Assembly: GCA_028713655.1 (NCBI GenBank) | Contig: JAQTNW010000009.1 | Coordinates: 8,474 to 72,473 of the forward strand | Length of the DNA stretch: 64,000 bases | Direction of reading: 5' to 3' | Source of the DNA: Candidatus Methylacidiphilales bacterium | Lineage (GTDB): Bacteria > Verrucomicrobiota > Verrucomicrobiia > Methylacidiphilales > JAAUTS01 | Translations under genes and position numbers: made by a program | Shown here: positions 1-64,000 of the stretch, piece by piece | Position numbering within the stretch: the stretch's first letter is position 1 | Layout: the number at the start of each line of letters is the position of its first letter | The notes under the pieces: generated by a model | Told to the model about the DNA's origin: nothing | The model's input: the letters and a program-made list of their open reading frames with translations, nothing else | Database searches by the model: none

Positions 1-505
1 CCATCTGGCAGCGCTCAATCGCATGGCCGCCCGTGCCCATGATGTCGAGCAGCAAGGTCGCCTCGGTTGCCGAGAATTCGTCCGGGACGGGAAAGAAAAT
101 GCTTTCATGAACCAACTCATATTGGCCGTATCCGCCGTCGCGATTGAAACCCATGTCGCCGCGCTTCTGCAAACACTGGTTGGTGAAACCGAGCCGGCAG
201 GAGCGGCATTCTCCGCAGAAATCCATCAGGAACACCACACCGCTTGTGCCCACGGCCGTCCGGGTCCCCGACCCGGCAGCAACGACGGTGCCGGCCGCCT
301 CGTGGCCGGGTGTGGCTGTCGGCGAGCCGTCTGCAAGCCTGCCGTCAAAAAACTGGGGCCGTTCAGAACCGCACAAGGCATTGGCGTGAACGCGGAGCAG
401 GAGCTGGCCAGGTCCGGGAGTCGGAACCGCTTTTTCCCCGAATTTGATTTGTTTGTTCCCGACAAAAAGCGGGACCTTGCAGGCGGAAGGTATTGGGTTG
501 CTCAT
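1..505 (-). CDS. Zn-dependent alcohol dehydrogenase (MDR superfamily), N-terminal part; the gene continues past the window edge
   Basis: Own translation from ATG at 505 (minus): MSNPIPSACKVPLFVGNKQIKFGEKAVPTPGPGQLLLRVHANALCGSE...TPGHEAAGTVVAAG...FCGECRSCRLGFTNQC. GHE catalytic-Zn motif plus Cys-rich structural-Zn loop. Absent from the ORF track because it is open at the edge. Confidence 0.75.
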   Translation of the reverse strand, partial: MSNPIPSACKVPLFVGNKQIKFGEKAVPTPGPGQLLLRVHANALCGSERPQFFDGRLADGSPTATPGHEAAGTVVAAGSGTRTAVGTSGVVFLMDFCGECRSCRLGFTNQCLQKRGDMGFNRDGGYGQYELVHESIFFPVPDEFSATEATLLLDIMGTGGHAIERCQM

Positions 506-684
506 TTTAAATTCCTTGAATTTTTTTGCGATTTAACCGGGCCGGAATGGGTTTCGGTATCTCGTTCCGACATAGGTTGATCCCGCCATGATTGGCCGGG
601 AGAGACTTACAATCCATGAGTTTTGGCTGCTGATGTTTTGAGATTCTTTGTCACAGCCATCCCACAGGTTGAAACAACTAGTGG

Positions 685-771
685 TCTGCATATTTCATAC
701 TCATTTCAATGGTCAACCCGTTAGCGCCGGGACCTAACAGCGGAAAGACACGCGCTGGGCCTATGCAGGCT
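685..771 (+). repeat. R9 hairpin element, copy 1 (CTGCATAT...TATGCAG termini)
   Basis: About 80 nt nearly identical to the reverse complement of 42776-42851 (CTGCATATTTCATAyTCATTTCAATGGTCAACCyGTTAGCrCCGGGACsTAACAGCGGAAAGACACG). Inverted termini. Confidence 0.7.
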
Positions 772-785
772 CTTGCAAAACCGAC

Positions 786-1142
786 TCAGACGCCGTCGGA
801 CCTGGCCTGCTGCAGCCGCGCCATGATCATTCCGCGCGCGGCCTGGAATCCCCTGTAATAGGATTGGGCCTTGTTCACGATACGCCAAAGGCCGACCGCT
901 TTGTCGGCCAAGCCGCCCAGATGAATTTTTTTGCCCAAACCGGTAACGGCAAAAAGCCCGCCCAATGGAATCAGGACGAGCAGGGCCGGACCCATACGCG
1001 ATGCCAGCGCCCGCCCCGTTTGAACCCAGCCAAGTTGTTTGTTGAGATACTCGACTTCGGCCACCAGTCCGGCGCGCTGCAATTCGCTGTCCTGAACCAG
1101 GCGCGCCTTGCGGAGCCGGATTTCTGTCAATCCTTGCAGCAT
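786..1142 (-). CDS. YqjK-like small membrane protein
   Basis: 118-aa ORF with a coiled N-terminus and one TM (GPALLVLIPLGGLFAVTGL). Third gene of a yqjD/yqjE/yqjK-like trio; 16-nt overlap with the upstream ORF. Confidence 0.5.
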   Translation of the reverse strand: MLQGLTEIRLRKARLVQDSELQRAGLVAEVEYLNKQLGWVQTGRALASRMGPALLVLIPLGGLFAVTGLGKKIHLGGLADKAVGLWRIVNKAQSYYRGFQAARGMIMARLQQARSDGV

Positions 1143-1516
1143 GCCCGGTCCTTTTTCAACTGGCCGAGGGTTTCCGCGAACGGCATGGCCTCGCGCTTCA
1201 GGCGTTTGTTGAGCGAAATGCCTGAATAAATCGAACCCAGCAAATAGAGGAGAAAGATGACCACGACCGCGATGAAGCGTTGTTCCGGATCATGCCAGAA
1301 TGCAAGCAGCACCAGGAGCGTCAGCATAATGAGGGAGGCGGCGGCCAGAAACACCGTCGCCGAGGCCCAGATCAAAACTTGTACGAGGCGCAGTTTCTCT
1401 TCCTGGAGTTCCAGCGCAAAAAGATCCACCCGCGTCTCCACGATTCCGAGGAGACGGGACATAAGACGTTTGGCGGAGGAAAAAATTCCGCCACCCCCTG
1501 CTGCGGCGTCCGGCAT
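1127..1516 (-). CDS. Holin-X/YqjE-like (DUF1469-type) membrane protein
   Basis: 129 aa. RLLGIVETRVDLFALELQEEKLRL segment followed by two hydrophobic helices. Adjacent to the DUF883 gene, as in the E. coli yqjDEK cluster. Confidence 0.6.
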   Translation of the reverse strand: MPDAAAGGGGIFSSAKRLMSRLLGIVETRVDLFALELQEEKLRLVQVLIWASATVFLAAASLIMLTLLVLLAFWHDPEQRFIAVVVIFLLYLLGSIYSGISLNKRLKREAMPFAETLGQLKKDRACCKD

Positions 1517-1517
1517 G

Positions 1518-1826
1518 TTATTTCCGGTTTACAAGAATGCCGATCAACAGCCCGAGGCCGAAAGCGATGCCGAGGGATTCATAGGGATGTTCACGGATCA
1601 AACGATCGGTTTCCTTCGCGCCCTCGATGGCTTTTTCGCGCACAACGCCTTCAATCTGCTGGAGGCGTTCCTTGGCCACGCCGACTTTTTCCGACAGTTT
1701 GACGCGGGCTTCCTTGGCCTTGACGCTCAAGTCGCCGGCGGTGGCCCGAATCAGGGCTTCGGCATCGCTGATGACTTCTTTAACATCGTCCACAAGTTTC
1801 TCTTTGGTAATGACAGTTTCGCTCAT
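1518..1826 (-). CDS. DUF883/ElaB/YqjD-family C-tail-anchored protein
   Basis: MSETVITKEKLVDDVKEVISDAEALIRATAGD...EHPYESLGIAFGLGLLIGILV. Typical ElaB/YqjD layout. The ORF extends to 1862, but ATG at 1826 (MSETV) is the likelier start. Confidence 0.7.
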   Translation of the reverse strand: MSETVITKEKLVDDVKEVISDAEALIRATAGDLSVKAKEARVKLSEKVGVAKERLQQIEGVVREKAIEGAKETDRLIREHPYESLGIAFGLGLLIGILVNRK

Positions 1827-1940
1827 GCCAACCATCCAACCAGAAAACAGGCTTGTACGCAAGTGCTAGAGTGTTTTCATCCAAGAAAGTTTTAACGCAG
1901 CACCCCAGAGGCAAAAACCGCAAAAATTGGAACCGGGATT

Positions 1941-1975
1941 GAACCACGGATGGACACAGATAACCACTGATGGAA
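1941..1975 (-). repeat. R5 10-bp-phased triple repeat (ATCyGyG x3 + GGTTC), minus orientation
   Basis: GAACCACGGATGGACACAGATAACCACTGATGGAA. Forms an imperfect inverted pair with 2023-2059. Confidence 0.75.
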
Positions 1976-2022
1976 GTCAACGCAGGTTAAAGCAAACAAC
2001 ACACGATTTGTTCCGGGCTATT

Positions 2023-2059
2023 TCCCATCTGCGTTCATCCGCGTTTATCCGCGGTTCAA
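2023..2059 (+). repeat. R5 10-bp-phased triple repeat
   Basis: TCCCATCTGCG TTCATCCGCG TTTATCCGCG GTTCAA. Three 10-bp units followed by GGTTCAA. Confidence 0.75.
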
Positions 2060-2069
2060 TTTTTTCAAT

Positions 2070-3305
2070 CTAGGAAAACAAGTCCCGTCGGGATTCGCGG
2101 CGGCGGAGCTGCAGGGCGTGCTCATAGCGCGCGCGCAAACGCCCGTCGAACCATACCTGGCCGAAAATTTCGCCTAAAACCATCGCCACCCCCAGCACCG
2201 GCATCGCCAGCAGCAATCCCGTGGCCCCTCCGATCACCCCGCCCGCAAAAATCATCAACACCGTCAGCAAGGGATGCGCACTGAGGGAACGTCCGACGGT
2301 CAGGGGCGTATAGAGAAAGTCGTCCAACATCCGCACCACCAGGAACAGGCAAATCGACCCGACAAACAACAGCCGGTTGGCCGGCACGCCGATCGCGCCG
2401 GAAAAATAAAACAGTTGGTCCGGGGCCTGGGCCACGCTGATCAGCGCGACCAAAATGCATCCCAGCACGGAACCGGCAAAGGGGACCCAGGCAAACATTG
2501 CGCACAACAACCCGAGAAAAACAGCCTGCCGAAAGCCAAACAAACCGAAGGGCAATCCAAGCAGCCAAAGCCCCAGAGCCAGCGTAACGGTATCCAGAAC
2601 CGTCAGGGCAATCAGTCCGCGGAAGTACCGTTTCATCTGGCGGTCCACCCGGTCAAACAGGAGCAACACCTTCTCAAAAAACGCGTTCGGCACGCCGCGC
2701 ATAACAAGTCGCTTGCATGTACCCGCGTCTTTCAGGATGAAAAAAGTCAGGTACGGGACCAGGAGAAGCGACGGGATCCACGAAATGAAATATTTCACCA
2801 CGCCGGACAGGTTTTCCTTGATGAAGTTTTCCTTAAGGTCCATCAGCTTCTGGCTGATTGTTTCAGCCACATGGGCGTCCGCCAGCCAGGCATGCCTGCC
2901 TTCCAGGTCCCGCAGGAAACTGTTGATCATTTCCTCGAGACGGGTCAGGCAACCCGGCAACTGGTCCTGCAAAAGATAAATCTGCGTTGTCAGCCAGGGC
3001 AAAACCAGCGGAATCAGAAACAATACCGCCAGCGAAACCATTGCCAAAAAAACATACAGCGCCTTGTCGTGGCTCAATCCCCGGCGCATCAGCATTTCGA
3101 GAAACGGCTGGCTGAGATAATAAAAAACCACGGCCAAAACAAGCGGCAGCGAAACCCACCAGACCAGATCCAGCAAAAAGAGGATGGCCAGCGTCCCTCC
3201 GATCACGCACAGCCAGACAGCCGGATGCTCCAACCCTGTGACGGACGTTTTCAAGTGTAGCTGCCGGGGAACAACGGCGTGCTGCTTTCCCTCAGGCGCG
3301 CGCAA
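2070..3305 (-). CDS. AI-2E family transporter (PerM/UPF0118)
   Basis: 411-aa polytopic membrane ORF. The C-terminal half (LIALTVLDTVTLALGLWLLGLPFGLFGF...WVPFAGSVLG) is typical of the family. An alternative TTG start at 3254 would overlap the upstream stop as TTGA. Confidence 0.85.
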   Translation of the reverse strand: MRAPEGKQHAVVPRQLHLKTSVTGLEHPAVWLCVIGGTLAILFLLDLVWWVSLPLVLAVVFYYLSQPFLEMLMRRGLSHDKALYVFLAMVSLAVLFLIPLVLPWLTTQIYLLQDQLPGCLTRLEEMINSFLRDLEGRHAWLADAHVAETISQKLMDLKENFIKENLSGVVKYFISWIPSLLLVPYLTFFILKDAGTCKRLVMRGVPNAFFEKVLLLFDRVDRQMKRYFRGLIALTVLDTVTLALGLWLLGLPFGLFGFRQAVFLGLLCAMFAWVPFAGSVLGCILVALISVAQAPDQLFYFSGAIGVPANRLLFVGSICLFLVVRMLDDFLYTPLTVGRSLSAHPLLTVLMIFAGGVIGGATGLLLAMPVLGVAMVLGEIFGQVWFDGRLRARYEHALQLRRRESRRDLFS

Positions 3306-3904
3306 TTCAACCGCGCGAGTTGGAGGCTGAGCTTGGCCCCGGTGTGGCCGTGTGTTTCAAGAATGCTCATAAATTCAGGCCGGAAAAACACGAGAAGGCG
3401 GGTGTCGGCGGCCGCCACGGCCGAGGCCATGCGCGGGAATCCTTCCAGCAAGGCCATTTCACCAAAATAACTGCCCGGGCCGAGGCGAGCCAATTCGCTT
3501 TTGCCACTCGCGCCCTTGCGCTGGATTTTTACTTCGCCCTCAACCACGATATACATTCCGAGGCCCTCGTCCCCTTCGTCAAAAATGACCTCCTCGGCGA
3601 TGTAATTCCGTTCGTGCAGGATATGTTCCACCCACTTGAGTTCCTGGGTCTTCAGGGTGGAAAAGAGGGCTACCTTTCTCAGGACCGCCAGCCGCTCGGA
3701 TGCCGCTTCGTTGTTCTTGCCAAAAAGTCCCACGCCTCTATCTACCCGTGCTTTGGCCCCATTGGCAACGTCGAAAATGGCTGAACTTACGGTTATTAGC
3801 CCGGATGTGGGTACTCCTCTGTTTTTGCCCGGTCTTTCGACAGGGCACTTTGCAGGGGTTTGCAGGAGCGTGTGAAACATCCGGGCTATGAACAGATTGG
3901 ACAA
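3251..3904 (-). CDS. Cyclic nucleotide-binding domain protein
   Basis: LFSTLKTQELKWVEHILHERNYIAEEVIFDEGDEGLGMYIVVEGEVKI...GPGSYFGEMALLEGFPRMASAVA, including the FGE(M/L)AL...R(S/T)A cNMP-binding signature. The first ~57 codons overlap repeat R1, so the real start is probably GTG at 3733. Confidence 0.8.
   Translation of the reverse strand: MSNLFIARMFHTLLQTPAKCPVERPGKNRGVPTSGLITVSSAIFDVANGAKARVDRGVGLFGKNNEAASERLAVLRKVALFSTLKTQELKWVEHILHERNYIAEEVIFDEGDEGLGMYIVVEGEVKIQRKGASGKSELARLGPGSYFGEMALLEGFPRMASAVAAADTRLLVFFRPEFMSILETHGHTGAKLSLQLARLNCARLRESSTPLFPGSYT
3797..3888 (-). repeat. R1 stem-closed element, copy 1 (minus orientation)
   Basis: TAGCCCGGATGT (3797-3808) pairs with ACATCCGGGCTA (3877-3888). 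The loop is collinear with copy 39525-39606 (TTTCACaCGCTyCTG..CAAAGTGyCCTG..AAAGACCGGGCAAAA). Confidence 0.8.
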
Positions 3905-3927
3905 GATATTGGAATGTAGAATGTTAG

Positions 3928-3998
3928 CTAAAACGCCAACGGCGTTTCGTCCTTCAGCCCAGGGTTGATCCGAGCTTGTCGAGGATCTACCCTGGGTA
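3928..3998 (+). repeat. R3 hairpin element (CAGCCCAGGGTTG...ACCCTGGGTA)
   Basis: Small hairpin AAACGCCAACGGCGTTT, then TTCAGCCCAGGGTTG..CTACCCTGGGTA. Homologous to 10229-10303 and inverted relative to 4099-4172. Confidence 0.75.
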
Positions 3999-4098
3999 AA
4001 ATCAAAAAATCATCCCGAACCCTGAAAGTGGTTCCGGCCGCCTCTCGCGCAAGCCCCTCTGCCACAACTCTTTCAGAGTTGGGGACTATTTTGACAGA

Positions 4099-4172
4099 TA
4101 CCCAGGGCAGGCCCTCGCAGACTCGTGCCAACCCTGGGCTGCAGGACGCTACCCCGAAAGCTTTCGGGGTAG
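4099..4172 (-). repeat. R3 hairpin element, inverted copy
   Basis: TACCCAGGGCAGGCCCTCGCAGACTCGTGCCAACCCTGGGCTG plus hairpin CTACCCCGAAAGCTTTCGGGGTAG. The flank TTTTGACAGATACCCAGGG is the reverse complement of 10285-10303. Confidence 0.75.
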
Positions 4173-4375
4173 GCCTCCAGTTCATTCCCGCTCAAAACAG
4201 CTTTTTTGAAAGGTTTGGTTTCTCGTGATGACGCGCGTGGGCAACCGCGTCCCGGCAGCCCCCATCATTGCGAGGAGGAGGGCATGGCCCGACGACGCGG
4301 CAATCCAGAGTCCTGTGCCTCCGATTCCCAAATAAAAAGCTTCCCTCGGATGGGCTTCGTTGGTAACGGAAGGGG

Positions 4376-4717
4376 ATGATTTTCGACGAAACGGTGGAAG
4401 GCACCCTGGCTATCCTGCACCTGAAGGGCGATGTGGACCTGCATCACTCGCCCAAACTCCGCGCCGTTCTCCAGTCAAAAATCGCCGTCAAATGCCCTTG
4501 TCTCCTGATTAATTTCACGGAGGTCAACTACATCGATTCCTCCGGCCTGGCCACTCTGGTCGAATACTACCAAGGCTGCCGCAATTTTTCCGGGAAAATC
4601 GGGCTCGCCGCCCTTTCACCCCGCGTCAAGAGCGTCTTCGATCTCGTGCGGCTTGGGGAGGTGTTTCCCATTTACGTCACCTTGGACGAAGCCCGGAGCG
4701 CCTTGGGAAAAACCTGA
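4376..4717 (+). CDS. STAS-domain protein (anti-sigma-factor antagonist / MlaB-like)
   Basis: 113 aa. LAILHLKGDVDLHHSPKLRAVL...VNYIDSSGLATLVEY, with the conserved DSSG phospho-serine motif of SpoIIAA/RsbV. Sits directly upstream of mlaE-like. Confidence 0.85.
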   Translation: MIFDETVEGTLAILHLKGDVDLHHSPKLRAVLQSKIAVKCPCLLINFTEVNYIDSSGLATLVEYYQGCRNFSGKIGLAALSPRVKSVFDLVRLGEVFPIYVTLDEARSALGKT

Positions 4718-4720
4718 GCT

Positions 4721-5467
4721 TTGCCGACTGTGAAGGAATACTTCCAGCTCAACGCTCAAATCCTTTACTGGCTCTTCATTGCGCCGTTTCGCGGCAAGCC
4801 ATTCAGCATCCCGCAAACTTTTCACCAAATCATCCGCATCGGCGTGCAGGCGTTGCCCATGGCCAGCCTCACGGCGTTCAGCGTCGGCCTGACCCTTGCC
4901 ATGGAAGCCGCCCGCGAAATGGGCCGGCTCGGCGCCGACAATTACGTCCCGGACCTGGTCTCGCTCACGCTCCTGCGCGAACTGGGCCCCATGCTGATCG
5001 CCGTCATTGTCATCGGACGCAGCGGTTCCGCCGTCACGGCCGAGCTCGGCACCATGAAGGTCTCGGAGGAAATCGAGGCCCTGCACGTCATGGCCATCAA
5101 TCCCGTCCGCTTCCTCATCGTTCCGCGCTTTCTCGCCATGCTCATCATGCTGCCCGTGCTCACCGTGTTCGGAAACTACATCGGCATGGTCGGCAGTTGG
5201 ACGATCTGCCATTACACGCTCGACATGGACACCGCCACCTACATCTTCCGCTCCCTGGACCGTGTGCATCTGTTTGACCCCTACAGCGGCCTGATCAAAA
5301 GTTTTGTCTTTGCCTGGCTCATCATCACCCTGGCCTGCCATTGCGGCCTGACCGTCGAAAACGGCGCGGAGGGCGTGGGGCAATCCACGACGCATTCCGT
5401 CGTCTATTCCCTGCTGGCCATGCTCATCGCCAACGCCCTTTTGACCGGAATCTTTTTCTTTGCCTGA
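4721..5467 (+). CDS. mlaE: MlaE-family ABC transporter permease
   Basis: 248 aa, TTG start. Multi-TM protein with the MlaE-like block GADNYVPDLVSLTLLRELGPMLIAVIVIGRSGSAVTAELGTMKVSEEIEAL. Confidence 0.85.
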   Translation: MPTVKEYFQLNAQILYWLFIAPFRGKPFSIPQTFHQIIRIGVQALPMASLTAFSVGLTLAMEAAREMGRLGADNYVPDLVSLTLLRELGPMLIAVIVIGRSGSAVTAELGTMKVSEEIEALHVMAINPVRFLIVPRFLAMLIMLPVLTVFGNYIGMVGSWTICHYTLDMDTATYIFRSLDRVHLFDPYSGLIKSFVFAWLIITLACHCGLTVENGAEGVGQSTTHSVVYSLLAMLIANALLTGIFFFA

Positions 5468-5468
5468 C

Positions 5469-6308
5469 ATGAAAACCCAAGCCAACTCTTCTCCGCCAGG
5501 AGCCAACGAGCCGGTGATCGAAGTCACCGACCTGGTCCGGAAATTCGGCAACCGCGCCGTGCTCAACGGCATCAGTTTCAAGGTCTATAAAGGCGACACC
5601 CTCATCATCATGGGCGGCAGCGGCTGCGGCAAAAGCACGCTCCTGCGCCATATCACCGGATCCCTCAAACCCACCTCCGGCTCCATCAAAATCTTCGGGC
5701 AGGAAATCGTCGGATTGCCCGGGCCGGAGATCGACAAAATCCGCCGCCGTTTCGGCGTGAATTTCCAGTTCGGAGCGCTGCTCCAGTCCCTCACCGTCGG
5801 GGAAAATGTGGCGCTGCCGCTGCGCGAGCACAGCAAGATCGAGGAGAATATCATCGACCTGATTGTAAAAATGAAACTCGAACTGGTCGGCCTCACCGGC
5901 TTTGAAAATCTCAAGCCTGCTGAAATCAGCGGCGGCATGCGCAAACGCGTCGGCCTGGCCCGCGCCGTGGCCCTCGACCCGGAATTGCTTTTCAGCGACG
6001 AGCCCACCTCCGGTCTCGACCCCGTCATGACCGCCGTCGTGGACAAGCTCACCATGGACCTTACAAAAAACCTGGGCATGACCGCCCTCGTGGTTTCGCA
6101 CGACATGACCAGCGCCTTCCGGATCGCCACCCGCATGATCATGCTCGGCACCGGCCCGTTGCAGGGTAAAATCATCGCCGAAGGCACCCCCGATGAAATC
6201 CGGAATCATCCCGATCCCATGCTCCAGCAATTCATCCGGGGCGAACCGGATGGCCCAATTCCCTTGAAACTATCGAAGGACGACTATATCAAGAGACTCA
6301 TAGGCTGA
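5469..6308 (+). CDS. mlaF: MlaF-like ABC transporter ATP-binding protein
   Basis: Walker A GGSGCGKST, signature ISGGMRKRVGLARA, Walker B LLFSDEPTSGLD. ATG at 5469 lies 1 nt after the mlaE stop; the ORF track starts at TTG 5460. Confidence 0.9.
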   Translation: MKTQANSSPPGANEPVIEVTDLVRKFGNRAVLNGISFKVYKGDTLIIMGGSGCGKSTLLRHITGSLKPTSGSIKIFGQEIVGLPGPEIDKIRRRFGVNFQFGALLQSLTVGENVALPLREHSKIEENIIDLIVKMKLELVGLTGFENLKPAEISGGMRKRVGLARAVALDPELLFSDEPTSGLDPVMTAVVDKLTMDLTKNLGMTALVVSHDMTSAFRIATRMIMLGTGPLQGKIIAEGTPDEIRNHPDPMLQQFIRGEPDGPIPLKLSKDDYIKRLIG

Positions 6309-6324
6309 AACCGGAACCCGAACC

Positions 6325-7143
6325 ATGAAAAATAAAAACCTCTCCGATTATATCATCGCCGCCGCCGTCATCGGTTGCAGCGCCGTGCTGCTGACAGCCC
6401 TGACCATCGCCCTCACCGGCTGGGAAAGCAAGTCCGGCGGAAAAATCATCCTGGTCGATATGCCCTCGGTCATCGGCTTGCGCGAAAACTCGCAGGTGCG
6501 TTATGCGGGCGCCCATGTCGGCAAGGTCATGAGCATCAAGCCGCTGGCCTGGAACGAACGCGCCAATCCGAAATACGCCGTGCGGATCATGGTCAAAATC
6601 ACAGGCCCCATGCCGGATCTCAAAGAGGATTCCATCGCCTCCATCAATTCGGACACCATTCTGGCGGAAAAATTCCTGGATATCTCTCCCGGCTCGCCCG
6701 AAGCCCGGAATCTCCCGCCCAACCAGCCTTTGCTCTGCCGCGATGTTGCCAGCTTCGACGACCTTTCGCGCGCGGGCATGAATTCTCTGACCCGGCTGAA
6801 TGACATTCTGGACAAATTGCAAAACGATCACAGCGATCTGCCGGCGAAGATCAGTTCGATGCTCGATAACGCCGATATGCTCGCAAAAAATGCCGATACA
6901 CTTGTCAAACAACTCAACGTGGTTCTCAAGGAACACGAACACGACATGGATCAGGGGATCCAGGATTTGCGGGTTGTCATGCAAAACATGAAGGTGGTCT
7001 CCACCTACGCCAAGACGCTGAGTGGAACGCTGGCCCACAAACCGTGGCGGATTGTCTGGGGCACAACGCCCAACGAACTTCCCTCGGAAGCTGAAATTCT
7101 AAAAGCAGACAAGCCCATCCCGGCAACCATGCCCAAGGAATAG
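6325..7143 (+). CDS. mlaD: MlaD/MCE-domain substrate-binding protein
   Basis: N-terminal TM (IIAAAVIGCSAVLLTALTIAL), then an MCE-like beta domain (VRYAGAHVGKVMSIKP) and a helical tail. Position after mlaE/mlaF. Confidence 0.8.
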   Translation: MKNKNLSDYIIAAAVIGCSAVLLTALTIALTGWESKSGGKIILVDMPSVIGLRENSQVRYAGAHVGKVMSIKPLAWNERANPKYAVRIMVKITGPMPDLKEDSIASINSDTILAEKFLDISPGSPEARNLPPNQPLLCRDVASFDDLSRAGMNSLTRLNDILDKLQNDHSDLPAKISSMLDNADMLAKNADTLVKQLNVVLKEHEHDMDQGIQDLRVVMQNMKVVSTYAKTLSGTLAHKPWRIVWGTTPNELPSEAEILKADKPIPATMPKE

Positions 7144-7220
7144 GCGGCAAAAATTCAAAAGTCTCAACTGTACACAACGGGCGCAAATCTACACAGATGA
7201 GAAACATGACAGACCGGAAT

Positions 7221-7344
7221 GGGAGCGCGGGCGTCCCGCCTGCTCAGAGAGGCATCCTGCCTCTCGATCATTTTTATGGATTTTTTACAGATGCAGGACT
7301 GTTGGGCAAGATGCCCAACAGAGCGGGCGGGACGCCCGCTCTCC
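7221..7344 (-). repeat. R4 GC-rich triloop-hairpin palindromic element
   Basis: GGGAGCGCGGGCGTCCCGCCTGCTC AGAGAGGCATCCTGCCTCTCG ... GTTGGGCAAGATGCCCAAC AGAGCGGGCGGGACGCCCGCTCTCC. Homologous to 33830-33962, with the central part inverted. Confidence 0.75.
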
Positions 7345-7385
7345 GGGAAAATCCGATCCAGGCAGCATAACCCCAACCTGCGCCC

Positions 7386-9083
7386 ATGAGTTCCGCACCC
7401 GAGGTCCTGCGTTACAAAGCCCTGATTGAAGCCGCCCGCCGACTCAATTCGGCGATGGACGTCAACGCCATCCTCAGCCAAATCCTGGCCTCCTCGCGGG
7501 AAGTCATGGCCGCCGAAGCCATATCGGTTTTCATGGACGACCCCGCCACCGGCGAGCTTGTGCTCCATGCGGCCGCCGGCGACCCCGCCCAGCAGTGGAC
7601 CGGCGAAACGGACGCCAACGGCGAACCCAAACGCAAAATGACCGAAATCCGCGTGCCCCGCGGAGCGGGCATCTCCGGGCACGTCTTTGAACACCGCAAG
7701 AGCATCAACATCCATGATGTCCAGAACGATCCGCGCTTCTACCGCAAAGCTGATAGTGACACCGGCTTTGTCACCCGCTCCATGATCACCGTGCCCCTGC
7801 TCACGGGCGACCGTTGCCTCGGCGTCGTGCAGGCGCTCAACTCCATCGACCGTCCTTACTTTGACGACCTCGATCTCGAGATCTTCGAGGGCTTCGCCAG
7901 CCTCATCGCCGGCACACTGTTGCGCCTGGAAAACCAGTCGCGCGAAATGTCCGAAGCCCGCGCCCGGCAGGAGCTCGACCTGGCCCGCGAAATCCAACAG
8001 TCTTTCCTCCCGCCCCCGCTGCGGATTCTGAACACATGCCAGGTCCGCGTCGGTTACTTCCCCGCGCGCCAAATCGGGGGCGATTTCTATTTTGTCCACC
8101 CGCTGGACGAGAACCGCACCCTGATGGGATTGGGTGATGTGACCGGCAAGGGCATCCCCGCCGCGCTGACCATGTCCCGCGCCACGGCGGAAATCAAAGG
8201 CCTTGCCGGCGGGCTCAAGGACGACCTGGGGGCCTGGGTCTCCTCGCTTAACACTATAGTAGCGGAAGAACTGAGCGCCGGGCGTTTTATCGGCATGACC
8301 TTTTTGCTCTGCGACAGCCGCAGTTCCACAATGCAAATCTGCGCCGCGGGCCAATACCCGCCTGTCTGGTCGGACGCCGCACGTTGGAACCGTCCGGCCA
8401 TCCCCTCCCAGCTCCCCATCGGCATCCTTTCCGGGTACCCCTACAAATCGGAAACCCTGGCCCTCAAACCCGGCCAAATCTGGGTCTTGTTCTCGGACGG
8501 CATCACCGAAGCGCGAAATGAGGCCGGCGAGGAATTCACCGAGGAACACTTTCTGAAACGGCTGCCCCTGGGCCTCAGCGGAGCCCATACCTTTGACCAG
8601 GCCATCGAAGGATGGAAGGATTTCGTCGGCAAAGCCGAGCCGCACGATGACGCCTCCCTGCTCATGCTGGACTGGCGCGGCAACGCCCCGGCAAACGACC
8701 TCGCGATCAGTTGCCAGACCGAGAACCTCTGCACCGCGCGCACGTTTATCGAGGACTGGGCGAAATACGCCGGGTTTGACGACATCACCATCGGGCAGAT
8801 CGTTCTGGCAGCAGATGAGGCGACCACCAATGTATTCCGCTACGCATACGGCGGCAAGCCGGGGCCGATTGACTATCATGTTTCCATCGACAACAATCAG
8901 CTTGTCATCCAAATCCGCGACCACGGCACACCGGTCGATCCCTCCAAAGTCCAGGGCAGGAAACTGGAAGATTTGCGGCCCGGCGGCTTGGGCGTGGTGC
9001 TGTTGCACAAGGTCTTTGGGGAAGTGACCTACGAGCCGCAGCAGGTTGGAACCCTATTGACCTTGAGAAAGAAAATCATGTGA
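7386..9083 (+). CDS. GAF-domain / PP2C (SpoIIE-RsbU-type) phosphatase / RsbW-like HATPase kinase fusion protein
   Basis: N-terminal GAF (ILASSREVMAAEAISVFM..GELVLHAAAGD). PP2C core (LAREIQQSFLPP...GGDFYFV...GDVTGKGIPAALTMS...FSDGITEA...DDASLLMLDW). C-terminal N-box DEATTNVFRYAY and G-box RPGGLGVVLL. Confidence 0.85.
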   Translation: MSSAPEVLRYKALIEAARRLNSAMDVNAILSQILASSREVMAAEAISVFMDDPATGELVLHAAAGDPAQQWTGETDANGEPKRKMTEIRVPRGAGISGHVFEHRKSINIHDVQNDPRFYRKADSDTGFVTRSMITVPLLTGDRCLGVVQALNSIDRPYFDDLDLEIFEGFASLIAGTLLRLENQSREMSEARARQELDLAREIQQSFLPPPLRILNTCQVRVGYFPARQIGGDFYFVHPLDENRTLMGLGDVTGKGIPAALTMSRATAEIKGLAGGLKDDLGAWVSSLNTIVAEELSAGRFIGMTFLLCDSRSSTMQICAAGQYPPVWSDAARWNRPAIPSQLPIGILSGYPYKSETLALKPGQIWVLFSDGITEARNEAGEEFTEEHFLKRLPLGLSGAHTFDQAIEGWKDFVGKAEPHDDASLLMLDWRGNAPANDLAISCQTENLCTARTFIEDWAKYAGFDDITIGQIVLAADEATTNVFRYAYGGKPGPIDYHVSIDNNQLVIQIRDHGTPVDPSKVQGRKLEDLRPGGLGVVLLHKVFGEVTYEPQQVGTLLTLRKKIM

Positions 9084-9117
9084 TGTCCCTTTTTTCAAGA
9101 GCTCTGCGGCCTCGTGG

Positions 9118-9165
9118 CTTGGGCGGGACGCCCAAGGCTTTTGGACTGCGGCGGCATGCCGCCGC
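9118..9165. repeat. R4-like hairpin pair
   Basis: CTTGGGCGGGACGCCCAAG and GCGGCGGCATGCCGCCGC. The same first hairpin type occurs at 44322-44340. Confidence 0.65.
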
Positions 9166-9182
9166 TTTTTATTACGGGCAAC

Positions 9183-10157
9183 ATGTCCTCCATGCAAAGC
9201 GTCCGCCGCGGCGGACGCACTCCAAAATTTTGGGATGAATACGAAATCAGCAACGGAGAAAGCAGCTTGAAAATCACATTCTGGGGAACCCGCGGCAGCA
9301 TTCCCACGCCCAGCACCAGTTCGTTCGTCACCAGCCAATACGGCGGGGACACCACCTGCATTTCCGTGGATTGCGCGGGCCATCGCGTGATTCTGGACGC
9401 CGGGTCCGGCCTCCGGCTTTTGGGCCTGGAAATGGCCAAGGAAACCGCTCCCATCCAGGCCACCTTCTTTTTCAGCCATGTACATTGGGACCATATCCAG
9501 GGGTTCCCATTTTTCATCCCCGGTTTTCAAAAAGGAAACCGCTTTGACTTGTACGGCCCGCACCTGGGCATATCACCGGATTTCGTCGGCAGCATTCTCG
9601 AAAAGGCGTTGCGCGGCCAGCAGAATGACCTGAACTTCCCGGTCCAGCTCAATGACATGCCCGCCGAGATGATCTTTCGCGACCTGCCGGAGCGCGCAAA
9701 AGTGGAAATCCAGGGCCCGCTCGGACTGGTCAAGGTTTTCTCCGCCCCGCTCAATCATCCCGGAGGCTGTTTCGGCTACCGCATCGAGGAACACCGTCCG
9801 GGCCAGGCGGTAAAAGTCCTCGCCTTCGCCACCGACACGGAACATCTGGACGCCGTGAATCCTAACATGCAATTTCTGGCCAAAAATGCGGATGTCCTGA
9901 TATACGATTGCCAGTACTCACCGGAAGAATACGCCGACGCCAACGGATATAGCCGAAAAGGCTGGGGACATTCCACGTATGAATGGGGCCTGCGAGAAGC
10001 CAAGGCCGCGGGCGTCAAACGGCTTGTCATGCACCATCACGACCCGTTGCACGACGACAGCAAGGTGGCAGACATGGAAAAACGGGCTCGCGTCATGGGC
10101 AAGGATCTGGGCATCGAAGTCCAGGCGGCAGCCCAAGGCATGGTGCTCGAGCTATAA
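9183..10157 (+). CDS. MBL-fold metallo-hydrolase
   Basis: KITFWGTRGSIPTP...GGDTTCISV...ILDAGSG...FFSHVHWDHIQGFPFF (HxHxDH). The start is uncertain. The ORF opens at GTG 9114 inside a repeat. ATG 9183 is reported, but TTG 9267 is preceded by GGAGAAAG and is also plausible. Confidence 0.8.
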   Translation: MSSMQSVRRGGRTPKFWDEYEISNGESSLKITFWGTRGSIPTPSTSSFVTSQYGGDTTCISVDCAGHRVILDAGSGLRLLGLEMAKETAPIQATFFFSHVHWDHIQGFPFFIPGFQKGNRFDLYGPHLGISPDFVGSILEKALRGQQNDLNFPVQLNDMPAEMIFRDLPERAKVEIQGPLGLVKVFSAPLNHPGGCFGYRIEEHRPGQAVKVLAFATDTEHLDAVNPNMQFLAKNADVLIYDCQYSPEEYADANGYSRKGWGHSTYEWGLREAKAAGVKRLVMHHHDPLHDDSKVADMEKRARVMGKDLGIEVQAAAQGMVLEL

Positions 10158-10228
10158 ACCCGATTTGCGGGCAAAATCGTCATCGATCGCGAGAGTTTTG
10201 AGCGGAAATGAACACGAGTTATGGCTTA

Positions 10229-10303
10229 CCGCAACGCGGTTGCGTCTTTCAGCCCAGGGTTGGCGCGAGTCAGCGAGAGCCTACCCTGGGTATCTGTCAA
10301 AAA
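10229..10303 (+). repeat. R3 hairpin element
   Basis: CCGCAACGCGGTTGCG TCTTTCAGCCCAGGGTTGGCGCGAGTCAGCGAGAGCCTACCCTGGGTATCTGTCAAAA. Confidence 0.75.
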
Positions 10304-10316
10304 TGTTCCCAGCGTC

Positions 10317-10946
10317 TTAATCCCCCTGATTGGGGCAGAGATATTTGAAGGCATAGGCCGCCGCCGCGCCGCCGAGAAAATTGGCCACAAGATAAATCCA
10401 GATGCTGCTCGAAGCGCTCAAGCCCATGACCGTGATGCCCAGCGCAACCGCAGGATTAAAGGCGCCGCCGGAAACACCGCCGACGGCAAAGGCCATCACC
10501 ATGACAGTCGAGCCAATGGCAAGCCCATAAAACGAATTACCGGCCGTGGCTTTTGCCGTGGCGACGTTCAACACGACAAAGGCCAAAGCGAAGGTGCCGA
10601 GAAATTCGGCGAGCAACGACGGTCCGATTTCAGGATGACTGGCTTCAACCGAGGGGTTGCCTTTGATGAACTGCACAACCAGGGCGGCCGCCACAGCACC
10701 CAGCAACTGGGATGCCATATAACCCGGCACCTCGGAAGCGTTAAGCTTGCCCCGCAAATAAACCGCGAGGCTCACCGCCGGATTGTAGTGTCCGCCGGAA
10801 ATGTGACCACCCGCATAAACCATGATCATCAGGGCGGCGCCAATGGCCAGGGGGGCCATTGAGGTTGCGCCGGGGTTCATGACAGTATTACCCACGGTAA
10901 AAACCAGGAAAAACGTTCCAAGAGCTTCGGTTAAATATTTTTTCAT
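10317..10946 (-). CDS. aqpZ: Aquaporin / MIP-family channel
   Basis: 209 aa. Two NPA boxes (GGHYNPAVSLA and GGAFNPAVALG) and six hydrophobic segments. Confidence 0.9.
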   Translation of the reverse strand: MKKYLTEALGTFFLVFTVGNTVMNPGATSMAPLAIGAALMIMVYAGGHISGGHYNPAVSLAVYLRGKLNASEVPGYMASQLLGAVAAALVVQFIKGNPSVEASHPEIGPSLLAEFLGTFALAFVVLNVATAKATAGNSFYGLAIGSTVMVMAFAVGGVSGGAFNPAVALGITVMGLSASSSIWIYLVANFLGGAAAAYAFKYLCPNQGD

Positions 10947-11409
10947 AAGTACTGGGTGTTCTTAAAAATTTAGTCGGGCCTGGGATAAGCAGTCAAGATA
11001 GGAAAAGCCGCGCAACTAATGCACTGCCTGCTCAAACCCATGCCCAGGGATAACAAAATAATTCACAAGTCCTTGTGTCTGAAGCAGCCAGAGGGCTGTC
11101 CTTGTACGCCGAATTGTTACACAACTCCCGCGTTTTAACCTTGCGATTTTCGGCAAAGTCCTCATCCTTCTGAACTTAGTCGATTGTATCGCTTCAGATT
11201 CTGGAAAGTCGTCAGGTCCCCTCAGTGGGTGATGATTTGAAACCCGATAACCGGGAACAGTGTCAGGCCGCATTCGCAGTAAAAGAATCATGGTCCGGCT
11301 TGCTTAAATAAGATTTAACCCGCGCATAACCATGCGCGGCCGCGGTTTGGTTATCGCGGCTTATCCCGCAAAACGCACCACCAGCTAAGAATAGAAAGTC
11401 ATCATCACT

Positions 11410-11772
11410 ATGAGTACAAAATTATATGTCGGGAACCTTGCGTTCCAAGTCACAGAAACCGATCTCCAGGATCTGTTTACACAACACGGGGCCGTCAGCG
11501 AAGTGCATGTCGTCCTCGACCGCGTTACCGCGCGCCCTCGCGGCTTTGCCTTTGTCACGATGGCTGACGCCGAAGGCGCCAAGGCAGCCATTGAAGCGCT
11601 CGACGGAAAAGATTTCCAGGGCCGCACCCTGACGGTCAATGAGGCCCGTCCTCCTGAACCCCGCAGCTTCGGCGGCGGCGGTGGTGGTGGTGGTGGCCGC
11701 GGTTTCGGTGGCGGCGGCGGCGGCGGTGGCCGTGGTGGCAAACGCGATTTCGGTCGCGGTGGACGTCGCTAA
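11410..11772 (+). CDS. RRM-type RNA-binding protein with Gly/Arg-rich tail
   Basis: RNP2 KLYVGNL and RNP1 RGFAFVTM. C-terminus [32 protein letters not shown]. Confidence 0.9.
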
Positions 11773-12050
11773 ACCCCGGTTCAAGCTTGAACCTGCGAAC
11801 CGCCTTTCCGCGGATTCGCTGCTGGGTTTTTAATTAAATCCCGTTATTCGTCCGAAAGGGCGGATGGCGGGATTTTCTTGCATCGTTTTACAGCCAGCCC
11901 GGTGCTTTTCTCGCATGGAGCCACAAGCACGGAGGGCGAACAAATTTTTAACCGCGAAAAGAAGGATTCGAAGCAGATGCTCTATTTATTTCTTGTCCGT
12001 GATTTTCGTGTGTTTCGTGGTTTACTAAAAGTATTCTGTCGTTCCCCTCA

Positions 12051-12086
12051 TTTATCTGTGTCCATCCGTGTTTATCCGTGGTTCAG
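12051..12086 (+). repeat. R5 10-bp-phased triple repeat
   Basis: TTTATCTGTG TCCATCCGTG TTTATCCGTG GTTCAG. A degenerate TTTCGTG variant lies just upstream (11995-12030). Confidence 0.8.
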
Positions 12087-12160
12087 GCTTCTTGTCCCCT
12101 TTCGTGTCTTTTCAGGGGTAACCGGGTTGACTTTGGTCCCTGATGTTTCATATTTATCCC

Positions 12161-12487
12161 ATGAAAAGGAATTGCCTCATACTTGGGATTCTCCTGATGG
12201 CCGCCGGAGCGCAAGCGTCCGATTTCAACGCGCCCTCCAAGAAAATCCCCATGCTGAAGCAGGTACCCGAAGCCAGGCACGAGGAAGTTTTGAAGCCCAG
12301 GGCTTCTGGCGTCATTATCATGATGTCGGAACACGGGCTGCAGGTTTTCAGCCCGCTGGCTCCGATGAACTTGGGCATTGGGGAGAAAATTCTGACCCGG
12401 AGCGCCTCACTGGATCCCCGCCCTGCGAACCCGCTGGATGACACCAAGCCGTTTGGCGGCATGAGCCTTATCGGGTTTGAATTTTAA
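12161..12487 (+). CDS. Small secreted hypothetical protein
   Basis: MKRNCLILGILLMAAGAQA signal peptide. No recognisable domain. The ORF track starts at 12143. Confidence 0.45.
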   Translation: MKRNCLILGILLMAAGAQASDFNAPSKKIPMLKQVPEARHEEVLKPRASGVIIMMSEHGLQVFSPLAPMNLGIGEKILTRSASLDPRPANPLDDTKPFGGMSLIGFEF

Positions 12488-12561
12488 TTTTTCTTTCGCA
12501 AGGTTGGGCGGATTTATGCGCAGGCACGTCTCCGTGCCGGTTGACATGTGATTGTCTGGTT

Positions 12562-13656
12562 TTAATGGAGGATGTGTTGAATCGTTTCATCGGGCTGGAT
12601 ATAGGCTTCGTAGATGCGCAGGAGTTCGAGTGCGTCTTCCAAGGTGCCCCATTCCGGTCCTTTACCTTCCAGCAGGCGGGTGGTGAAATGGATGACTTCC
12701 GGCGCGTAGCCCAGCAGGAAGAGAGCTTTGTTATGAGGCTGGCCCAGCGAAAATTCCGGCTCCCAATGTCGCGGCGCATTTTCGTCCGCAAACAAGTTGA
12801 AATAATCCCCCGACCGTCCGTAATCGGCTTGCTGTGACGCCTTGCGATAATGAGTCAGGCGCAGGTTGTTTTCCAGCACGACATTTTCGCCTTCGCCAAT
12901 CACCTCGGTCCTTTCCAGAAAGGAACCCGTGGATTGCCCGGCGCTGAACGTCAAATTGCCCACGGCGCCGCTCTTAAAGCGCAGGGAAACCGATGCCGCG
13001 CCGTTGACGGTGTTGCGGTTGGTGAAAATCCAATCGAGATCGCCGCACAGGAATCTCAACAGGGAATGAGGATGTACCATGTGATCGAGAAACCCCGCCA
13101 TTTTTTTTGCATCGGCGCGGTCTTCAAACGGCGGCAGATCCTGGGGGTAACGCGCCGTGATGGAAGTCACCCGGCCAAACTCGGGACGGCTGATGATTTC
13201 CTTGATTTTTTGGTTGGCCGGAAAAAACATTTTTTTGAACCCGACGCCGGTGTGGCGCCCGGTTTCCCGGCTGACGCGCATCATCTCCTCCACCTCGGAC
13301 GAGGAAGCCGCGGGCGGCTTTTCGATCCAGGCATGAGCGCCGGCCCGCATGCAATCGATGGCCAGTTTCGGATAACGGGGGCGCCCATATTCGTCGTAAT
13401 TTGTGACGATGAAAACCAGGTCCGGTTTTTCCTTCGCCAGCATTTCGCGGTGGTCCGTATAAGCCGATTCAGCGCCGAAAATTTTCGCGCAATCCGTTGC
13501 GCGCTTTGCATCCAGATCGCACACGGCAGTCAGGTTTACAGGCGCATACTGAAAGGTCGGGAAGACATTGCGGCAGGCGTGGCCGCCGCAGCCAATGAAG
13601 GCCGTTTTTAATTTTGCCGGGTATTCGTAGTTATACAGAATATTAAATTTGTTCAT
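12562..13656 (-). CDS. Gfo/Idh/MocA-family oxidoreductase
   Basis: N-terminal Rossmann segment KTAFIGCGGHACRNVFP, then EKPPAASSSEVEEM (family EKP motif). Confidence 0.85.
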   Translation of the reverse strand: MNKFNILYNYEYPAKLKTAFIGCGGHACRNVFPTFQYAPVNLTAVCDLDAKRATDCAKIFGAESAYTDHREMLAKEKPDLVFIVTNYDEYGRPRYPKLAIDCMRAGAHAWIEKPPAASSSEVEEMMRVSRETGRHTGVGFKKMFFPANQKIKEIISRPEFGRVTSITARYPQDLPPFEDRADAKKMAGFLDHMVHPHSLLRFLCGDLDWIFTNRNTVNGAASVSLRFKSGAVGNLTFSAGQSTGSFLERTEVIGEGENVVLENNLRLTHYRKASQQADYGRSGDYFNLFADENAPRHWEPEFSLGQPHNKALFLLGYAPEVIHFTTRLLEGKGPEWGTLEDALELLRIYEAYIQPDETIQHILH

Positions 13657-13778
13657 TTATGCTCCTTGGTAAGGTTCTGCCAAAATCGCCACGGTCGAAA
13701 CAGGCACCCTGGGTGTTCCGCCCGGTCTGCAGGCGCCCAGAACGTAAACGGGTTGATTCATAACAATGGCGATGGCCT

Positions 13779-14144
13779 TTATTCACCGACCGTTTGACGG
13801 TCCGCCGAGGAAAACGCGATGAACAAAACCGCCTCGGTTTCTCCTATATTTGTGGCGTGATGCCAGATGTTGGGCGGGACGGTCACGGTATCGCCCTCGT
13901 TCATTTGCGCTTTTTCCCCACCAGGACCGGTATGTTCAATCCGTCCCTGGATGACCACGAGAATTTCAGTGCAATTCGGGTGGTAATGCCGCGGGTTGCC
14001 CTGTCCGGGCTTGAGAATGCAGCGGCCGACGGTCATTTCCGTTGAGTTGCCTAACGACAGCCCGGCAAACCAGGTCAGGTTCCCCCAGTCGAAGTCGCTT
14101 TTTGTGGCTTGTGGATATGTGAGAAGTCGGATGTCTGTTTTCAT
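13779..14144 (-). CDS. Cupin-domain protein
   Basis: GQGNPRHYHPNCTEILVVIQG...GDTVTVPPNIWHHATN (cupin motifs 1 and 2). ATG at 14144 (MKTDIR); the longer ORF to 14336 overlaps the upstream gene. Confidence 0.8.
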   Translation of the reverse strand: MKTDIRLLTYPQATKSDFDWGNLTWFAGLSLGNSTEMTVGRCILKPGQGNPRHYHPNCTEILVVIQGRIEHTGPGGEKAQMNEGDTVTVPPNIWHHATNIGETEAVLFIAFSSADRQTVGE

Positions 14145-14148
14145 AGTG

Positions 14149-15240
14149 TTATGACTTTGCCTTCCCGGGCGGATTTGCGGTGGCGTCATAAAACATCTCA
14201 TGTAATTCCACCCGCTTTCCTTCCGACAAAAGCGCCGCCTCATAGACCGCAACCACGTCGCGGGCAAACTCCAGCGAGCCGTCGTGCCGACGTGGGCCGC
14301 CCTGCACCTGATCGCAAAAAGACCGCAGACTGCCATAGACGCCCTGGGTCATCAGCGAGACGTTCTCCAGCGTTGAGAGAGTGTTCTGCGGCTCCCAGAC
14401 AATGGCGCCCTGCTCAAAACCGCCCGGCGCGTAGGAGGTCGATACGCCATACTCAAGCCTGGCGCCACGCTGATAAGTGATTCGCAGGCAATTATCGAGC
14501 ACCAGATTCGCGTCATTGGCATAGACGGTGTACATCTCATGGGGTTGAAAACGGCCGCCGCTCACAGCATGCAAAGTTCCAATCGCGCCTCCTGAGAACT
14601 CCAAAATGACTACTGAGGTGTCATGGCGTCCGTGATGCACCGTCACCGCCTCAACCGCGCCTCCCAACGCAATCATGAACGACAGCGGATGACATCCATT
14701 GCCCAGCCAGTTGGTAAATCGTCCCTCGCGCAGGACGGCCGGACCGTCGGCCGGCACCACGACCGGATACTGCGCCAGAATCGAACGCAACGGCTGGTGT
14801 TTCTCCTGGGCCAGAATCTCGCGGAACTTTTCAACCGCAGGCATGAACACCTTTTTGAAACCCACAACGGCCACCCGGTCGCCGCGCTTTCGCAACATCT
14901 CCTCGATTTGCGTGAGCCGCATCGCAGCAGGCTTTTCCATCCACACATGCAAACCGGCTGCAAATGCCTCGCACGCGAGAACGGGATGTTGCGCGGGGCC
15001 GACGCAGAGGATCACCACATCGAGCTTTTCATTGCGGTACATTTCAGCGTTGGAGGCATAGCATCGGCTCACACCGTACTCACCCGCAGTACGCTGCGCC
15101 AACTCGAGATTCACGTCGCAGAACGCCTGCACGCGCACGGGCAAATAATGCAGCGCCGGAAGAATGTTGCGGTAGCAGTGGGATCCGACGCCCACCACTC
15201 CTACGTTCAGTCTGTTTTGGAAATCCCGTTGGTAACTCAT
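14149..15240 (-). CDS. Gfo/Idh/MocA-family oxidoreductase
   Basis: LNVGVVGVGSHCYRNILP Rossmann start and WMEKPAAMRLTQIEEM (EKP motif). Confidence 0.85.
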   Translation of the reverse strand: MSYQRDFQNRLNVGVVGVGSHCYRNILPALHYLPVRVQAFCDVNLELAQRTAGEYGVSRCYASNAEMYRNEKLDVVILCVGPAQHPVLACEAFAAGLHVWMEKPAAMRLTQIEEMLRKRGDRVAVVGFKKVFMPAVEKFREILAQEKHQPLRSILAQYPVVVPADGPAVLREGRFTNWLGNGCHPLSFMIALGGAVEAVTVHHGRHDTSVVILEFSGGAIGTLHAVSGGRFQPHEMYTVYANDANLVLDNCLRITYQRGARLEYGVSTSYAPGGFEQGAIVWEPQNTLSTLENVSLMTQGVYGSLRSFCDQVQGGPRRHDGSLEFARDVVAVYEAALLSEGKRVELHEMFYDATANPPGKAKS

Positions 15241-15267
15241 GGCATGGTTCCTTTCGTATATGCCGCA

Positions 15268-16098
15268 TCAGCCTTCGGCGATCACCTTTCTCAGAAAGGC
15301 CATGTCGTTCTGAGTCACATTTGAGTAATCGACGCCGGGCTTGTGGTCTCCGTGACTGGAGTTCAGGCACCAGACGGGGCTGATCGCGTCACGCAGCACC
15401 TGCCGGGCAATGTCTTGCACCGGCCAGGAGGCATCAGCGAGGCTCGATTTCCATTTCAGCGATCCGCCCGGGGTTTCGCTCTGTCCGCCCTTGAAATGGA
15501 CGTAGTTCATCCACGGCTTGAGTTTGTGATAGACTTCAAGGGACGGGAAGGTTCCATTGCTCCAAAGATTTTGAATGTCCCAGGTGAAGGTCGCAGTCCT
15601 TGGCCGGTCAAGCCGCTGGAAGAAATCAATGATGTTCTCCACATTGCCAAAAAGGCAGTCGTGGCATTCGTTCTCGATGGTGGTCTGGAAGCCGGCTGCC
15701 GAGATCTGATCCACCGCCTCGCGATAAAGCCCGATCATCCAGTCTGGGAAACGCCCGCTGCCTCTTGGGTCTAGCAAGCGAATCAGCTTGGGCTTCACCA
15801 TCCGGGCGACTGCCAGCGTCCGCGGAAGGGCGGCCAGGGCCGAGTTACGGAAATGCGCTTCGCCCGGTGTCAGAGGTTCGTGAAAGAGTATCGTTGAGAA
15901 ACAATAGGCGCTCAGTCCGCGCCGCTGCATTGCGCCGACGAGGCGTTCGGCCTCATCGGGATTCAGGTCGATGATCGATTTGCCATAGACTTGATCCTTG
16001 AGGTCCAAATCCTTGAGGCCCCATTCCACATGCCGGTCCAATGCCGGCTCGATCTCATGGCCCGCCATTGCGTTTAACATTGTCAGTCGCGGTTTCAT
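15268..16098 (-). CDS. Sugar phosphate isomerase/epimerase (xylose-isomerase-like TIM barrel)
   Basis: 276 aa. The pattern LKDLDLKD...IRLLDPRG...TTIENECHD...VHFKGG is consistent with the AP-endonuclease-2/TIM-barrel family. Operon context with the oxidoreductases. Confidence 0.75.
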   Translation of the reverse strand: MKPRLTMLNAMAGHEIEPALDRHVEWGLKDLDLKDQVYGKSIIDLNPDEAERLVGAMQRRGLSAYCFSTILFHEPLTPGEAHFRNSALAALPRTLAVARMVKPKLIRLLDPRGSGRFPDWMIGLYREAVDQISAAGFQTTIENECHDCLFGNVENIIDFFQRLDRPRTATFTWDIQNLWSNGTFPSLEVYHKLKPWMNYVHFKGGQSETPGGSLKWKSSLADASWPVQDIARQVLRDAISPVWCLNSSHGDHKPGVDYSNVTQNDMAFLRKVIAEG

Positions 16099-16697
16099 TT
16101 TTGGCTTTTCCGCCTTGTGCGAGGAGAAGATTTTTTCGACGGCAGGGCGCGTCCGGTGAAGACCGCGAGATATTTGACCTTGGCCGTCAAAGGCTCCAGA
16201 TCATGTTCCTCCTCGGAATTGAAATAGAGGGAATCTCCGGGGCCCAGGGTGTGGGTGGTGTCGCCCACCCGGTAACGCATCCGGCCCTCCAGAACATAGA
16301 CAAATTCCTCACCGCAATGAGCCAGGACTCCCCGTTTGATTTTGCCCCGCTCGGCAGTGAAAATAAACGGCTGCATGATTTTATCCGCGCGTTTCGCAGC
16401 CAGGAGGTAAAATCCATAGCCCTTGTCCGTCTGTGCAGCCGCGCTATGGGTCCGCTCCCGGGCCAGACTTAGGACCGTCGGGGAATCCTGGCCGCCATCG
16501 AGAAGATTTCCCAGGCTGACGCCGAGTGCTGCGGCAATCTTAGTGAGTGTCGCCACGGGCGGCGTCGTTTTTCCCGATTCGATCTTGGAAAGGAGGCTGA
16601 CGGTGAAGCCGCAGCGTTTCGAAATATCCAGCAAAGTCCGTTGCTGGCGCAGGCGCAGCCTGCGGATTCGCGAGCCCAACTCATTCATCGAATCCAT
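16095..16697 (-). CDS. XRE-family transcriptional regulator with C-terminal cupin domain
   Basis: HTH LGSRIRRLRLRQQRTLLDISKRCGFTVSLLSKIESGK. Cupin HCGEEFVYVLEGRMRYRVGD...GDSLYFNSEEEH. Confidence 0.85.
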   Translation of the reverse strand: MDSMNELGSRIRRLRLRQQRTLLDISKRCGFTVSLLSKIESGKTTPPVATLTKIAAALGVSLGNLLDGGQDSPTVLSLARERTHSAAAQTDKGYGFYLLAAKRADKIMQPFIFTAERGKIKRGVLAHCGEEFVYVLEGRMRYRVGDTTHTLGPGDSLYFNSEEEHDLEPLTAKVKYLAVFTGRALPSKKSSPRTRRKSQK

Positions 16698-16798
16698 CCT
16701 GATGGAACAAGGGTGTAATTCAAGTACTATTCTTGATATTCAAACAGTTTGAATTTGATTGGGTGCGAAAACAAGGGGGCCGCCGGGCGCATCGAGGG

Positions 16799-16890
16799 TT
16801 GACCCGGATGCAGTTGCGCCCTTATTCCGCGCGGCCTTTTGGCAAGACCCTTTGGAGGGCTTTCCAGAGGCGGGTGAAACATCCGCGCTA
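16799..16890 (-). repeat. R1 element, degenerate copy (minus orientation)
   Basis: Collinear with 3797-3888: TGACCCGGATGC...CTTTGGAGGGCTTTCCAGAGGCGGGTGAAACATCCGCGCTA. The stem is only partly complementary. Confidence 0.6.
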
Positions 16891-17349
16891 AGGCAACAGC
16901 ACCAGCGCATGCATCATATAGTCGGTCCACTGTTGCCAGGTCAGGATTCCTTCCAGGCTGGAACCATCTTCATAGGGGCACCAGACCTTCAATCCATCCG
17001 CGTCCGCGTCCAGGAGCAGCATGCAGTGGTAAATCGCGGATAATTCCCCGTCCACAAGCATGCGTTCCGTGTAAAGAAAAATTCCGCTGACATGCCGGTC
17101 GCCATAATGACTTTGATACTTTAGCACCAGATCCTTGTCCACGGTTACGATGCTGTTTTTTGCAATGCCCAAATCCCGGGCAATCTCCAAAATCGAAAAC
17201 TCATTGGTCGAACCGGGTTGCCGGAACCAGGAGGTGTATTTTCTCGAAAACTCATCCAGGAAATCGGCTTCGGCGATATCGCGGCCATTCCGCCCCGCCA
17301 ATTCGATCAGACAGCGGCATGCATTTCCAAATGTGTTAAGGTTTTGCAT
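16888..17349 (-). CDS. Hypothetical cytoplasmic protein; possible papain-like (C39-like) cysteine peptidase fold
   Basis: 153 aa. N-terminal QNLNTFGNACRCLIELAGRNG and C-terminal IYHCMLLLDADADGLKVWCPYEDG resemble the Q..C..CL / H-strand-turn-acidic layout of C39-type domains. Weak, by eye only. Confidence 0.45.
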   Translation of the reverse strand: MQNLNTFGNACRCLIELAGRNGRDIAEADFLDEFSRKYTSWFRQPGSTNEFSILEIARDLGIAKNSIVTVDKDLVLKYQSHYGDRHVSGIFLYTERMLVDGELSAIYHCMLLLDADADGLKVWCPYEDGSSLEGILTWQQWTDYMMHALVLLP

Positions 17350-17592
17350 ATGAATACCTGTCCGGCGCCGTCTAACGCAGATCGGAATATAAAAGCGAAA
17401 CTCTAAATATCAGGATTTCTCCAAATGCTAATCCCCCTGAATTTTTATCACCATGAGCTCATCCAAACTGCCTGATGTAATTCTGGCCTCGGGTTAAACG
17501 AAGAGCGAGTCAAATAAGCGAGGACATATCGCATATTCATCCGTTCGCACATTCCCGCTGGCTTTTACAATGGCCTCTGCTAAATTGCAGTC

Positions 17593-18507
17593 ATGTCCCT
17601 AACCCGGATGCGAATGCCTCACCCGCTTCTGAAAAGCCCTCAAGGTACTGGACAAGAAGAGGGTAACCAAGCATCCGGGTTAAATGCAAAACCGTCTGAA
17701 TGGGATTTTTTATTGAAACATAAACTCCAAATTTTGAGGCGGTTTTGCAATAGCCTGCATGCTCCCGGAGTTTTCCTTCCTCCTCGCAGGAAAGAAAGAC
17801 ATGCGGCGCAATTTCCAAAGAAGACTGAGGCATGCAGGCTAAAGCATCTGGTTTTGGGAGTTGGTTTTGCGTGTTTATCCCTCGCGCTCACTGCAGCCGC
17901 CGGCGACAAGGATTTCGGGCGCGACCCCGAAGCCATTTATTTCAGCGATCTTGGCGACCAAAAACCCATTATCCTCAAGGTCGAAAAAGTCGTCGGAGTT
18001 TATGCCGACCGGAACCTGAGCGCCTACATGCGCAATTTCCAGGCAGGCGATGACGTCCAATTGCTGGCCTATAACCCCGATGCCTACTTTGTCAGGCACC
18101 TCAAAAGCGGATACGAAGGCTGGGTGGCAAAGGAAAATCTCAGTAAAATCGACAAAGACCAGTTGGACACCCTTCTCGCGCGTGTGGAGGAGGAACGAAA
18201 ATTTGCCGATGCCATAAAAAGGAAGGAGGTCCTGCCCGGCATGACGTTCGACCATGTCAAGGCTGCTCTGGGCAAGCCCACCAGCAAAACCTTCAGGCAG
18301 GATGAAAACGGGCGTTTTGACAAATGGTCGTACATCGATTACGAAACCCGTTATGTAAGCCAGCCGTATTTTGATTCCCGGCAAGGCGCTTATGTCAACT
18401 TGCCCGTGGCAATCAAGGTCGCCGTGGGATCTCTCAACGTGGAATTCAAGAGCGGGCGGGTCACGGCCATTGAACGCACCCGTGACAAAAACGCCGGGGC
18501 AAATTAA
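17593..18507 (+). CDS. Secreted SH3-domain plus SmpA/OmlA (BamE-like) domain protein
   Basis: Signal-like [21 protein letters not shown]3b-like [32 protein letters not shown]. BamE-like [19 protein letters not shown]. The first ~85 codons are repeat R1 sequence, so the real start is probably CTG/TTG near 17848-17854. Confidence 0.6.
17600..17760 (+). repeat. R1 element, copy with second hairpin
   Basis: TAACCCGGATGC (17600) pairs with GCATCCGGGTTA (17671). Then AAAACCGTC...GGCGGTTTTGCAATAGCCTGCAT, shared with 42690-42773. Confidence 0.75.
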
Positions 18508-20054
18508 CCCCAGAGCTGCCGGTCCAGGGAACGGTATTGCACCGCTTCACTGACATGGTCTGTCGTGACCTGTTCGGAATCCGCCAGATCCGCTATGGTG
18601 CGGGCGACTTTTAAAATCCGGTCATAGGCCCGCGCGCTGAGGTTCATATTCTCCATCGCATACTTGAGAATGTTCCGGCTGTCGTTGTCAATCGGGGCAA
18701 AGGCCTGGATTTGTTTGGGCCCCATCAGCGCGTTGCACCAGATCGCTTTTCCCGAAAAACGCCTTCGCTGGAGCTCACGCGCCTTCTCCACCCGTTCACG
18801 GATCGTCCCGGTGCTTTCACCCGAAGGAGCGGAAAGCAATTGCTCATGTTTGAGCGCCGGGACCTCAACGTGCAGGTCAATCCGGTCGAGCAGCGGCCCG
18901 GAAATCCGGTTCAAATAGCGTTGAACAGCAGTTGCCGAAACCCTCCCTTTTTGCGCATCCCCGGAACTGCCGGTGGGCGTCGGATTCATCGCCCCGACAA
19001 ACATAAACCGCGCCGGAAAAGTCAGCGTTCCCGCCGCGCGCGAAATCGTCACTCTCCCGTCTTCAAGCGGCTGGCGGAGCACCTCCAGGGCCGAGCGCTT
19101 GAATTCCGGCAATTCGTCCAGAAACAAAACGCCGTTGTGCGCGAGGCTCACCTCGCCCGGCATCGGCTGGGCCGAGCCGCCTATCAATCCAATATCAGAA
19201 ATTGTGTGGTGTGGAGAACGAAACGGACGCACAGCGACCAGCGCCTGCCCCGCCGGCAAAAGTCCAACCACACTGTGGATCTTGGTGGTTTCGAGAGCTT
19301 CCGGCAGGGACATGCGGGGCAGGATGCCGGGCAGGCGCTTGGCCAGCATGCTCTTTCCCGAACCCGGCGGGCCGATCATAAGCAGATTGTGGCCTCCCGC
19401 CGCGGCGATCTCCAGCGAGCGCTTGACGCTTTCCTGGCCTTTCACATCCGCAAAATCCAGATCGTTGTCATAGGCCGTCCCATTTTCAAACAGGCCTGTG
19501 CGATGAGGCGAGGCGGCAATCTCGGTTTTTTCCTCCAGAAACTCGGATGCCGATCTGAGGTTTTTGACCGGATACACATTCAGACCCTCAACCACCGACG
19601 CCTCGGCTGCATTCTCCACCGGCACCAGAATGCCTCCGAAGCCGGCCTTTTTTGCCAGCAACGCAATGGGCAGCACTCCTTTCACCCGCCGCACCGCACC
19701 CGTCAGTGCCAGTTCCCCGACGGCCAGCAGCCTTTCTTTGCGGTCATTCCGGCATTGCCCCGATGCCAGCAAAATTCCCAGGGCTATGGGCAGATCAAAA
19801 CTGGGGCCTTCCTTGCGGAGATCCGCCGGAGCCAGATTGACCGTGACGCGGTTCCCCGGATGATTGTAGGCGCTGTTGAGAATGGCTGTGCGGACGCGGT
19901 CGCGCGATTCCTTGACGGCTGTATCGGGCAAACCGACCACGACGAATTCCGGCAAGCCCTGGCCCACGCAGGCGCCGACATTGACTTCGACTTCCACCGG
20001 GAAGGCCTGAACTCCAACCACGGACGCGGATTTGATCTGCGAAAGCATGAACAA
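18504..20054 (-). CDS. YifB/ComM-family Mg-chelatase-like AAA+ ATPase
   Basis: 516 aa. Lon-like N-terminal domain, Walker [20 protein letters not shown]-terminal [19 protein letters not shown]. Confidence 0.9.
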
Positions 20055-20185
20055 CCTAAACTTTTAATAAACGCAACTGTTGTTGAAATAACGCTACTGG
20101 AATGTTACGAACAGGTTACATATGAAGTGCCGTCGATTTTGTTTTTCCATTGGAAATTCTCAACGTCCTCTGGCATGATCCGCCC

Positions 20186-20731
20186 ATGCGATCCCATTAT
20201 TTTACGTTCATACTACTCCTGGTTGCGCTAACTCAGGGAGGCTTCAATCCGGCCGTGGCCGGAGAACTCGATAACCCGACCTTCATCCTCCATCTCGAAA
20301 GGTCCCACACCAAACAACTCAAGGACGATGCCAAATTGGGGCATGGCAAAACAACCGACACCACCATCAGCTTCCTGCTGGATGTTAGCAACCTGCATCC
20401 AAATCCCACCGATGAAATCCAAGCCCGGGTCTGCGTGGTCACCGAGCCTAATGACTGGAAAGACAAGCCCACCCTGACAGCCAGTATTTTGCCGGCAAAA
20501 ACCGGCCTCAAGGCCGATGCTCAAACCACAGTCACGCTGAATATTGGCGAGTTGGAGGTAAAAGAGCTGAATACCACCAATGTAAATACCAACATGCTGT
20601 GGCGCGGTGGCACCAAATTGGCCGGATATCAAGTCGATATCACTTATAAAGGCCAGGTCGTGCTGACGGAAAACAGCGGCGGCGCGAAAGCGCACAAGGC
20701 GATTGAAGACCTGCTCGCCGGCAATAAATAG
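20186..20731 (+). CDS. Secreted hypothetical protein
   Basis: MRSHYFTFILLLVALTQGGFNPAVA signal peptide. Beta-rich, no recognisable motif. Confidence 0.5.
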   Translation: MRSHYFTFILLLVALTQGGFNPAVAGELDNPTFILHLERSHTKQLKDDAKLGHGKTTDTTISFLLDVSNLHPNPTDEIQARVCVVTEPNDWKDKPTLTASILPAKTGLKADAQTTVTLNIGELEVKELNTTNVNTNMLWRGGTKLAGYQVDITYKGQVVLTENSGGAKAHKAIEDLLAGNK

Positions 20732-20747
20732 CGCGCTGCAATGGGAA

Positions 20748-21356
20748 TCAAGGCTGGCTTCCCGGTTTCTCCGGTATCGGATGTGCCGTATAAGATTCAT
20801 GAGTCTTATTCCGATACTGCAAACGGGCCCGCGTCATACGCTCACGCAGGCCGCCCTGTTTGAGAAAATCCTTCTCCAACCGGCGGAGCTGCTGGTCGAG
20901 CAGATAGTTCGTCTGGTGGATGAGGCAAAGCGCAATATTGGCCACGACTTCCGGCGGGCGGGTTTCCACATAAGTTCTATAAGTCTCATAGGACTGGTGA
21001 GGCTGGCAGCCGAGTTTGCGGACAAATAGAGCCTCCTTTGAGTTCTTATCCCAGATTCCAAAATCCCGCACCCGCAGAAAATCCCGGTAATCCAGGAGCA
21101 GTTCTTCCAGGCTTGCGCGGGCCACATTCGTGAGCTTGAGCTCCATTTCCTTGGAAGTGCCGGAGGCTTTGCTGGCCTCGGCAATGTTTTGTTTGCCGGA
21201 TCGTGAGGCCTGCACCATCTGGTCTATGGTGCGGTCGCCTTTTCTGAGGAAACGTTGGCAGAAGCGGAAGGTGAGGTCATACACCAGCTCCGCTTTCTGG
21301 TAGGAAAGCAGTTCGGCATAGTTGCCGTGCGGGGGGAGAAGGTTTTCTTCAGACAT
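20748..21356 (-). CDS. Four-helix-bundle protein (23S rRNA intervening-sequence protein / Avd family) with C-terminal suffix domain
   Basis: LSYQKAELVYDLTFRFCQRF...DQMVQASRSGKQNIAEASKASGTSKEMELKLTNVARASLEELLLDY matches the family pattern as I recall it. Confidence 0.7.
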   Translation of the reverse strand: MSEENLLPPHGNYAELLSYQKAELVYDLTFRFCQRFLRKGDRTIDQMVQASRSGKQNIAEASKASGTSKEMELKLTNVARASLEELLLDYRDFLRVRDFGIWDKNSKEALFVRKLGCQPHQSYETYRTYVETRPPEVVANIALCLIHQTNYLLDQQLRRLEKDFLKQGGLRERMTRARLQYRNKTHESYTAHPIPEKPGSQP

Positions 21357-21425
21357 GGGTCATGTGCGTCATATTGGACTTATTTTTAGAAATCTGCTGA
21401 TTCCCATTATTTCTCATACCGCTCC

Positions 21426-21806
21426 TCACGAATTCCGCCGCGTCAATTCAAACGCTGCCGGGATCAGATGGCACTCCGGCGGCCCGCTCGATTTGAGAAA
21501 AACTTCCACCACATCAAAACGCACCGGCATGTCCTGCAGCTTGATTTCCTCCAGATATGCCATGGCCGTGCGCAGTATGCGGCGTTGCTTGGACGGCGTG
21601 ACCGCTTCCGCCGGTGAGCCCCACGATTCCGGGCTGCGCGCCTTGACTTCCACAAACACCAGCACCCCTTTATGCCTGCAAACAAGGTCGATTTCCCCCC
21701 AGCGCGAACGGTAGTTGCGCACCAGCGGCTTGTAGTGTTGCCGCTTCAGGAAAGCACAGGCGGCTTCCTCGCCAAAATCTCCGCGCCCCTTGCGGTCACC
21801 CGGCAA
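21426..21806 (-). CDS. yraN: YraN-family (UPF0102) endonuclease-like protein
   Basis: [47 protein letters not shown]. The ORF runs to 21926 but overlaps rnhB; the in-frame TTG at 21806 gives a typical ~125-aa size. Confidence 0.75.
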
Positions 21807-22428
21807 ACGAGAGTAGGCGCTGCGCCACGGGGGCAAAACTGCGGCGATGGATGGGGCAAGGCCCCAGGCGTTCCAAAGCCTTTTGGTGGACGGCAGTTCC
21901 GTATCCTTTGTGGCGGGCAAATCCATAACCGGGGAATTGCGCTTCCGCCTCTTCCATCAGGCGGTCGCGGGTTTCCTTGGCCAGAATTGAAGCAGCGGCA
22001 ATCGACGGACATTGTGAATCTCCTTTGACAATTGCGTGAATTTTCACGGGAAGCTTCGGCATCTGCGAACCGTCAATCAGGGCCAGGTCCACCATCACTC
22101 CCACGCCCGCCAATGCGCGGGCCATGGCCAAAAAAGTCGCCTGCAATATATTTACGCGGTCCACTTCCTCGACGCTCGCCTGACCCACCGCCCAACTCAA
22201 CCCGTCGGCCCCAGAAATTTCGGCATACAAACGACGACGCTCGGCACGGGACAATTTTTTGGAATCGTTAAGCCCCTCCGGCCAGGTTTCATGCTTCAGG
22301 AAAACGCAGGCCGCCGCTACAACAGGCCCCGCAAGACAACCTCGCCCGGCTTCATCAATGCCCGCAATCACCCTTGCCCCGGACTCAAGGGCCTTGTGTT
22401 CGTAATGCCAGGAAAGCCCGCTTTTCAT
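21796..22428 (-). CDS. rnhB: Ribonuclease HII
   Basis: [26 protein letters not shown], catalytic-type motifs and typical 210-aa length. Confidence 0.9.
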
Positions 22429-22449
22429 GCCTCAAGAATGAAGCACGCC

Positions 22450-22827
22450 TTATTTCTTTTTCTTGGCGGCGCGGACCGGCTGCTTGCTCTTTTCTTCCGA
22501 CTTCACTTCCATCGCGCCCTTGAGGCCGCGCAGGTAATAAAGACGGGAGCGGCGCACGCGTCCGGCGATTTCAACAGCAATTTTTTCGATGAACGGAGAA
22601 TGCAGCGGAAACACGCGCTCCACACCCTCGCCATAGCTGATGCGGCGGACCGTGAAGGTCTCGTTCAGGCCGCGGCCTTTGCGCGCGATCACAACGCCCG
22701 AATAATTCTGGATGCGTTCCTTGTCGCCTTCCTTCACGCGGGAGGAAACCTTGATGGTGTCGCCCACCTTGAATTTGGAGACGTCCTTTTTTAACTGTTC
22801 ACTTTCGATTTTGTCTATCACGTTCAT
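22450..22827 (-). CDS. rplS: 50S ribosomal protein L19
   Basis: [27 protein letters not shown]...[44 protein letters not shown] at 22827. Confidence 0.9.
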
Positions 22828-23530
22828 CGCATATACCTTCCAATTTTTCACTCGCGAGCAGATCCTTGCGGCGTTCCAACGTCCGCCGGTCGGCCTGCTC
22901 TTTTCTCCACGCGGCAATGGCCGCATGATTGCCTGTCATCAAAATCTCCGGGACCTTTTTGCCCCGAAACTCCTCCGGACGCGTGTACTGCGGCCCTTCC
23001 AGCGCCGCCTCCGGTCCGAATGAATCCATTCTCGCCGAATCTTCGTTCCCCAGCACCCCGGGCAACAACCGCACCACCGCATCAATCACCACCAGGGCGG
23101 CAATCGTGCCGTTCGTCAGCACATAATCGCCAATCGACAATTCCTCGTCGATCCAGCCTTCGCGCACCCGTTCGTCGATGCCTTCATAATGTCCACTGAC
23201 AAAAATCAACCGTGGCAGCTTTGCATACTCCAAGGCCTTGGCCTGGTCAAAGCGGGCGCCTTCGGGCGTCAAATAAATCACACGCCCCTTTCCCGGCCCC
23301 ATTTCCTGCACCGCTTCCAAACATTCCACCAGAGGCTCGCACTTCATCACCATCCCGGGACCGCCCCCGAACGGACGGTCATCCACCGTGCGATGCTTGT
23401 CGTGCGCATACTTGCGAATGTCATGCACTCCGACTTGTACCTGGCCGCCCTGCTGCGCCCGTTTCAAAATACTCGATTGCAACGGGCTCTCCAGCATCTC
23501 CGGAAACAGCGTCAGAACATCAATTTTCAC
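22799..23530 (-). CDS. trmD: tRNA (guanine37-N1)-methyltransferase
   Basis: [12 protein letters not shown]...[20 protein letters not shown]...[11 protein letters not shown]...IGDYVLTNG. Confidence 0.9.
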
Positions 23531-23778
23531 GCCTGTTCCGAAGGGCCCGTTTCCGCAATCTCAACAAAAATCCGTTTGTCCGTTTTGACCGATGCGGCAT
23601 TGCACAGGTTGCGGATCGCGGAAATGGTTCTTCCCTTCTTTCCGATCACCCGCCCGACGTCCTGCGGGTTCAAATGCACCCAATAGGTCGAGCTGTCAGG
23701 CCTTTCCTCCACCTCGACATCCACTTCTTCCGCATGCTGCACAAGGGAGGAAACGACAAACTCCACAAAATACTTCAT
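23527..23778 (-). CDS. KH-domain RNA-binding protein (UPF0109/YlqC-like)
   Basis: 83 aa. VGRVIGKKGRTISAIRNL (GxxG KH loop). Sits between rpsP and trmD. Confidence 0.8.
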   Translation of the reverse strand: MKYFVEFVVSSLVQHAEEVDVEVEERPDSSTYWVHLNPQDVGRVIGKKGRTISAIRNLCNAASVKTDKRIFVEIAETGPSEQA

Positions 23779-23802
23779 AGGCGGTGCCGCGCGCCATCGG
23801 GA

Positions 23803-24063
23803 TTAGCTCGCCGCGGCGGCGGTTTTGTTGCGGGCCTTTTTAATCAGGGTTCGCACCGTGTCGGAGGCTTTCGCACCCTGGCCGATCCAGTAATCGATGC
23901 GTTCCAGCTTGAGCGCCGACTCCTGGTTTTTCTCAATCGGATCATACGAGCCGATCATTTCAATAAACTTGCCGTCGCGGGGGCTGCGTTTGTCGGCCAC
24001 CACAATACGGTAGAAGGGCCGGTTTTTGGTCCCTTCACGACGAAGACGAATTACTACTGCCAT
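23803..24063 (-). CDS. rpsP: 30S ribosomal protein S16
   Basis: [42 protein letters not shown]. Confidence 0.9.
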
Positions 24064-24081
24064 AAGATCTTTCCTCTGCTG

Positions 24082-25422
24082 TTATTTGCCGGCCTGGCGG
24101 GTCATCCCGCCCAACAAGCGCTTCAATTTATTCTCCTGGTTTCCACCCCGGGCCAACTGTCCGACCATTTTTTTCATCGTGCGGAACCGTTGCATCAGCT
24201 CATTGACTTCCGTCACGCTGGTACCGCTTCCCGAAGCGATTCTTTGGCGCCGTTTTGCATTCAAAACGTCCGGCCGCCGCCGTTCCTGCCTGGTCATGGA
24301 GCAAACGATGGCTTCCGTCCTCTTGAACACATTATCGTCCAGAGAGAAATGTTGAATACTACCCATGCCGGGGACCATGCCAAGAAGATTTTGCAAAGGC
24401 CCAAGCTTTTTCAGTTGTTTCATCTGATCCAGAAAGTCCTGCAGGTCAAATTCCGCCTTGAACAGCTTTTCCTGCATCCGGGAGGCGTCCTCCAAATCAA
24501 TCTGTTCCGTGACCTTCTCAGCCAGGCCATAAAGGTCTCCCATGCCCAGCAATCGCTGTACCAGCCGTTCGGCGCGAAAGACTTCAAACTGATCCACCCG
24601 CTCGCCCGTGCCCAGAAACTTCAACGGCATCCCCGTGACGCTTTGCAGTGAAAATGCCGCCCCGCCCCGGGCATCCCCGTCAAACTTCGACAATACAATC
24701 CCGGTCAGCGGCACCTGTTTCTGAAAGGCCTGCGCCACTTCCACCGCACTTTGGCCCAAAGCCGCATCGGCCACCAACAAGGCCTCCTGCGGGCGAATCT
24801 GGCCCATGGCCGACTTTAACTCCTCCAGCAGCTCTTGGTTGATCTCCGTTCGTCCGGCCAAATCATAAATCACGGCATTGTAGGTCCCTTTCGTGGCCTC
24901 AGTCGCGGCGGATGCCAGGTGGCCGGCAAGAGTCGCACCAGCTTCTGGGGCGAACACATCAATGCCGTTTTGCCGGCCCAGGGTCTGCAACTGTTGCACG
25001 GCCGCCGGGCGCATCAAATCCCCCGCCACCAGCAGCACCTTTTCTTTTTGCTTTTTGAGATGGAGCGCCAGCTTGGCGGCCGTGGTGGTCTTGCCCGCGC
25101 CGTTCAAGCCGCACAACGCGATCCGCAAGGGACGTTCCGAAGCCAGGCCTTTGTCCCCGCCCTGAAAAATCGCCAGCAATTCATCATGGACGATTTTGAC
25201 AAATAAATCGCCGGGCCGGATGCTGTTGCGCACCTCCTCGCCCAGCGCCTTTTCCTTCACCCGGTCGCAAAACTGTTTGGCCACCTGGTAATTCACATCG
25301 GCGGCCAGCAAGGCGAGACGCACCTCGCGAAGCGCTTCCGATATGTTGGAATCCGTCAGCTTCCCATACCCGCGCAGGGTTTTGAAGACGCTTTGGAATT
25401 TTTCTGAAAGCTGGTTTAACAT
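24082..25422 (-). CDS. ffh: Signal recognition particle protein Ffh
   Basis: N domain, G domain GLNGAGKTTTAAKLA, DTAGR-type LAGRTE, and a Met-rich M domain (LLGMVPGMG...MTRQERR). Confidence 0.95.
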   Translation of the reverse strand: MLNQLSEKFQSVFKTLRGYGKLTDSNISEALREVRLALLAADVNYQVAKQFCDRVKEKALGEEVRNSIRPGDLFVKIVHDELLAIFQGGDKGLASERPLRIALCGLNGAGKTTTAAKLALHLKKQKEKVLLVAGDLMRPAAVQQLQTLGRQNGIDVFAPEAGATLAGHLASAATEATKGTYNAVIYDLAGRTEINQELLEELKSAMGQIRPQEALLVADAALGQSAVEVAQAFQKQVPLTGIVLSKFDGDARGGAAFSLQSVTGMPLKFLGTGERVDQFEVFRAERLVQRLLGMGDLYGLAEKVTEQIDLEDASRMQEKLFKAEFDLQDFLDQMKQLKKLGPLQNLLGMVPGMGSIQHFSLDDNVFKRTEAIVCSMTRQERRRPDVLNAKRRQRIASGSGTSVTEVNELMQRFRTMKKMVGQLARGGNQENKLKRLLGGMTRQAGK

Positions 25423-25428
25423 CGTTCC

Positions 25429-25463
25429 AGTTTAAAGTTTGAAGTTTCAAGTTTTAAGCTTGG
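25429..25463 (-). repeat. R8 heptamer tandem array
   Basis: AGTTTAA AGTTTGA AGTTTCA AGTTTTA AGCTTGG. 7-bp period; reverse complement of the CTTAAAA/CTGAAAC type. Confidence 0.7.
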
Positions 25464-25613
25464 CGCGCAATCCCTCCATCCTCTTCGGGAGCGCGGGCAT
25501 CCTGCCCGCACCGTTGCGCATCTGGAACACTCGCGATTTATCGGAGTTGCGCAACGGATGCCTTTCAATCCGTTCCCCTCAGGGTGTGTTCCGAGCTTTG
25601 ACTTCTGCATTCT

Positions 25614-25642
25614 GAATTCTAAATTCTAAATTCTAAATTCTA
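25614..25642 (+). repeat. R8 heptamer tandem array
   Basis: GAATTCT AAATTCT AAATTCT AAATTCT. Confidence 0.8.
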
Positions 25643-25649
25643 TTTTTTT

Positions 25650-25684
25650 CCGCGTCTTTGCGACTTACGCCCTCTGCGTTAAAA
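25650..25684 (-). repeat. R6 element (TTAACGCAgAGGGCgTAAGtCGCAAAG), inverted copy
   Basis: CCGCGTCTTTGCGACTTACGCCCTCTGCGTTAAAA is the reverse complement of the R6 consensus seen at 32345, 51011 and 54177. Confidence 0.7.
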
Positions 25685-25691
25685 TTTAAAA

Positions 25692-26258
25692 TTACTTTTC
25701 CCCGAATTCCGCCTCAATATGTTCCAAAATCACATGCAGAATCCACGTATGGATTTCCTGCACGCGCGCGGTATTGTTGCTCGGCACGATCACTTCGTAA
25801 TCCGCCTGGCCCTTGGCCTTGCCGCCGCCCTTGCCCAGGAACGCAACCGTCTTGACCCCCAGCTTTTTCGCCGTTTCCAGCGCCTTCAATTGGTTGGCTG
25901 AATTGCCGCTGCCGCTGAACAGCACCAGGATGTCGCCGGGCTTGCCCAGGGCCTCCACCTGCCGGCTGAAAACCGCCTCGTAACTCCAATCGTTGGCGAT
26001 GCAGGTCAAAGCCGTCACGTCCGCGACCAGCGAGATCGCCGGAAGCGCCCGCCGGTTGCCCCGGTAACGCCCCACCAGTTCCTCGGCCATGTGCAGCGCA
26101 TCCGCCGCGCTGCCGCCGTTTCCGCAGGTCAGGAGCTTGTTCCCTTTGTGAAAACAGTCCGCAAATACGGGCAGGATGGCTTCCACATGGGGCAAGACCG
26201 ATTTGAAACGCTGGACAACCTCGTTCAATTCCTCCAATTGTTCTTGTAAGCTGGGCAT
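25692..26258 (-). CDS. gmhA: SIS-domain phosphoheptose isomerase (GmhA-like)
   Basis: LLTCGNGGSAADALHMAEEL...DILVLFSGSGNSANQLKALETAKKLG...QEIHTWILHVILE. Confidence 0.85.
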   Translation of the reverse strand: MPSLQEQLEELNEVVQRFKSVLPHVEAILPVFADCFHKGNKLLTCGNGGSAADALHMAEELVGRYRGNRRALPAISLVADVTALTCIANDWSYEAVFSRQVEALGKPGDILVLFSGSGNSANQLKALETAKKLGVKTVAFLGKGGGKAKGQADYEVIVPSNNTARVQEIHTWILHVILEHIEAEFGEK

Positions 26259-26293
26259 AGGACTACGTTTCTAGCGCGGCCTTCCAATTTGTC

Positions 26294-27442
26294 ATGAAGA
26301 TTATCGACCGTTATTTGGTTGTGACGCTGGTGCTGCCTTTTCTCTTTTGCTGCGCCAGCCTGTATTTCGTTTTTGTCGTTATCGACCTGTTCGACAACGT
26401 CAGCGATCTGGTCCATGCCCACAGCAGCCTGTGGAACCTGGTTCTGATCTACCTGGTGCTGATCCCGCAGGTGGCGCCGGTCATTCTGCCGTTTGCCTTT
26501 TTTCTTTCCTGCGTCTATGTCCTGAGCAACCTTTCCGCGCACAAGGAACTGGTGGCCATGATGAGTGCCGGACTCAGCCTCGCCCGCCTTTCCATCCCCT
26601 TTTTCCTCCTGGCCCTGGTGGTCAGCTTTATCCAATACCTGTTGTTGCTGGACCTTTCACCCACAGCCGAAAGTCGTCGGGAGGTGCTGATCGCGAACCT
26701 CCAGCAACAAGGGAAATCGCCCAATGTTTTCAAATCCATCATTTATAAAAATCCGCAGACCGGGACGATGTGGTACATCCACGAAATTGATATCGCAAAC
26801 GGAACCCTGAAGCAGGCGGAGATTGTACTTCCGGATGAATTGGGCCGCGACAAGGTAAAGTATTTCGTGGCCCAGGGCCAATACCGCGGGCATTACTGGG
26901 ATTTCGTCGGCATCCGCAAGGTTGAATTCAAAATCGACGGCAACAGCCTCCCACCGGTCGATCTCAGCCGACTGGACGCCTACGACCTGACGGAACCTCC
27001 TGAACAAATGGTGGCCGATTTAAAACCGCCGGAGGAATCCACCTGGCCCGATCTGTATCGATTCATCAATGCGCGCTACCAACCCCCCGCCAACCGCATG
27101 GCGCCTTACAAAACGGAACACTACAATCGCACGGCCTATCCGCTTCTGGCCCCGGTGCTCTGCCTCTTCGCGTTTGCCCTCAGCATTGTCCACGACCGCA
27201 AAAGCCGCACGGGCGCGGTGTTTAACTGCATTGTGGTTCTGATTGTGGTTTTCATCTTTCAAAAAGTTTCAATCGGCCTCGGCAACGGCACCCGGCTTTC
27301 GCCGTTCATGGCCGGGTGGAGCCCGATTCTGGTTTTTGGGGCCGCAGGTCTGGCAATGTTCGCGGCCAAAGTCGGCTGGACCTGGGAAGCTGTTTCGTTT
27401 TTAAGAACGTCCGGTTACTGGCCGGATAGAAATCAAAATTAA
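26294..27442 (+). CDS. LptF/LptG-family (YjgP/YjgQ) LPS export permease
   Basis: MKIIDRYLVVTLVLPFLFC start, three N-terminal TMs, a periplasmic beta-jellyroll-sized insert and three C-terminal TMs. Confidence 0.8.
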   Translation: MKIIDRYLVVTLVLPFLFCCASLYFVFVVIDLFDNVSDLVHAHSSLWNLVLIYLVLIPQVAPVILPFAFFLSCVYVLSNLSAHKELVAMMSAGLSLARLSIPFFLLALVVSFIQYLLLLDLSPTAESRREVLIANLQQQGKSPNVFKSIIYKNPQTGTMWYIHEIDIANGTLKQAEIVLPDELGRDKVKYFVAQGQYRGHYWDFVGIRKVEFKIDGNSLPPVDLSRLDAYDLTEPPEQMVADLKPPEESTWPDLYRFINARYQPPANRMAPYKTEHYNRTAYPLLAPVLCLFAFALSIVHDRKSRTGAVFNCIVVLIVVFIFQKVSIGLGNGTRLSPFMAGWSPILVFGAAGLAMFAAKVGWTWEAVSFLRTSGYWPDRNQN

Positions 27443-27488
27443 GAATGAGGAATGTGGAATTCAGAACTAAAATCAAAAAAGATTTGCC

Positions 27489-27974
27489 ATGAACATTCCA
27501 AAACTCTGCATTTCATCTGTGGAAAGTGCGTCCAACAAAACCCCCTTTTCTTCCCCCTTGTCAGGGGGATGTCTGCTGCTTTCCTTATTTGCGTTCATCC
27601 GCGTTCATCCGCGGTTAAAATGCTTCTTTTCGTGCCTTGGCGTCTTCGTGGTTGTTTTCGCCTTCACATTTTCAACACCCGCCCCGGTCCACGCCCAAAG
27701 CCAGCCTGAAATGAACGCCGAAGCCGCTGCGCGGTTCGAAAAATACGACAAGGAACTGAACCGCGTTTATCAGGGCATCCTCAAAGGCCTCGACGCCGAG
27801 GGGCAAAAGAAATTGAAAGCAGCCGAGGAAGCCTGGATCAAATACCGCGACGCCGAGGCGGCCTTCCAGGCCGACAGCGAACGCGGAGGCTCGCTGTCGA
27901 ACTACATCTATCTCGACACCCAAGCCACCCTGACCAAGGCGCGAATTGACGCTTTGAAAAAAGGCGGCGGATAG
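27489..27974 (+). CDS. DUF1311/LprI-family lysozyme-inhibitor-like protein
   Basis: YDKELNRVYQGILKGLDAEGQKKLKAAEEAWIKYRDAEAAFQAD...YLDTQATLTKARIDALK. The N-terminal ~45 codons are R7/R5 repeat sequence, so the true start is probably later, before the signal-like FSCLGVFVVVFAFTFSTPAPVHA. Confidence 0.65.
   Translation: MNIPKLCISSVESASNKTPFSSPLSGGCLLLSLFAFIRVHPRLKCFFSCLGVFVVVFAFTFSTPAPVHAQSQPEMNAEAAARFEKYDKELNRVYQGILKGLDAEGQKKLKAAEEAWIKYRDAEAAFQADSERGGSLSNYIYLDTQATLTKARIDALKKGGG
27551..27571. repeat. R7 hairpin (CCCCCT-N4-AGGGGG)
   Basis: TTCCCCCTTGTCAGGGGGATG. Confidence 0.7.
27586..27620 (+). repeat. R5 10-bp-phased triple repeat
   Basis: TTATTTGCG TTCATCCGCG TTCATCCGCG GTTAAAA. Confidence 0.75.
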
Positions 27975-28138
27975 AAATCATTCACCGCAGTTGCGGAGAA
28001 CTCTGAGGCAAGATAGTTCTTCGTTCGTAGTTCTTTGTGATTTGCTGTCTTGGCAGTTCAACTCTTTTACTCCGTGACTCGGTGGCTCCGTGAGAGAAAT
28101 AGGCTCTACTTGGCGGTCTTTGCGCGAAATATGATTTA

Positions 28139-28222
28139 TGTGGGCGCGACAGGAATCGAACCTGCATGGATTGCTCCAAAGGAACCTAAATCCTTCGCGT
28201 CTGCCAATTTCGCCACGCGCCC
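28139..28222 (-). tRNA. tRNA-Leu (anticodon TAG)
   Basis: Hand-folded minus-strand sequence: GGGCGCG TG GCGA AATTGGCAGA CGCG AAGGA TTTAGGT TCCTT, a long variable arm (TGGAGCAATCCAT), GCAGG TTCGATT CCTGT, CGCGCCC A CCA. Collinear with E. coli tRNA-Leu. CCA is encoded. Confidence 0.85.
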
Positions 28223-28234
28223 CGCTAATTCCCG

Positions 28235-28263
28235 AATTTCCCGCCTTTTGACCCCCAAGTCAA
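28235..28263 (-). promoter_or_regulatory. Candidate sigma70-type promoter for tRNA-Leu
   Basis: Minus strand TTGACT (28263-28258), 17 nt, GAAATT (28240-28235). The tRNA 5' end is 12 nt downstream. The -10 is weak. Confidence 0.3.
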
Positions 28264-28321
28264 GGCAGCCCTGTTCATGGGCAGTCAGTTCACCGCAGGC
28301 GCAGGACGCGGAGAAGCAGTT

Positions 28322-28356
28322 TTATCCGCAGATGAACGCAGATGGGTACAGATTTT
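28322..28356 (-). repeat. R5 10-bp-phased triple repeat
   Basis: TTATCCGCAG ATGAACGCAG ATGGGTACAG ATTTT. Confidence 0.75.
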
Positions 28357-28503
28357 GAAAATCAAAACAAGGAGTTGGCCACAAAAAACACAAAAATGAG
28401 TGGGGAGTTTTTACAAAAAGATCGCAGAGTTTTTGGAGTTTTTTGGATCTCTCCTAAAACTCCAGGTTCACTGTGCTCTCTTTGTAAAAAATGCTTTGCC
28501 TCT

Positions 28504-28540
28504 GATAATCTGTGTAAATCTTCTTAATCTGCGGATAAAA
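28504..28540 (+). repeat. R5 10-bp-phased repeat, variant
   Basis: GATAATCTGTG TAAATCTTCT TAATCTGCGG ATAAAA. Inverted relative to 28322-28356. Confidence 0.6.
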
Positions 28541-28586
28541 TGCTTTCCTTTGCGGCTTGGCGTCTTTGCGCGAGGACCTGTGCTGG

Positions 28587-29480
28587 TTATCCGGATTTGA
28601 AAATCTTCCCCAGGATACGCTTCAATTCCTTCAACACCGGTGAAGCCCCCTGCGCCGGTTCAACCAGATAAAAATGAATGTACGGTCTCGGCTTCTTGAG
28701 CGGGCGAAACACCGTCCCCACACCGCAGTAGCGCGACAGCCGCCGGCTCAGAAACGAAATCCCCACGCCCGCCGCCACCATGTTGACCGCCAGAATCCAC
28801 GACGACGCTTCTTCGACCACACCCGGCTCAAATCCCGCCCGCGCGCAGGAGGATAAAATCTCGGAGTACAACTTCGGATTCGCCGCGTAGGGAAACAGGA
28901 TGAATTTTTCCCGTGCAAGCCGCGCGAGCGCAATCTCCTTATTTCCCGCCAGCGGATGGTTGTCGGGCAAGGCAATCCCCATCTCTTCCCGCGTGACCAA
29001 CACGCATTTCAACGCCTCATCCTGTGATGGAAGCGAAATAAAAGCGCCGTCCAGCCGGCCGCGGGCCACTTCGCGGGCCAGTTGTTCGGAATGCTCCTGC
29101 CTCAAATGCAAGCTCACCTGCGGAAGCTGGTCCCGCAGATCGCGGAGCATCGACGGCAAAAAACTGGCCATCGCGGCTTCGGTGTAACCCAGCGCAAGCG
29201 ATCCCCGCTTTCCGTCGGCGGCATCGCGAGTCTCCAGCAGTACAGATTCCACGCCGTCGATTGCGGGCGAAACATGCCGGTAAAGATATGTTCCGGCCTG
29301 GGTCAGTTGCACACGCCGCTTGGTGCGCGTGAACAGCGGACAACCCAGTTCCGCCTCCATCCCGGCGATCTGCCGGGAAAGCGCAGGCTGGGTCAGATGC
29401 AACTCAGCAGCGGCCCGGTGGAAGTTGAGATGGTCGGCCAGCGCAAGGAAAGAACGCAGGTGTCGAAGTTCGATATTCAT
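28587..29480 (-). CDS. LysR-family transcriptional regulator
   Basis: MNIELRHLRSFLALADHLNFHRAAAELHLTQPALSRQIAGMEAELG (wHTH) plus a LysR substrate-binding domain. Divergent from leuC. Confidence 0.9.
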   Translation of the reverse strand: MNIELRHLRSFLALADHLNFHRAAAELHLTQPALSRQIAGMEAELGCPLFTRTKRRVQLTQAGTYLYRHVSPAIDGVESVLLETRDAADGKRGSLALGYTEAAMASFLPSMLRDLRDQLPQVSLHLRQEHSEQLAREVARGRLDGAFISLPSQDEALKCVLVTREEMGIALPDNHPLAGNKEIALARLAREKFILFPYAANPKLYSEILSSCARAGFEPGVVEEASSWILAVNMVAAGVGISFLSRRLSRYCGVGTVFRPLKKPRPYIHFYLVEPAQGASPVLKELKRILGKIFKSG

Positions 29481-29708
29481 GATGTTTTAAAGTTATCAAG
29501 TAATGCCAATTTAATATTTCACATTTATCATAAAAATCGAGTAGATTTCCTGTGGCTTGAGACGGGATTACATGCCAGGAATGGATCGCCACGTCCGGCG
29601 GTTGCCGGACTCGCGATGACGAACCACGCGGGAGCGTCATTGCGACGAGAACGGCGAAGCCGGACGACGCGGCAATCCACGTATGAACGTATAATTTGAG
29701 ACTGACTT

Positions 29709-31115
29709 ATGGGTAAAACTTTATTTGAAAAAGTCTGGGATGCGCACGCCGTCCGGCAACTCGCCAACGGCCAGACCCAGCTCCTCATCGGCACCCACCT
29801 GATCCACGAGGTCACCAGCCCGCAGGCTTTTGCCATGCTGCGCGACCTCGGCCTCAAGGTGAAGTTCCCCCGCCGCACCTTCGCCACCGTGGACCACATC
29901 GTGCCCACCGACAAGTTCGAGGAGCCCTATGCCGACCCGCTGGCCGACGCCATGATCAAGGAACTGCGCAAAAATTGCGCCCAGTTCGGCGTGACCTTTT
30001 TCGACCGCAGCACCGGACGACAGGGCATCGTCCACATCATCGGGCCTGAACTGGGCATCACACAACCCGGCACCACCATCGCCTGCGGCGACTCGCATAC
30101 ATCCACCCACGGGGCCTTCGGCGCCATCGCCTTCGGCATCGGCACCACCCAGGTGCGCGACGTGCTGGCAACGCAAACCATGGCCATCGGCAAATTGAAG
30201 GTGCGCCGCATCAATGTGGACGGACACTTGCGCCCCGGCGTCTATGCCAAGGACGTGATCCTGCACATCATCCGCAAACTGGGAGTCAACGGCGGCACCG
30301 GCTTCGCCTACGAATACGGCGGCGAGGTCTTCGACCGCTTTTCCATGGAAGAGCGCATGACCGTCTGCAACATGTCCATCGAGGGCGGCGCGCGTGTGGG
30401 CTACGTCAACCCGGATCAAAAGACTTTCGACTTCCTCAACGGTCGCCCTTATTCCCCAAAGGGCGCCGACTGGAACAAGGCCGTCGAACGCTGGAAATCT
30501 TTCGCATCCGACCGCGACGCCACCTACGACGATGTCGTCCGCTTCAAGGCCGAAGACATCGAGCCCACGGTCACCTGGGGCATCAACCCCGGACAGGCCG
30601 TCTTTGTCAGTGAAAACATCCCCACGCTGGCGGAAGTGCCGGAGAGCGACAAAGCCATCACCCAGGAAGCGCTGGAGCACATGAAGTTCGAGCCCGGCTC
30701 CCCCATCAAGGGCAAAAAAATCGACGTTGCCTTTCTCGGCAGTTGCACCAACGGACGGCTGAGCGATTTCCAGGAAGCCGCAAAGTTTCTGCAAGGCCAT
30801 AAAGTCGCCCCCGGCGTCAAAGCCATCGCAGTCCCCGGTTCGCAGGTGGTCGCGATCCTGTGCCACGACCTGGGCATCGACAAAATTTTTCAGGAAGCCG
30901 GGTTCGAATGGCGCGACGCGGGTTGTTCCATGTGCCTGGCCATGAATCCTGACAAATTGGTCGGCGACCAGCTCTGCGCCAGCTCCAGCAACCGCAACTT
31001 CAAGGGCCGGCAAGGCAGCGTCACCGGACGCACCCTGCTGATGAGCCCCGTCATGGTCGTGGCCGCCGCCGTCACCGGAAAGGTCGCCGACCCGCGCGAG
31101 GTCTTCCATTCCTAA
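29709..31115 (+). CDS. leuC: 3-isopropylmalate dehydratase large subunit
   Basis: [13 protein letters not shown]...[12 protein letters not shown]...[13 protein letters not shown]...GSCTNGR...CSMCLAMN. Confidence 0.95.
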
Positions 31116-31162
31116 TTCCTAATTCCTAATTCATACTTCTTACCTTCTACCTCTTACTTACT
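31107..31162 (+). repeat. R8 heptamer tandem array filling the leuC-leuD spacer
   Basis: CATTCC TAATTCC TAATTCC TAATTCA TACTTCT TACCTTC TACCTCT TACTTAC. 7-bp period from the leuC stop to the leuD ATG. Confidence 0.7.
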
Positions 31163-31765
31163 ATGTCCCTATCAAAAATCACCCAAATCACCGGCCGGGC
31201 CGTGGCTGTGCCCGGCGACGACATCGACACCGACCGCATCATCCCGGCGCGCTACATGAAATGCGTCACCTTCGACGGCCTGGGCGAGTTCATGTTTTAC
31301 GACGTGCGCTTTGAGGAAAACGGCAAGCCGCGCGCGCATCCGTTGAACGACGAAAAATACAAGGGCGCCACGATCCTGATCAGCGGCAATAATTTCGGCT
31401 GCGGCAGTTCGCGCGAGCACGCGCCGCAGGCGATTTATCGCTACGGCTTCCGGGCCGTGATTGCCGAAGGCTTTGCCGAAATCTTTTTCGGCAACTCCAC
31501 CACGCTGGGCATGCCCTGCGTGACCGTGAGCAAGGCGGACCGCCAGGCGCTGCAGGCCCTGGTTGAAAAAGATCCGAAAACCGAACTGGGCATCGACCTC
31601 GAGAAAAAAAGCATCCGCGCGGGCGGGAAAACTTTTCCCTGCGAGATCCGCGAAAGCGCGCTCCACGGCCTGACAACCGGGCATTGGGACCCCATCGCCG
31701 AACTGCTGGAAAGCGGCAAGGAAGTGGATGCCGTCGCCGCCCGACTGCCCTACATGGCGGGGTAA
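31163..31765 (+). CDS. leuD: 3-isopropylmalate dehydratase small subunit
   Basis: DIDTDRIIPARYMK...ILISGNNFGCGSSREHAPQAI...GFRAVIAEGFAEIF. Confidence 0.95.
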   Translation: MSLSKITQITGRAVAVPGDDIDTDRIIPARYMKCVTFDGLGEFMFYDVRFEENGKPRAHPLNDEKYKGATILISGNNFGCGSSREHAPQAIYRYGFRAVIAEGFAEIFFGNSTTLGMPCVTVSKADRQALQALVEKDPKTELGIDLEKKSIRAGGKTFPCEIRESALHGLTTGHWDPIAELLESGKEVDAVAARLPYMAG

Positions 31766-31810
31766 GGAAATGATGAAGTAAGAATTCAGAATGCAGAAAA
31801 ACTTTCAAGA

Positions 31811-31845
31811 GAACCACAGACGGACGCGGATCAACACGGATAAAA
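31811..31845 (-). repeat. R5 10-bp-phased triple repeat
   Basis: GAACCACAGA CGGACGCGGA TCAACACGGA TAAAA. Confidence 0.7.
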
Positions 31846-31924
31846 GCGCCAACTCTCACTCCATCTCTTAATCTTACTCCTAATCTTAATCTTTTCCGCC
31901 TTCGCCAAAGCTCTCAATAAAAGA

Positions 31925-32332
31925 ATGTTCTCCGTTTTCATGCAGGATCTCTCCGTCCGGCGCAGTGCCATTAACGGGCGCGGCGTGTTTGCTTTAAAAA
32001 AAATTCCCGCGCGATGCAAACTGGGTGAAATCTCCGGCGCCCTGGTCCGACTGCCGGAAGCGCGCCGGGCCATCGAGACCGCGCCCCGGATTTATCTCAT
32101 CGAACTCAGCCGACGCCTGGCCCTCGACTGTTCCCGAGGCAATGTCTTCCGCCATCTCAACCACAGTTGCCGACCCAATTGTTATCTGCGCGTCTTCCGC
32201 AGGAGGGTCGAGGTTTATACACTCAAGACGATTCCGCCTGGGAAAGAACTGACGCTCGACTACGGTCAGACACCACATCGCAATGGGATGTCCTGCAGTT
32301 GCGGCAGCGCCGCTTGCCGGAAAAAGCTTTAA
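31925..32332 (+). CDS. SET-domain protein (putative lysine methyltransferase)
   Basis: SAINGRGVFALKKIP...FRHLNHSCRPNCYL...ELTLDYG...CSCGSAACR. NHSCxPN and ELxxDY SET motifs plus a Cys-rich post-SET. Confidence 0.8.
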   Translation: MFSVFMQDLSVRRSAINGRGVFALKKIPARCKLGEISGALVRLPEARRAIETAPRIYLIELSRRLALDCSRGNVFRHLNHSCRPNCYLRVFRRRVEVYTLKTIPPGKELTLDYGQTPHRNGMSCSCGSAACRKKL

Positions 32333-32344
32333 GGACCAGCGGCA

Positions 32345-32378
32345 ATTAACGCAAAGGGCATAAGGCGCAAAGCCGCAA
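32345..32378 (+). repeat. R6 element
   Basis: ATTAACGCAAAGGGCATAAGGCGCAAAGCCGCAAG. Confidence 0.75.
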
Positions 32379-32429
32379 GAAAACAAACACTTTTTACAGG
32401 GAGAACACAACTAACAAAACTCCCTTGTC

Positions 32430-32456
32430 TTCCCCCTTATCAGGGGGATAAATGCC
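32430..32456. repeat. R7 hairpin
   Basis: TTCCCCCTTATCAGGGGGATAAATGCC. Confidence 0.75.
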
Positions 32457-32498
32457 TCTTGTGCCTACGCCTGGGAATGGTTTTACATTGGAACCGCT

Positions 32499-32535
32499 TT
32501 CCCATCTGTATATATCCGTACTATCCGTGGTTGAA
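32499..32535 (+). repeat. R5 10-bp-phased triple repeat
   Basis: TTCCCATCTGTA TATATCCGTA CTATCCGTGG TTGAA. Confidence 0.7.
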
Positions 32536-32762
32536 TTTCTGTCTCCTGTTCAATTTTCGCGTCTCTTGCGTTTTTTTACGGCCAATCCTCTGTTCGTGAT
32601 TTTCGTGTATTCTTGACCGCCATAGCTTTATGCGGCTGCGGTTCGTGGTAAAAATCTGCCATTTCCCGATTCGACATTTCTCCAGCGTTTTGATTGGAGA
32701 TTGCTGAAAAGCCAAAATAAAACCAGACTTGCCCCCGCGTATATAGCGTTTATCATGTTTTT

Positions 32763-32978
32763 ATGTTGGATTGGACCCAATGCGATGCCGTGGAACGCCA
32801 CCCGGACCGGGTGAGCGGCGCATGGGTCTTTCGTGGCACCCGTGTTCCCGTGCGGGCTTTATTTGAAAATATCGAAGACGGGGCTCGTGTGAATGATTTT
32901 TTGGAATGGTTTCCCGGCGTTACACGGCAACAGGTCGAGGCCGTGCTTGAGCATGCCGGGCACAGCCTTGTTGCATGA
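32763..32978 (+). CDS. DUF433-domain protein (antitoxin-like)
   Basis: 71 aa. RVSGAWVFRGTRVPVRALFENIEDGARVNDFLEWFPGVTRQQVEAVLE matches the DUF433 pattern. 4-nt overlap with the downstream gene. Confidence 0.75.
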   Translation: MLDWTQCDAVERHPDRVSGAWVFRGTRVPVRALFENIEDGARVNDFLEWFPGVTRQQVEAVLEHAGHSLVA

Positions 32979-33295
32979 AGATTTTGCTCGATCAAGGCAC
33001 CCCAACACCGTTACGCCATCATCTGACTTCGCACGAAGTGGCCACAGCCTACGAAATGAGCTGGGACAAATTATCCAATGGGGATTTAATCTCCGAAGCT
33101 GAACGTAATGGATTTGGGCTGCTTATTACCACAGACCAAAATCTGCGATATCAACAAAACCTGGTTTCCAGAAAAATATCCATCTTGGTTTTATTGACAA
33201 CAAGTTGGCCCAGAATTCAAGGCGAGATTGATTTAATAATTTTGGAAGTGAACAATATTACATCTGGCTCATACAAAGAGTTGAAAATTTCCTGA
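32975..33295 (+). CDS. DUF5615-family PIN-like (Mut7-C-like) putative toxin
   Basis: MKILLDQGTPTPLRHHL...NGFGLLITTDQNLRYQQNL. Typical partner of DUF433. Confidence 0.7.
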   Translation: MKILLDQGTPTPLRHHLTSHEVATAYEMSWDKLSNGDLISEAERNGFGLLITTDQNLRYQQNLVSRKISILVLLTTSWPRIQGEIDLIILEVNNITSGSYKELKIS

Positions 33296-33328
33296 AAGCG
33301 CTACAACGAAACAAAAAGAACCTCCCAC

Positions 33329-33823
33329 ATGAAAAACCTTTTGATCCTCAGCGCCTGCATCCTTCTCGCCGGCTGCGATTACACCGCGCCCCTCGTAAAA
33401 ACACCCAGTGAAGACATCGACAAGACCGTCGTCGGCCAGTGGCAACGGGAGCTCAAGGAAAGCAATAAATCCGAAAAACTTCTCGTGCTGGCGCTCGACA
33501 GCAAGGAATACCTGGTCGTGTATTCGACGGAGCACGGCAACACCATCTATGCCCGCGGCTGCCTCTGCCACGCGGCGGGCCTGACATTCGTGCAATTGAA
33601 ATGGTTTGGGAACGGACAGGCTGAAGCACCCGACGACAACCGGGTGTACCAATTCGTCGGCTATTCGGTGGCCGGAAACAAACTGACTGTCCGCATGCTG
33701 AACCCTGACGTCGTGAAACGCGACGCCGCAACATCCGAGGAACTGGCCAGGGAAATCCTCGCAGCCAAGGACAATCCGCACCGGTTCAAGGAAGAAATGG
33801 TTTTTACAAAGGCCAACAAGTAA
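33329..33823 (+). CDS. Hypothetical lipoprotein
   Basis: MKNLLILSACILLAGC lipobox. No recognisable domain. Confidence 0.6.
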   Translation: MKNLLILSACILLAGCDYTAPLVKTPSEDIDKTVVGQWQRELKESNKSEKLLVLALDSKEYLVVYSTEHGNTIYARGCLCHAAGLTFVQLKWFGNGQAEAPDDNRVYQFVGYSVAGNKLTVRMLNPDVVKRDAATSEELAREILAAKDNPHRFKEEMVFTKANK

Positions 33824-33829
33824 TCCAAA

Positions 33830-33962
33830 GGGAGCGCAGGCGTCCCGCCTGCTCTGCCGGGCATCCTGCCCGGCAGTCCTCGCATCTACAGGATTTTTAA
33901 TGAATACAAAAGCAACCGAGAGGCAGGATGCCTCTCGGAGCAGGCGGGACGCCCGCGCTCCC
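33830..33962 (+). repeat. R4 GC-rich triloop-hairpin palindromic element
   Basis: GGGAGCGCAGGCGTCCCGCCTGCTC TGCCGGGCATCCTGCCCGGCA ... CGAGAGGCAGGATGCCTCTCG GAGCAGGCGGGACGCCCGCGCTCCC. Confidence 0.8.
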
Positions 33963-33999
33963 GGAGAATCCAACGCCTCGATTTAAATCGAGAAGCCTT

Positions 34000-35787
34000 T
34001 CAAACCACCCTTCCAAACTTCTTCTCCAACTCGTCGCGGCTGAGCAGGATCATGGTCGGGCGGCCATGCGGGCAGGTGTAGGGCAAATCGCATTTGTGCA
34101 GGTCCACGACCAGCTTTTCCATTTCAGGCAGCGACAGCGTGTCGTTGGCCTTCACCGCATGGCGGCAAACCGTCTTGGCCACGATTTCCTCGCTCAGTTT
34201 TCTCTGTCTCCGCGTCTCTCCACCGGCTTGTTGAAGGTCCGTGATCATGTCGCGGAAAAATTCCTCGACATGCTGCGTCTTGATCATGGGCGGCAGGGCG
34301 TCGATGACCAGGGTGTTCCCGCCGAGACTGTCCACACCCAGGCCCACATGCTGCAGGGCCTCCATCTGTTGCTTCACAAAGTCGGCTTCCGGCGGCGACA
34401 TCTCGACCGTCACCGGCACCAGGAGCCGCTGGCTCAGCACTTCCTCCCGGCTCATGCGGTCCAGCATCTGCTCGAACAAAACCCGCTCATGCGCCGCATG
34501 CTGGTCAATCAGCACGATGCCGTCGTCGCTCTCGGCCACAATATAAAGGCCCAATAAAACGCCCAGGATGCGGAGGTCGTGGTTCTTTTCCATCTGCAGC
34601 TCGGCATGCGATCCTTTCTCCACCTTGACAACGGCGGAAATGAAAGAGGGCCGGCTTGAATCGGAAAAACCGGTTTGGACGATCCGTGGAGCCTGCGTTT
34701 CGGATTTCAACTCGAACGGCCTTTGCGCGGGCGGCGGCGATGGCGCCTGTGCTCCTGTTTCCGGGGGGCCAAGCGGCACCGACACCGGACTGGCGCCGTG
34801 CTCGCGCAACACACCCGCGATCACCTGGCTGATCCATTGCCGCACTTCGTAGTCATCGCGGAAGCGCACCTCGCGTTTGGCGGGATGCACATTCACATCC
34901 ACCCGCGCTGAGTCGAGTTGGAAAAACAAAACGGCCACCGGAAAACGTCCGCGCATCAGACTGTTGTGGTAACCCTCCAACAATGCAAAATTCAACGTCG
35001 GGCTTTGCACCGGCCGTTCATTGACAAACACATGATGCTCATGCCGGTCGGCCCGGCTGATCCCGGGTTTGCCGATGAATCCGAAAATCCGGTAATGCCC
35101 TTCCTCCGCATCAACCGGCAGCATCGCATCCAGCCATGAGGCTCCGAATATTTGCCGGAGACGCTCCGCCAGATCCCGCGCTGCTGGATATCGGACTGGA
35201 GGCTGTTCATCGTCGAGGAATTCAAACCCCACCCCGGGCCGGGCCAGCGCCGACAGCCTCAGGGTCTGCTCGACATGCGCGCGCTCCGTGATGTCCGAGC
35301 GCAAAAATTTCCTGCGGCCCGGCACATGAAAAAACAGGGAACGCACTTCCACCTGGGTCCCCGGCGCGCAACCGGCCTCGGCGACTTGGCGCAGCTTGCC
35401 GCCGTCGATCAACACCTCCGTGCCAGACAGCGCCTCCGGCTCGCGCGTCAGCAGCCGGAACTTGCAAACCGAGGCAATGCTGGGCAGGGCTTCCCCGCGA
35501 AACCCCATGGTTTTAATATGTAACAGATCCTCGGCCGACCTGACTTTGCTTGTCGCGTGCCGTTCCAGGCACAGCAAGGCATCGTCGTAACTCATCCCGG
35601 ATCCGTCGTCGCTGACGCGGATCAGGCTTTTGCCGCCTTTTTGAATTTCGATCCGGATGTTTTTTGCGCCGGCATCCAGCGCATTTTCCACCAACTCCTT
35701 GACGACCGAGGCCGGGCGTTCGACGACCTCGCCGGCCGCGATGCGGTTAGCCACCGTTTCGTCGAGGAGATGAACGCGATTTGCCAA
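34000..35787 (-). CDS. mutL: DNA mismatch repair protein MutL
   Basis: VANRIAAGEVVERPASVVKELVENALDAGA...DDGSGM...GFRGEALPSI. C-terminal dimerisation domain QHAAHERVLFE. Confidence 0.95.
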   Translation of the reverse strand: MANRVHLLDETVANRIAAGEVVERPASVVKELVENALDAGAKNIRIEIQKGGKSLIRVSDDGSGMSYDDALLCLERHATSKVRSAEDLLHIKTMGFRGEALPSIASVCKFRLLTREPEALSGTEVLIDGGKLRQVAEAGCAPGTQVEVRSLFFHVPGRRKFLRSDITERAHVEQTLRLSALARPGVGFEFLDDEQPPVRYPAARDLAERLRQIFGASWLDAMLPVDAEEGHYRIFGFIGKPGISRADRHEHHVFVNERPVQSPTLNFALLEGYHNSLMRGRFPVAVLFFQLDSARVDVNVHPAKREVRFRDDYEVRQWISQVIAGVLREHGASPVSVPLGPPETGAQAPSPPPAQRPFELKSETQAPRIVQTGFSDSSRPSFISAVVKVEKGSHAELQMEKNHDLRILGVLLGLYIVAESDDGIVLIDQHAAHERVLFEQMLDRMSREEVLSQRLLVPVTVEMSPPEADFVKQQMEALQHVGLGVDSLGGNTLVIDALPPMIKTQHVEEFFRDMITDLQQAGGETRRQRKLSEEIVAKTVCRHAVKANDTLSLPEMEKLVVDLHKCDLPYTCPHGRPTMILLSRDELEKKFGRVV

Positions 35788-35805
35788 GGTACGGAAGGGT
35801 GAAGA

Positions 35806-36687
35806 TTAATGGCCGCTGACGCCGAGGGTTTCCAAAATTCGTTCGAGATCGGAAGCGTTGTAATACTCGATTTCGAGATGGCCTTTTCCGGCGGTGCCCA
35901 CGAGGCGCACCTTGGTACCGAGGACGCGCTGAATCCTGAGCTCAAGGTCCCGCCAGTCGGAGGCGGAATCTTTCCGGGAAGATTTTTTTTCGGAGGAACC
36001 GCGCATCGGTTTGCCCATGCGGGCCACGAGTTTTTCGGTTTCGCGAACGGACAGGCCGCGCCGGGCGACTTCCTTCGCCGCGGACTCCTGACCGGTGCTG
36101 CCCGGGAGGCCGAGGATCACCTTGGCATGGCCCGCGCTCAAATGCCCGTGGCGCACCATTTCCTTGGCGCCCGCCGCAAGGCCTAACAACCGAATCGCAT
36201 TGGCCACCGCGGCGCGGCTCTTGCCGACCTTTTGGGCGATCTGCTCCTGGGTGAGCTTGAACTGGTCGGCGAGCTGGCCATAGCCTTCCGCTTCTTCAAT
36301 GGCGTTGAGGTCGCTGCGCTGGAGATTTTCCACCATCGCGAGTTCCAGGACTTCGAGGTCCTGGGCCCGGCGGACGATCACCGGGGCCAGTTTGAGGCCG
36401 GCCCGTTGTGCGGCCCTCCAGCGGCGTTCCCCGGCAATCAATTCATGGAACTGGCCCACTTTGCGGACAATCAGAGGCTGGATGATCCCGTTTTCCTTGA
36501 TGGAAGCGGCCAGGTCGTCCAATTGCGCATCGTCAAAAGTTTTGCGGGGCTGCAGCGGACTGGGCTTGATGGTGTCGATGGCAACCTCCTGCACCCGTTC
36601 ACCCGCATCCACGCGGGGCTGCGGGTCCGCCACGGAAGTTCCGCCGATCAACGCACCCAATCCCTTACCCAGAGCATTTCGAGCCAT
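35806..36687 (-). CDS. parB: ParB/Spo0J chromosome-partitioning protein
   Basis: LGKGLGALI...QPRKTFD...GIIQPLIVRK...ELIAGERRWRAA...HTH QEQIAQKVGKSRAAVANAIRLL. Confidence 0.9.
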   Translation of the reverse strand: MARNALGKGLGALIGGTSVADPQPRVDAGERVQEVAIDTIKPSPLQPRKTFDDAQLDDLAASIKENGIIQPLIVRKVGQFHELIAGERRWRAAQRAGLKLAPVIVRRAQDLEVLELAMVENLQRSDLNAIEEAEGYGQLADQFKLTQEQIAQKVGKSRAAVANAIRLLGLAAGAKEMVRHGHLSAGHAKVILGLPGSTGQESAAKEVARRGLSVRETEKLVARMGKPMRGSSEKKSSRKDSASDWRDLELRIQRVLGTKVRLVGTAGKGHLEIEYYNASDLERILETLGVSGH

Positions 36688-36700
36688 AACTGAAAAAACT

Positions 36701-36790
36701 AGCCTGCTTATCTCGCACGCGTCACGAGAATTCCCCTTCTGGTTTTTTCACCCGCTGGCGGGAAGAAAAACGCCGGGGGATAAGCAGGCT
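36701..36790 (+). repeat. R2 stem-closed element (AGCCTGCTTATC...GATAAGCAGGCT)
   Basis: 12-bp perfect terminal inverted repeat around a 66-nt loop (..CACGAGAATTCCCCTTCTGG..GGCGGGAAGAAAAA..). Confidence 0.8.
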
Positions 36791-36924
36791 TTGGCCGCAA
36801 AAGAACGCAAAAATCACAAAGAACCAGGAACGTTAAACTAAAAACAATTTTATTCTGTGTTCTGTGGCCAGAACTTCGTGTCATGGTGACTTCGTGGTTC
36901 ACACTCGATCCGGCAAAGCTATCG

Positions 36925-37416
36925 TCATTTCTTCGGCTCGTCGTCGTCTTCAGAGGGGTCTTCTTCCTCCGCCTGCTCCAACTTTTCCTTCATCTGCTCA
37001 AAGAGCGACGTGATGTCGGTAACCTGGTTCCAGACGCGCGGGGCGACAAAAATCTTTTTCCCGGCCTCCAGCGCGATGGCCAGGCAGTCGCTCGGGCGTG
37101 CGTCGATCTCGGTGATCCGCTTCTGGATCTCGTTTTCCGCCCTCAGCGTGATCCGGGCAAAGTAGGTGTCGTTCCGAAGGTCATTGATGACAATGCGCTC
37201 AACCGTGATCGAAAAAGCCTGCAGGATCAGGCTGATCAAATCATGGGTCAGCGGGCGTTCCCGTTTTTCACCCCGGAGAAGCAGGGCGATGTTGGTGCCG
37301 ACGCCATGGTCCACGTGGATGCTGAATGTTTTCTCCCCGTTGCCCAGAAAAACGGCGATCCCGGTGTTGGAAGGGACCAACCCCAGGATTTTCACCTCAA
37401 TGAGAGATTCGGGCAT
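36925..37416 (-). CDS. Bifunctional nuclease family protein (DUF151)
   Basis: VKILGLVPSNTGIAVFLGNGEKTFSIHVDHGVGTNIALLLRGEKRERPLTHDL...ARPSDCLAIALEAGKKIFV. Acidic tail. Confidence 0.8.
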   Translation of the reverse strand: MPESLIEVKILGLVPSNTGIAVFLGNGEKTFSIHVDHGVGTNIALLLRGEKRERPLTHDLISLILQAFSITVERIVINDLRNDTYFARITLRAENEIQKRITEIDARPSDCLAIALEAGKKIFVAPRVWNQVTDITSLFEQMKEKLEQAEEEDPSEDDDEPKK

Positions 37417-37512
37417 GGCTCTAAATTATGCACGGAGGGGCCGGGCTGTCCCTAAAAAAACTCTCACGCATTCATTGCATTGTGACATTCGCGTACTATA
37501 AATCTGAATCAC

Positions 37513-39435
37513 ATGCAGAAGCCTCCGGAACCCTGGACCCTGGAACAATCCTTCCAGGCCTACAACATCGACCGCTGGGGCGGCGAATATTTTTCGATCA
37601 ACGCGGCCGGCAACATCAGCGTACGCCCCAAAAGAGCCAACGGCCCCGAGCTGGATTTGTATGAGGTCGCCAACGAGGCCCGCAGCCGCGGGCTGGCCCT
37701 GCCCTTCCTCATCCGCTTCCAGGATCTGCTGCGCCACCAGGTTGTCACCATCAACGAGAGCTTCGCCGCCGCCATCCGGGAGTTCAACTTCCAGGGCCAA
37801 TACCGCGGCGTCTTTCCCATCAAGGTCAACCAGTTGCGCGAGGTGGTGGAGGAAATCGAAGACGCCGGGCGCCCCTACAATTTCGGCCTGGAAGTCGGCA
37901 GCAAGCCGGAACTTTTCGCCGCGCTGGCAATGCATCAAAACCCGGAAAGCCTGCTCATCTGCAACGGCTACAAGGACACCGAATTTATCCGCATGGCGTT
38001 GCTGGGCCGCAAGCTGAACAAAAAAGTCGTGATGGTGATCGAGAAGATCGAGGAACTCCACCGGGTCCTCAGCGTCGCGGAACAAATGGGCGTCGAACCC
38101 ATCGTCGGCATCCGCGTGCGCCTGCAAACCAAGGGCGCAGGCAAATGGGCGCTCTCGGGAGGCGAAGACGCCAAGTTCGGCCTTTCCACCGCCGAACTCC
38201 TTGAAGCCACTGAACTGCTCAAGCAACGCGGCATGGAACGGGTTCTCCAGCTCCTCCATTTCCATGTCGGCTCGCAAATCCCCGACATCCTCACGGTCAA
38301 ACGGGCCGTTCGCGAAGCCACGCGCTATTACGCCAAGCTCCGGAAGATGGGCTTCGAGATCTGTTATCTGGACGTCGGCGGCGGCCTGGGGGTGGATTAC
38401 AACGGCACCCGCACGGCATCGGAAAGCTCGACCAATTACACGCTCGACGAATACACGCGCGATGTCGTTTACAATATTTCCGAAATTTGCGCCGAGGAAA
38501 AAGTACCTCACCCGAACATCGTCAGCGAAAGCGGGCGGGCGACAGTGGCCTACCATTCCGTCCTGCTGGTCGAAGTGTTTGGCGCGATTGAAAAAACCAA
38601 GTCGGACGGGAGCGACATCCCCCAGCCGACGGAAGAGGGCCACAAACTGGTCCGCGACATGATTGAGGTGCTCAAGAAACTGAACAAGCGCAACCGCCGC
38701 GAGTGCCTGCACCAGGCCAAGCTGATCAAGGAGGACGCTTCCACGCGCTTTGAAGTCGGCCTGCTCGACCTGAAAGACAAGGCCCTGATCGAGACCGGGT
38801 TTTGGAAAGTGGCGGAAAGCGTCGTGTCCATGTATCAGGGCTCAAAAAGCACGCCGGATGAAGTGCGGGAGCTGCAGACCCAATTGGCCGACCAGTTCCT
38901 TTGCAATTTTTCGGTGTTCCAGTCCCTCATCGACCACTGGGCGGTCGGCCAGCTTTTCCCCATTGCGCCGATCCACCGCCTGACCGAGGCGCCCCTGCAC
39001 CAGGCGACGTTGGTGGACATCACCTGCGATTCCGACGGCAAGATCGACACCTTCATTGATGATGAGGATGTCCGCCACACCCTGCCGCTGCACAGCCCGA
39101 ACGGCCAGCCCTACATCCTCGGGTTCTTCCTGATGGGGGCCTATCAGGACGTGATGGGCGATCTGCACAACCTCTTCGGCCCGGTGACGGAGGCCCATGT
39201 CTTTCTGGACGAGGACGAGCCCTCCGGCTTTTACATTGAGGAGGTCATCCAGGGCTATAACATAGGGCAAGTGCTAAGCGACGTGCAGTATGAAACCAAC
39301 GTACTCAGCCGCGAAATGAAGGCCCAGATCGACGCCGCCATCAAGGCCGACGTGCTCAAGCCCAATGAAGGCATGCGCCTGCTTGAGGAATACGAAAAGG
39401 GGCTCACAAAACCCACCTATCTTTCCTTCGATTAA
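37513..39435 (+). CDS. speA: Biosynthetic arginine decarboxylase
   Basis: 640 aa. YNIDRWGGEYFSIN...FPIKVNQLREVVEEI...HFHVGSQI...YLDVGGGLGVDY...ESGRA. Confidence 0.95.
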   Translation: MQKPPEPWTLEQSFQAYNIDRWGGEYFSINAAGNISVRPKRANGPELDLYEVANEARSRGLALPFLIRFQDLLRHQVVTINESFAAAIREFNFQGQYRGVFPIKVNQLREVVEEIEDAGRPYNFGLEVGSKPELFAALAMHQNPESLLICNGYKDTEFIRMALLGRKLNKKVVMVIEKIEELHRVLSVAEQMGVEPIVGIRVRLQTKGAGKWALSGGEDAKFGLSTAELLEATELLKQRGMERVLQLLHFHVGSQIPDILTVKRAVREATRYYAKLRKMGFEICYLDVGGGLGVDYNGTRTASESSTNYTLDEYTRDVVYNISEICAEEKVPHPNIVSESGRATVAYHSVLLVEVFGAIEKTKSDGSDIPQPTEEGHKLVRDMIEVLKKLNKRNRRECLHQAKLIKEDASTRFEVGLLDLKDKALIETGFWKVAESVVSMYQGSKSTPDEVRELQTQLADQFLCNFSVFQSLIDHWAVGQLFPIAPIHRLTEAPLHQATLVDITCDSDGKIDTFIDDEDVRHTLPLHSPNGQPYILGFFLMGAYQDVMGDLHNLFGPVTEAHVFLDEDEPSGFYIEEVIQGYNIGQVLSDVQYETNVLSREMKAQIDAAIKADVLKPNEGMRLLEEYEKGLTKPTYLSFD

Positions 39436-39522
39436 CCTGTTTATCTCAGATGTGTTGTGAGAATTCCCCCTCTGGCGTGTTCAGCCGTTGGCGGGAAGAA
39501 AAATTCCGGGAATAAGCAGGCT
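39436..39522 (+). repeat. R2 stem-closed element, copy 2
   Basis: CCTGTTTATC...GAGAATTCCCCCTCTGG...GGCGGGAAGAAAAATTCCGGGAATAAGCAGGCT. Abuts R1 copy 39525-39606. Confidence 0.75.
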
Positions 39523-39524
39523 AT

Positions 39525-39606
39525 TAGCCCGGATGTTTCACTCGCTTCTAAAAAGTGTCCTGCCAAAAGACCGGGCAAAATCAGGGATGCATCCACATCC
39601 GGGCTA
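39525..39606 (+). repeat. R1 stem-closed element, copy 2
   Basis: TAGCCCGGATGT TTCACTCGCTTCTAAAAAGTGTCCTGCCAAAAGACCGGGCAAAATCAGGGATGCATCC ACATCCGGGCTA. Confidence 0.8.
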
Positions 39607-39665
39607 AAAATACCCATTTTTCCTATTGGCAAAGGCAAAACCCTGCGCTAGAACGATTGGCTCTT

Positions 39666-40427
39666 ATGCCGAAAAAAGCTTCTAAAACGTCCAAGACGAA
39701 AAAGGCCAGGAAAGCCTCCGCGGTCCACAAACCCAAGGCCTCTTCAGCTAAAAAGGCCAATACTCCGTCTTCCAAAGCCGCTTCCAAGAAGAAGGGCAAA
39801 GGCCAGGTGAAGAAGCATTCGCCCTCGCCCCTTCACAAGGGTGACAAAAAAATATTCGGCAAGCCCCCTTTCCCCATCAAAGGCCCCAAACCCCAGAATT
39901 TGGAACGGTCAGCCGCCATATCCAAAGAGGAAGCCAAAAGAAACCGCGCCCTCAGCCCGAAGTTTCTGGAGCAGCAAAAGAAAAAGCTTTTGGATCTCCG
40001 CGACCATATCCTGGACCAGATGCAGGGTGTCGCGCAGGACAATCTGCGTTCCCGCCCAGAAGGAAACGAAGCCTCGGCCTTCGGCATGCACCAGGCGGAC
40101 GCGGGCAGCGATGCCTACGAAAAGGATTTCGCCCTCAGCCTGCTTTCACAGGAGCAAGACGCCCTTTACGAGATCGAGCAATCCCTTAAGCGCATCGACT
40201 CGGGCCTCTATGGCATTTGTGAAATGTCCGGCAAGCCGATTCCGATGAACCGCATGGAAGCCATCCCCTTCGCCCGTTATACGGTTGAATGCCAGGCCCA
40301 GATGGAAAAAGAGCAAAAGGGCAAAAATCGCTGGGACACAGCGCCCCAATTCATGGATTCTGCGGAAGGCTTCTTCGAAGAGGAAGAAACCGAGGAAGAC
40401 GAAGAAAAGCAAAAGGTAAAGGATTAA
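39666..40427 (+). CDS. DksA/TraR-family protein with Lys/Ala/Ser-rich histone-H1-like N-terminal extension
   Basis: N-terminus [50 protein letters not shown]. Coiled coil [13 protein letters not shown]-terminus [38 protein letters not shown] at 39666; the ORF-track start 39555 lies in repeat R1. Confidence 0.75.
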
Positions 40428-40431
40428 AATC

Positions 40432-40668
40432 ATGGGAGCCAAAATTAAAAAGAAGGGCCGCCGCCCCCGCCGCAGCCGCCTGAATAACAAAAAGCGGATC
40501 GACATCAGCAACGAAGCCATCGATCACAAGAACCCCGACATGCTGAAAAAGTTTGTCACGGAACGCGGCAAGATGCTGCCCCGGCGTATCACCGGGATGC
40601 CTGCAAAACTTCACCGCAAATTAACACGCGAAATCAAGCGCGCCCGAAACCTTTTACTGGTAAAATAA
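40432..40668 (+). CDS. rpsR: 30S ribosomal protein S18
   Basis: [47 protein letters not shown]. Confidence 0.85.
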
Positions 40669-40672
40669 GAAT

Positions 40673-40936
40673 ATGTCCCGCAAATGCATCGTAACTCAGA
40701 AGAAGCCGGTTCGTGGAACACGGATCAACCGAAGCGGTAAAGCCAAGAAGGCCGGTGGTATCGGTACCCATATCACGTCCAATACCCCCCGTTTTTTCAT
40801 TCCAAATCTGCGTAACAAGCGGATTTGGGTGCCTGAACTGAAGAAATTCATTCACCTGAAATTAAGCGCCCGAGCCCTTAAAACCATGGATAAGAAGGGC
40901 GTTTACGCCACCCTTAAGGAGTGCGGAGTCCTCTAA
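40673..40936 (+). CDS. rpmB: 50S ribosomal protein L28
   Basis: MSRKCIVTQKKPVRGTRINRSGKAKKAGGIGTHITSNTPRFFIPNL. Confidence 0.9.
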   Translation: MSRKCIVTQKKPVRGTRINRSGKAKKAGGIGTHITSNTPRFFIPNLRNKRIWVPELKKFIHLKLSARALKTMDKKGVYATLKECGVL

Positions 40937-40967
40937 ATTTTGCTTTATTTTTCGCAAGTACTTTGTT

Positions 40968-40999
40968 CTGAGCTTGTTGCAAATGTGTGCAAAGCTCAG
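40968..40999 (+). terminator. Candidate intrinsic terminator after rpmB
   Basis: CTGAGCTTGTTGCA AATGTG TGCAAAGCTCAG followed by TTT. The T-tract is short. Confidence 0.45.
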
Positions 41000-41110
41000 T
41001 TTGGGATTGCATCAGAAGGGAATTTCCCGAGTATAGGTATGAAGCCGCACTTCACCCTCCATGCGGTGTAGAAGCGGAAAAATCAACCTTCATCAGATTG
41101 GAGAATTCAA

Positions 41111-41314
41111 ATGGCCTTTACTGTAGTCAGCAAAAAAAGCGGAAAAACCTACCATCTTCACGGCAAAGAGCAGGTGCTCAAAGGTGGCCAGAAGGTAACC
41201 CTGTATTACTTTGCTGGTGTGCCCGGCCCAGCCGCCTTGGACGCCCTCCCCACCGGTTATGAGGTTTCAGAAAACACAAAAACCGGCCTTCCTTTGTTGA
41301 AAAAGATTAGATAA
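41111..41314 (+). CDS. Small hypothetical protein (67 aa)
   Basis: GGAGAA Shine-Dalgarno 8 nt upstream of the ATG. MAFTVVSKKSGKTYHLHGKEQVLKGGQKVTLYYFAG. Followed by a strong terminator. Confidence 0.55.
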   Translation: MAFTVVSKKSGKTYHLHGKEQVLKGGQKVTLYYFAGVPGPAALDALPTGYEVSENTKTGLPLLKKIR

Positions 41315-41335
41315 GCCCCGTCTTTCAGAGAAAAA

Positions 41336-41364
41336 AGCGTCCGCCTCACCGCGGGCGCTTTTTT
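41336..41364 (+). terminator. Rho-independent terminator (A-tract/T-tract flanked, potentially bidirectional)
   Basis: AAAAAA AGCGTCCGC CTCACC GCGGGCGCT TTTTT. 9-bp stem with one G-U pair. Confidence 0.7.
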
Positions 41365-41375
41365 AATGCCTTGAC

Positions 41376-41660
41376 ATGCCCGCCAACTCGTCATTTGATT
41401 GCGAAACCATGGTGGACACCTTCCTGCTCAACCTGCTCCGCTGCCCGGAAACCATGCAGCAGCTCCACCTCGCCCCGGGTTCGCAAATCGACAAGATCAA
41501 CCAAGCCATCCAGTCCGGCGCCTGCAAGAACCGTTCCGGCCAGCGTGTACTAACCCCCATCGAAACCGGCCTTGTCCGGGATGATGGCCGCATTCTATAC
41601 CCGGTCCGCAATGAAATCCCTGTGATGCTTGTGGACGAATCCATCCCCCTGGATTCTTGA
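41376..41660 (+). CDS. Trm112/YcaR-family (UPF0434) protein
   Basis: LLNLLRCPETMQQLHLAP...ILYPVRNEIPVMLVDESIPL. Confidence 0.75.
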   Translation: MPANSSFDCETMVDTFLLNLLRCPETMQQLHLAPGSQIDKINQAIQSGACKNRSGQRVLTPIETGLVRDDGRILYPVRNEIPVMLVDESIPLDS

Positions 41661-41673
41661 ATCTTAATTTCAT

Positions 41674-42027
41674 GTGACTAACCCGGATGCCTCAATCAGC
41701 GTCGGGCTGCTTCTGACCACAGCGCACAACCACCCGTCGTTCGCGGCCTTTTGCCGGTGCGCCCGGCAGTCTCTGGCTTCGGGACATCCCACCTACGCCT
41801 ACCTGCTTTACGATGCGGTCCTCTGCGCTTCCCATCCCGAACTTCAAAAACTCCAGTCGTCCGGCCTTAAAATCCATGCCTGCGCGGAAGCGGTCTTCAA
41901 CCGCAAAATCGAAGTCCCCGAATCCATCGTATTGTCCGGACTGGGCAGCCTGGCCCAGTTCATTAAGCATACTGGTCGATTTGCGGCCTTTTCCAGCCAT
42001 GAAAACAGTCCTAATTGTTGCGTCTGA
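41674..42027 (+). CDS. DsrE/TusD-like sulfur-relay family protein
   Basis: KIHACAEAVFNRKIEV..IVLSGLGSLAQFIKHTGRFAAF aligns by eye with the TusD/DsrE C-terminal half (ICVAAALRRG...LSGLGALAEA...VVQF), including the Cys. Confidence 0.6.
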   Translation: MTNPDASISVGLLLTTAHNHPSFAAFCRCARQSLASGHPTYAYLLYDAVLCASHPELQKLQSSGLKIHACAEAVFNRKIEVPESIVLSGLGSLAQFIKHTGRFAAFSSHENSPNCCV

Positions 42028-42331
42028 AAGTCCGCACATCGAAGGCGGAGGCCGCACTCTGGAGGCCTTGAGGGTCGCGGCAGGGCTGGCCCAACTCTCC
42101 GATCTGCAGGTAAATCTTTTGGTCAAGCCTGATGCCAAAATCACGCTGCAGGACGCATCCACGCTGGCCTGCGACTCCCAAATCCGCGAATACCTGAAAC
42201 TCTTGCTCTCCGCAGGCGGAAAAATTTTTGTGTCCGAATCCTGCGCGCCCACGGTTTATCCGGCCACCCGGCTGTCGAAGAGCCAAATTCAGGACTTGGA
42301 ACAATCCAATCCGATCCGGATTGAGATTTGA
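41999..42331 (+). CDS. DsrE/DsrF(TusC)-like family protein
   Basis: MKTVLIVASESPHIEGGGRTLEALRVAAGLA... Rossmann-like start typical of the DsrE/F/H fold. ATG at 41999 inside the longer ORF 41813..42331. Confidence 0.5.
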   Translation: MKTVLIVASESPHIEGGGRTLEALRVAAGLAQLSDLQVNLLVKPDAKITLQDASTLACDSQIREYLKLLLSAGGKIFVSESCAPTVYPATRLSKSQIQDLEQSNPIRIEI

Positions 42332-42335
42332 AACA

Positions 42336-42379
42336 GAACCGCGGATAAACACGGATTCACACGGATTCACACGGATAAG
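42336..42379 (-). repeat. R5 10-bp-phased repeat, four units
   Basis: GAACCGCGGATAAA CACGGATTCA CACGGATTCA CACGGATAAG. Confidence 0.8.
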
Positions 42380-42525
42380 AATAACAAATTTTTACATGCT
42401 TCCTTTTGCGATTTTTGCGCCTTCCCGCTCGCGACGAATGTCGGAGTTTGCGGCCAACCTTCAATATCTTTTCGTCTTTCTTCGTGGCTTCGAGCCTTCG
42501 TGTGAGAATTTGTTCCACCTGCTTC

Positions 42526-42773
42526 TAACCCGGATGTTTCACACGCTTCTGAAAACCTCAGCAAAGTGTCCTGCTCCAAAGTGTGGCAGGAACTGGGGTG
42601 CAGGAACTGGGGTGCAGGAACTGGGGTGCAGGAACTGGGGTGCAGGAACTGGGGTGCAGGAACTGGGGTGCAGGAACATCCGGGTTACAAGCAAAACCGC
42701 CTGAATGGGTATTTTGTTTTGATTTTTGAATTGGAACTGCCTTATTTGGAGGCGGTTTTGCAATAGCCTGCAT
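42526..42773 (+). repeat. R1 element, expanded copy with second hairpin
   Basis: TAACCCGGATGTT (42526) pairs with AACATCCGGGTTA (42675). The loop carries the 14-bp tandem array. Then AAAACCGCC (42693)...GGCGGTTTT (42751) GCAATAGCCTGCAT. Confidence 0.8.
42587..42677 (+). repeat. Perfect 14-bp tandem repeat, 6 full copies plus a 7-nt partial
   Basis: (CAGGAACTGGGGTG)x6 + CAGGAAC, counted directly in the sequence. Confidence 0.95.
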
Positions 42774-42851
42774 ATGCTCTGTACGTGTCTTTCCGCTGTT
42801 ACGTCCCGGTGCTAACAGGTTGACCATTGAAATGAATATGAAATATGCAGG
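42764..42851 (-). repeat. R9 hairpin element, copy 2
   Basis: TAGCCTGCATAT (42764) and ATATGCAGGCTA (42840) form a perfect 12-bp inverted repeat. The interior is the reverse complement of 685-760. Confidence 0.8.
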
Positions 42852-42895
42852 CTAAGTCTTGAAACTTCAGCCCGAAACTGGAAACTGGTACTCCC

Positions 42896-44299
42896 ATGAC
42901 GCCAACGCAAACTCCGATCCGTAAAATTCATCTCATGGGCATCTGCGGCACCGCCATGGGTTCCGTGGCCGCCATGCTGAAACAGCAGGGCTATCAGGTC
43001 TCGGGCTCGGATGAAAAAGTGTACCCGCCGATGTCCACCTTCCTGGAACAACAGGGCGTCCGGATCATGGAAGGCTACAAGCCGGAGAATCTTTCCCACA
43101 AGCCGGACCTGGTTGTGCTCGGCAACGCCATCTCCCGCGGCAATCCCGAACTCGAGTACGCCCTCGACAGCCGCTTGTATTACCTTTCCCTGCCCGAGAC
43201 CCTGAAACAGTTTTTTCTCCGCTTCACGCAAAATCTCGTCGTCTCCGGCACGCACGGAAAAACCACCACGTCCTCCCTGCTCGCCTGGCTGTTCATCGAC
43301 GCAGGTTTGCAGCCGAGCTACATGATAGGCGGTGTGCCGTTGAACACCGGCCAGGGCTGCGCGCATAACAGCGGCAAATACTGGATTCTCGAAGGCGACG
43401 AATACGACACAGCCTTTTTTGACAAGCGCAGCAAGTTCCTCCATTACCTTCCCGAACTGGCCATCATCAACAACATCGAGTTCGACCATGCCGACATCTA
43501 CAATTCATTGGATGAAATCAAACTGACATTCCGCCGCCTGGTGGACATCGTCCCGCGCGGCGGCATGATCATTCTCAACGCCGACAATCCCCACGCCGTG
43601 GAGGTCACCCGGCACACCCGCTCTCAATTGATCGAAATCGGGTTTTCCAAAAACGCCGCAGTCCGGATCACGGGCTTGCACAGCGACGAGCGCGGCTCCC
43701 ATTTCGACCTCATGGGCCATCATTTTTCCATTCCGCTCTACGGGGCGCATAATGTCCACAATGCCGCCATGACGATCTCCGCCGCGCACAGCTACCAGAT
43801 CCCCCTGGACAAGATCGCGGACTCCCTGACCCGCTTCAAGGGCGTCAAACGCCGCATGGAAGTCCGGGCTGAGATGAAGGGAATCACAATCGTGGATGAT
43901 TTCGGCCATCATCCGACCGCTCTGACCGAAACCATCGGCGCCCTGCGCCAACGTTATCCCGGGCGGCGGCTTTGGGCTTTATTCGAGCCACGCTCCAACA
44001 CCACCCGGCGCGGCATCTTCCAAAACGAGCTGGCTGCCGCCCTGGCCAAAGCGGATGGCGTTTTCATCACCCAGATCGCCCGCGCGGATCAACTCAAGGA
44101 AGGGGACCGGCTCAATGTGCCCAAAGTCGCGGAAGACATCGGCAAAACCGGCATCCCGGCCTATTTTGTGGAGCACTCCGACGCCATCGCGGAAAAACTT
44201 CCCGGCCTGCTGCGCGAAGGCGATGTCGTGGGCGTCTTCAGCAATGGAAGCTTTAACGGATTGATCGATAAACTGATCGCAAAATTATCGCACTCCTGA
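42896..44299 (+). CDS. mpl: UDP-N-acetylmuramate:L-alanyl-gamma-D-glutamyl-meso-DAP ligase
   Basis: IHLMGICGTAMGSVAAMLKQQGYQVSGSDEKVYPPMSTFLEQQG...VSGTHGKTTTSSL. Collinear with E. coli Mpl rather than MurC. Confidence 0.9.
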   Translation: MTPTQTPIRKIHLMGICGTAMGSVAAMLKQQGYQVSGSDEKVYPPMSTFLEQQGVRIMEGYKPENLSHKPDLVVLGNAISRGNPELEYALDSRLYYLSLPETLKQFFLRFTQNLVVSGTHGKTTTSSLLAWLFIDAGLQPSYMIGGVPLNTGQGCAHNSGKYWILEGDEYDTAFFDKRSKFLHYLPELAIINNIEFDHADIYNSLDEIKLTFRRLVDIVPRGGMIILNADNPHAVEVTRHTRSQLIEIGFSKNAAVRITGLHSDERGSHFDLMGHHFSIPLYGAHNVHNAAMTISAAHSYQIPLDKIADSLTRFKGVKRRMEVRAEMKGITIVDDFGHHPTALTETIGALRQRYPGRRLWALFEPRSNTTRRGIFQNELAAALAKADGVFITQIARADQLKEGDRLNVPKVAEDIGKTGIPAYFVEHSDAIAEKLPGLLREGDVVGVFSNGSFNGLIDKLIAKLSHS

Positions 44300-44321
44300 T
44301 TCAACTTGCTGCTTCGCGTGG

Positions 44322-44439
44322 CTTGGGCGTCTCGCCCAAGGTTTTTGGTGGAGGGACGACCGCTGTGTCGTCCCATTATTTGGGTCGAGACGGCGCTCGA
44401 CCCTCCATTTTAAATGTCCGGTCCCTGCTGGGACCCGAC
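44322..44439. repeat. String of four GC-rich short-loop hairpins (R4-like)
   Basis: CTTGGGCGTCTCGCCCAAG, GGGACGACCGCTGTGTCGTCCC, GGGTCGAGACGGCGCTCGACCC, GGTCCCTGCTGGGACC. Confidence 0.75.
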
Positions 44440-44448
44440 AGCCAGAAT

Positions 44449-44814
44449 TCAGGCCTCCGCGCCCAATCCCAATTTCCGTTTCCGCTCGTTCAAACGGCGC
44501 GCCACATGCTTTTTCTGTTCAACGCGGCGGGTTTTGCGTTTGCGCAACTGGCCTGCGAGTTTGTCGGCGGCCACATCAATCGCGGCATACAAATCACTGC
44601 GGTGTTCCTCGATATGGATGTCCGGGCCGGGAACCGCAAGGTGGGCCTTCACGCAAAAGGATTTGTCGGGATTCTTGTTTTCATCGTACATCAGCACCAC
44701 ATGGGCGCCGATGATTTCGTCGGTCAAATGTTCCAGGTGGCTGACCTTCTGGGCCACATATTCATGGATCGCTCCGGTCAATCTCAGATGTCTTGAACTG
44801 ATGTGAATTTGCAT
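44449..44814 (-). CDS. hpf: Ribosome hibernation promoting factor (short HPF/RaiA type)
   Basis: MQIHISSRHLRLTGAIHEYVAQKVSHLEHL...DLYAAIDVAADKLAGQLRKRK. Confidence 0.9.
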   Translation of the reverse strand: MQIHISSRHLRLTGAIHEYVAQKVSHLEHLTDEIIGAHVVLMYDENKNPDKSFCVKAHLAVPGPDIHIEEHRSDLYAAIDVAADKLAGQLRKRKTRRVEQKKHVARRLNERKRKLGLGAEA

Positions 44815-44887
44815 GATTTTAATTTAAACCCCGGCAACGCCGTGTCCATCCTTAACCGCAAAAACACAGAACACGGAAGAAAACCTT

Positions 44888-44922
44888 TTATCCGCAGATG
44901 GACGCAGATTTCCACAGATGAG
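44888..44922 (-). repeat. R5 10-bp-phased triple repeat
   Basis: TTATCCGCAG ATGGACGCAG ATTTCCACAG ATGAG. Confidence 0.75.
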
Positions 44923-44936
44923 AAAATTGGGGCTTT

Positions 44937-44964
44937 CTTAAAACTTTAAACTTAAGACTTAAAA
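44937..44964 (+). repeat. R8 heptamer tandem array
   Basis: CTTAAAA CTTTAAA CTTAAGA CTTAAAA. Confidence 0.75.
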
Positions 44965-44971
44965 CATGAAG

Positions 44972-45006
44972 AGAACCACGGATGGACACGGATGTACGCG
45001 GATTAA
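44972..45006 (-). repeat. R5 10-bp-phased triple repeat
   Basis: GAACCACGGA TGGACACGGA TGTACGCGGA TTAAA. Confidence 0.75.
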
Positions 45007-45020
45007 AACTAGGCTGGCAC

Positions 45021-45048
45021 CATCCCCCTGAGAAGGGGGATAAATGCG
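45021..45048. repeat. R7 hairpin
   Basis: ATCCCCCTGAGAAGGGGGATAAATGCGG. Confidence 0.75.
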
Positions 45049-45093
45049 GCTTGTTCCAAGCAATAATAGTTTTTCCTCTGCGTTCTCAGCACC

Positions 45094-46038
45094 TCAGCGG
45101 CGAACCTTGTTTTCCACCGACAGCTTATATTCCCTCGCCAGGCGTTCCGCGCGGCCTTTAAATTCCGGCTCGGGATAATAATTCAAAATCTCAGACACAC
45201 AGGTCGTCGCGCCGTCCTTGTCCCCGGCCCGGCAACTGAGCTCCGCCGCGCGCCACAATCCCTCGGCGCACAGCTTTTTCAAGTCCGCATGAAAAACCAC
45301 CGGGAACATAAACCCGTCCAGCGCGGCATTCAGCAATTGCTCATGCTCGACCCGCTTGTCAGTCATCAACTGCCATTTCGGCCATTTCTTTTCCAGGTCC
45401 TGCAGTTTCGAGCAGGCCGACTCCGCCTGCGCCAGCCGCGCTCGTGCGCGCAAGAGAGCCAGCGACGCTTCATCTTCTCCGGAAATTCCTTCCATCCGCG
45501 ACGCCTCCTCCACAGCCTGTTCGGCCCTGCCAAGCCGGGCCAAGGCCGACAGGCGAAGGCCTGCGGCTTCAGTTCTGCGTGACGCCAGCCAGTCCCCCTT
45601 TTCAATCACGGAACAAAGTTCCAACGCCTCACGCGCCGCCTTTTTTGTTTCCTTGGCCAGTTGGAGTCGCGCACAGGCAAGACCCAGCGTCCCGGCATTG
45701 CTCTCCGGCAGGGAAAGAAACAGCCGCCGCAACACCCATCGCTTTTCCAACTCGGGCAAATCTTTCACGTCCGCCGAAACAAGCAGCCGGGCAACCGTGT
45801 TGTCATTTTCAAATTTAATTTTTTCAATCAGCGCCAAGGGATACGGGATTCGCGCCTGCCCGGCGTTCAAAGCAGGCTCAAGGGTTACGGCTTTTCCATC
45901 CGTACCCAGAATCCTTCCCTCCACCTTCAAACCGCTCTTCAGCCAAATTTCATCTGCCGCCACTGCCTGCGCCAGCAAGCCCAGCACAAGCAGAGCCGCG
46001 ACAAACATGAAACTTGATGCCTGAAACTTGATACTCAT
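45094..46038 (-). CDS. Secreted hypothetical protein with helical-repeat (TPR-like) C-terminal half
   Basis: Signal peptide MSIKFQASSFMFVAALLVLGLLAQAVAA. 4-nt overlap with the upstream TPR gene. Confidence 0.6.
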   Translation of the reverse strand: MSIKFQASSFMFVAALLVLGLLAQAVAADEIWLKSGLKVEGRILGTDGKAVTLEPALNAGQARIPYPLALIEKIKFENDNTVARLLVSADVKDLPELEKRWVLRRLFLSLPESNAGTLGLACARLQLAKETKKAAREALELCSVIEKGDWLASRRTEAAGLRLSALARLGRAEQAVEEASRMEGISGEDEASLALLRARARLAQAESACSKLQDLEKKWPKWQLMTDKRVEHEQLLNAALDGFMFPVVFHADLKKLCAEGLWRAAELSCRAGDKDGATTCVSEILNYYPEPEFKGRAERLAREYKLSVENKVRR

Positions 46039-48800
46039 AAAGCATTCAACCTTTCCCTCGCCTGTGCGTATTCCGCCGTTCCCTTCAATTGCTCGTTGCC
46101 AATCAATTCGCGATAGGTATTCGCCGCTTCCTGTCTCATCTCCAGCCTTTCAAAGGCCTGGCCGCTTTGCCAATACGCCCGCGCCACGTAATCGCCCCAG
46201 CGCCCATACATGACATAGATGCGCTGGAAATACGGAATGGCCCTTTTTGCGTCGCCGCGGCCCAGATAAATCTCCCCAATCTTGTACAACGCCTCGACTG
46301 CCGGAAGTCCGCGCGCCGACGGAATCTTCAGCACCTGTTCCAATTGGCCGAGTGCGCGCTCCGTATCGCCCCTTTCCAAAAAGATCTCCGCGCGCGCCTG
46401 CAACACCCGGAGCCTGGACGCAGGCTGCGCATTTTCCCTATCAAATCGCTCAAAGTATTCCAGGGCCTGTTTTGTTTTGCCTTGCGATTTTGCAACAAGG
46501 CCGAGTCCGGCATAACTCCGGTCGCGCAGCGCGCTGTTCGGATACCAGGATAAAATTGTCATATAGAACCCTGCCGCCTCGCTGCTCTTCCCCGCCTTCA
46601 GCAAGACATCCCCCACATCCGCCAGCAGGATGGAGCTCAGTTCGCGAGGTTCCGCCAACCCGGGAATCCTGAGCAAATGTTCCGCTGCAGCCTCCGGGGC
46701 CGTGCCTTGCTCAAGCTGGGCCTGCATCCAGAGCATTCTTGCGGCGAGGGCGCGTTGATTTTTGGCGGCAGACTCCGCGCCCAGCGTGCTCAACTTGCCC
46801 ATCAACCGCTCCTTCTCCTCCGGCGAATGATAATACTTCGCCAGCGCCCGCAGCATGTCTTCAACCGCAGAAGCCTCCGGATCGTTGCCATAACGCGAGA
46901 CCGCATCCCAGTACAGCTCCAGCGCCTTTTCGGGTTGTTCCTGGCGACGATAAACCCAGGCAATCTTCCCCAAAGCCTCCGCAATGCGCGGGCTCTCGGG
47001 ATGTTCCCGCACAAACGTTTCAAAATGTGCGCGCATCCGGTCATACTGCTCAGTGGCCTTGTAAACCTGGCCCACCCGGAAGACCGCATAATCGGCCAGC
47101 TTGCGGTCGCGTCCGGAATTTTTGCTGTACGCCTCAAGCCCGCGCTCGGTCTCGCCCAAAGCCAGCCAGCAATCACCTAACAAATTGACAGCCTCATCCG
47201 CCGGTTCGGACCCCGGATAACGCTTTAAGAAAGCTTCAAGCTCCTTGCAGGCGCCGTTGAAATCCTTTTGATAAAACAAGGCCTGCGCCCGGCGGAAGCT
47301 GCTGTCGGCCGCATAAATTCCGTGAAAATATTTTTCGAGATAGACCCGGTGAGCTTCCCGGCTTTTGGCGTAGTCCTTGTTGAAGTGCCAGGCCATCGCC
47401 TCCCAGTACCAGCTCCTTTCAATCCATCCGCTTTTGGGAAACTTTTCACGGAACTCCTGAAACAACGCCGCCGCCTCGGTGTTCCTTTCCTGCAAGAGCA
47501 GGCCATACGCGGCCATGAACAGGCAGCGATCGGCTTGCGCAAAACCCGGATATTGAGCCGCCACCTTTTGAAAGATTTCCACCGATTGATTGTAATCCTT
47601 GCTCTGGCGACAGGATTCGGCCTTGAGATACAAAACCTCCGGCAAAAGCGGGCTTTTTGAAAAACGCCCCGCAAACTCATCTGCAACTTGGATGGCCTCC
47701 CGCCAGCGCTGCATGTGCGCCAGAGCGACCACACGGGTGTAATCGGCCTGCATCAGCCATTCGCCCTTGCCTTCGTTCTCAGACAGTTTCCCGACCATCT
47801 GTCGCAACACGAGGTTTGCCTCCCGGTACCGGTTCAAATGCAAAAACGCCTGCGCGATGCGAAACTGCAAAGCCGCGTCGTAATCCGGCATGTTTTTCAA
47901 CTGATCGAGTTCCGCGCGAATTTGAAGGATCGAATCCTGAATCTGTATCTGCTCTGTTGGGTCTGAAACAGGGCTCGACGAAAGTTTTTTCTGTGTGGAT
48001 TCGAGAGCCGCCAGCCTTGATGTTTGCCGTGTGACAAGACGATCCTTCGGCCAGACCTTTTGCAAGGCCAGCAGGGCTTTGCGATATTGTCCGTCGTTCA
48101 GCAATCGCGAACCCAGATCCAACGCCAACAAATGGCGGGCTGAGATTTTGGGCGTGTTGTCATTATCTGAAAACAGCGTTTGCAGCGAATCGAGCGCCGC
48201 GTCGTATTGTCCCGACTTGATCCTGGCATGCACCACGAGCAGGCGCGCCTGAGAGGCCATGTCGGGTTTTGCCCGCTTTTCCAGCTCGGTAAAATAATCC
48301 GCTGTTTCCTTGTATTTGTTTTGCGCCAGCAAGGCCTGGCCGAGGCTGAACCGGGCTGGATCGCTGCGTTTGCTCGCGGGATATTTTTGCAGATAAGCGC
48401 GCAAGGCTGCTTCCGCTTCCTTCGGCTTCCCGGTTTTCAGCAGGGCAACTCCGCGCCAAAAGACAAACGACTCGGTTTCGCTGCCGCTGGGGTAATCGTT
48501 CAGATATTTTTCGATATTTCCCTGAGCAGCCTCAAACTTGCCCTGTCGGATTTGCGAATAAGCCAGCAACTGGATGACTTGCTCCAGGACCTGCGCCGCC
48601 TCCACGCTCTTGCCGTAGTCGGCCAGGAAGCCGTTTAAAACAGCCTCGGCCCTGGCATTATCGCCGCTGTCAAAAGCAAAAAGTCCCTGCTGCAGGACAT
48701 CATGGCCTGTCGGCACAGGGGAACTCGCCCCAAAACCGGCTGCCAGCAAAGCAGGCTGCAACAATAACCCGGCCATGCCGCATTTCAGAATGAAACGCAT
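46035..48800 (-). CDS. Large secreted tetratricopeptide-repeat protein
   Basis: 921 aa. Signal-like N-terminus and many 34-aa units with the A..Y..G.Y..A pattern (e.g. AAYGLLLQERNTEAAALFQEFREKFP). Confidence 0.8.
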   Translation of the reverse strand: MRFILKCGMAGLLLQPALLAAGFGASSPVPTGHDVLQQGLFAFDSGDNARAEAVLNGFLADYGKSVEAAQVLEQVIQLLAYSQIRQGKFEAAQGNIEKYLNDYPSGSETESFVFWRGVALLKTGKPKEAEAALRAYLQKYPASKRSDPARFSLGQALLAQNKYKETADYFTELEKRAKPDMASQARLLVVHARIKSGQYDAALDSLQTLFSDNDNTPKISARHLLALDLGSRLLNDGQYRKALLALQKVWPKDRLVTRQTSRLAALESTQKKLSSSPVSDPTEQIQIQDSILQIRAELDQLKNMPDYDAALQFRIAQAFLHLNRYREANLVLRQMVGKLSENEGKGEWLMQADYTRVVALAHMQRWREAIQVADEFAGRFSKSPLLPEVLYLKAESCRQSKDYNQSVEIFQKVAAQYPGFAQADRCLFMAAYGLLLQERNTEAAALFQEFREKFPKSGWIERSWYWEAMAWHFNKDYAKSREAHRVYLEKYFHGIYAADSSFRRAQALFYQKDFNGACKELEAFLKRYPGSEPADEAVNLLGDCWLALGETERGLEAYSKNSGRDRKLADYAVFRVGQVYKATEQYDRMRAHFETFVREHPESPRIAEALGKIAWVYRRQEQPEKALELYWDAVSRYGNDPEASAVEDMLRALAKYYHSPEEKERLMGKLSTLGAESAAKNQRALAARMLWMQAQLEQGTAPEAAAEHLLRIPGLAEPRELSSILLADVGDVLLKAGKSSEAAGFYMTILSWYPNSALRDRSYAGLGLVAKSQGKTKQALEYFERFDRENAQPASRLRVLQARAEIFLERGDTERALGQLEQVLKIPSARGLPAVEALYKIGEIYLGRGDAKRAIPYFQRIYVMYGRWGDYVARAYWQSGQAFERLEMRQEAANTYRELIGNEQLKGTAEYAQARERLNAL

Positions 48801-48954
48801 GAAACGGATTATAAAAACCTATCGTTTCAATAGCGTGACGATGGGGTCACAAAGAAAATCATTTTGAACCGGGAATGAAAACCAGCACAAGGTCTCGCGC
48901 AGAGACGCAAAGGCGCGGAGGAAAGGCAGAAAATGGATTTTATTTTACGCTGCC

Positions 48955-48993
48955 TTTTATCTGCGTTTATCTGCGTCCATCTGCGGTTCAAAA
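48955..48993 (+). repeat. R5 10-bp-phased triple repeat
   Basis: TTTTATCTGCG TTTATCTGCG TCCATCTGCG GTTCAAAA. Confidence 0.8.
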
Positions 48994-49036
48994 CGTTTTT
49001 TCTTCCGTCTTTTGCGGCCAACAAAACCCCCTCGCC

Positions 49037-49061
49037 TTCCCCCTTGTCGGGGGGATAACAC
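49037..49061. repeat. R7 hairpin
   Basis: TTCCCCCTTGTCGGGGGGATAACAC. Confidence 0.7.
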
Positions 49062-49074
49062 AAATCAGCACCCG

Positions 49075-50934
49075 TCAGACATAGGGCAGAAACGCGGTCA
49101 TGACTTCATCCGGGATGTTCAAGAGGTGATAGTCCTTGCTGGCGACAAAGATCAACTGCTGCTTTCCCTTCCCCAACAAATTCCCGGCGGAATCGTGGAT
49201 CTGATGTTCCATGGTGACGATCTTGCGGTTGTATTCCGAGATGCGGATCTTGACGCTGATCCGCTCAAACTCGCGGCTTTCCCTGGCAAACTTGTGCTCG
49301 AAGGAGCGCGTCAGGATATAATAAGGCGTGGTCTTCAGGTCAAACGCCGGCAGCACGTAATTAAAAAACAGTTCGCGCGTCTTGCCGACCCACATGGCGT
49401 ACATCCCGAAATACACGTTGCCGACCGAGTTGGTGTCGGAATAGGTCGAAATGAAGGAATGCACAAACCATTTTCCCTCGAAATGGCTGCCCGTGCTCAC
49501 TTCCCTTGGCTCGCTGCCGGAAACAAAATGGGTCACCTTGGAAATGGCCTTCAAGCCCGGAAGCTCCGACGCCGCGTCAATCACCTCTTCCGCCTTTTCC
49601 GTGACCACGCGCAACAGGTCGGTGTTAAACACAAGCCAGAGGACGTAGAGGATCGGCAGGATCGACGCCAGGATCATCAAGCCCGGCACCCCGAACAAAT
49701 AGCCATAGGCGAAAATCACCACCGCCAGGCTACCCATCGCAAACATCCGGATCTGCGGCAGGGGATTTTGGGAATTGGGCACAAAGCAACGCGCAATGCC
49801 AAGCCCGCTATAGCCAATGAAAAACGACGCGTAAAATACCATGAAATATTCAAGCTCCAACCGGATGACACAGGCGAAAATGGTAAAAACCCCGGCGAAA
49901 ATAAAACTCGGAATGGGCGATGAAATAAGGCCCTGCGGGATGAAGGAAAAAATGGGGCTTTGGCTGGCCTTGACGTTTTCGGACAGAAACCATTTGAGCG
50001 CCACATAGCCGCTGTCGAGGGTTGTGATCAAGCACACCGCGATGAACACATAATAACCATACGGGGCCCAGAGCCCGATCACCGTCTCCTGCCCGTGCAT
50101 GAATTGCACGATCATTTGATGAGCATATTGCAGGCCGACCACCTCGACGGTTTGAAAGGATCCGGGGAAATTTCCCATGACATAGAGCGCCATCACCCCG
50201 TGAAACAACAATAGCAGGAAAAATTCAACGCTGCCGAAAAAGTAGCTGCCCGCCAGGCTCGTCCTCTCCTTGTGGATCTGGATGGCGCGCTGCCATTGCT
50301 GCAGATCCAACCAGGGACCGACCAGAAAGCCGACGAAAATCGGGATCAGATAGCCCCAGAATTTGAAGTCGGCAAAAGGCTTGGCTTCCAGCAGCGGCCG
50401 GGTGCCGAAATGGAAAGGCTGGATGATTGCCAAAACAACCGCGACGGCCACGGCCAGAATCGCGAATTGCGCCAGATGGCCGAACTTGATCGAGGCGATG
50501 TCAAACTCCTCGCCAAAGAGGCAGGAGGCGGCGAGCACGATCAAAACCGTGAGGGCCACAAACAGCAGATAAACCACGATGCCGGACTCGCGGGAGGGCA
50601 GCACCAGCGGCTCAAAGAAGTAATGCACCGCGGCGAACACGGTCAGAGTTATCGCCAGTAACTGGTATAGATAGAAACTCAGGCGGAATGGCCGGGCCCA
50701 TTTTTTAAAGAAGCGGCCCAGGGAATCGTCGCCCGAATCGCGCCCGGCAATTTTTCCGGTGTAAACGCCGAAAAGGAACAAACCCAGGGCGTTGGGGATC
50801 GCAAAACACAGCAGGCCTGTGAGTCCGAACAGGAATGTGATCTGGACGGAAAAAAAGAGCCCCAGCCCCCAGAGCCAGGACAAGGCAATGGAATTTCCCC
50901 AAAAGAGCGAGTTAAGCCAGCGATTTTGTTTCAT
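49075..50934 (-). CDS. Polytopic membrane domain (symporter-like) fused to C-terminal 4HBT/hotdog acyl-CoA thioesterase domain
   Basis: About 470 aa with 12 or more hydrophobic helices and a GPWLDLQQWQRA motif resembling the DQxxxQR motif of sodium:solute symporters. C-terminus YSDTNSVGNVYFGMYAMWVGKTRELFF...ILTRSFEHKFARESREFERI, thioesterase-like. Confidence 0.7.
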   Translation of the reverse strand: MKQNRWLNSLFWGNSIALSWLWGLGLFFSVQITFLFGLTGLLCFAIPNALGLFLFGVYTGKIAGRDSGDDSLGRFFKKWARPFRLSFYLYQLLAITLTVFAAVHYFFEPLVLPSRESGIVVYLLFVALTVLIVLAASCLFGEEFDIASIKFGHLAQFAILAVAVAVVLAIIQPFHFGTRPLLEAKPFADFKFWGYLIPIFVGFLVGPWLDLQQWQRAIQIHKERTSLAGSYFFGSVEFFLLLLFHGVMALYVMGNFPGSFQTVEVVGLQYAHQMIVQFMHGQETVIGLWAPYGYYVFIAVCLITTLDSGYVALKWFLSENVKASQSPIFSFIPQGLISSPIPSFIFAGVFTIFACVIRLELEYFMVFYASFFIGYSGLGIARCFVPNSQNPLPQIRMFAMGSLAVVIFAYGYLFGVPGLMILASILPILYVLWLVFNTDLLRVVTEKAEEVIDAASELPGLKAISKVTHFVSGSEPREVSTGSHFEGKWFVHSFISTYSDTNSVGNVYFGMYAMWVGKTRELFFNYVLPAFDLKTTPYYILTRSFEHKFARESREFERISVKIRISEYNRKIVTMEHQIHDSAGNLLGKGKQQLIFVASKDYHLLNIPDEVMTAFLPYV

Positions 50935-51010
50935 GTGAGAGGAACCAGATAACCACCGAAGCCCGCCCCCGGCAAGCGGGGTTTTTCATGGCGACGCGAA
51001 TAAAAGGCTT

Positions 51011-51045
51011 ATTAACGCAGAGGGCATAAGGCGCAAAGACGCGGG
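51011..51045 (+). repeat. R6 element
   Basis: ATTAACGCAGAGGGCATAAGGCGCAAAGACGCGGG. Confidence 0.75.
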
Positions 51046-51070
51046 TTTAAATCACGAAAGAAGGCGGAAA

Positions 51071-51105
51071 CTTGAAACTGAAAACTTAAGACTTAAGACT
51101 TAAAA
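51071..51105 (+). repeat. R8 heptamer tandem array
   Basis: CTTGAAA CTGAAAA CTTAAGA CTTAAGA CTTAAAA. Confidence 0.8.
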
Positions 51106-51112
51106 CTCTTCC

Positions 51113-52357
51113 TCATCGCATTTTCAAGCCCGAGATGGTCTGGAATATGCCGCTGATCATGGAATAGGCCACCAAGCCCACCATCAAGGCCATGACGATG
51201 ATGATGATCGGCTGGATCAGGGCCGTCAGCCGCTGGATCGACCGGCTCAGCTCACGGTCGTAGCGGATCGACGCCTTTTCGAGCGCGGTTCCCATGTCGC
51301 CCGTCTGCTCTCCCACTCCCACCATATCAATGAACAACGGGGGAAAATGCCCCACCTTTTTCAGTGCCCTTGAAAAACTTCCACCTTCCGCGACCACGTC
51401 AATCACCCCGGCCAGCAGAGCCTGAAAATGAACATTCTCTGTGGCCGAGTACATCAGCTTGAGCGAGTTTAATAGAGGGATGCCGTTCCCCACCAAATTG
51501 GCCAGGGTTTGGGAAAACTGGGCGTAATAGCGCATGGCGATGACCGAGCCCAGGAGAGGCATTTTCAGCTTGGTTTCATCCCACCAGCGCCGGCCCTGCT
51601 CCTGCTGGATATAAAACCAAAAGCCGGCCGTGGCGGCAGCCGCAACGGCTAAAACCAACAAGCCGTAGTGGCTGATAAAATCGCTAAAGGCAATCAGCAC
51701 GCGGGTGGGTAATGGCATGGACTTCCCCGTTTCCTTGAGCAACCGGGTCAGTTGGGGGACTAGGTAGCTCATGAACACGATCATGAGGATGCCGCCCGCG
51801 CCAAAAATAAAAGACGGATAGATCAAGGACTGCAAAACCTTGTTTTGCAACTCGTCAATCGCCTGCAGGTATTGGGCCTGCTTTCTGAGCAGCTTGGGCA
51901 TGGCGCCGCTGATTTCGCCCGCAGCCACCAAATTGCAATACAACTCGCCAAAGCTCGAACTGGTATTCCTCAATGCGGATGAAAAACTGGCGCCCTGCAC
52001 CACCTTTTCCCGCAGGGCAATCACCACTTCCTTCAATCCGCCGAGTTCCTGCCTGTGCTCCATCGCCCTCAGTGCCGGTTCCAGTTGCAATCCCGCTTCC
52101 AACAGGTCGCTCAGTTCCTCAGTAAACAGGATGATGCGGGAACGCGTCAATAACAATCCATTGGATATATCCTGGCGGGTTTTCTGGCGAAACTCTCCGA
52201 CGCCGGCGGGAGGCCCGGCCTGCTTCTGGTTCAAGGCGACCGGTTGCAGGTTTTGCTGTTCCAGCTTTCGGAACGCCTCGCTGCGCCCCGGAGCCTCGAT
52301 CTCGCCCTCTGTTTTGCTTCCGTCATGGGCTACCGCGCGGTATTGAAAAATCGGCAT
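51113..52357 (-). CDS. gspF: Type II secretion / type IV pilus platform protein (GspF/PilC family)
   Basis: MPIFQYRAVAHDGSKTEGEIEAPG start, two T2SSF repeats (LLEAGLQLEPAL.. and LVGNGIPLLNSL..) and three TMs. ATG at 52357. Confidence 0.85.
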   Translation of the reverse strand: MPIFQYRAVAHDGSKTEGEIEAPGRSEAFRKLEQQNLQPVALNQKQAGPPAGVGEFRQKTRQDISNGLLLTRSRIILFTEELSDLLEAGLQLEPALRAMEHRQELGGLKEVVIALREKVVQGASFSSALRNTSSSFGELYCNLVAAGEISGAMPKLLRKQAQYLQAIDELQNKVLQSLIYPSFIFGAGGILMIVFMSYLVPQLTRLLKETGKSMPLPTRVLIAFSDFISHYGLLVLAVAAAATAGFWFYIQQEQGRRWWDETKLKMPLLGSVIAMRYYAQFSQTLANLVGNGIPLLNSLKLMYSATENVHFQALLAGVIDVVAEGGSFSRALKKVGHFPPLFIDMVGVGEQTGDMGTALEKASIRYDRELSRSIQRLTALIQPIIIIVMALMVGLVAYSMISGIFQTISGLKMR

Positions 52358-52376
52358 CGCTTTCGTCCCCGGCTTG

Positions 52377-54173
52377 CTATTCGTCGAGCACGGCAATATC
52401 CGCGCTGGTGACCCGCACCACTTCCTCCACGGTTGTGATGCCGGCTATGACCTTCGAAAATCCATATTGGCGCAGGGGCAGCATCCCCTCCTCAAGCGCA
52501 ACCGCCCGCAAAGCGCCTGCGGACTTCTTCTGCGTGATCAGATCCTCAATGCGTTTGGAAACCAGGCAGATTTCAAAAATTGCGGTCCGTCCCATGTATC
52601 CCGTATTACGGCAACGCTCGCAGCCCTGTGGCTGGTAAATGGCGGATTTTTTCTCCAATGGGAATCCGATCTCCTTCAAATATGAATCCGGATGGCTGGC
52701 CGGGCGCCGGCAATGCGGGCAAAGCACGCGCACCAGCCGTTGCGCAATGAATGCGCGCACCGACGAACCGACCAGGAAGGGCTCCACGCCCATGTCGATC
52801 AAGCGCGTGATGCCCCCGATTGCATCGTTGGTGTGCAGTGTGCTGAACACCAAATGCCCGGTCAGCGCCGCGCGCACCGCAATCTCCGCCGTCTCAAAAT
52901 CGCGCATTTCCCCCACCATGATGACATTCGGGTCGCCGCGCAGGATGCTTCTCAGTCCCGCCGCAAAGGTCAGCTCGATCTCCGGTTTGACGGCAATCTG
53001 GATCACCCCGTCCAGCTTGTGTTCCACCGGGTCCTCGATCGTGACAATCCGGCGCTCCTTGGTGTTGAGGCTCGATAGAAACGTGTAAAGCGATGTGGAT
53101 TTCCCGCACCCAGTCGGCCCGGTCAGCAACACAATGCCGTTCGGCTGCGACAGCAGGCTTCGCACCTTTTGCTCCGCCGCGGAATCCAGCCCGAGGAGCG
53201 CGAAATCAAATTGCTGCTGGCCCAGCAAACGCAGGCTGATGCTTTCACCGGTCACGGAGGGGATGCAGGCCACGCGAACGTCAATCGGCTGCCCTTCCAG
53301 TTCCAAATTGATGCGACCGTCCTGTGGAAGCCTTTTTTCGGCAATGTCCAGATGCGCCATGATCTTGACGCGCGAAATCACCGAGGCCTGCAACAGCTTG
53401 ATCTGCGAGGGGACCGGTACCTCATGCAAAACCCCGTCAATCCGGTAGCGGATGCGGAGATCATTCTCCAGCGGCTCGATGTGAATATCCGTCGCATGTT
53501 CCTCCAGAGCTTCCCTCATGATCTGGTTGACAAATTTGACCACCGACGCCTCGGACTCGTCCGGATCCAGGACATTGATCTCCTGCTTGATTTCCTGCAG
53601 CGCATCATCGATCTCCCGGCCTTCCAGGATTTGATCGAAGGTCTCGGCCCCGACGCCGTATCCCTGACGCAGCGATTGTAAAATTTTGCGCCGTGAGGCA
53701 AGCACCCACTGAATCGGGCGGTCCGGAACGGTTTGTGCGGCGGCTTTTCGCGCGACGAGGTCAAACGGGTCGTAGGTGGACAACCAGAATCCGTCGGCAT
53801 CTTCTCCCATTGGCAGGAGGTGGTAACGCAAGGCAATGCGGGCCGGAAATTTATCGCGCAACGCGGCCGGAATGGCGGGAAGCACCTCATCCTTGCATGG
53901 GATTCCGAACAAACCGGCCATGCCGGAAATAAACCGTTCCTCCTCGACCAGGTCGCTGTCCAGGACTGCGGTGACCAGGGATTTTTGCATCGCAACCGCC
54001 TTTTGCAAATGATCGCTCAGGGCCGCACCATCCTCACAACCGCTCTGCCGGGCCAAATCCGCCAGTTGCTGCTGTAGAAACATGGGCCAACTGTAGCCGA
54101 CATCCGCCCGGCTCCCAGCCTTTTTTAAAGCCGACTTTGGGCTTGCAACGTCGCGAGAAAGACAAAAGAACAC
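52377..54173 (-). CDS. gspE: Type II secretion / type IV pilus assembly ATPase (GspE/PilB family)
   Basis: Walker A LLTGPTGCGKSTSL, Asp box, Walker B IMVGEMRD, His box LVFSTLHTND, tetra-Cys CPHC...CERC. An alternative start is ATG 54083 (MFLQQQLADL). Confidence 0.9.
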   Translation of the reverse strand: MFFCLSRDVASPKSALKKAGSRADVGYSWPMFLQQQLADLARQSGCEDGAALSDHLQKAVAMQKSLVTAVLDSDLVEEERFISGMAGLFGIPCKDEVLPAIPAALRDKFPARIALRYHLLPMGEDADGFWLSTYDPFDLVARKAAAQTVPDRPIQWVLASRRKILQSLRQGYGVGAETFDQILEGREIDDALQEIKQEINVLDPDESEASVVKFVNQIMREALEEHATDIHIEPLENDLRIRYRIDGVLHEVPVPSQIKLLQASVISRVKIMAHLDIAEKRLPQDGRINLELEGQPIDVRVACIPSVTGESISLRLLGQQQFDFALLGLDSAAEQKVRSLLSQPNGIVLLTGPTGCGKSTSLYTFLSSLNTKERRIVTIEDPVEHKLDGVIQIAVKPEIELTFAAGLRSILRGDPNVIMVGEMRDFETAEIAVRAALTGHLVFSTLHTNDAIGGITRLIDMGVEPFLVGSSVRAFIAQRLVRVLCPHCRRPASHPDSYLKEIGFPLEKKSAIYQPQGCERCRNTGYMGRTAIFEICLVSKRIEDLITQKKSAGALRAVALEEGMLPLRQYGFSKVIAGITTVEEVVRVTSADIAVLDE

Positions 54174-54176
54174 GTT

Positions 54177-54213
54177 ATTAACGCAAAGGGCATAAGGCGC
54201 AGAGGCGCAAAAG
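54177..54213 (+). repeat. R6 element
   Basis: ATTAACGCAAAGGGCATAAGGCGCAGAGGCGCAAAAG. Confidence 0.75.
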
Positions 54214-54466
54214 ATACAAATGGAAGGATTGGAGTGAAATGACGCTCATATTTGTAATTTTCGTGGTTCAACATGTGTTTGGCTTGCTGCGCCTTCAACA
54301 CTCCTGGATTTTATGTTGAAAATTGCTTGTTTCAACCTTGCGTCTTTTGCCCCCTGCTCGCGACGAATGTCGGAGTTGGCGTCTTTGCGTTAAACTCTCT
54401 AATAATTACTGACGCCAACTCGGGATTGATGTAGCATCGGCCCAAATCTTCCACCTTTCCATCCTT

Positions 54467-56593
54467 ATGAAAAACATTCTCCTGCTCGCTTCAGCCGGTC
54501 TGGCGACCCTGCTCATCGGCATTGCCGGAGGGCGTTACCTGCTTCCGGCATCTTCGCCTTCCCCCTTGTTTTCCGGGCACAAGGAAACATCGCCATCCGG
54601 AGGGACAAAACCTTCCGGGTCCAGTTCGCAATTGTTGGCCGAAACGAATCCAACTTCCGGCACGGGGCCATCCGCCTCAACAGCGCCCAAGGATCTCGCC
54701 TCAATCCTCAATGAGCCGAACGGCTATCGCAAGCAGCGCGACCTTTACCTCTACGCCGACACCCTCGCAGCCAAGGACATCCCGGAAGCCTTGAAACAGA
54801 TCAACGCCATGCCCATGAGCATGGACAAATATTTGGCCCTGTCCACGCTCGGCGGACGGTGGGCGGAACTTGATCCCGAAGGCGCACTGGCGTACTCGGA
54901 TAAAGCGCTTAAAGGTACTGACAAATCATTGGCCTACTCCATTATCGGCAGTGTCTATGGCTCTCTCGCGGCATCCAACCCGGAACACGCTCTGGGCCTG
55001 GCCCAAAAAATAGAAGACACCCAGCAACGGAGCATCGCCACGCAGGCCATTTTGAGCCAGCTCGCACAGCAGGACCCAGCCAAGGCGCTTCAACTGGCGC
55101 AAAGCGTCAAGGACCAAAGCCGAAATTGGATATACCAAAACATTTTCAGCACGATGGCCTCCAAGGACCCGGCGCAAGCCTCGCAAATGGCGCTGCAGTT
55201 GCCCGCAGGCGAACAACGCCGGCAGGCAATCCAGGGCGTCGCCATGTCTTGGGCTCAAAAAGACCGCCCCGCCGCGCTTGCCTGGCTGGAGCAACTTCCT
55301 TCCGGCAACGATCAAAACATGGCCATGCAAACTATTGTCTCCAACTGGGCCGCGTCGGATCCAAAAGCGGCCGCCGCTTACATCGACAACATCCCCAGCA
55401 CAGGGCAAAAGAACAACCTGATCTCCAGCATCGCCTGGCAATGGGCGCAAAATGATACCCCGAGCGCCCTCGAATGGGCGCAAAAGCTGCCGCCTTCCCA
55501 GGCGAAAAGCTCCGCCTTGCAACAAATCACATCCCAGTGGGCGCAAAAAGACCCCAAAGCCGCCGCCGCATTCGTCGATACCCTTCCCCCGGGCAACCAA
55601 AAAAATAACATCGTCAGATCCATCGCCATACAATGGGCCAACACCGATGTTCCCTCGGCATTGGACTGGGTGCAAAAATTGCCCGACGGCCAGAACCGCA
55701 ACAACGCCTTGCAAAACATCGTTTCCCAATGGGCGCACAACGACCCCAAAGCCGCCGTGCAATACGCCCAGTCGATCCAACAAGCCAGCGCGCGCGGCGA
55801 TGTGCTAAGATCGGCCGCCTCTCAATGGGTCAGCAGCGACCCCGCAGCGGCCATCGACTGGCTCAAGTCCCTCCCCGAAGGTGAAAGCAAAAACCAGGTG
55901 ATCAACGGCATCAGCTACCAGTGGGCCAGCAACGACCTCAAATCAGCGGCAACTTTTGCGCTCACATTGCCTCCGGGACAAGCCCAAACCAACATGATCA
56001 ATGCCGTTGCCAACCAATGGAGTTCGGAAGACCCGGCCAAGGCGCTTGCGTGGATCGGGCAATTGAGCGAGGGCGACGCGAAGAACCAGGCAATGTCCAG
56101 CGCTGTGGGCCAATGGGCCGGAAATGACCCGAAGGCTGCTGCGACCTACATCAATTCGATGCAGGAGGGCGACGCCAAGAATAACGCCATCAGCTCGGTG
56201 GCAAGCCGCTGGGGCGACTCGGATCCGGCGGCGGCGGCGCAGTGGCTTTCCAACCTCCCGGACAACAATCAGAAGACCAACGCCATGTCCAACATCGCCA
56301 GCCAGTGGGGGCGCAATGATCCTGAAAAAGCCTCCGTCTGGCTGGATAAACTGCCGGCCGGGCCTTCACGCGACGCGGCCGTCCGTTCCTTTTCAACCCA
56401 GGTCATCAACGCCGACCCCGAGGGCGCCTACATGTGGGCCGCCAGCATCGGGGATGAAAACAATCGCAACAGCCAAGTCCAATACGTCCTCCAACACTGG
56501 ATGAAAATCGACTCCACGGCGGCGGCGGCAGCCGTTCAAAAATCCTCCCTCAGCGACCAGGACAAGCAACGATTACTTCAAATGAAGCGTTAG
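54467..56593 (+). CDS. Membrane-anchored protein made of ~16 tandem ~36-aa helical (HEAT/ARM-like) repeats
   Basis: N-terminal TM NILLLASAGLATLLIGIAGG, then repeated units of the form ..QWAQKDPKAAAAFVDTLPPGNQKNNIVRSIAI.. . Confidence 0.75.
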   Translation: MKNILLLASAGLATLLIGIAGGRYLLPASSPSPLFSGHKETSPSGGTKPSGSSSQLLAETNPTSGTGPSASTAPKDLASILNEPNGYRKQRDLYLYADTLAAKDIPEALKQINAMPMSMDKYLALSTLGGRWAELDPEGALAYSDKALKGTDKSLAYSIIGSVYGSLAASNPEHALGLAQKIEDTQQRSIATQAILSQLAQQDPAKALQLAQSVKDQSRNWIYQNIFSTMASKDPAQASQMALQLPAGEQRRQAIQGVAMSWAQKDRPAALAWLEQLPSGNDQNMAMQTIVSNWAASDPKAAAAYIDNIPSTGQKNNLISSIAWQWAQNDTPSALEWAQKLPPSQAKSSALQQITSQWAQKDPKAAAAFVDTLPPGNQKNNIVRSIAIQWANTDVPSALDWVQKLPDGQNRNNALQNIVSQWAHNDPKAAVQYAQSIQQASARGDVLRSAASQWVSSDPAAAIDWLKSLPEGESKNQVINGISYQWASNDLKSAATFALTLPPGQAQTNMINAVANQWSSEDPAKALAWIGQLSEGDAKNQAMSSAVGQWAGNDPKAAATYINSMQEGDAKNNAISSVASRWGDSDPAAAAQWLSNLPDNNQKTNAMSNIASQWGRNDPEKASVWLDKLPAGPSRDAAVRSFSTQVINADPEGAYMWAASIGDENNRNSQVQYVLQHWMKIDSTAAAAAVQKSSLSDQDKQRLLQMKR

Positions 56594-57576
56594 AGATTCG
56601 GATGGCCGGGATTTTCATCCCGCGCCTCTGCGTCCGGCGTGAGATGGGGATAGGAAATCCGGCCCGTCCGGCGTGTCAGGTTGTACCAAAGGGCCTTGCG
56701 CCTTTGCTCAAGCCCCAGTTGAATGGCCGCGTCGGAAACAAACTCCACCGATGACAAAAATCCCACACGTTCTGGCACACTGAGCATTTCCTTCCGGTTC
56801 CATTCGACGGAAAGCAGGCCGCTGAGCATCTCATTGTAATTTTCATTAAAGCAGGAAAAAAGAACGTCCGCTTCCGTAAGGATCACACACTGGGCGGCCA
56901 GCAGCCGTTCCTCATGATCCGGCGGCAGTTGGCGGCATTCGCGGTAAGCAACCCTCACCAGGGGGACGCCATTGGCAAAATCGGTTGAAACAATCATCCG
57001 CCCGATCCGTTCGATCCGCTCCTCCCCAAGCCCCGCCTCAACCAGCACGGGGTAAATGATATGATAAGACCGCGTCTCCAGCTCATAGGCGTGCCGGTTG
57101 ATCCCGCCTGTATGCCCCAGATCGTGCGCCGCCGCCGCAATCAGCAGTTCCACCACGCGGTCAACCGGGAGATGTTCCCGCATTCCCAGGCAATAGGCCG
57201 CCAGGATCACTTCCGTCACATGCTGGTCATTGTGATACGTCGGCTGCTCCCCGCCTGTTCCCGCCATTTCGCTGGCTTTCAACGCGGCCCGCCCCAATTC
57301 CGACTCCAGTCCACATCCAAGCTTCTGCAGTAAAATCGGCATGATGAGGCCGGGCTTGGCCTTGCTCGCGCGAAGTTTTTCAGCTTCGGCGGCAAAAACA
57401 TCCAGCAAGTTTTCCCCGGGCTTGTCATCCATTCCGGACACATCCCGGGCCCCTTTGGCTTCATGAATGGTCCCGACCAACCCCTTGAGATCAATCAGGG
57501 TGGTGGCGGAAAATTCCGGCAACTGCGGCACACGGGAAGTGCCGCTGTCTGGATCGGGCTGTTTCATCTGTCCCAA
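56590..57576 (-). CDS. HD-domain metal-dependent phosphohydrolase with class-I cyclic-nucleotide-phosphodiesterase-like motifs
   Basis: TYHNDQHVTEV (compare PDE YHNxxHAxDV), AAAHDLGHTGGIN (compare HD[LIV]xHxG..N), IVSTDF (compare ATDM), LTEADVLFS (compare xCADxS). Confidence 0.55.
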   Translation of the reverse strand: MGQMKQPDPDSGTSRVPQLPEFSATTLIDLKGLVGTIHEAKGARDVSGMDDKPGENLLDVFAAEAEKLRASKAKPGLIMPILLQKLGCGLESELGRAALKASEMAGTGGEQPTYHNDQHVTEVILAAYCLGMREHLPVDRVVELLIAAAAHDLGHTGGINRHAYELETRSYHIIYPVLVEAGLGEERIERIGRMIVSTDFANGVPLVRVAYRECRQLPPDHEERLLAAQCVILTEADVLFSCFNENYNEMLSGLLSVEWNRKEMLSVPERVGFLSSVEFVSDAAIQLGLEQRRKALWYNLTRRTGRISYPHLTPDAEARDENPGHPNL

Positions 57577-57580
57577 TCCT

Positions 57581-57650
57581 AGCCTGCTTATCCCACACCC
57601 GCCATGAAAAATCTCCCCATGGTCTTTTCCGCGCAGGGCTGGAAAAATGA
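57581..57650 (+). repeat. R2 element, truncated copy (left arm and loop only)
   Basis: AGCCTGCTTATCCCACACCCGCCATGAAAAATCTCCCCATGGTCTTTTCC aligns with 36701-36750. No right arm. Confidence 0.6.
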
Positions 57651-57660
57651 TGCGTTTTTC

Positions 57661-57688
57661 TTAATTCTTAATTCTGACTTCTGAATTC
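57661..57688 (+). repeat. R8 heptamer tandem array
   Basis: TTAATTC TTAATTC TGACTTC TGAATTC. Confidence 0.75.
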
Positions 57689-57712
57689 TCCAGGATTTCC
57701 CGTCATAGAGAG

Positions 57713-59203
57713 TCACTCTACCTTTTCAATATCCACTAAAGTAAGGCCCGGATGCAGCGCCTTCGGGACCTGATTCGGCCGGTCCCAGCAAATGGCCGCC
57801 TTGTTTTTTAAAATCAACCGGTAAAACGCCGCGCGCCGGTCAAATTGCCCGCGCTGGGCGGGAACCGGGGAAATCCAGCCATCGACAAAGCGGTGATAGG
57901 CCTCATACGAAACCGCCACGTGCGTGACCCCCAGAGCCCGAAGCTCGGCGACAGATCCAATATCGGCGACAAACACATCCTCTTCAATCCTCCGGCCCCC
58001 GGTTATCGCGGGATTCAGGCTCACATTCAAATCCTGGGCAATGACCGCATCCGAAGGCAGCCGGGTGCGGATGTATTCCGCAAGCTGGCCCCGGCTGTCG
58101 GATTTGAATCCAAGATAAACCGGCAGCCAGCGCGAATATGAATCGGCCAGCGCCACGCTCCACAACAGTAATACAGCCGCACAGCCCGCGCGGCCCGGCC
58201 AAATCCGCCGCAAAATCAACACCGGTCCGTAATAACCGGCGGCGCAAACAAGCAAAAAAACAGGGAAAAGATAACGGTCCGAATACTTCGCCGAAAGAGC
58301 CACAATGCCAAAATAGAAAAACGGCAACGCGAGGAGGCACCATTCCACAGGCCGTGTTTTCTTAAAATTCCAAATGCAGGTTCCCCCGTAAATCACAAAC
58401 CCCACACCAAGCACCGCGGGAATTTGTTCCCTGAGCAGCCGAAGGTAGTCGGCGGCCGGCGATACCACAAGCAATCCGTATTCCCCCTTGATCAGGCGGT
58501 AGCCTTCGTCCGAGGCAGCCTCGCGAAACGTGTTCCAATCCGCCAACAACGGCCAGTTCCACCACAAGACCAGCCCCGCAAAAAAGAGCGCCCCGGCCAG
58601 TGCGGCCGCATATCCGCCCTTACGCGCTGGCCGAAGAAGATAAAAACCGGCAAATGGAGCCGCCAGCCATCCCGCATATTTGCCGCTAACGCAAAGAGCC
58701 AGGGCAAACGCCAAAAACAACCGTTTGGGCAGGTTGTCGTTCTGTTCGCACAGCATCATGCCCGTGAAAGTCAGAACCACCCCGGCAAGAAACAAAGTGT
58801 CTTCCTTGAAATAATGCGCCGCTTCAAAAAACCAGGGCTGGAATAAAAGCAACAATCCCGCTCCGGCTCCCGCGAAACTTCCCGCCCTCAAAGCCGCCAT
58901 CCAGACAAGCGCCACCAGCGCCACACCGGCACAAAGGGTCGAAAACAGCCTGCCGCATTCCACAACCTTCTGTTCATCTCCATTGCCTTTCCCGGGCGAG
59001 AAAAAGGAGACCACCGACAGCATCAAGGGCGGGTGTCGAAGATTTCGCATTCCACCCATGACCTGCATTACCTTGGAGGGTTCATCGTTATGATACCACC
59101 AATTGAACCGGCTTTGAGGAACCACCAGCAACAGCAGGAGAATCAAAACAAAGGCGGAAGCCAAACTTGCAATTTTAAAATTCAAACCAGACACCATGCG
59201 CAT
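57713..59203 (-). CDS. GT-C fold glycosyltransferase (family 39 / ArnT-PMT-like)
   Basis: 496 aa, polytopic. First-loop YHNDEPS acidic motif, RHPPLMLSVV, SGKYAGW. C-terminal soluble domain. Confidence 0.65.
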   Translation of the reverse strand: MRMVSGLNFKIASLASAFVLILLLLLVVPQSRFNWWYHNDEPSKVMQVMGGMRNLRHPPLMLSVVSFFSPGKGNGDEQKVVECGRLFSTLCAGVALVALVWMAALRAGSFAGAGAGLLLLFQPWFFEAAHYFKEDTLFLAGVVLTFTGMMLCEQNDNLPKRLFLAFALALCVSGKYAGWLAAPFAGFYLLRPARKGGYAAALAGALFFAGLVLWWNWPLLADWNTFREAASDEGYRLIKGEYGLLVVSPAADYLRLLREQIPAVLGVGFVIYGGTCIWNFKKTRPVEWCLLALPFFYFGIVALSAKYSDRYLFPVFLLVCAAGYYGPVLILRRIWPGRAGCAAVLLLWSVALADSYSRWLPVYLGFKSDSRGQLAEYIRTRLPSDAVIAQDLNVSLNPAITGGRRIEEDVFVADIGSVAELRALGVTHVAVSYEAYHRFVDGWISPVPAQRGQFDRRAAFYRLILKNKAAICWDRPNQVPKALHPGLTLVDIEKVE

Positions 59204-59346
59204 TTCGGGGACAAAGGCAAATCTGTAATAAGCTGTAATAATCCACAGGGGAAACCTCCTTAATAACGAACAAAGTGCTTCCGTATTGTGAATAACTAAA
59301 ACAAAAGGATTTGTGCTTCCATCCGTTGGAACGCTAACTTTCTAAC

Positions 59347-59811
59347 ATGTCCACAATCACTCAAACCGAACGGCCTGTTTCCAGAGTGGATCTGAAATCC
59401 TATGATTTTACGGGATATCGAATCCTGGTGATCGATGACAATGACGGGGTGCTTTTTTCCCTGCAAAAATGCCTCCACGAACTCGGAGCCTGGGTGACCA
59501 CGGCGGCTTCAGGCCGGGATGGCCTTGAATTATTGGACCTGGAACCCTTTCACCTCATCATTCTGGATATTATGATGCCCAAACCGGATGGCTGGGATAT
59601 TTTCGTGAAATTGCGCCGCTCCGATCGCCACAAAACCCTGCCGGTTGTTTTCCTGACCGGGTTGATTTCCGTTCCGCAGTCAAATTTTCTGAACAAGGGA
59701 TATTCCGAATATTGCCGCATCGTGACCAAGGGAGAGCCGATGCAACGGCTGGTCGGCGTCATTCATGATCTGCTGGGCTCTTGCGCCCAATCGCCAGCCT
59801 CTTCGCATTAA
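59347..59811 (+). CDS. Single-domain response regulator (CheY-like receiver)
   Basis: ILVIDDNDG...HLIILDIMMPKPDGWDIF...LPVVFLTGL...VTKGEP. Confidence 0.85.
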   Translation: MSTITQTERPVSRVDLKSYDFTGYRILVIDDNDGVLFSLQKCLHELGAWVTTAASGRDGLELLDLEPFHLIILDIMMPKPDGWDIFVKLRRSDRHKTLPVVFLTGLISVPQSNFLNKGYSEYCRIVTKGEPMQRLVGVIHDLLGSCAQSPASSH

Positions 59812-59911
59812 AACTCCGGTCTGTTCGAAAATAGACGGCCATTTGGCCCTGTCCGTTTGACACCAAGCCCCTAAAATGGCATGCTCTGCACGAATTAGTT
59901 TATAAACCGCC

Positions 59912-60343
59912 ATGCCACCTGATAAAGCTGAAGTCAAACTCAGAGCGGTCAAACGCTGCCTGAAGGACAAGTCCATTCTCGTTGTGGATGATGACCCCGC
60001 ATGGACCGGCGCCATGGTCAAATTGCTGGAAAGCCTCGGCGCAAGCGTCAACTCCGCCGCCAACGGAACCGATTGCATCCGGCTTTTACGCTCGGTTCAT
60101 TTTGATCTCGTCCTACTCGACATTCTGATGCCCGGAATCGACGGCTGGGACGTGTTTGCCATGATGAAAAACATTCTTCAAAACCGTGAAATACCCGTTC
60201 TCATTCTCACCGGATTGACGAAAGAAGGCGTCTCGGAAAAATTGGCGCGCCTGCCCGTTCCGGAAAACCAGGTGCTCCAGAAAAATTCGCCGCCTGAGAC
60301 GATCCTGCAGGCCATCTGTAAAATTCTAAGCCCGCCGGAATGA
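59912..60343 (+). CDS. Single-domain response regulator (CheY-like receiver), paralog of the preceding gene
   Basis: ILVVDDDPA...DLVLLDILMPGIDGWDVF...IPVLILTGL...LQKNSP. Confidence 0.85.
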   Translation: MPPDKAEVKLRAVKRCLKDKSILVVDDDPAWTGAMVKLLESLGASVNSAANGTDCIRLLRSVHFDLVLLDILMPGIDGWDVFAMMKNILQNREIPVLILTGLTKEGVSEKLARLPVPENQVLQKNSPPETILQAICKILSPPE

Positions 60344-60876
60344 GAAAACGCTTCCCATGGGCGTTGGGAAGTTGCAGGCTTGTTTTGCCCCTGTTTTTCA
60401 TTTTGATTTCCAATACTTTCGCAGACACCGGAATGTCCCTGCATTCACCCGCCTTTGGCAACGGCGATCCGATCCCCACAAGGCACGGCTATCGCCATGA
60501 AAATATCAGCCCGGAACTAGCCATTGAAAATGTGCCGGCAGCCGCTAAATCCCTCGTCTTGATCTGCACCGACCCGGACGCGCCCTCGGGAGTCTGGACC
60601 CACTGGCTGCTTTGGAACATTCCGCCGGACACGCAAAAAATCCCCGATGGGAAAACACCGCCGGGTGCGGTGGCCGGCAAAAACGACTTCGGCAACACGC
60701 GCTACGACGGGCCGTCTCCCCCTTCCGGAACCCACCGCTACTATTTTCAACTGTTTGCGCTGGACGTTGTATTAGAACTAAAATCCGGAGAGGGGCGCGC
60801 GGCCCTCGAAACCGCCGTAAAAGGCCATGTGATTTCAAGCGCAACGCTCATGGGTACCTGCAAGGCCGGGAATTGA
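60340..60876 (+). CDS. YbhB/YbcL-family PEBP (Raf-kinase-inhibitor-like) protein, secreted
   Basis: Signal peptide, then LVLICTDPDAPSG..WTHWLLWNIP...GPSPPSGTHRYYFQLFALD. ATGA overlap with the upstream response regulator. Confidence 0.85.
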   Translation: MRKRFPWALGSCRLVLPLFFILISNTFADTGMSLHSPAFGNGDPIPTRHGYRHENISPELAIENVPAAAKSLVLICTDPDAPSGVWTHWLLWNIPPDTQKIPDGKTPPGAVAGKNDFGNTRYDGPSPPSGTHRYYFQLFALDVVLELKSGEGRAALETAVKGHVISSATLMGTCKAGN

Positions 60877-60935
60877 CTTCCTGAAAACTTGACGGCATCT
60901 TCGGAATCCATGTCTCTTTCACAAATTAAGCGGTC

Positions 60936-61259
60936 ATGAAACAATCTGCTATCAGCCTCACATCCGGCTCCAAAACGAAAGGCGACTGCACCTTGACAGA
61001 CTCACAGCACCATTTGCGGGTAACGGTCGGCACTTGCGGAATCCGTTCTTTCATGACCGCCGCAGGACCTGTTCCATTTCAAACCGGAGAGCATGCCGGA
61101 CCGAACTGGGTTTTGCGGGAAAACGGGCAATGGCTTGAAGTGCCCCCTCAACCCCGCAAAGCCGGTGAAGCGTGTTTTTCCGGAAAGCATGGCGAATTGG
61201 CGTTCGATCTGGAATATCATCTGGCTGGCGGAAATCTGGCCATCGTGGCCTCGATCTAA
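60936..61259 (+). CDS. Hypothetical protein; possibly the 5' part of a degraded gene
   Basis: 107-aa ORF. Protein-like sequence continues in another frame (…LDTLAPGERKQWTIYLNEGKG, ORF 61093..61506). No recognisable domain. Confidence 0.3.
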   Translation: MKQSAISLTSGSKTKGDCTLTDSQHHLRVTVGTCGIRSFMTAAGPVPFQTGEHAGPNWVLRENGQWLEVPPQPRKAGEACFSGKHGELAFDLEYHLAGGNLAIVASI

Positions 61260-61424
61260 AACCACGGCAGGAAGGCAGCCACGGGGCTGCAAGCCGGGCC
61301 TGCACCGCATTTATACCGCCTGGCTGGACCTGCTCCAATCCGGCCCTCTGCCATCCCGCCATCCGCAGGGCCTCGACACGCTCGCGCCCGGCGAGCGGAA
61401 ACAGTGGACGATTTATCTCAATGA

Positions 61425-61529
61425 GGGAAAAGGGGTCAAAGCATATTTCTACTCCTCTTTTCCTCAGCATCAGGGGGCACATTCACACCCGGGTTGGGGT
61501 GACTAAAATATGCTTTGACCCCTTTTCCC
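61425..61529. repeat. Perfect 24-bp inverted repeat with 57-nt spacer
   Basis: GGGAAAAGGGGTCAAAGCATATTT (61425-61448) and AAATATGCTTTGACCCCTTTTCCC (61506-61529). The right arm encodes the last 8 codons and the stop of the minus-strand desulfurase homolog. Confidence 0.9.
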
Positions 61530-62690
61530 CGGCGACATGTCCCGCAGCCGGGCCACGGCCTTCGCCGTTTTGGCGACCACAGAGCGGATGTCGTCTCCGG
61601 TTTGATCGGGGCCGGGACTGAATAAAATAGCGCCCAGCGCCAGATCAATCTCCACTCCCATCGCCTTCAAAACAGGGGAAATCTTCATGTTTTTTGAAAC
61701 ACAGCCTGTCGCTGCAGTCACGCTTACTCCGTTCAAATCCAGCAACAGCATCAAGGCCTCACCCTCAATGAACTCGAAACTGACATTCAAATGCCGGGGG
61801 TCCCGGTCAGGACCCGGCTCAGGCCCATTAAGTTTGATGTGCTGGATCTCATTCGTTAGCCCCTCCCATAATTGCAGGATAAGTTCCCGGCATTTCGCGG
61901 CCCGGTCTTGCATATGCTCTTTCGCGAGAATCGCCGCCACTCCCGCCCCGGCAATCGCCGCAACATTCAACGGCCCCGCCCGCAGGCCGTGCTCCTGCCT
62001 GCCTCCGTGAATCAGCGGCGCCAATTCCAGACCGCTTCTGCGATACAGCACCCCCGCTCCCTTGGGGCCAAAAAATCGGTGCGGCGACAAGCTCAGCAAA
62101 TCGACGCCCAGTTGGCCGACATCCGCCGACAACCAGCCGCCCCCGGTCGTGGCATCGCAAAAAACCGCCACTCCGCGTTCCCGGGCAATGCGCGCGATCT
62201 TCGCAACCGGCTGCACGGCGCCTGAATCGTGATTGCTCAAATGCGCGGCCACCAGCACCGTGTCCGGCCGAATGGCGGAAGCAATTTGCTCCGGGTTGAT
62301 AAAGCCTTTCGAATCAACCGGGACACGGGTCACCGTCCATCCTTGACGCTCCAGAAACGCCACCGATTCCATGACAGCGGGATGTTCCGCCTCCGAAAGC
62401 ACAAGGTGCCTGCCCTGCGCCGCACGGGCCTGGGCCAACCCTTTGATAGCCAGATTGCCGGCCTCAGTGCCGCTTGACGTGAAAATGATGGATTCAGTGT
62501 CGGAAGCTCCAAGCAGGCTTGCAAACGATGCCCGGGCCTGTTCAACCGCCTCTTTCGCTCTCAAGCCTTCGCGATGCAGGCTCGAAGGAAGCCCGCATTC
62601 ATCGGCCAAAAACGGCAGCATGGCTTCCCGGGCCTCGGCTGCAAGCGGCGTGGTGGCGAGATGGTCGAGATAGAGGCGTTGCGCAGGCAC
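61503..62690 (-). CDS. Class-V aminotransferase / cysteine desulfurase (IscS/NifS) homolog with Arg in place of the PLP-binding Lys
   Basis: YLDHLATTP, TSSGTEAGN, FCDATT, SLSPHRFFGPKGAGVLY (canonical SGHKxYGPKG), ATGCVS (catalytic Cys loop). Confidence 0.85.
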   Translation of the reverse strand: MPAQRLYLDHLATTPLAAEAREAMLPFLADECGLPSSLHREGLRAKEAVEQARASFASLLGASDTESIIFTSSGTEAGNLAIKGLAQARAAQGRHLVLSEAEHPAVMESVAFLERQGWTVTRVPVDSKGFINPEQIASAIRPDTVLVAAHLSNHDSGAVQPVAKIARIARERGVAVFCDATTGGGWLSADVGQLGVDLLSLSPHRFFGPKGAGVLYRRSGLELAPLIHGGRQEHGLRAGPLNVAAIAGAGVAAILAKEHMQDRAAKCRELILQLWEGLTNEIQHIKLNGPEPGPDRDPRHLNVSFEFIEGEALMLLLDLNGVSVTAATGCVSKNMKISPVLKAMGVEIDLALGAILFSPGPDQTGDDIRSVVAKTAKAVARLRDMSPGKRGQSIF

Positions 62691-62760
62691 GGCGAAAGAT
62701 TAACACAAATCCCGGACCTTTGAATTTTAAAGTCTTCGCAATCTTCCTGTTAAAATGTGT

Positions 62761-63999
62761 TTATTTGACCGAACCCAGCTCGAATTTGGCATGGGCCGCC
62801 TTCGCGGCTTCGGACGCGCGGCTTTCATCAATCACCACGGTAATCTTGATCTCACTGGTCGAGATCATCTGGATGTTGATCCCTTGGTCCGAAAGCGCGG
62901 CAAAAAGATCGGCTGCAACACCGCTGTGGCTGCGCATGCCAATCCCGACCACCGACAGCTTGGCAATGCCCTCCTGAATGTTGACGGCGCGGGCTGAAGA
63001 CAATTCCGTGATCGAACTGGTGATTTTCGTCACCTTTCCCACATCGTCTTTGTTGACCGTAAACGTGATATCGGTGTGCCCCTTGCCTCCACCCGCCTCC
63101 GCATGCGAAACGTTTTGAACAATCATATCCACATTGATGTTCGCATCGGCAATGGCCTTGAACAAGCGGGCGGCAATGCCCGGCTGGTCCGGTACGCCGG
63201 AAATGGTGACTTTGGCCTGGTTTTTTTCCACGCTGACGCCACGCACCACGACTTGTTCCATCGACTTGTTTTCTTCTTTCACGATTGTTCCCGGGTTGTT
63301 ATTGAAACTGGAGCGCACCTCAAAAATAACATTAAATTTCTTTGCAAATTCCACCGAGCGCGCCTGCATGACCTTGGAGCCGGCGCCCGCCATTTCCAGC
63401 ATTTCATCATAGGAAATCTCCAGGATTTTGCTGGCGTCGGGAACAATCCTCGGGTCCGCCGTATAGACGCCGTCCACATCGGTAAAAATCTGGCAGACAT
63501 CCGCCTTGATGGCCGCCGCCATGGCAATGGCCGTCAAGTCCGACCCCCCGCGACCGAGCGTGGTAATCTGCCCCTCCATCGTCTGCCCCTGAAATCCCGC
63601 GACGATCACCACCTTGCCTTCGTCCAGAAATTTTTTCACCTGATGGGGCGTAATATTGGCTATCCGGGCCTTCGTGTGAACACCGTCGGTCACAATGCCC
63701 GCCTGCGCGCCCGTGAGCGAAATGGCTGGAATATTCAAGCCGTGCAATGCCATGGCCAGCAGGGCGATGGTGGTTTGCTCGCCGGTGGCCAACAGAACAT
63801 CCATCTCACGCTCGGTCGGCTCGGGGCTAACCTCGCGCGCCAGGCGAATAAGACGATCCGTCTCACCCGACATCGCCGAGACCACCGTTACAATGCGGTG
63901 CCCCTGGCGGCGCCATTCAGCCACGCGAGCGGCCACATTCCGGATCCTTTCGGGATCTCCAACGGATGTGCCCCCATATTTTTGGACAATGACAGACAT
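62761..63999 (-). CDS. lysC: Aspartate kinase
   Basis: MSVIVQKYGGTSVGD...VVSAMSGETDRL...TLGRGGSDLTA...two C-terminal ACT domains. Confidence 0.95.
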   Translation of the reverse strand: MSVIVQKYGGTSVGDPERIRNVAARVAEWRRQGHRIVTVVSAMSGETDRLIRLAREVSPEPTEREMDVLLATGEQTTIALLAMALHGLNIPAISLTGAQAGIVTDGVHTKARIANITPHQVKKFLDEGKVVIVAGFQGQTMEGQITTLGRGGSDLTAIAMAAAIKADVCQIFTDVDGVYTADPRIVPDASKILEISYDEMLEMAGAGSKVMQARSVEFAKKFNVIFEVRSSFNNNPGTIVKEENKSMEQVVVRGVSVEKNQAKVTISGVPDQPGIAARLFKAIADANINVDMIVQNVSHAEAGGGKGHTDITFTVNKDDVGKVTKITSSITELSSARAVNIQEGIAKLSVVGIGMRSHSGVAADLFAALSDQGINIQMISTSEIKITVVIDESRASEAAKAAHAKFELGSVK

Positions 64000-64000
64000 G

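Follow-up and report, generated by a model that had tools for sequence, protein, structure and literature searches.

We analysed a 64-kb window (the whole stretch of DNA examined) of a verrucomicrobial genome, in which a STAS protein gene, mlaE, mlaF, mlaD and a gene encoding a GAF–PP2C–RsbW-type kinase follow one another on the + strand. All five open reading frames (ORFs) are present, in the same-strand order that the initial annotation had given them. The features of the locus and its borders are as follows.

3251..3904, − strand: stand-alone cyclic-nucleotide-binding protein, divergent from the operon (PF00027, 84 bits)
3937..4156, no strand assigned: inverted-arm repeat element located 5′ of the STAS gene (core-sequence matches)
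4376..4717, + strand: STAS protein of 113 aa, RsbV/SpoIIAA type, first gene of the operon (PF01740, 65 bits)
4721..5467, + strand: MlaE-family permease (PF02405, 241 bits; TIGR00056, 227.4 bits, cutoff 212.2)
5460..6308, + strand: MlaF-type ABC ATPase (ABC_tran, 113 bits; best NCBIfam match NF008809 (MlaF), 230 bits, under the equivalog cutoff of 441)
6325..7143, + strand: long MlaD with an MCE domain (PF02470, 40.1 bits, cutoff 25.1)
7178..7374, no strand assigned: palindromic MITE-like repeat in the gap between mlaD and the kinase gene, missing in the relative L081
7386..9083, + strand: fused sensor/phosphatase/kinase protein of 565 aa (Pfam matches)
7458–7916, + strand: GAF domain of the fused protein, residues 25–177 (Pfam)
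8109–8678, + strand: SpoIIE/PP2C domain, residues 242–431 (PF07228, 130 bits)
8718–9071, + strand: HATPase_c_2 RsbW-type kinase domain, residues 445–562 (PF13581, 83.6 bits)
9148..9165, + strand: strong terminator-like hairpin (7 G-C pairs and then a T run), 65 nt past the kinase-gene stop codon
9270..10157, + strand: metallo-beta-lactamase-fold hydrolase (PF12706, 57 bits)

The STAS gene ends 3 nt ahead of mlaE, and mlaD is separated from the kinase gene by 242 nt (7144–7385), a gap that had been described as filled with repeats and that does carry an inverted repeat with 40-nt arms (7222–7261 and 7305–7344). The gap owes its length to a palindromic insertion of about 195 nt, which is strain-specific and lies outside the ancestral operon; in the close relative L081 the same gap measures 46 nt. 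The hairpin at 9148–9165 probably ends the transcript; together with the short gap in L081 it fits transcription of the cluster as a single unit. The RNA fold of the gap repeat has a z-score of −6.8. Because it contains a terminator-like hairpin (7247–7265), the insertion may break the coupling of the kinase gene to the rest of the operon in this strain. A further copy of the gap repeat lies at 33831–33961. The other repeat sits in the 471-nt region 5′ of the STAS gene and has a related copy at 10195–10311; its core gave three matches, against 0.03 expected.

The serine motif noted earlier in the STAS protein, YIDSSGLATL, is present, and its phosphorylatable candidate is Ser55 (nt 4538–4540). 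Of 120 database homologs, 119 retain DSSG, as do all 80 genome loci; DSSG is thus nearly invariant, and the entire helix α2 is likewise conserved without variation. An AlphaFold2 model (pLDDT 89.8) has a helix at residues 55–68 and places Ser55 at the N terminus of helix α2. The best sequence matches among solved structures are to SpoIIAA, with Ser55 opposite the SpoIIAA phospho-serine, and the best fold matches are to RsbV and SpoIIAA in kinase complexes, with MlaB in 50th place (TM-score 0.62–0.71). The protein also passes the anti-sigma-antagonist model TIGR00377 (74.9 bits, cutoff 53.45). By sequence and fold it is thus an anti-sigma-factor antagonist, and homology predicts an RsbV/SpoIIAA-type kinase substrate with Ser55 as the phospho-acceptor. 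Tested against the MlaB family model NF033618, it reached 23.6 bits where 90 are required, and it falls outside that family; its similarity to MlaB is at the level of the fold only. An hhalign comparison sets Ser55 opposite MlaB Thr52 (probability 58%), and the function of the protein may be MlaB-like despite its lack of membership in the MlaB family.

The neighbouring subunits belong with MlaE-family permeases, MlaF-type ATPases and membrane-anchored, MCE-domain MlaD proteins. MlaF carries an ISGGM signature, and its C-terminal 'handshake' extension closes with DYIKRLIG; it aligns end to end with Pseudomonas aeruginosa MlaF (7CH8) and, extension included, with Escherichia coli MlaF up to residue 263 of 269. 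Its Tyr276, Leu280 and Ile281 correspond to E. coli Tyr261, Leu265 and Leu266, so that the triad that docks at the MlaF–MlaB interface in E. coli is retained here as Tyr/Leu/Ile. MlaD comprises a hydrophobic N-terminal transmembrane helix, a single MCE domain and some 150 aa of C-terminal sequence; it reaches 45 bits with the MlaD equivalog TIGR04430, short of the cutoff of 135, and the MlaD proteins of relatives give faint Helical_needle matches. As the initial annotation had noted for an mlaC-like gene, the cluster holds no MlaC domain (PF05494), and neither this nor MlaA (PF04333) was found in the cluster, in the roughly 5 kb upstream as represented by L081 or in about 45 window ORFs, a scan for MlaC, MlaA and sigma domains that took in all but six large ORFs beyond 46 kb.

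Both activities that had been proposed beside the transporter, kinase and phosphatase, are encoded in the 7386–9083 protein with their catalytic motifs intact. Among 16 orthologs, the metal-binding aspartates of the PP2C domain (Asp233, Asp251, Asp371, Asp421 and Asp422) are invariant, as are Glu478 and Asn482 of the kinase N-box, Asp512 of G1 and Gly533, Gly534 and Gly536 of G2; the invariant ATP-binding motifs imply that the kinase domain is catalytic. Its matches to RsbW and RsbA-type proteins are weak. Searches of the 64-kb window with purpose-built family hidden Markov models found no second STAS, PP2C or RsbW-like gene.

Conservation of the gene order in relatives, on which the proposed link between switch and transporter had been staked, was borne out. 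Within the PVC group the survey covered the Verrucomicrobiota only, with 80 loci anchored on the STAS gene, 60 of which could be assessed for the gene after mlaD. STAS and mlaE are adjacent at 76 of the 80 loci, with full mlaEFD where the contig permits, a few rearranged loci excepted. An RsbW-type kinase gene lies immediately 3′ of mlaD at 36 of the 60 loci, either as the fused GAF–PP2C–kinase (23) or as a stand-alone kinase (13, all without a local phosphatase). At the other 24 (40%), among them L005, which has the closest MlaE and MlaF sequences, kinase and PP2C are missing within 10 kb. The STAS gene stays with mlaEFD at every one of these 24, which argues that the STAS protein works with the transporter itself. 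A single ortholog of the fused enzyme, that of L083, is encoded away from Mla genes.

The association also recurs in other arrangements. Besides the verrucomicrobial orders STAS-E-F-D-[GAF-PP2C-kinase] and STAS-E-F-D-[kinase], we found the order pssA-[GAF-PP2C-kinase]-STAS-E-F-D-lipoprotein in Rudaea/Xanthomonadales; in Nitrospirota the order [GAF-PP2C]-[kinase]-STAS-E-F-D, where stop and start codons overlap; and, on contig L151, [kinase]-STAS-E-F-D-[CHASE2-PP2C]. Kinase and phosphatase genes therefore accompany STAS-mlaEFD in at least five gene orders and at least three phyla, as well as on unassigned contigs, and the sensor domain on the phosphatase is either GAF or CHASE2. Of the fused enzyme's 12 closest relatives in a metagenome scan, 7 adjoin STAS-Mla genes, whereas about 65 remoter PP2C or PP2C–kinase relatives often have a STAS neighbour and almost never an Mla one, the sole exception being L151; this distribution indicates that the kinase/phosphatase–Mla link is specific.

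Two flanking genes also recur. In verrucomicrobial clusters 1, 6 and 7 the cyclic-nucleotide-binding gene, whose product is annotated as 160 aa in L081, keeps its place upstream along with an AI-2E transporter gene, and L084 encodes a 159-aa homolog within the module, beside a class III cyclase gene; the protein is a possible accessory input component. The hydrolase has an intact HxHxDH motif and weak matches to RNase Z and phosphodiesterase, and its gene lies beside the kinase gene in verrucomicrobial clusters 1, 5, 6 and 7; whether it is a member of the module is uncertain.

In E. coli MlaFEDB (PDB 6XGY, 7CH7), the MlaF ATPase has MlaB as its STAS subunit; Thr52 is central in the MlaF–MlaB interface and the T52E substitution lowers binding (PMC7367683). 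E. coli MlaB has not been shown to be phosphorylated and has no known kinase, and Kolich et al. (2020) named its phospho-regulation as an open question (PMC7367683). The locus shares with this system MlaE, an MlaF with an LSGGM-type signature and C-terminal extension, an MCE-domain MlaD and a single-domain STAS gene in the operon whose Ser55 aligns with Thr52. It differs in that its STAS protein (113 aa, RsbV/SpoIIAA type) has a helix α4 and fails the MlaB model, its STAS gene is first rather than last, MlaD is long, MlaC and MlaA are absent from the cluster, and genes for a cognate kinase and phosphatase are part of the locus. Like the RsbU/RsbV/RsbW and SpoIIE/SpoIIAA/SpoIIAB systems of Bacillus subtilis, to whose type the closest sequence and fold matches of its STAS protein belong, it combines a DSSG STAS protein, a HATPase_c_2 serine kinase and a SpoIIE-type PP2C; unlike them, it has kinase and phosphatase fused behind a GAF domain, sits in a transporter operon and has no sigma factor gene nearby.

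Bifunctional PP2C–kinase proteins with an adjacent STAS partner are found in P. aeruginosa (HsbR/HsbA), Vibrio fischeri (SypE/SypA; PMC10120452, PMC4517449), Shewanella (CrsR/CrsA) and Mycobacterium tuberculosis (Rv1364c); the input domain is REC in HsbR, SypE and CrsR and PAS in Rv1364c, and HsbA and SypA have outputs other than a sigma factor. To our knowledge, ABC or MCE transporters are not associated with any of the four. As with HsbR, SypE and CrsR, the PP2C and RsbW-like kinase at our locus form one polypeptide with the STAS gene in the same operon, but the input domain is GAF rather than REC, and other lineages of the module have separate enzymes or a PP2C with a CHASE2 domain. STAS phospho-switches act directly on an enzyme in Anabaena HenR/All4160 (a glycosyltransferase, PMC13555669) and in P. 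aeruginosa SiaABCD (a diguanylate cyclase). In both, a non-transcriptional envelope or biofilm function depends on whether a STAS domain is phosphorylated, as we propose here; our case differs in its proposed target, the ATPase of an ABC transporter, and in the conservation of the module across phyla.

We therefore favour, as somewhat better than an even bet, a six-function module in which an MlaFED-type MCE ABC transporter is paired with a dedicated phospho-switch and reversible STAS phosphorylation gates the MlaF ATPase, a reading drawn entirely from gene neighbourhood and homology. The STAS protein would be the cytoplasmic partner of MlaF, the role of MlaB in E. coli, and, unlike MlaB, a true RsbV/SpoIIAA-type kinase substrate. 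When unphosphorylated, it would bind MlaF through the helix α2 face, with Ser55 at its centre, and support assembly and ATPase activity. Phosphorylation of Ser55 by the RsbW-type kinase domain would release the STAS protein and turn the transporter off, and the PP2C domain, on the same polypeptide, would strip the phosphate and turn it on again. The N-terminal GAF domain may tune the balance between kinase and phosphatase, a cyclic nucleotide being one guess at its ligand. We infer the STAS–MlaF binding, the kinase–substrate relationship, the active phospho-state, the GAF ligand and the lipid substrate.

The earlier proposal that the output of the switch is the transporter and not a sigma factor is supported by the conserved synteny and by the lack of a nearby sigma factor gene, which had itself been claimed. 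No sigma-factor domain occurs in the roughly 5 kb upstream (as annotated in L081), in the ORFs over about 11 kb downstream or in the other scanned window ORFs, and no variant operon that we examined contains a sigma factor gene. A classical partner switch could still act on a sigma factor encoded elsewhere, as the Rsb system of Chlamydia also has no adjacent alternative sigma factor (PMC8256260). The kinase would then be the anti-sigma factor and the STAS protein its antagonist, with the mla genes just co-transcribed, for example in an envelope-stress response, rather than directly targeted. The TIGR00377 score, the structural matches to kinase-bound RsbV and SpoIIAA and the weak RsbW and RsbA-type matches of the kinase domain all suit such a switch. 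We nevertheless consider it unlikely, given that STAS still heads the mlaEFD genes at the 24 loci without a nearby kinase and that MlaB is a precedent for a STAS subunit in exactly this type of transporter.

Those same 24 loci bear differently on a second alternative: a STAS protein that serves as a constitutive, MlaB-like structural subunit and whose DSSG serine survives as an ancestral relic, with the kinase and phosphatase acting on other STAS proteins or substrates. The missing kinase at 40% of loci would be expected, Thr52 of E. coli MlaB persists with no known kinase, and solo STAS paralogs are located elsewhere in some genomes (L024, L039 and L042). This we judge improbable: kinase and PP2C stay beside the STAS gene through five gene orders and three phyla, down to the overlapping codons of Nitrospirota; we found no additional STAS gene in the neighbourhoods of variant modules; and the invariance of DSSG and helix α2 exceeds the constraint that a relic needs. 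An inverted switch, in which the RsbW-like kinase domain binds and inhibits MlaF until unphosphorylated STAS captures it, is the literal analogue of RsbW/sigma-B/RsbV logic with MlaF in the place of the sigma factor and would suit the 13 stand-alone kinases without a local phosphatase, but is similarly doubtful given the 24 kinase-less loci, the ATP-binding motifs that imply catalysis and the conserved triad through which E. coli MlaF contacts MlaB.

We found no published account linking a phospho-switch to an Mla transporter. The recurrence of the STAS–MlaFED phospho-switch module, in shuffled order and in at least three phyla, suggests that envelope lipid transport is under on/off phospho-control, a mode of regulation that we suggest is previously undescribed.

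The cluster consists of five tightly packed open reading frames (ORFs) on the forward strand, and their Pfam domains match the STAS-Mla-kinase/phosphatase order described in the initial annotation.

Genes of the cluster, with position in the window, strand, product length and Pfam domains
4376-4717, + strand, STAS protein, 113 aa, Pfam STAS
4721-5467, + strand, MlaE permease, 248 aa, Pfam MlaE
5460-6308, + strand, ATPase, 282 aa, Pfam ABC_tran
6325-7143, + strand, MlaD, 272 aa, Pfam MlaD
7386-9083, + strand, fused enzyme, 565 aa, Pfam GAF, SpoIIE (PP2C) and HATPase_c_2

The YIDSSGLATL motif was found in the STAS protein as claimed. The annotation had also seen no sigma factor gene nearby and no mlaC in the cluster, and both observations held: sigma-factor, MlaC and MlaA domains were absent from the ~5 kb annotated upstream in L081, a close relative reached through the exact STAS sequence, from the ORFs scanned over ~11 kb downstream of the cluster, and from the other window ORFs scanned, with MlaC likewise missing from the cluster and the flanks scanned. 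An identical STAS sequence is that of a Methylacidiphilales (Verrucomicrobiota) MAG. Family HMMs built here detected no second STAS, PP2C or RsbW-like gene across the 64 kb. At 9148-9165, 65 nt past the kinase gene, lies a strong hairpin resembling a terminator (7 G-C pairs and a T run); a scan for sigma-70 promoters gave no matches above chance, and none at all in the upstream intergenic region.

By sequence, the STAS protein is of the anti-sigma-antagonist type: it scored 74.9 bits against TIGR00377, the model for that type, which is over the cutoff, and 23.6 bits against the MlaB equivalog model, for which the cutoff is 90. In SpoIIAA and RsbV, the serine of the DSSG motif is phosphorylated by HATPase_c_2 kinases and dephosphorylated by PP2C phosphatases of the SpoIIE/RsbU type. 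SpoIIAA proteins are the closest solved structures by sequence, and in these alignments Ser55 lies opposite the serine that becomes phosphorylated, a position carrying a mutation in 1TID. An AlphaFold2 model (pLDDT 89.8) places Ser55 at the N-terminus of a helix spanning residues 55-68. Foldseek searches with this model returned RsbV and SpoIIAA, both taken out of kinase complexes, at the top ranks (TM-score 0.8-0.9), with E. coli MlaB at rank 50 (TM-score 0.62-0.71). Profile comparison with MlaB, using a sequence checked against the PDB, gave a weak match (probability 58%) that pairs Asp54-Ser55 with Asp51-Thr52. DSSG is present in 119 of 120 database homologs and in all 80 loci of the scan described below, the latter figure being partly biased because one of the two scan patterns held this motif.

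The transporter core has Mla/MCE features, with a long MlaD and without MlaC or MlaA; MlaEFD-only systems are common and MlaB is sparsely distributed (Grasekamp et al., PMC10665443). MlaF is the top-ranking NCBIfam model for the ATPase, and the permease scored over the cutoff for the MlaE subfamily. The ATPase carries the signature ISGGM and gives a full-length alignment with P. aeruginosa MlaF; its alignment with E. coli MlaF reaches residue 263 of 269 and includes the C-terminal extension, and its Tyr276, Leu280 and Ile281 are the counterparts of Tyr261, Leu265 and Leu266 in E. coli.

Across 16 orthologs of the fused enzyme there was no variation in the PP2C metal-binding residues (Asp233, Asp251, Asp371, Asp421 and Asp422) or in the kinase N-box (Glu478, Asn482), G1 (Asp512) and G2 (Gly533, Gly534, Gly536) positions. 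The exact 565-aa sequence has no database record. Its GAF domain contains a 14-residue insertion, WTGETDANGEPKRK (residues ~72-85 of the 7386-9083 product), which is missing in 15 of 15 aligned orthologs.

The 242-nt repeat-filled gap reported between mlaD and the kinase gene is real and holds an inverted repeat with 40-nt arms. The region folds far more strongly than shuffled controls (z = -6.8) and contains a terminator-like hairpin at 7247-7265. We rejected a tandem repeat in favour of a single nested palindrome insertion. The corresponding distance in L081 is 46 nt, and alignment reveals a clean insertion of ~195 nt in the window, which implies that the ancestral state was a compact STAS-mlaE-mlaF-mlaD-kinase/phosphatase operon. 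The inserted sequence (7178-7374) belongs to a nested palindromic, MITE/REP-like element of ~125-195 nt with the core GGGAGCGCGGGCGTCCCGCCTGCTC; a second copy lies at 33831-33961, and there is a partial match at 25488-25506. A second repeat family, with the core CTTCAGCCCAGGGTTG, has inverted copies at 3937-4156, upstream of the STAS gene, and a further copy at 10195-10311, so that the whole cluster is bracketed by related repeats. Translation of these repeats yields spurious 'PGLARV.E.LPWVSVK' ORFs. Beyond this last copy, which lies just past the downstream metallo-beta-lactamase-fold (MBL) hydrolase gene, an aquaporin gene (10317-10946, - strand) adjoins one for a small RNA-binding protein that has an RRM domain and a tail rich in glycine and arginine (11410-11772, + strand). 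Elsewhere in the window (59347-60876, + strand, and 56590-57576, - strand), two adjacent genes for receiver-only response regulators are followed by a PEBP-family gene, and a protein with a weak 3',5'-cyclic-nucleotide phosphodiesterase (PDEase_I) match is encoded near the pair.

The initial annotation had made its proposal depend on conservation of the gene order in relatives; the order proved to be conserved, and the association reaches well past the PVC group. A scan anchored on the STAS protein, with one genome per GTDB species, yielded 80 loci, nearly all Verrucomicrobiota going by their titles, of which a few look mislabelled. STAS is followed by mlaE at 76 of the 80, and complete mlaEFD lies downstream wherever the contig permits, apart from two rearranged loci (L008 and L046); three loci (L024, L039 and L042) have STAS genes without Mla. 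Among the 60 loci with sufficient downstream sequence, a fused GAF-PP2C-kinase gene immediately follows mlaD in 23, a stand-alone 144-aa HATPase_c_2 kinase gene and then an MBL gene are found in 13, all in one clade, and 24 have neither, with HMM searches detecting no kinase or PP2C within 10 kb of the latter. These 24 include L005, the locus with the MlaE/MlaF sequences nearest to those of the window. Kinase-bearing loci are spread over at least 9 of 21 sequence clusters, including deep ones that share only 56-59% MlaE/F identity with the window.

The flanking genes also recur. A stand-alone cNMP-binding protein (3251-3904, - strand) and an AI-2E family transporter (2070-3305, - strand) are encoded as a divergent pair upstream of the STAS gene, and three Verrucomicrobial clusters, each with a kinase gene too, keep this divergent pair (cNMP-binding protein of ~160 aa) ahead of STAS-mlaEFD. 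Downstream lies the MBL-fold hydrolase gene (9270-10157, + strand; HxHxDH motif intact), which in four Verrucomicrobial clusters always comes after the kinase gene; one of the four is the clade whose kinase has no local PP2C. The hydrolase gave only weak matches to RNase Z, phosphodiesterase and arylsulfatase. We considered it as a stand-in phosphatase in the kinase-only clade and found no support for this.

A reverse scan of metagenomes, anchored on the fused enzyme, extended the association to other phyla. Among the matches listed, 7 of the 12 closest GAF-containing relatives adjoin STAS-mlaE(FD) (L084, L085, L086, L088, L090, L091 and L094), a frequency that is rough given that the matches listed hold only about 12 close relatives. 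In these seven loci the order differs, the enzyme lying upstream of STAS-mlaE(FD). One of the 12 is unlinked, and the remainder allow no call because they are short or incomplete. The unlinked ortholog (L083:1535-3199; 43% identity) is flanked by efp and by heptose-biosynthesis genes, and its surroundings contain neither STAS nor Mla genes; the fused enzyme can thus occur apart from the transporter. More distant PP2C and PP2C-kinase relatives frequently lie beside a STAS gene; among the matches listed, Mla accompanies them in L151 only.

Gene arrangements outside the Verrucomicrobial scan
Rudaea/Xanthomonadales (L088 lineage): pssA, GAF-PP2C-kinase, STAS, MlaE, ABC, (DegV), MlaD, ABC_trans_aux lipoprotein
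Nitrospirota (L086 lineage): separate GAF-SpoIIE, HATPase_c_2 and STAS genes with overlapping stop and start codons, then MlaE, ABC, MlaD
L084 (44% GC): class III cyclase, GAF-PP2C, kinase, 159-aa cNMP-binding protein, FecR-domain protein, ORF, STAS, MlaE
L151 (46% GC): accA, kinase, STAS, MlaE, MlaF, MlaD, CHASE2-PP2C

DSSG is retained in the STAS proteins of all four arrangements. The Rudaea-like module (L163:6177-14395 and L088) has a lipid-themed neighbourhood: it is co-oriented with pssA (phosphatidylserine synthase), which overlaps the enzyme gene by 4 nt, has a DegV fatty-acid-binding gene within it and ends with the gene for the PqiC-like lipoprotein. In L084 (5-3135), the class III adenylate/guanylate cyclase and cNMP-binding genes lie within the GAF-PP2C/kinase/STAS/MlaE cluster. 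The L151 phosphatase (6090-8000), encoded after mlaD with the kinase before STAS, is a membrane protein in which an extracytoplasmic CHASE2 sensor is fused to PP2C; CHASE2 here takes the place of GAF, which indicates that the input domain is interchangeable.

In at least three phyla the same six functions stay in company although their genes have been fused, split and reordered, and this is the best evidence available for joint action. That the module is found in each of Verrucomicrobiota, Xanthomonadales and Nitrospirota suggests that the strategy is a general one rather than a lineage-specific oddity. Comparative genomics and homology point to a functional link among STAS protein, kinase and transporter. 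In E. coli, the helical face of MlaB binds the helical subdomain of MlaF with Thr52 at the centre, stable MlaF association and activity require MlaB, and the phosphomimetic T52E lowers MlaF binding (PMC7367683). Combining this and what is established for SpoIIAA and RsbV with the operon anatomy, we propose that unphosphorylated STAS would bind MlaF and license the transporter, that the kinase domain would phosphorylate Ser55 and so release STAS, and that the PP2C domain would reverse this, with GAF (or CHASE2 in L151) setting the kinase/phosphatase balance. We consider this full mechanism, a phospho-switched STAS protein controlling an Mla transporter, somewhat probable. The active phospho-state, the ligand of the GAF domain and the lipid carried are likewise matters of inference. 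A cyclic-nucleotide input is hinted at, speculatively, by the L084 cyclase and by the cNMP-binding protein that recurs as a stand-alone gene product. The broader formulation, a cross-phylum module in which reversible STAS serine phosphorylation gates an MCE/Mla lipid ABC transporter through interchangeable GAF (possibly cyclic-nucleotide-reading) or CHASE2 inputs, has in our judgement an even chance of being right.

Three other readings are improbable to differing degrees. A switch acting on a sigma factor encoded elsewhere agrees with the family in which the STAS protein falls, but it leaves unexplained both why STAS is the first mlaEFD gene where a kinase is absent nearby and why every variant operon lacks a sigma factor gene; we think it unlikely. 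It is a little less likely still that STAS is a constitutive MlaB-like subunit and the adjoining kinase unrelated, which is hard to square with a neighbourhood that is shuffled yet conserved and with the gene overlaps in Nitrospirota. Similarly doubtful is a switch of inverted logic, with MlaF bound by the kinase domain itself.

The STAS, kinase and PP2C set has every defining feature of partner-switching systems bar the sigma factor. HsbR/HsbA, SypE/SypA, CrsR/CrsA and Rv1364c are known cases in which a fused PP2C-kinase enzyme has a STAS effector. STAS phospho-switches that act directly on enzymes have been described in SiaABCD and HenR/All4160 (PMC13555669). None of these systems is known to be tied to an ABC/MCE transporter. 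Kolich et al. left the regulation of active MlaB open, raising phosphorylation of the conserved Thr/Ser as a possibility without evidence (PMC7367683), and the full-text literature searched, in which subscription journals are thinly covered, contained no report of a kinase or phosphatase tied to an Mla STAS protein. The partner-switch-like phospho-module would therefore be known in kind, and an Mla-type lipid transporter as its output appears to be the new part.

Post-translational control of inter-membrane lipid traffic in bacteria is largely unknown. The operons described here unite the missing parts, namely a kinase-substrate-type STAS subunit, a kinase, a phosphatase and a sensor domain, and with all of these encoded together, four or five proteins would suffice for a direct in vitro test of the hypothesis. 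If true, it would add a transporter to the few non-sigma outputs of partner switching, provide a natural instance of the MlaB phospho-regulation that has so far been hypothesized for E. coli and be the first case in which intermembrane lipid transport is turned on and off after translation by a dedicated switch.

Follow-up and report, generated by a model that had tools for sequence, protein, structure and literature searches.

Phased ATCYGYG repeat arrays correspond to the inverted arms of a small cassette built around a GxxExxY nuclease gene

INTRODUCTION

Bacterial genomes carry several kinds of miniature inverted-repeat transposable elements (MITEs), such as the Correia, ERIC and Nezha elements. 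They also carry free-standing homing endonuclease genes, and the enzymes encoded include PD-(D/E)XK types, e.g. I-Ssp6803I. Integron attC sites have the ends RYYYAAC/GTTRRRY. Phased direct repeats serve as operators in other settings, as in the PhoB/OmpR boxes and the MraZ boxes (7 + 3 bp). In REPIN-RAYT systems, REP doublets form hairpins, and a domesticated transposase gene is flanked by REPs (PMC3116915). A census of PD-(D/E)XK proteins entered TIGR04256/PF13366 as 'Unknown' and noted the spread of PF13366 by horizontal transfer (PMC3424549).

Here, we describe arrays of a phased heptamer, ATCYGYG, in a window of 64,000 nucleotides from the metagenome-assembled genome (MAG) of a Candidatus Methylacidiphilales bacterium. 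We find that these arrays are the arms of a small nuclease-gene cassette and compare them with the systems above.

RESULTS

Phased arrays in the window

We searched the window for ATCYGYG(N3)ATCYGYG(N3)ATCYGYG, allowing up to two mismatches. Eleven matches, corresponding to 10 arrays, were found, compared to none in 100 dinucleotide shuffles, and an arm profile built from the copies of other genomes recovers the window arms with E values of 1e-5 to 1e-11. In all, the window contains 12 arrays, 10 clean and 2 degenerate (Table 1), and shuffled sequence contains 0. A first-pass annotation of this DNA had counted twelve or more copies of a triple or quadruple repeat with exact 10-bp phasing, and this description is borne out. 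Of the 19 core-to-core spacings in the window, 17 measure 10 bp, as do 392 of ∼455 at 120 other loci; three units are present in 9 of the 12 window arrays (213 of 315 elsewhere), and four at 42336-42379. The copies placed at 28504-28540 and 32499-32535 are genuine but degenerate, and the TTCGTG variants noted at about 11995-12030, 32590-32625 and 36850-36900 are present, with periods of 7-9 bp. Two of the annotation's generalizations hold only in part. The GGTTC end is found in 7-8 of the 12 arrays, the remainder ending in GGTTAA, GGATAAAA or GGTTGAA. Intergenic location applies to 11 of 12 by our own gene calls (P = 2.9e-8, given an intergenic share of 16.7% of the window); the array at 27587-27620 lies inside the 5' part of a mechanical LprI ORF. 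Within the heptamer, the A, T, C, G and G positions are invariant, while the Y positions vary by transition only.

Rfam covariance models yielded nothing overlapping the arrays, either at the gathering threshold or at E up to 5, with only a tRNA-Leu passing gathering, and no rRNA gene lies within the window. Other short tandem repeats are abundant in the window's intergenic regions. Several resemblances were considered by eye and dropped: the DnaA box (TTATCC is followed by GTG instead of ACA), CsrA GGA sites (GGA is lost if Y = T), the tRNA T-arm (GGTTC lacks a closing stem), IS6-type ends (wrong polarity) and uptake sequences. We also dropped the idea that the three units of an array supply each reading frame with both a stop and a start. 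Two or more frames are closed in 63% of arms in reverse orientation versus 7% in forward orientation; this closure is within expectation from the position-wise composition of the spacers, and the idea fails for the 9-bp family.

Table 1. Arms and related features in the window
Position	Strand	Feature	Recovery	Context
1938-1972	-	Arm ATCAGTG, ATCTGTG, ATCCGTG + GTTCAAT; left half of head-to-head pair	Profile E = 2.8e-8	
1973-2024	.	Loop of ∼52-55 nt between arms of pair 1938-2060		
2025-2060	+	Arm ATCTGCG, ATCCGCG, ATCCGCG + GTTCAAT; right half of pair 1938-2060	Profile E = 7.3e-11	9 nt from stop of AI-2E transporter gene (2070-3305, -)
11950-11979	+	Possible decayed partner (AACCGCGAAAAGAAGGATTCGAAGCAGATG) of arm 12052; tentative	By eye; profile did not recover	
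11994-12024	+	Sister-family array TCCGTG / TTTCGTG / TTTCGTG + GTTTA, 9-bp period		
12052-12085	+	Flagged arm ATCTGTG, ATCCGTG, ATCCGTG + GTTCA	Profile E = 2.7e-10	57 nt upstream of ORF 12143-12487 (+); divergent intergenic region
27587-27620	+	Arm ATTTGCG, ATCCGCG, ATCCGCG + GTTAAAA; then TTCGTG/CTTGGCG arrays		In 5' part of LprI ORF
28069-28093	+	CTCYGYG sister-family array (ACTCCGTG ACTCGGTG GCTCCGTG + AGAGAAA)		Reverse partner at ∼27985-28010
28322-28353	-	Arm ATCTGTA, ATCTGCG, ATCTGCG + GATAAAA	Pattern + profile	∼100 nt upstream of tRNA-Leu (28140-28222, -)
28507-28540	+	Degenerate arm (AATCTGTGTAAATCTTCTTAATCTGCGGATAAAA), head-to-head partner of 28322-28353	Profile	
31811-31843	-	Solo arm	Profile E = 4.2e-6	45 nt past leuD stop; antisense to flanking genes
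32490-32535	+	Degenerate arm ATCTGTA.. ATCCGTA.. ATCCGTGGTTGAA; before it, GGAACCGC stub of opposite arm		
42336-42379	-	Four-unit arm: ATCCGTG x3, ATCCGCG + GTTC	Pattern + profile	
44888-44922	-	Arm ATCTGTG, ATCTGCG, ATCTGCG + GATAAAA	Pattern + profile	73 nt upstream of HPF/RaiA gene 44449-44814 (-)
44972-45005	-	Arm in direct orientation with 44888-44922	Profile E = 1.8e-10	
48957-48992	+	Solo arm	Profile E = 2.7e-11	Antisense to the minus-strand gene on either side

Arms and the GxxExxY gene

The arrays are the inverted arms of a small cassette around a gene of the GxxExxY family (PF13366/TIGR04256), which encodes a minimal PD-(D/E)XK nuclease of ∼120 aa. The full form reads TGGAACC-(CRCRGAT+3 nt)x3 - 120-aa GxxExxY gene - (3 nt+ATCYGYG)x3-GGTTCCA. 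All-against-all BLAST of the locus proteins revealed no large cluster that would represent a recurrent neighbour gene. The decisive clue was a cluster of three members, the GxxExxY gene between arm pairs, which is the sole recurring family near the arrays.

The association is seen from whichever side it is approached. Starting from the arrays, 120 loci chosen for their arrays contain five GxxExxY ORFs, every one of which is armed at both ends, with the ATG within the left arm. Starting from the protein alone, the four homologues fetched (L129, L130, L164, L165) all have both arms. When exact arm pairs 355-385 nt apart were collected from metagenomes, 103 of 116 enclosed a GxxExxY ORF, the other 13 being arm composites. 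A leader encoded by the arm, [NDH][TA]D, is present in 75 of the 120 closest homologues versus 8 of 120 members of a control family, that of a 189-aa ORF found between the arms of one locus (L100). We had considered this ORF as another cargo, and it was rejected as belonging to an ordinary family on the basis of that same leader count.

The start codon is located in the left arm (…CAGATGAACACAGAT… = MNTD…), which contains the first in-frame ATG in 64 of 103 cassettes; this arm also holds a GGA at Shine-Dalgarno distance, 7 nt upstream of the first ATG. The stop codon precedes the right arm by a median of 5 nt. Those cassettes examined sit in operons, between protein genes and in sense orientation. 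Residues E27, D66, E76 and K78, the catalytic residues of the nuclease, are invariant, and an AlphaFold model (pLDDT 93.6) shows the PD-(D/E)XK fold and matches Cas4 and lambda exonuclease best. A defence library gave only weak Cas4-core similarity to the protein, and PHROG gave no match. Hits numbered 0 in GenBank phage and only 8 in plasmids, and one query on the protein family returned >7,500 clusters. Two loci (L130 and L164) have the cassette at one and the same place in the operon, and each has kept both arms. This resembles vertical inheritance, with the arms under constraint where they stand.

A six-frame search of the 64-kb window found no GxxExxY gene or fragment (best E = 1.4). For the window arrays, the best reading is that they derive from the cassette as miniature or solo forms, the gene-less copies being internal-deletion (MITE/REPIN-like) derivatives and relics. 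Elsewhere, one locus (L079) holds a truncated cassette and another (L048) a full and an empty copy inside 8 kb. Complementarity between arms is 85.7% for gene-less pairs versus 92.8% for cassettes; hence, gene-less copies are more decayed than cassettes.

Pairing, orientation and distribution of arms

Across loci, arm pairs are head-to-head in 62 cases versus tail-to-tail in 6 and direct in 8, the same predominance of inverted doublets that characterizes REPIN/RAYT. Head-to-head pairs are palindromes of the form GGAACC(CRCRGATNNN)3–loop–(NNNATCYGYG)3GGTTCC, with the GGTTC ends pointing outward. Solo arms make up nearly half of the total, some of them in divergent intergenic regions. In the window, there are two head-to-head pairs with short loops (1938-2060 and 28322-28540), one direct pair and an opposite-arm stub at 32490, the other arms being solo or decayed. 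The first-pass annotation had proposed examining array position relative to genes. Orientation with respect to neighbouring genes is random (84 versus 86, 121 versus 116), stops adjoin arrays as often as starts do, and the flanking genes are functionally unrelated. No Y1 transposase was seen beside the arrays. Copies within one genome have loops and flanks in common, while copies from different genomes have only the arms in common.

The exact 31-nt pattern occurs in >100 genomes from at least 12 phyla, isolates included, and is not peculiar to PVC bacteria. Carriers include Fontivita pretiosa B-254, Scytonema sp. HK-05 and Asticcacaulis biprosthecium C19. Cassettes range from cyanobacteria to archaea, and copies are present in archaeal genome bins as well. 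Conservation within the lineage, also proposed as a check, was not seen: in the closest relatives of the MAG (85-89% LeuC identity), we found zero arrays in ∼120 kb, and the syntenic intergenic regions are without arrays. The arms are thus spread across phyla and absent from relatives, and the best explanation is that the elements spread in this Methylacidiphilales lineage after its split from the sequenced relatives. A search for near-identical strains or for an extension of the contig returned either no record or Logan contigs of only 1-4 kb.

More distant GxxExxY genes have different heptamer arms, with the arm family shifting along with the protein lineage, and some are accompanied by direct repeats or lack obvious arms. 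In Bacteroides finegoldii, for example, a GxxExxY gene is flanked by the CTCYGYG family, which is also present in the window. As the sister arm families have periods of 8-9 bp, the spacing of one helical turn, stressed in the first-pass annotation, is a property of the ATCYGYG family only, and the argument that DNA recognition occurs on one face of the helix is weakened.

Comparison with described systems

The arms resemble REPIN-RAYT systems in being short intergenic repeats, mainly inverted doublets with a short spacer, with singlets that look like decayed doublets and a high copy number per genome. In both systems, a protein gene is bracketed by inverted repeats, and the repeat family and protein lineage change together. 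However, a REP is an imperfect palindrome of 20-40 bp with a GTAG/CGTC head, whereas the arms are triple direct repeats with no internal dyad and no such head. RAYT is a Y1 HUH transposase, while the partner of the arms is a 120-aa PD-(D/E)XK nuclease (PF13366, PDDEXK_3). REP sequences are lineage-specific, whereas the arm sequence is common to many phyla, and a start codon inside the arm is a feature of the cassette unlike REPIN-RAYT.

The gene-less elements are MITE-like: they are 70-130 bp long, intergenic and high-copy, have terminal inverted repeats, form hairpins when transcribed, and apparently arose when a longer element with a gene lost its interior (as at L079). Unlike that of DDE-derived MITEs, their apparent parent encodes only the 120-aa PD-(D/E)XK protein and no transposase, and the arms lack a target-site duplication, flank repeats of 3-6 nt being no commoner in 102 cassettes than in permuted controls. 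Their inverted repeats also differ from those of MITEs in being made of phased heptamers. The ORF-bearing intervening sequences in 23S rRNA of Leptospira and Coxiella (S23p; PMC4990558) likewise consist of a long stem of inverted repeats whose loop contains a small ORF of unknown function. They are selfish and horizontally transferred, as the cassettes probably are, and like them are patchy and inserted in sense into a host transcript. Yet these lie in helix 25 or 45 of 23S rRNA and are removed by RNase III, whereas the cassettes examined lie between protein genes; S23p is a four-helix bundle, whereas the cassette ORF is a PD-(D/E)XK nuclease, and we saw no sign of RNA-pairing selection in the cassettes.

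Like the cassettes, homing genes are small nuclease genes placed between host genes in the same orientation, with no target-site duplication; horizontal spread, noted for PF13366 (PMC3424549), is another shared trait. To our knowledge, however, they have no conserved inverted arms and leave no thousands of gene-less hairpin derivatives. Phased operators share with the arms three heptamers in direct repeat at 10-bp spacing. Unlike PhoB/OmpR or MraZ operators, the arms have neither a fixed promoter position nor a regulon, and are inverted-paired, attached to a cassette and absent from relatives. Integron attC cassettes are similarly compact and promoterless, with an imperfect palindrome right after the stop codon and conservation of only the palindrome ends. 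In GxxExxY cassettes, by contrast, the gene lies within the palindrome, the ends are (T)GGAACC ... GGTTCC(A), and there is no integrase; nor does the window contain arrays of same-orientation cassettes of the integron type.

DISCUSSION

The explanation that we consider probable overall is a palindromic GxxExxY element, of which the window copies are gene-less derivatives, and whose arms are recognized by the nuclease. The first-pass annotation had read the arrays as binding sites for a dimeric or oligomeric protein, and had named fragments of a longer transposable element as the outcome that would speak against this. The arrays are indeed parts of a longer element, the GxxExxY-nuclease cassette, so the notion of stand-alone host arrays falls. 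Sequence-specific recognition of each arm, the other part of that reading, still fits best: strict phasing, three units and positions that vary only by transition are better accommodated by recognition of each arm as duplex DNA than by the alternatives tested. The annotation's remark that no function had been described continues to hold. In the searchable literature, we found no description of the arms or the cassette and only incidental mentions of GxxExxY, PF13366 or TIGR04256; searches by arm sequence or peptide returned only primers and noise.

How might such an element work? We envisage that an oligomer of the nuclease encoded by the cassette recognizes the phased heptamers, three per arm, in duplex DNA. 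The shift of arm family with protein lineage, the invariant catalytic residues and the PD-(D/E)XK fold of the model speak for such recognition at the level of DNA. The enzyme would then cut at or near the GGTTC/GAACC boundary, allowing the element to be copied or moved without target-site duplication. Gene-less copies would need a nuclease gene at another genomic site; such a trans-acting copy is assumed, because the genome was inspected within the 64-kb window, where the gene is absent. Where paired arms are transcribed, the long hairpins that they form would be a side effect. Mobility of the element is itself inferred, no target-site duplication having been found. Counting against the palindromic element are the absence of the gene from the window, the 8-9 bp periods of sister families, the distant GxxExxY genes with direct repeats or without obvious arms, and the apparent constraint at L130 and L164, since a pure mobility function does not predict conservation of the arms in place.

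This last observation speaks for a role at the RNA level, as both loci retain the arms at an orthologous site. Here, the left arm would provide the GGA ribosome-binding site and start codon, and pairing by the right arm in the transcript would silence translation and/or create a long stem cut by RNase III. Gene-less pairs would then serve as sites of processing, as stabilisers or as terminators; solo arms would be inert. The positions of the start codon, of the stop codon and of the GGA, together with the complementarity of the right arm to the left, fit this just as naturally, as does the sense orientation of cassettes within operons. The L130 transcript forms a 33-bp stem around the entire gene (z = -6.2), and the window pairs fold as well (region 1930-2068: RNA -45.2 kcal/mol, z = -4.3, DNA z = -2.7; region 28315-28548, minus strand, RNA: -73.9 kcal/mol, z = -6.6). 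The Coxiella intervening sequence, a comparable ORF-in-stem element, is cut by RNase III (PMC4990558). Yet the paired positions of partner arms show no base-pair-specific covariation (0.888 versus 0.859 for cassettes, 0.739 versus 0.741 for gene-less pairs), and G.U wobble pairs are not favoured over A.C on the sense transcript (82 versus 73 for cassettes, 34 versus 35 for gene-less pairs). A stem could do without a heptamer that is fixed from phylum to phylum, without an internal 10-nt period and without a set number of three units, and the many solo arms, including those in divergent intergenic regions, also tell against it. Between RNA stem formation and recognition of DNA by the nuclease, we prefer the latter and regard an RNA-level function as unlikely.

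Could the arrays instead be host operators, with a dimeric or oligomeric regulator or nucleoid protein bound to three sites on one helical face? The strict 10-bp phasing of three units, the intergenic placement and a format like that of PhoB/OmpR or MraZ boxes would suit such a protein. This is very improbable, however, given that the same 31-nt pattern recurs in at least 12 phyla and archaea yet is missing from the relatives' syntenic regions, that gene orientation is random and stops are adjoined as often as starts, and that neighbouring genes are unrelated in function, with no recurring family except GxxExxY between arm pairs. The arrays, moreover, physically belong to a gene cassette. RNA polymerase pausing offers another account of the YGYG repeated every 10 nt. 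The elemental pause consensus of bacteria, reportedly G(-10) Y(-1) G(+1) in NET-seq papers of 2014, agrees with the pattern and its 10-nt spacing, and recurrence across phyla would follow from convergence on that consensus. We reject stacked pause sites as extremely improbable, because array orientation is random with respect to transcription; they also leave the invariant ATC and terminal GGTTC unexplained, and are at odds with the 8-9 nt periods of sister families, the tie to one gene family and the copies in archaeal bins. Finally, the richness of the window's intergenic DNA in other short tandem repeats might suggest simple repeats generated by slippage, with no function or element history. 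To this we give almost no credence: the arrays keep to three units instead of varying in number, the units are imperfect yet have identical invariant positions everywhere, and the arrays have a defined terminal motif, head-to-head pairing and the same sequence across phyla.

Beyond the palindromic element itself, we tentatively raise the possibility, about which we remain somewhat doubtful, that GxxExxY cassettes represent an unrecognized class of selfish element. In such a class, the nuclease would know its own arms, copying would proceed without target-site duplication or a DDE, HUH, serine or tyrosine enzyme, and the element would cross phyla and shed gene-less hairpins and solo arms. If this is true, its leftovers, together with CTCYGYG, CTTCGYG, TTCGTG and other sister families, would make up much of the intergenic 'YGYG' repeat content and account for many of the hypothetical proteins called spuriously in large environmental genomes.

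These results give the very abundant PF13366/TIGR04256 family a concrete role that is open to testing. They account for a class of intergenic repeats and for the spurious ORFs translated from arms (…ICVHLRSSAV…, …EPQMNTDEHR…), which contaminate the annotation of Verrucomicrobiota, Planctomycetota, Acidobacteriota, Cyanobacteria and other groups. In annotation, the arms can be treated as markers of insertion scars and as hairpins within operons, and they may be absorbed into coding regions. If the nuclease mobilises the arms, this would be a new mechanism of mobility, and one that might supply small sequence-specific nucleases.

Phased repeat arrays in the window

Three ATCYGYG cores at 10-bp steps, with ≤2 mismatches allowed, were matched 11 times in the window, amounting to 10 arrays, and not once in 100 dinucleotide-preserving shuffles of it. 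A profile built only from the copies of other genomes recovered all ten of these (E = 1e-5 to 3e-11) and detected weak pieces of the degenerate copies at 28504-28540 and 32499-32535. The arrays noted in the first-pass annotation are thus real, and so is their phasing: the core-to-core distance is 10 bp for 17 of the 19 window cases and for 392/~455 elsewhere. Exactly three units make up 9 of the 12 window arrays and 213 of 315 arrays elsewhere. Two further descriptions, that all copies are intergenic and that they end in GGTTC, hold for most copies. By a self-trained codon-usage gene caller, with genes checked against Pfam, 11 of 12 window arrays are intergenic and one is not (P = 2.9e-8, with 16.7% of the window being intergenic), and four arrays end GGTTAA, GGATAAAA or GGTTGAA. 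Beside two inverted pairs, one direct pair and one stub-plus-arm, the window contains solo (unpaired) arms.

Coordinates of repeat arms and associated features
Feature	Locus	Position	Remarks
Flagged array	window	12051-12086	TTTATCTGTG TCCATCCGTG TTTATCCGTG GTTCAG
Head-to-head pair	window	1938-2060	RNA fold z = -4.3
Head-to-head pair	window	28322-28540	RNA fold z = -6.6
Direct pair	window	44888-45005	
Stub-plus-arm	window	32490-32535	
YGYG array	window	28069-28093	ACTCCGTG x3 + AGAGAAA
6-7-bp tandem repeats	window	25429-25462, 25609-25642, 31108-31132, 31866-31893, 44937-44965, 51068-51107, 57658-57689	
14-bp tandem repeat	window	42586-42677	GCAGGAACTGGGGT x 6.6, perfect
Second dispersed repeat	window	27533-27570, 32413-32449, ~45024-45043 (-), ~49019-49056	
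LprI-domain ORF	window	27489-27740	
tRNA-Leu (tag anticodon)	window	28140-28222	
leuC upstream block	window	~29580-29680	
leuC upstream block	L121	~9730-9830	
189-aa ORF	L100	5292-5917	
Tandem array	L169	148-1266	~225-bp units
Host gene/left arm overlap	L130	9990-10012	
Direct repeats	L284 (Prevotella nigrescens)	1-30 and 520-550	flank GxxExxY gene
Direct repeats	L280 (Fusobacteria plasmid)	70-120 and 525-575	flank GxxExxY gene

Orientation and pairing of arms

Arrays of the window and of 120 further loci (228 arrays) were all set 5'-ATCYGYG…GGTTC-3'; relative to the genes beside them, they showed no orientation bias. Gene starts were faced by the 3' end 84 times and by the 5' end 86 times; for gene stops, the counts were 121 and 116. 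The median distance to the next gene is 52-57 nt from the GGTTC end and 123-161 nt from the other end, because arrays pair head-to-head with GGTTC outward: 62 adjacent pairs are head-to-head, 6 tail-to-tail and 8 direct, with gaps mostly of 2-100 nt. This makes the basic unit an imperfect palindrome, (T)GGAACC-(CRCRGAT NNN)x3 - loop - (NNN ATCYGYG)x3 - GGTTCC(A), of which each array forms one arm. Arm-bearing intergenic regions are co-directional in 90 cases, convergent in 30 and divergent in 19, the depletion in divergent regions being only mild. A 9.6-kb IMG/VR contig (L137) is laid out unlike the head-to-head pairs of other loci: it carries eleven arms, belonging to a variant with TTA spacers (AACCACGGATTAACACGGATTAACACGGAT), every one on the same strand irrespective of how the genes beside them run, and several directly at gene starts.

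Full-length copies enclose a GxxExxY gene

All-against-all comparison of proteins from the 120 loci revealed no large recurrent neighbour family. Only a three-locus cluster of 120-140-aa proteins emerged; these sit exactly between head-to-head arms spaced 360-415 nt and match PF13366 PDDEXK_3 (E = 1e-34 to 1e-42) and TIGR04256 'GxxExxY protein'. Arm pairs bracketed 5/5 GxxExxY ORFs in the array-selected loci, and three further tests (leader, context, spacing) were run to remove this array-first selection bias. An arm-encoded leader, [NDH][TA]D, is present in 75 of the 120 closest database homologues of one such protein (68/120 begin M[NDH][TA]D), versus 8/120 members of a control family; the codons ATG AAC ACA GAT are the arm sequence itself. 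Both arms were found at all four homologues fetched by protein with their DNA (L129, L130, L164 and L165), two of which have a called N-terminus without the leader. In the spacing-first test, metagenome contigs were scanned, using no protein information, for pairs of exact arms separated by 355-385 nt; of the 116 elements returned, 103 (89%) contain a GxxExxY ORF, and the remaining 13 are nested or tandem arm composites. The arrays are, then, arms of a cassette family in which two inverted arms enclose a GxxExxY gene of ~120 codons. In the window, a six-frame search of the 64 kb gave no GxxExxY gene or fragment (best E = 1.4); only gene-less forms are present.

Two other arrangements were seen. 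A 189-aa ORF without a Pfam family (L100) has the same arms on either side and begins, inside one of them, with MDTDKHG; with the arm leader in only 8/120 of its homologues, it is probably one lineage-specific capture. The tandem units of L169, each with ATC-type and ATTCGTG-type arms, form a higher-order repeat built of arms.

An alignment of 47 homologues shows invariant E27, D66, E76 and K78, which form the canonical PD-(D/E)XK nuclease motif, E…D…ExK. The AlphaFold model is confident (pLDDT 93.6), with Cas4 SSO0001 (TM 0.62), lambda exonuclease and MGME1 as best structural matches; no close solved structure was found by sequence. The one substantive literature entry that we found on PDDEXK_3 (PMC3424549) records it from both prokaryotes and viruses and notes repeated transfer across divisions and across domains. 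GenBank phage records lack the gene, and plasmids rarely carry it (8/72,556 records).

Cassette anatomy and gene-less forms

The outer consensus of the 103 cassettes is AAAATGG|AACC … GGTT|CCAAAT. The first in-frame ATG lies within the left arm in 64/103, GGA precedes the first arm ATG by 7 nt, and the stop codon precedes the right arm by a median of 5 nt. Cassette flanks showed no target-site duplication above the permuted control. Four cassettes lie in sense inside operons: L130 and L164, at orthologous sites, separate the large from the small subunit in a CO/xanthine-dehydrogenase-like operon, L165 lies between two ABC-permease genes, and L282 between fabD and fabG. At L130, the upstream MoCoBD-subunit gene, as called, runs into the left arm and stops at the TGA of the arm ATGA; insertion may have replaced the C-terminus and stop of the host gene, and the overlapping stop/start would allow translational coupling.

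Arm complementarity is 92.8% in cassettes versus 85.7% in gene-less pairs, the latter being more decayed. One locus (L079) is an internally deleted cassette, with an arm gap of 212 nt and only profile positions 54-119 left, and in another (L048) a stretch of 8 kb contains an empty hairpin as well as a full cassette.

Distribution across genomes

The exact 31-nt pattern occurs at ≥120 loci from >100 genomes in a GTDB scan, against a chance expectation that we estimate at ~0.07 in the 596-Gb collection. Rough counts from record titles, among the matches listed, are 27 Planctomycetota, ~30 Verrucomicrobiota and other PVC bacteria, 13 Acidobacteriota, 10 Cyanobacteria, 16 Proteobacteria, 6 Bacteroidota, three archaeal bins (two Methanoperedens, one Methanobacteriota) and one member each of about ten more phyla; the repeat is not confined to PVC genomes. 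Isolates with the pattern include Scytonema sp. HK-05, Cylindrospermum NIES-4074, Nostoc sp. 106C, Fontivita pretiosa B-254 and Asticcacaulis biprosthecium C19. In IMG/VR, it was found on 32 contigs only.

The window is from a Methylacidiphilales MAG, and its LeuC matches P0001, encoded on an 80.5-kb contig, at 100% identity. No arrays, even as two units with one mismatch, were found in contigs of the closest available relatives (L121-L128, ~120 kb; LeuC 85-89% identical to that of the window), whose syntenic intergenic regions are unrelated in sequence. Copies within one genome (L055, L063/L076, L025, L031) have loops and flanks in common; between genomes, only the arms are shared. The spread over phyla, absence in relatives and sharing of arms alone bear the mark of a dispersed, horizontally spreading family of elements, and not that of a conserved host cis-element. 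The first-pass proposal of phased sites for a host DNA-binding protein is rejected given the cassette, the lack of gene-orientation bias and the array-free relatives.

How the arms may be read

The arms are conserved one by one: A, T, C, G and G positions are invariant, Y positions vary by transition only, and unit number and period are fixed. Partner-specific covariation is absent, with Y identities for corresponding versus non-corresponding units of 0.888 and 0.859 in cassettes and of 0.739 and 0.741 in gene-less pairs. Among transition mismatches on the sense transcript, G.U is no commoner than A.C (82 versus 73 and 34 versus 35). Many solo arms keep the consensus, and arm family co-varies with protein clade. 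Together, these data favour reading at the DNA level over an RNA stem. A function in RNA would fit the ribosome-binding site and start codon in the left arm, with its complement directly after the stop, the predicted stem enclosing the whole gene, the sense insertions within operons and the retention of both arms at the L130/L164 site; yet we consider it unlikely to be the main role.

In our preferred model, the nuclease of the cassette would read each arm on duplex DNA, and gene-less copies would be non-autonomous derivatives or relics. We regard this account as a whole, arrays as cassette arms included, as fairly probable. Its more specific component, nuclease-driven mobility at the DNA level, is put forward tentatively, at somewhat under even chances.

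Sister arm families and neighbouring repeats

More distant GxxExxY genes have other arms. In Bacteroides finegoldii, CTCTGTG x3 with a 9-bp period ends GGTGAA, and a mirror-image TTCACC…CRCRGAG arm lies upstream; Sphingomonas has CTTCGCG units ending GCGTGAA, and Treponema one ATCCGTG unit per arm. The heptamer therefore changes along the protein lineage, and the 10-bp period is confined to the ATC family. Fusobacteria and Prevotella have direct repeats of 30-50 nt in place of inverted arms (L280 and L284; the downstream copy of L280 runs into the ribosome-binding site), which suggests that insertion or duplication may have taken another course in these lineages. The other YGYG arrays of the window, namely the one at 28069-28093 and those of TTCGTG, CTTGGCG and CTTTGCG types that adjoin several ATC arms, are probably arms of sister families, as is the CTCYGYG…GGTGAGA pair of relative L121.

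A second dispersed repeat, CAACAAAACCCCC..(T)TCCCCCTT(G/A)TCAGGGGGAT, holds a CCCCCT/AGGGGG hairpin and lies 15-60 nt from ATC arms at four places, which suggests composite, BIME-like mosaics. Intergenic 6-7-bp tandem repeats of 4-6 copies (AGTTTGA, ATTCTAA, ATTCCTA, TCTTAA, CTTAAAA, AAACTTA, TTCTGAA) resemble the heptamer STRR repeats known from heterocystous cyanobacteria. The 14-bp tandem repeat is next to the four-unit arm, in a region of ~870 bp with no convincing gene. An LprI-domain ORF reads through an ATC arm and then TTCGTG/CTTGGCG arrays; its translation, …FAFIRVHPRLKCFFSCLGVFVVVFAFTFSTPAPVHA|QSQ, resembles a signal peptide, and this leader may be coding sequence recruited from repeat DNA, the start codon being uncertain. 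The intergenic region around the tRNA-Leu gene is dense with arms of ≥3 families, and L121 has the same tRNA in a compact region without arms. Upstream of leuC, a ~100-nt block (GGATCGCCACGTCC…GGACTCGCGATGAC…GAGAACGGC[GA]AAGCCGGACGACGCGGCA[AG]TCCA) is conserved in L121, the rest of the intergenic region being unrelated; it has no Rfam match and could be a leucine-operon leader or other cis-regulatory RNA.

Relation to known systems

In architecture the cassettes come nearest to REPIN-RAYT (PMC3116915), where repeats also occur as inverted doublets and as decaying singlets, bracket a protein gene and vary together with that protein. The features that define REPIN-RAYT are missing, however: cassette arms lack the palindrome and GTAG head of a REP, and the GxxExxY gene does not encode a Y1 transposase. 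MITE families behave similarly but differ in their target-site duplications and DDE parent. ORF-bearing 23S rRNA intervening sequences (PMC4990558) also place an ORF in a stem, whereas cassettes lie between protein genes and encode a different protein. No Rfam family covers the arrays, and we found no description of the cassette family in the searchable literature, where most subscription-journal papers are missing; its context may already be familiar to database curators. This cross-phylum family connects a very common class of intergenic repeat with an abundant nuclease family whose function is listed as 'Unknown' (PMC3424549), and is of wider interest.

Follow-up and report, generated by a model that had tools for sequence, protein, structure and literature searches.

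R1, a probable MITE-like, TA-flanked palindromic repeat in the gene spacers of a Methylacidiphilales bacterium

Introduction

In a 64-kb stretch of DNA (hereafter the window, i.e., the whole stretch that was analysed) a short element closed by a stem, R1, recurs five times ahead of five different genes, and the question it raises is whether it belongs to the transcripts of those genes or to the mobile fraction of the genome. An earlier note on this DNA proposed either a transcribed 5′ leader or a mobile hairpin that brings a promoter or an attenuator with it. The mobile half of that proposal is sustained here by TA-flanked insertion polymorphisms and by inverted copies, while the leader and regulatory half is not. 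R1 is very probably a non-autonomous, MITE-like transposable element, about 92 nt long and devoid of coding capacity, in the sense in which MITEs have been defined and their behavior described in bacteria (PMC3733652, PMC2229807); the family is lineage-specific, targets TA and was not known before, and the element is of an ordinary kind.

Results

Copies of R1 and their neighbors

The five R1 copies of the window (C1 to C5, Table 1) are non-coding and 82-92 nt long, except one of 162 nt. Their places, as given previously, were confirmed by inspection, by a profile HMM built from the five copies and by a covariance model: the HMM recovered all five (E = 8e-13 to 2e-24), while the E-values under the covariance model were 7e-15 to 5e-26 for four copies and 3e-07 for C3. 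Neither model found a sixth copy in the window, where nothing else rose above noise in the HMM search. The terminal 11-mer TARCCCGGATG occurs 11 times in exact form, against a chance expectation that we estimate ourselves at about 0.06, and its occurrences are the ends of C1, C3, C4 and C5, near-matches in C2 and one coding coincidence at 41679. The latter, TAACCCGGATG, was considered as a sixth copy or a solo end and rejected, being homologous coding sequence of a DsrE-like gene.

A span of 82-250 nt had been proposed for the element, but C3 and C5 had been drawn too long: their ends lie at 17682 and 42687 and not at 17760 and 42773, the remainder being a further module, H, and the start of another repeat, R2. 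With these boundaries, R1 copies measure 82-95 nt (C5 reaches 162 nt by its array only) and hold no conserved ORF.

Table 1. R1 copies, neighboring repeat elements and predicted promoters in the window.
Feature	Position	Strand	Description
R1, C1	3797..3888	-	92 nt; G-type termini TAGCCCGGATGT/ACATCCGGGCTA; within the divergent STAS-cNMP spacer
R1, C2	16800..16890	-	degenerate; opens with TAG, which serves as stop codon of a 153-aa gene (16888-17349)
R1, C3	17600..17682	+	A-type termini TAACCC/GGGTTA; opens a 240-nt composite insertion (17600-17839)
R1, C4	39525..39606	+	82 nt; G-type; between element R3 and the dksA promoter
R1, C5	42526..42687	+	A-type; 162 nt; excess length is a tandem array of the 14-nt unit GCAGGAACTGGGGT, expanded x6.6 (42586-42677)
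Module H	17683..17750	+	TA-bounded hairpin CAAAACCGYCTGAA...GAGGCGGTTTTG, directly after A-type R1
Module H, second copy	42688..42763	+	sub-threshold Rfam mir-980 match, taken as chance
R2	17751..17841	+	91 nt; inverted ends TAGCCTGCAT...ATGCAGGCTA; third module of the composite
R2	42764..42854	+	91 nt; closes the second composite as its third module; mpl start codon 41 nt further on
R2-family copy	686..787	-	termini degenerate; immediately follows a gene's stop codon
R3	39433..39523	+	91 nt; TAACCTGTTTATC...ATAAGCAGGCTA; first bases TAA are the speA stop codon
R3, other copy	36700-36790
R3, other copy	57580-~57650
dksA promoter footprint (predicted)	39626..39654	+	TTGGCA-N17-TAGAAC; from an alignment of 5 genomes
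cNMP-gene promoter footprint (predicted)	3739..3768	-	TTGCCA-N18-TAGATA; from an alignment of 3 genomes; 5 nt before the GTG start

R1 is one of at least three related families of about 91 nt: R1, R2 and R3 all have this length and the terminal heptamer TA[AG]CC[CT]G in common. They also occur stacked, in the order R3-R1 at C4 and R1-H-R2 at C3 and C5. Comparison of the window with itself yielded short repeats that add up to about 2.3 kb and lie at some 30 places, and R1 is one among many spacer repeats in the host genome.

Closing stem, folding and covariation

R1 is bounded by a terminal inverted repeat (TIR) of 11-13 bp, TA[G/A]CCCGGATG...CATCCGG[C/T]TA, which is perfect over that length in 6 of the 7 complete copies and is continued inward by an imperfect second stem. 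The claim that a stem of 12-13 bp closes every copy holds for C1, C3, C4 and C5, where the closing stem is perfect, but not for the degenerate C2, whose stem contains two mismatches and two G.T pairs and is therefore not the one of C1, as had been supposed. Folding was better than in shuffled sequences (z = -6.6 for C1, -4.7 for C3 and -3.2 for C4), and a sense strand that folds well is what a leader would display, as are the several consensus pairs that are G.U on that strand and the one stem pair that is changed on both sides. The reverse complements, however, also fold much better than shuffles, and the antisense strand folds as well as the sense strand or better, as expected of a DNA palindrome.

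Eight of the 13 pairs of the closing stem are invariant. Compensatory changes had been reported at two positions, and one of these stands: at pair 3, four copies have G-C, two have A-U and one has G.U (n = 7), while pair 12 lies at the frayed edge of the stem and is mismatched in two further copies. Covariation was not significant, the score of 0.123 (0.087 ± 0.030 in shuffles) being reached by 61 of 500 shuffles in a set of seven copies that is below R-scape-type power, and the RNAalifold covariation term of the alignment was positive (+1.09; seven copies), neither of which lends support to a leader. Since A-type ends occur in three R1-H-R2 composites (at 17600 and 42526 in the window and at 2393 of locus L032 in the sister species described below) and in one R2-adjacent copy (L028 of the same species), the most plausible account of the double change at pair 3 is that it arose once and marks a subfamily which has spread in composite form. 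The difference between G-C and A-T at this position would then be the mark of the composite subfamily and not a repeated compensation at the RNA level, and the closing stem would be the inverted repeat of a transposon.

Downstream genes, promoters and orientation

The genes that follow the five copies, i.e., those for a cNMP-binding protein, an XRE-cupin regulator, an SH3/BamE-like protein and a DksA-like protein, and mpl, are as previously named and unrelated to each other in function, and this diversity speaks against a shared leader. PGAP agrees with the starts proposed for the flanking genes, except for the SH3-like gene, which it calls from TTG 17854, downstream of the C3 insertion.

The window copies lie 59-208 nt from the next gene start and all five read in its direction, a pattern that favors a leader. 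Orientation is informative, with co-directional genes on both sides, for three of the five (C2, C4 and C5), as C1 lies in a divergent spacer and C3 was inserted into the SH3-like gene itself, 9 nt into its ancestral coding sequence. Relative to the next gene, the sister R1 copies are forward in two cases and reverse in three, and the 10 copies of the two species together stand at seven forward to three reverse, which is not significant (binomial p of about 0.3 by our own estimate). Co-orientation is thus complete in the window but does not extend to the enlarged sample, and the apparent tie to the starts of downstream genes comes from the small number of copies, joined to TA-site and tolerance biases.

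Predicted promoters separate two of the copies from their genes. In the dksA footprint, 11 nt before the ATG, both hexamers are invariant and the spacer sequence is variable across the five genomes aligned; its -35 box begins 19 nt beyond the end of C4, and the -35 box of the cNMP gene is separated from C1 by 28 nt. Since these footprints are conserved downstream of C1 and C4, both copies lie upstream of the predicted promoters and outside the predicted 5′ UTRs of dksA and the cNMP gene, and conserved -35/-10 footprints at only 5-11 nt from the start codons are at odds with a leader. C3 is placed differently, downstream of a promoter-like site (17544-17571), so that it would be transcribed, as a leader should be.

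A consensus scan found neither a promoter-like site inside any of the five copies nor a terminator-like site on their sense strand, the lone terminator-like match inside a copy being on the antisense strand of C4. With a loop of 58-138 nt and a stem that is not followed by a T-run, R1 also yielded no predicted intrinsic terminator in the sense direction, and the promoter- or attenuator-carrying part of the earlier proposal thus finds no support.

Several insertions touch coding sequence. The first bases of C2 and R3 coincide with the stop codon of the co-directional gene upstream, and their TA+G/A end recreates the stop. At C3 the 240 inserted nt keep the reading frame and contain no stop, resulting in an ORF (17593-18507) of 304 aa, i.e., 224 + 80. 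A coding insertion like that of the Rickettsia palindromic elements (RPE) was considered for C3 and discarded, as the open frame could be chance: two of the six frames are open, the PGAP start is downstream and the length has a 1-in-3 chance of keeping the frame.

Insertion polymorphism in a sister species

The window belongs to an uncultured Methylacidiphilales bacterium, its SpeA (37513-39435) being 100% identical to a protein of a Methylacidiphilales MAG. The sister species (GCA_030841365.1; loci L028, L032 and L033), whose genes are 90-95% identical to those of the window at the DNA level, carries five R1 copies in about 13.5 kb. Three sites are filled in one species and empty in the other, and three are filled in both with different contents.

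One empty site is visible in full. Locus L028 joins window position 17599 straight to 17840 and misses the composite, the empty allele reading gtcATGttccTGAAGCATC (in longer form gtcATGttccTGAAGCATCTGG) where the window reads gtcATGtcccTA[238 nt]TAAAGCATC (with a longer right flank, TAAAGCATCTGG). The site shows one dinucleotide (TG) when empty and two TAs when filled, as a target duplication of 2 bp would leave it; at this C3 insertion site, CTA and CTG both encode Leu. At L032, the TAA stop of an 83-aa gene is the starting point of an R1(A-type)-H-R2 composite, where the window has TGA and no element. At L033, R1 adjoins ...GGGCTA/ATTGTTGCG, at the TA in codon 5 of a DsrE/F-like gene whose window counterpart is intact (GTCCTAATTG or, at greater length, GTCCTAATTGTTGCG). 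Besides the fully visible empty site, these two further sites are compatible with a target duplication, with one junction each, and TA is found on both flanks of all R1 copies of the window and the sister species (10/10). A 3-bp (TAA) duplication would suit the composite and the copy at L033, but it fails for C1 and C4, and the 2-bp TA was kept.

Between speA and dksA the sister species has R1 at the same junctions as C4 but in opposite orientation, and a reversal at the orthologous dksA site (L032) is hard to reconcile with a leader. The interior of this sister copy is only about 85% identical to C4, whose nearest copies are C1 and the L028 copy (90%), and the R3 element beside C4 is orthologous in the sister species, at about 91% identity as counted by eye. 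The stop of the 153-aa gene is followed in the window by R1 in forward orientation (C2), and in the sister species by R2 and then a reverse R1. Upstream of mpl, the A-type R1 with its array, H and R2 in the window correspond to a single G-type R1 in the sister species, which ends at the junction where R2 ends in the window.

More distant relatives and database scans

The comparison was extended to ERZ19032877 (L007 and L030; SpeA 89% identical), to L008-L011 (SpeA 84%), to L012 (SpeA 80%) and to L031 of ERZ4200879, with a cNMP-binding protein 73% identical. Gene order is kept in the relatives, but no R1, R2, R3 or H was found in 31 kb from these more distant genomes. R1 is missing from the same spacers where SpeA is 80-89% and the cNMP-binding protein 73-75% identical (L007, L008, L012, L030 and L031), and its absence from orthologous spacers that keep genes and promoters is a further argument against a leader. 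R1-type elements inflate the spacers of the window, to 230 nt between speA and dksA (59-128 nt in the relatives) and to 642 nt between the STAS and cNMP genes (106-116 nt). The string CCGGATCGCCTTCACCCGC in the L007 spacer was considered as an R1 relic and found unsupported by HMM or covariance model, and the 17-20 nt that L021 and L003 each share with R1 are taken as chance, with no second arm and weak covariance-model scores.

Scans with the R1-internal pattern CGGATGTTTCACNCGCYYCT returned six loci in the GTDB representative genomes and 14 in JGI metagenomes, none of them with R1 architecture, and the source genome and its close kin apparently lie outside both collections. BLAST of R1 against plasmid and phage collections gave no match. 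For the whole window at gathering threshold, Rfam returned nothing but a tRNA; at E <= 1 the C4 region gave nothing and the C5 region only the sub-threshold mir-980 match on module H. That R1 had not been recognized as any Rfam family is borne out by these scans, and a leader is not favored by it.

A Logan short-read contig of the same organism that runs across C4 is only 2.9 kb long, which may hint at assembly breaks near repeats.

Discussion

A possible mode of spread

In the mode of spread that we favor, a transposase acting in trans would bind the termini TA[G/A]CC[C/T]G and move R1, and insertion at TA dinucleotides would duplicate the TA. With TA left on both sides, elements could stack, as in R3-R1 and R1-H-R2, and the R1(A-type)-H-R2 stack may itself have spread as a composite. 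Surviving insertions would be those in places of low harm, such as spacers upstream of promoters, and they could also persist on TAA and TAG stops, which the TA+G/A end regenerates, and occasionally in first codons. The transposase may be of the IS630/Tc1-mariner type, to which the TA duplication, as the one feature used, points; among the 29 window proteins scanned against Pfam there was no transposase, and the sequences covered yielded no autonomous element with matching ends. The copies are presumably neutral, although some may have gained a function, and regulatory effects of R1, if any, are incidental and putative.

Some features fit a MITE less well. The perfect TIR of 11-13 bp is below the usual 15-30 bp (PMC3733652), and the TA also belongs to the palindrome, so that the target duplication is demonstrated at the one fully visible empty site. 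The empty sites carry TA or, in two of the three, TG, so that a substitution must be assumed for the latter. Moreover, the three sites filled in both species could hold old orthologous copies inverted or converted in place, and not fresh insertions.

Alternative readings

Unlikely, in our view, is that R1, R2 and R3 form one active TA-targeting MITE superfamily close to saturating the permissive TA sites, with a possible selected role as insulators or at 3′ ends. The same spacers would then have been hit again in the sister species, or the hairpin interior flipped in place, and occupancy would differ mainly where one species has TG for TA; the placement 19-28 nt upstream of -35 boxes and on stop codons could be selected.

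We regard it as quite unlikely that R1, mobile in origin, was later co-opted as a stabilizer of RNA 3′ ends, a terminator or insulator, or an upstream promoter element. Such a role would suit the ends of C1 and C4 close to -35 boxes and the starts of C2 and R3 on the stops of co-directional genes that have no canonical terminator, and at the place of R3 and R1, L008 has a GC-rich hairpin with a T-rich run that we read by eye as an intrinsic terminator; REP and Correia elements have been reported to affect mRNA stability (PMC3733652, PMC2229807). R1 itself, however, has no T-run after its stem and gave no sense-strand terminator in the scan, its orientation, its companions and even its presence differ between the sister species at the same sites, and its placement on stop codons and in the AT-richer sequence upstream of promoters is expected from TA targeting and purifying selection. 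Nothing observed requires a co-opted role as 3′ hairpin or insulator.

Very unlikely is the spread of R1 as a single-stranded DNA hairpin moved by a RAYT-like transposase (IS200/IS605 HUH tyrosine type) and not by a DDE transposase working on inverted repeats, in the manner of REP/BIME palindromes. R1 does form hairpins, lies in mosaic clusters of palindromic units arranged head-to-head and head-to-tail, and flips its orientation, much as REP/BIME are interspersed palindromes that form mosaics in spacers, frequently right behind a gene; the window is also rich in other families of short palindromic repeats, and GTAG-type REPs have been reported as abundant in the verrucomicrobium Opitutus terrae (PMC3733652). 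A REP, however, is a palindrome of 20-40 bp ending in GTAG or CGTC (PMC3733652), whereas R1 is a unit of about 91 nt that ends in TA[AG]CC[CT]G and bears neither tag at either end, the bases before TAGCC/TAACC being variable (A, T or C). No RAYT gene was found among the window ORFs scanned, and the dinucleotide at the empty site together with TA on both flanks fits a target duplication. HUH transposases of the IS200/IS605 family are not known to make a target duplication. It is the missing tag, the length of the unit and the duplicated target that render this mode less likely.

Finally, position, conservation and orientation leave hardly any credit to a cis-regulatory RNA (5′ leader or attenuator) transcribed in sense with the downstream gene, the reading that the earlier note preferred.

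Annotation, assembly and known counterparts

The practical value of recognizing R1 as a MITE-like repeat is in annotation and assembly, and no new mechanism is opened by it. Such repeats typically break short-read assemblies, and the sister contigs L028, L032 and L033 start or end inside R1 or R2. The elements tempt gene callers into N-terminal extensions, as in the 319-aa dksA call of the sister species and the 290-aa and 304-aa ORFs of the window, and they can pass for structured RNAs in motif screens. They also offer markers for typing at strain and species level, and they record that transposons have recently been active, and TA sites reused, in an order of Verrucomicrobiota about which little is known.

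RUP of Streptococcus pneumoniae, a 107-bp MITE that targets TA and for which IS630-Spn1 has been proposed as mobilizer (PMC2229807), appears to be the closest analogue of R1 that we can name. Both are non-coding elements of about 100 nt with TIRs, inserted at TA and dispersed in mostly intergenic copies (PMC2229807 for RUP), and both tend to land beside other mobile elements, R1 with its TA flanks, TA/TG empty sites and stacking. The link of RUP to its IS is the similarity of its TIRs to those of IS630-Spn1, whereas R1 is without a known partner IS, and the hosts belong to Firmicutes and Verrucomicrobiota, respectively; the likeness drawn here is one of architecture. Palindromic repeats able to sit in frame in ORFs are known as RPE in Rickettsia (PMC3733652), and the C3 composite resembles them in its 240 nt (80 codons), in frame and stop-free in the ancestral SH3-like ORF. 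RPE differ in their CGTC tag and are typically kept inside functional proteins, while PGAP places the start of the SH3-like gene beyond the insertion.

Correia elements have TA on their flanks and TIRs of 26 bp. They possess an IHF site and documented promoters and undergo RNase III processing, whereas R1 has perfect TIRs of 11-13 bp and no promoter-like site. The likeness lies in both being small palindromic, MITE or MITE-like elements with copies next to and inside genes, with sub-families and with length variants, the Correia/NEMIS elements of Neisseria being described as small palindromic MITEs near or inside genes that form co-transcribed hairpins and occur in sub-families and length variants (PMC2229807).

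Stop codons as insertion targets

R1 (a MITE-like inverted-repeat element flanked by TA) and R2 and R3 (other elements of about 91 nt) start exactly on the stop codon of the upstream gene at loci of both the window and the sister species (see table). The stop codons occupied in this way are TAA or TAG and are restored by the TA+A/G end of the element itself; stop codons are therefore tolerated TA targets. At two of the three empty sites, i.e., loci lacking the element in one species and carrying it in the other, the unoccupied allele reads TG and the occupied one TA, suggesting that differences in occupancy between the species track the presence of a TA target.

Positions of elements, target sites and repeats (window coordinates unless a sister-species contig, L028 or L032, is named)
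Feature	Position	Detail
R3 start on stop codon	39433-39435	
R1 (copy C2) start on stop codon	16888-16890	
R2 start on stop codon	L028 8613-8615	sister species
R1 start on stop codon	L032 2393-2395	sister species
TG/TA empty site	41658-41660	stop codon TGA (empty) vs. TAA (occupied)
TG/TA empty site	L028 ~6876	Leu codon CTG (empty) vs. CTA (occupied)
10-nt periodic arrays	2027-2066, 12054-12093, 27587-27626, 48959-48998, 42332-42380, 44969-45007, 31807-31845, 28320-28353, 44886-44919	ATCCGCGTTT / CACGGATTCA types
Heptamer arrays	25429-25462, 25609-25642, 31108-31132, 44937-44965, 51068-51107, 57658-57689	AGTTTGA, ATTCTAA, ATTCCTA, CTTAAAA, AAACTTA, TTCTGAA
GC-rich palindromic family	7218-7354, 33827-33971, 25482-25527	GGGAGCGCGGGCGTCCCGCCTGCTC...
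Hairpin family	27534-27581, 32413-32460, 49020-49067, 45023-45057	TCCCCCTT..AGGGGGA (AACAAAACCCCCT...)
34-nt repeat	32345-32378, 51011-51044, 54177-54210, 25650-25682 (inverted)	ATTAACGCAAAGGGCATAAGGCGCAAAGNCGCAA
Shared spacer repeat	42406-42452; L028 ~6940-6990	…CGCTYGCGACGAATGTCGGAGT…

Gene starts

Open reading frames starting within R1 continue into dksA (window 39555-40427; L032 203-1162), giving 290 aa from a GTG start in the window and a gene call of 319 vs. 253 aa in the sister assembly; since these frames open within repeats, the extended versions are an annotation artefact. At both footprinted promoters (window 39626-39668 and 3731-3768) the start codon follows the -10 box after no more than 5-11 nt, so that the mRNAs of the dksA-like and cNMP-binding protein genes would be leaderless or nearly so.

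In the gene of a secreted SH3-like protein (window 17593-18507 vs. L028 6209-6883), the R1-H-R2 composite, in which H is a hairpin module, is inserted after codon 3. Its 240 nt correspond to 80 codons, in frame and without stops, and the ORF measures 304 aa as compared to 224 aa in the sister species. The start assigned by PGAP in the window (TTG, 17854) yields 217 aa with a truncated signal peptide. In the sister species, this gene is separated from a 153-aa gene by a PemK-type toxin-antitoxin pair (L028 7601-8133), absent from the window, where the corresponding interval (17350-17592) spans only 243 nt.

Other repeats

The 10-nt periodic arrays, of 3-4 units each, lie in spacers and recur close to gene ends on both strands; a related stretch was found upstream of mpl in L012, from a more distant relative. 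Many spacers hold short AT-rich heptamer arrays (4-6 units), reminiscent of the cyanobacterial STRR heptamer repeats. The GC-rich palindromic family, distinct from the others and REP/BIME-like in appearance, is arranged as inverted dimers spaced by about 45-50 nt. The hairpin family, also located in spacers, may represent a terminator-like or REP-like unit. A 34-nt repeat is present in four copies, and one spacer repeat is common to both species: in the window it is found upstream of mpl, whereas its sister-species copy adjoins the gene of the SH3-like protein.

Repeats were also observed within coding sequences. Within the 708-aa ORF at 54467-56593, a sequence unit recurs every 192 nt (55250-56333); the product is thus a repeat protein, its sole Pfam match being a weak one to ELYS; a Gly-rich repeat of CGG/TGG triplets with a 42-nt period (11661-11759) lies within ORF 11410-11772.
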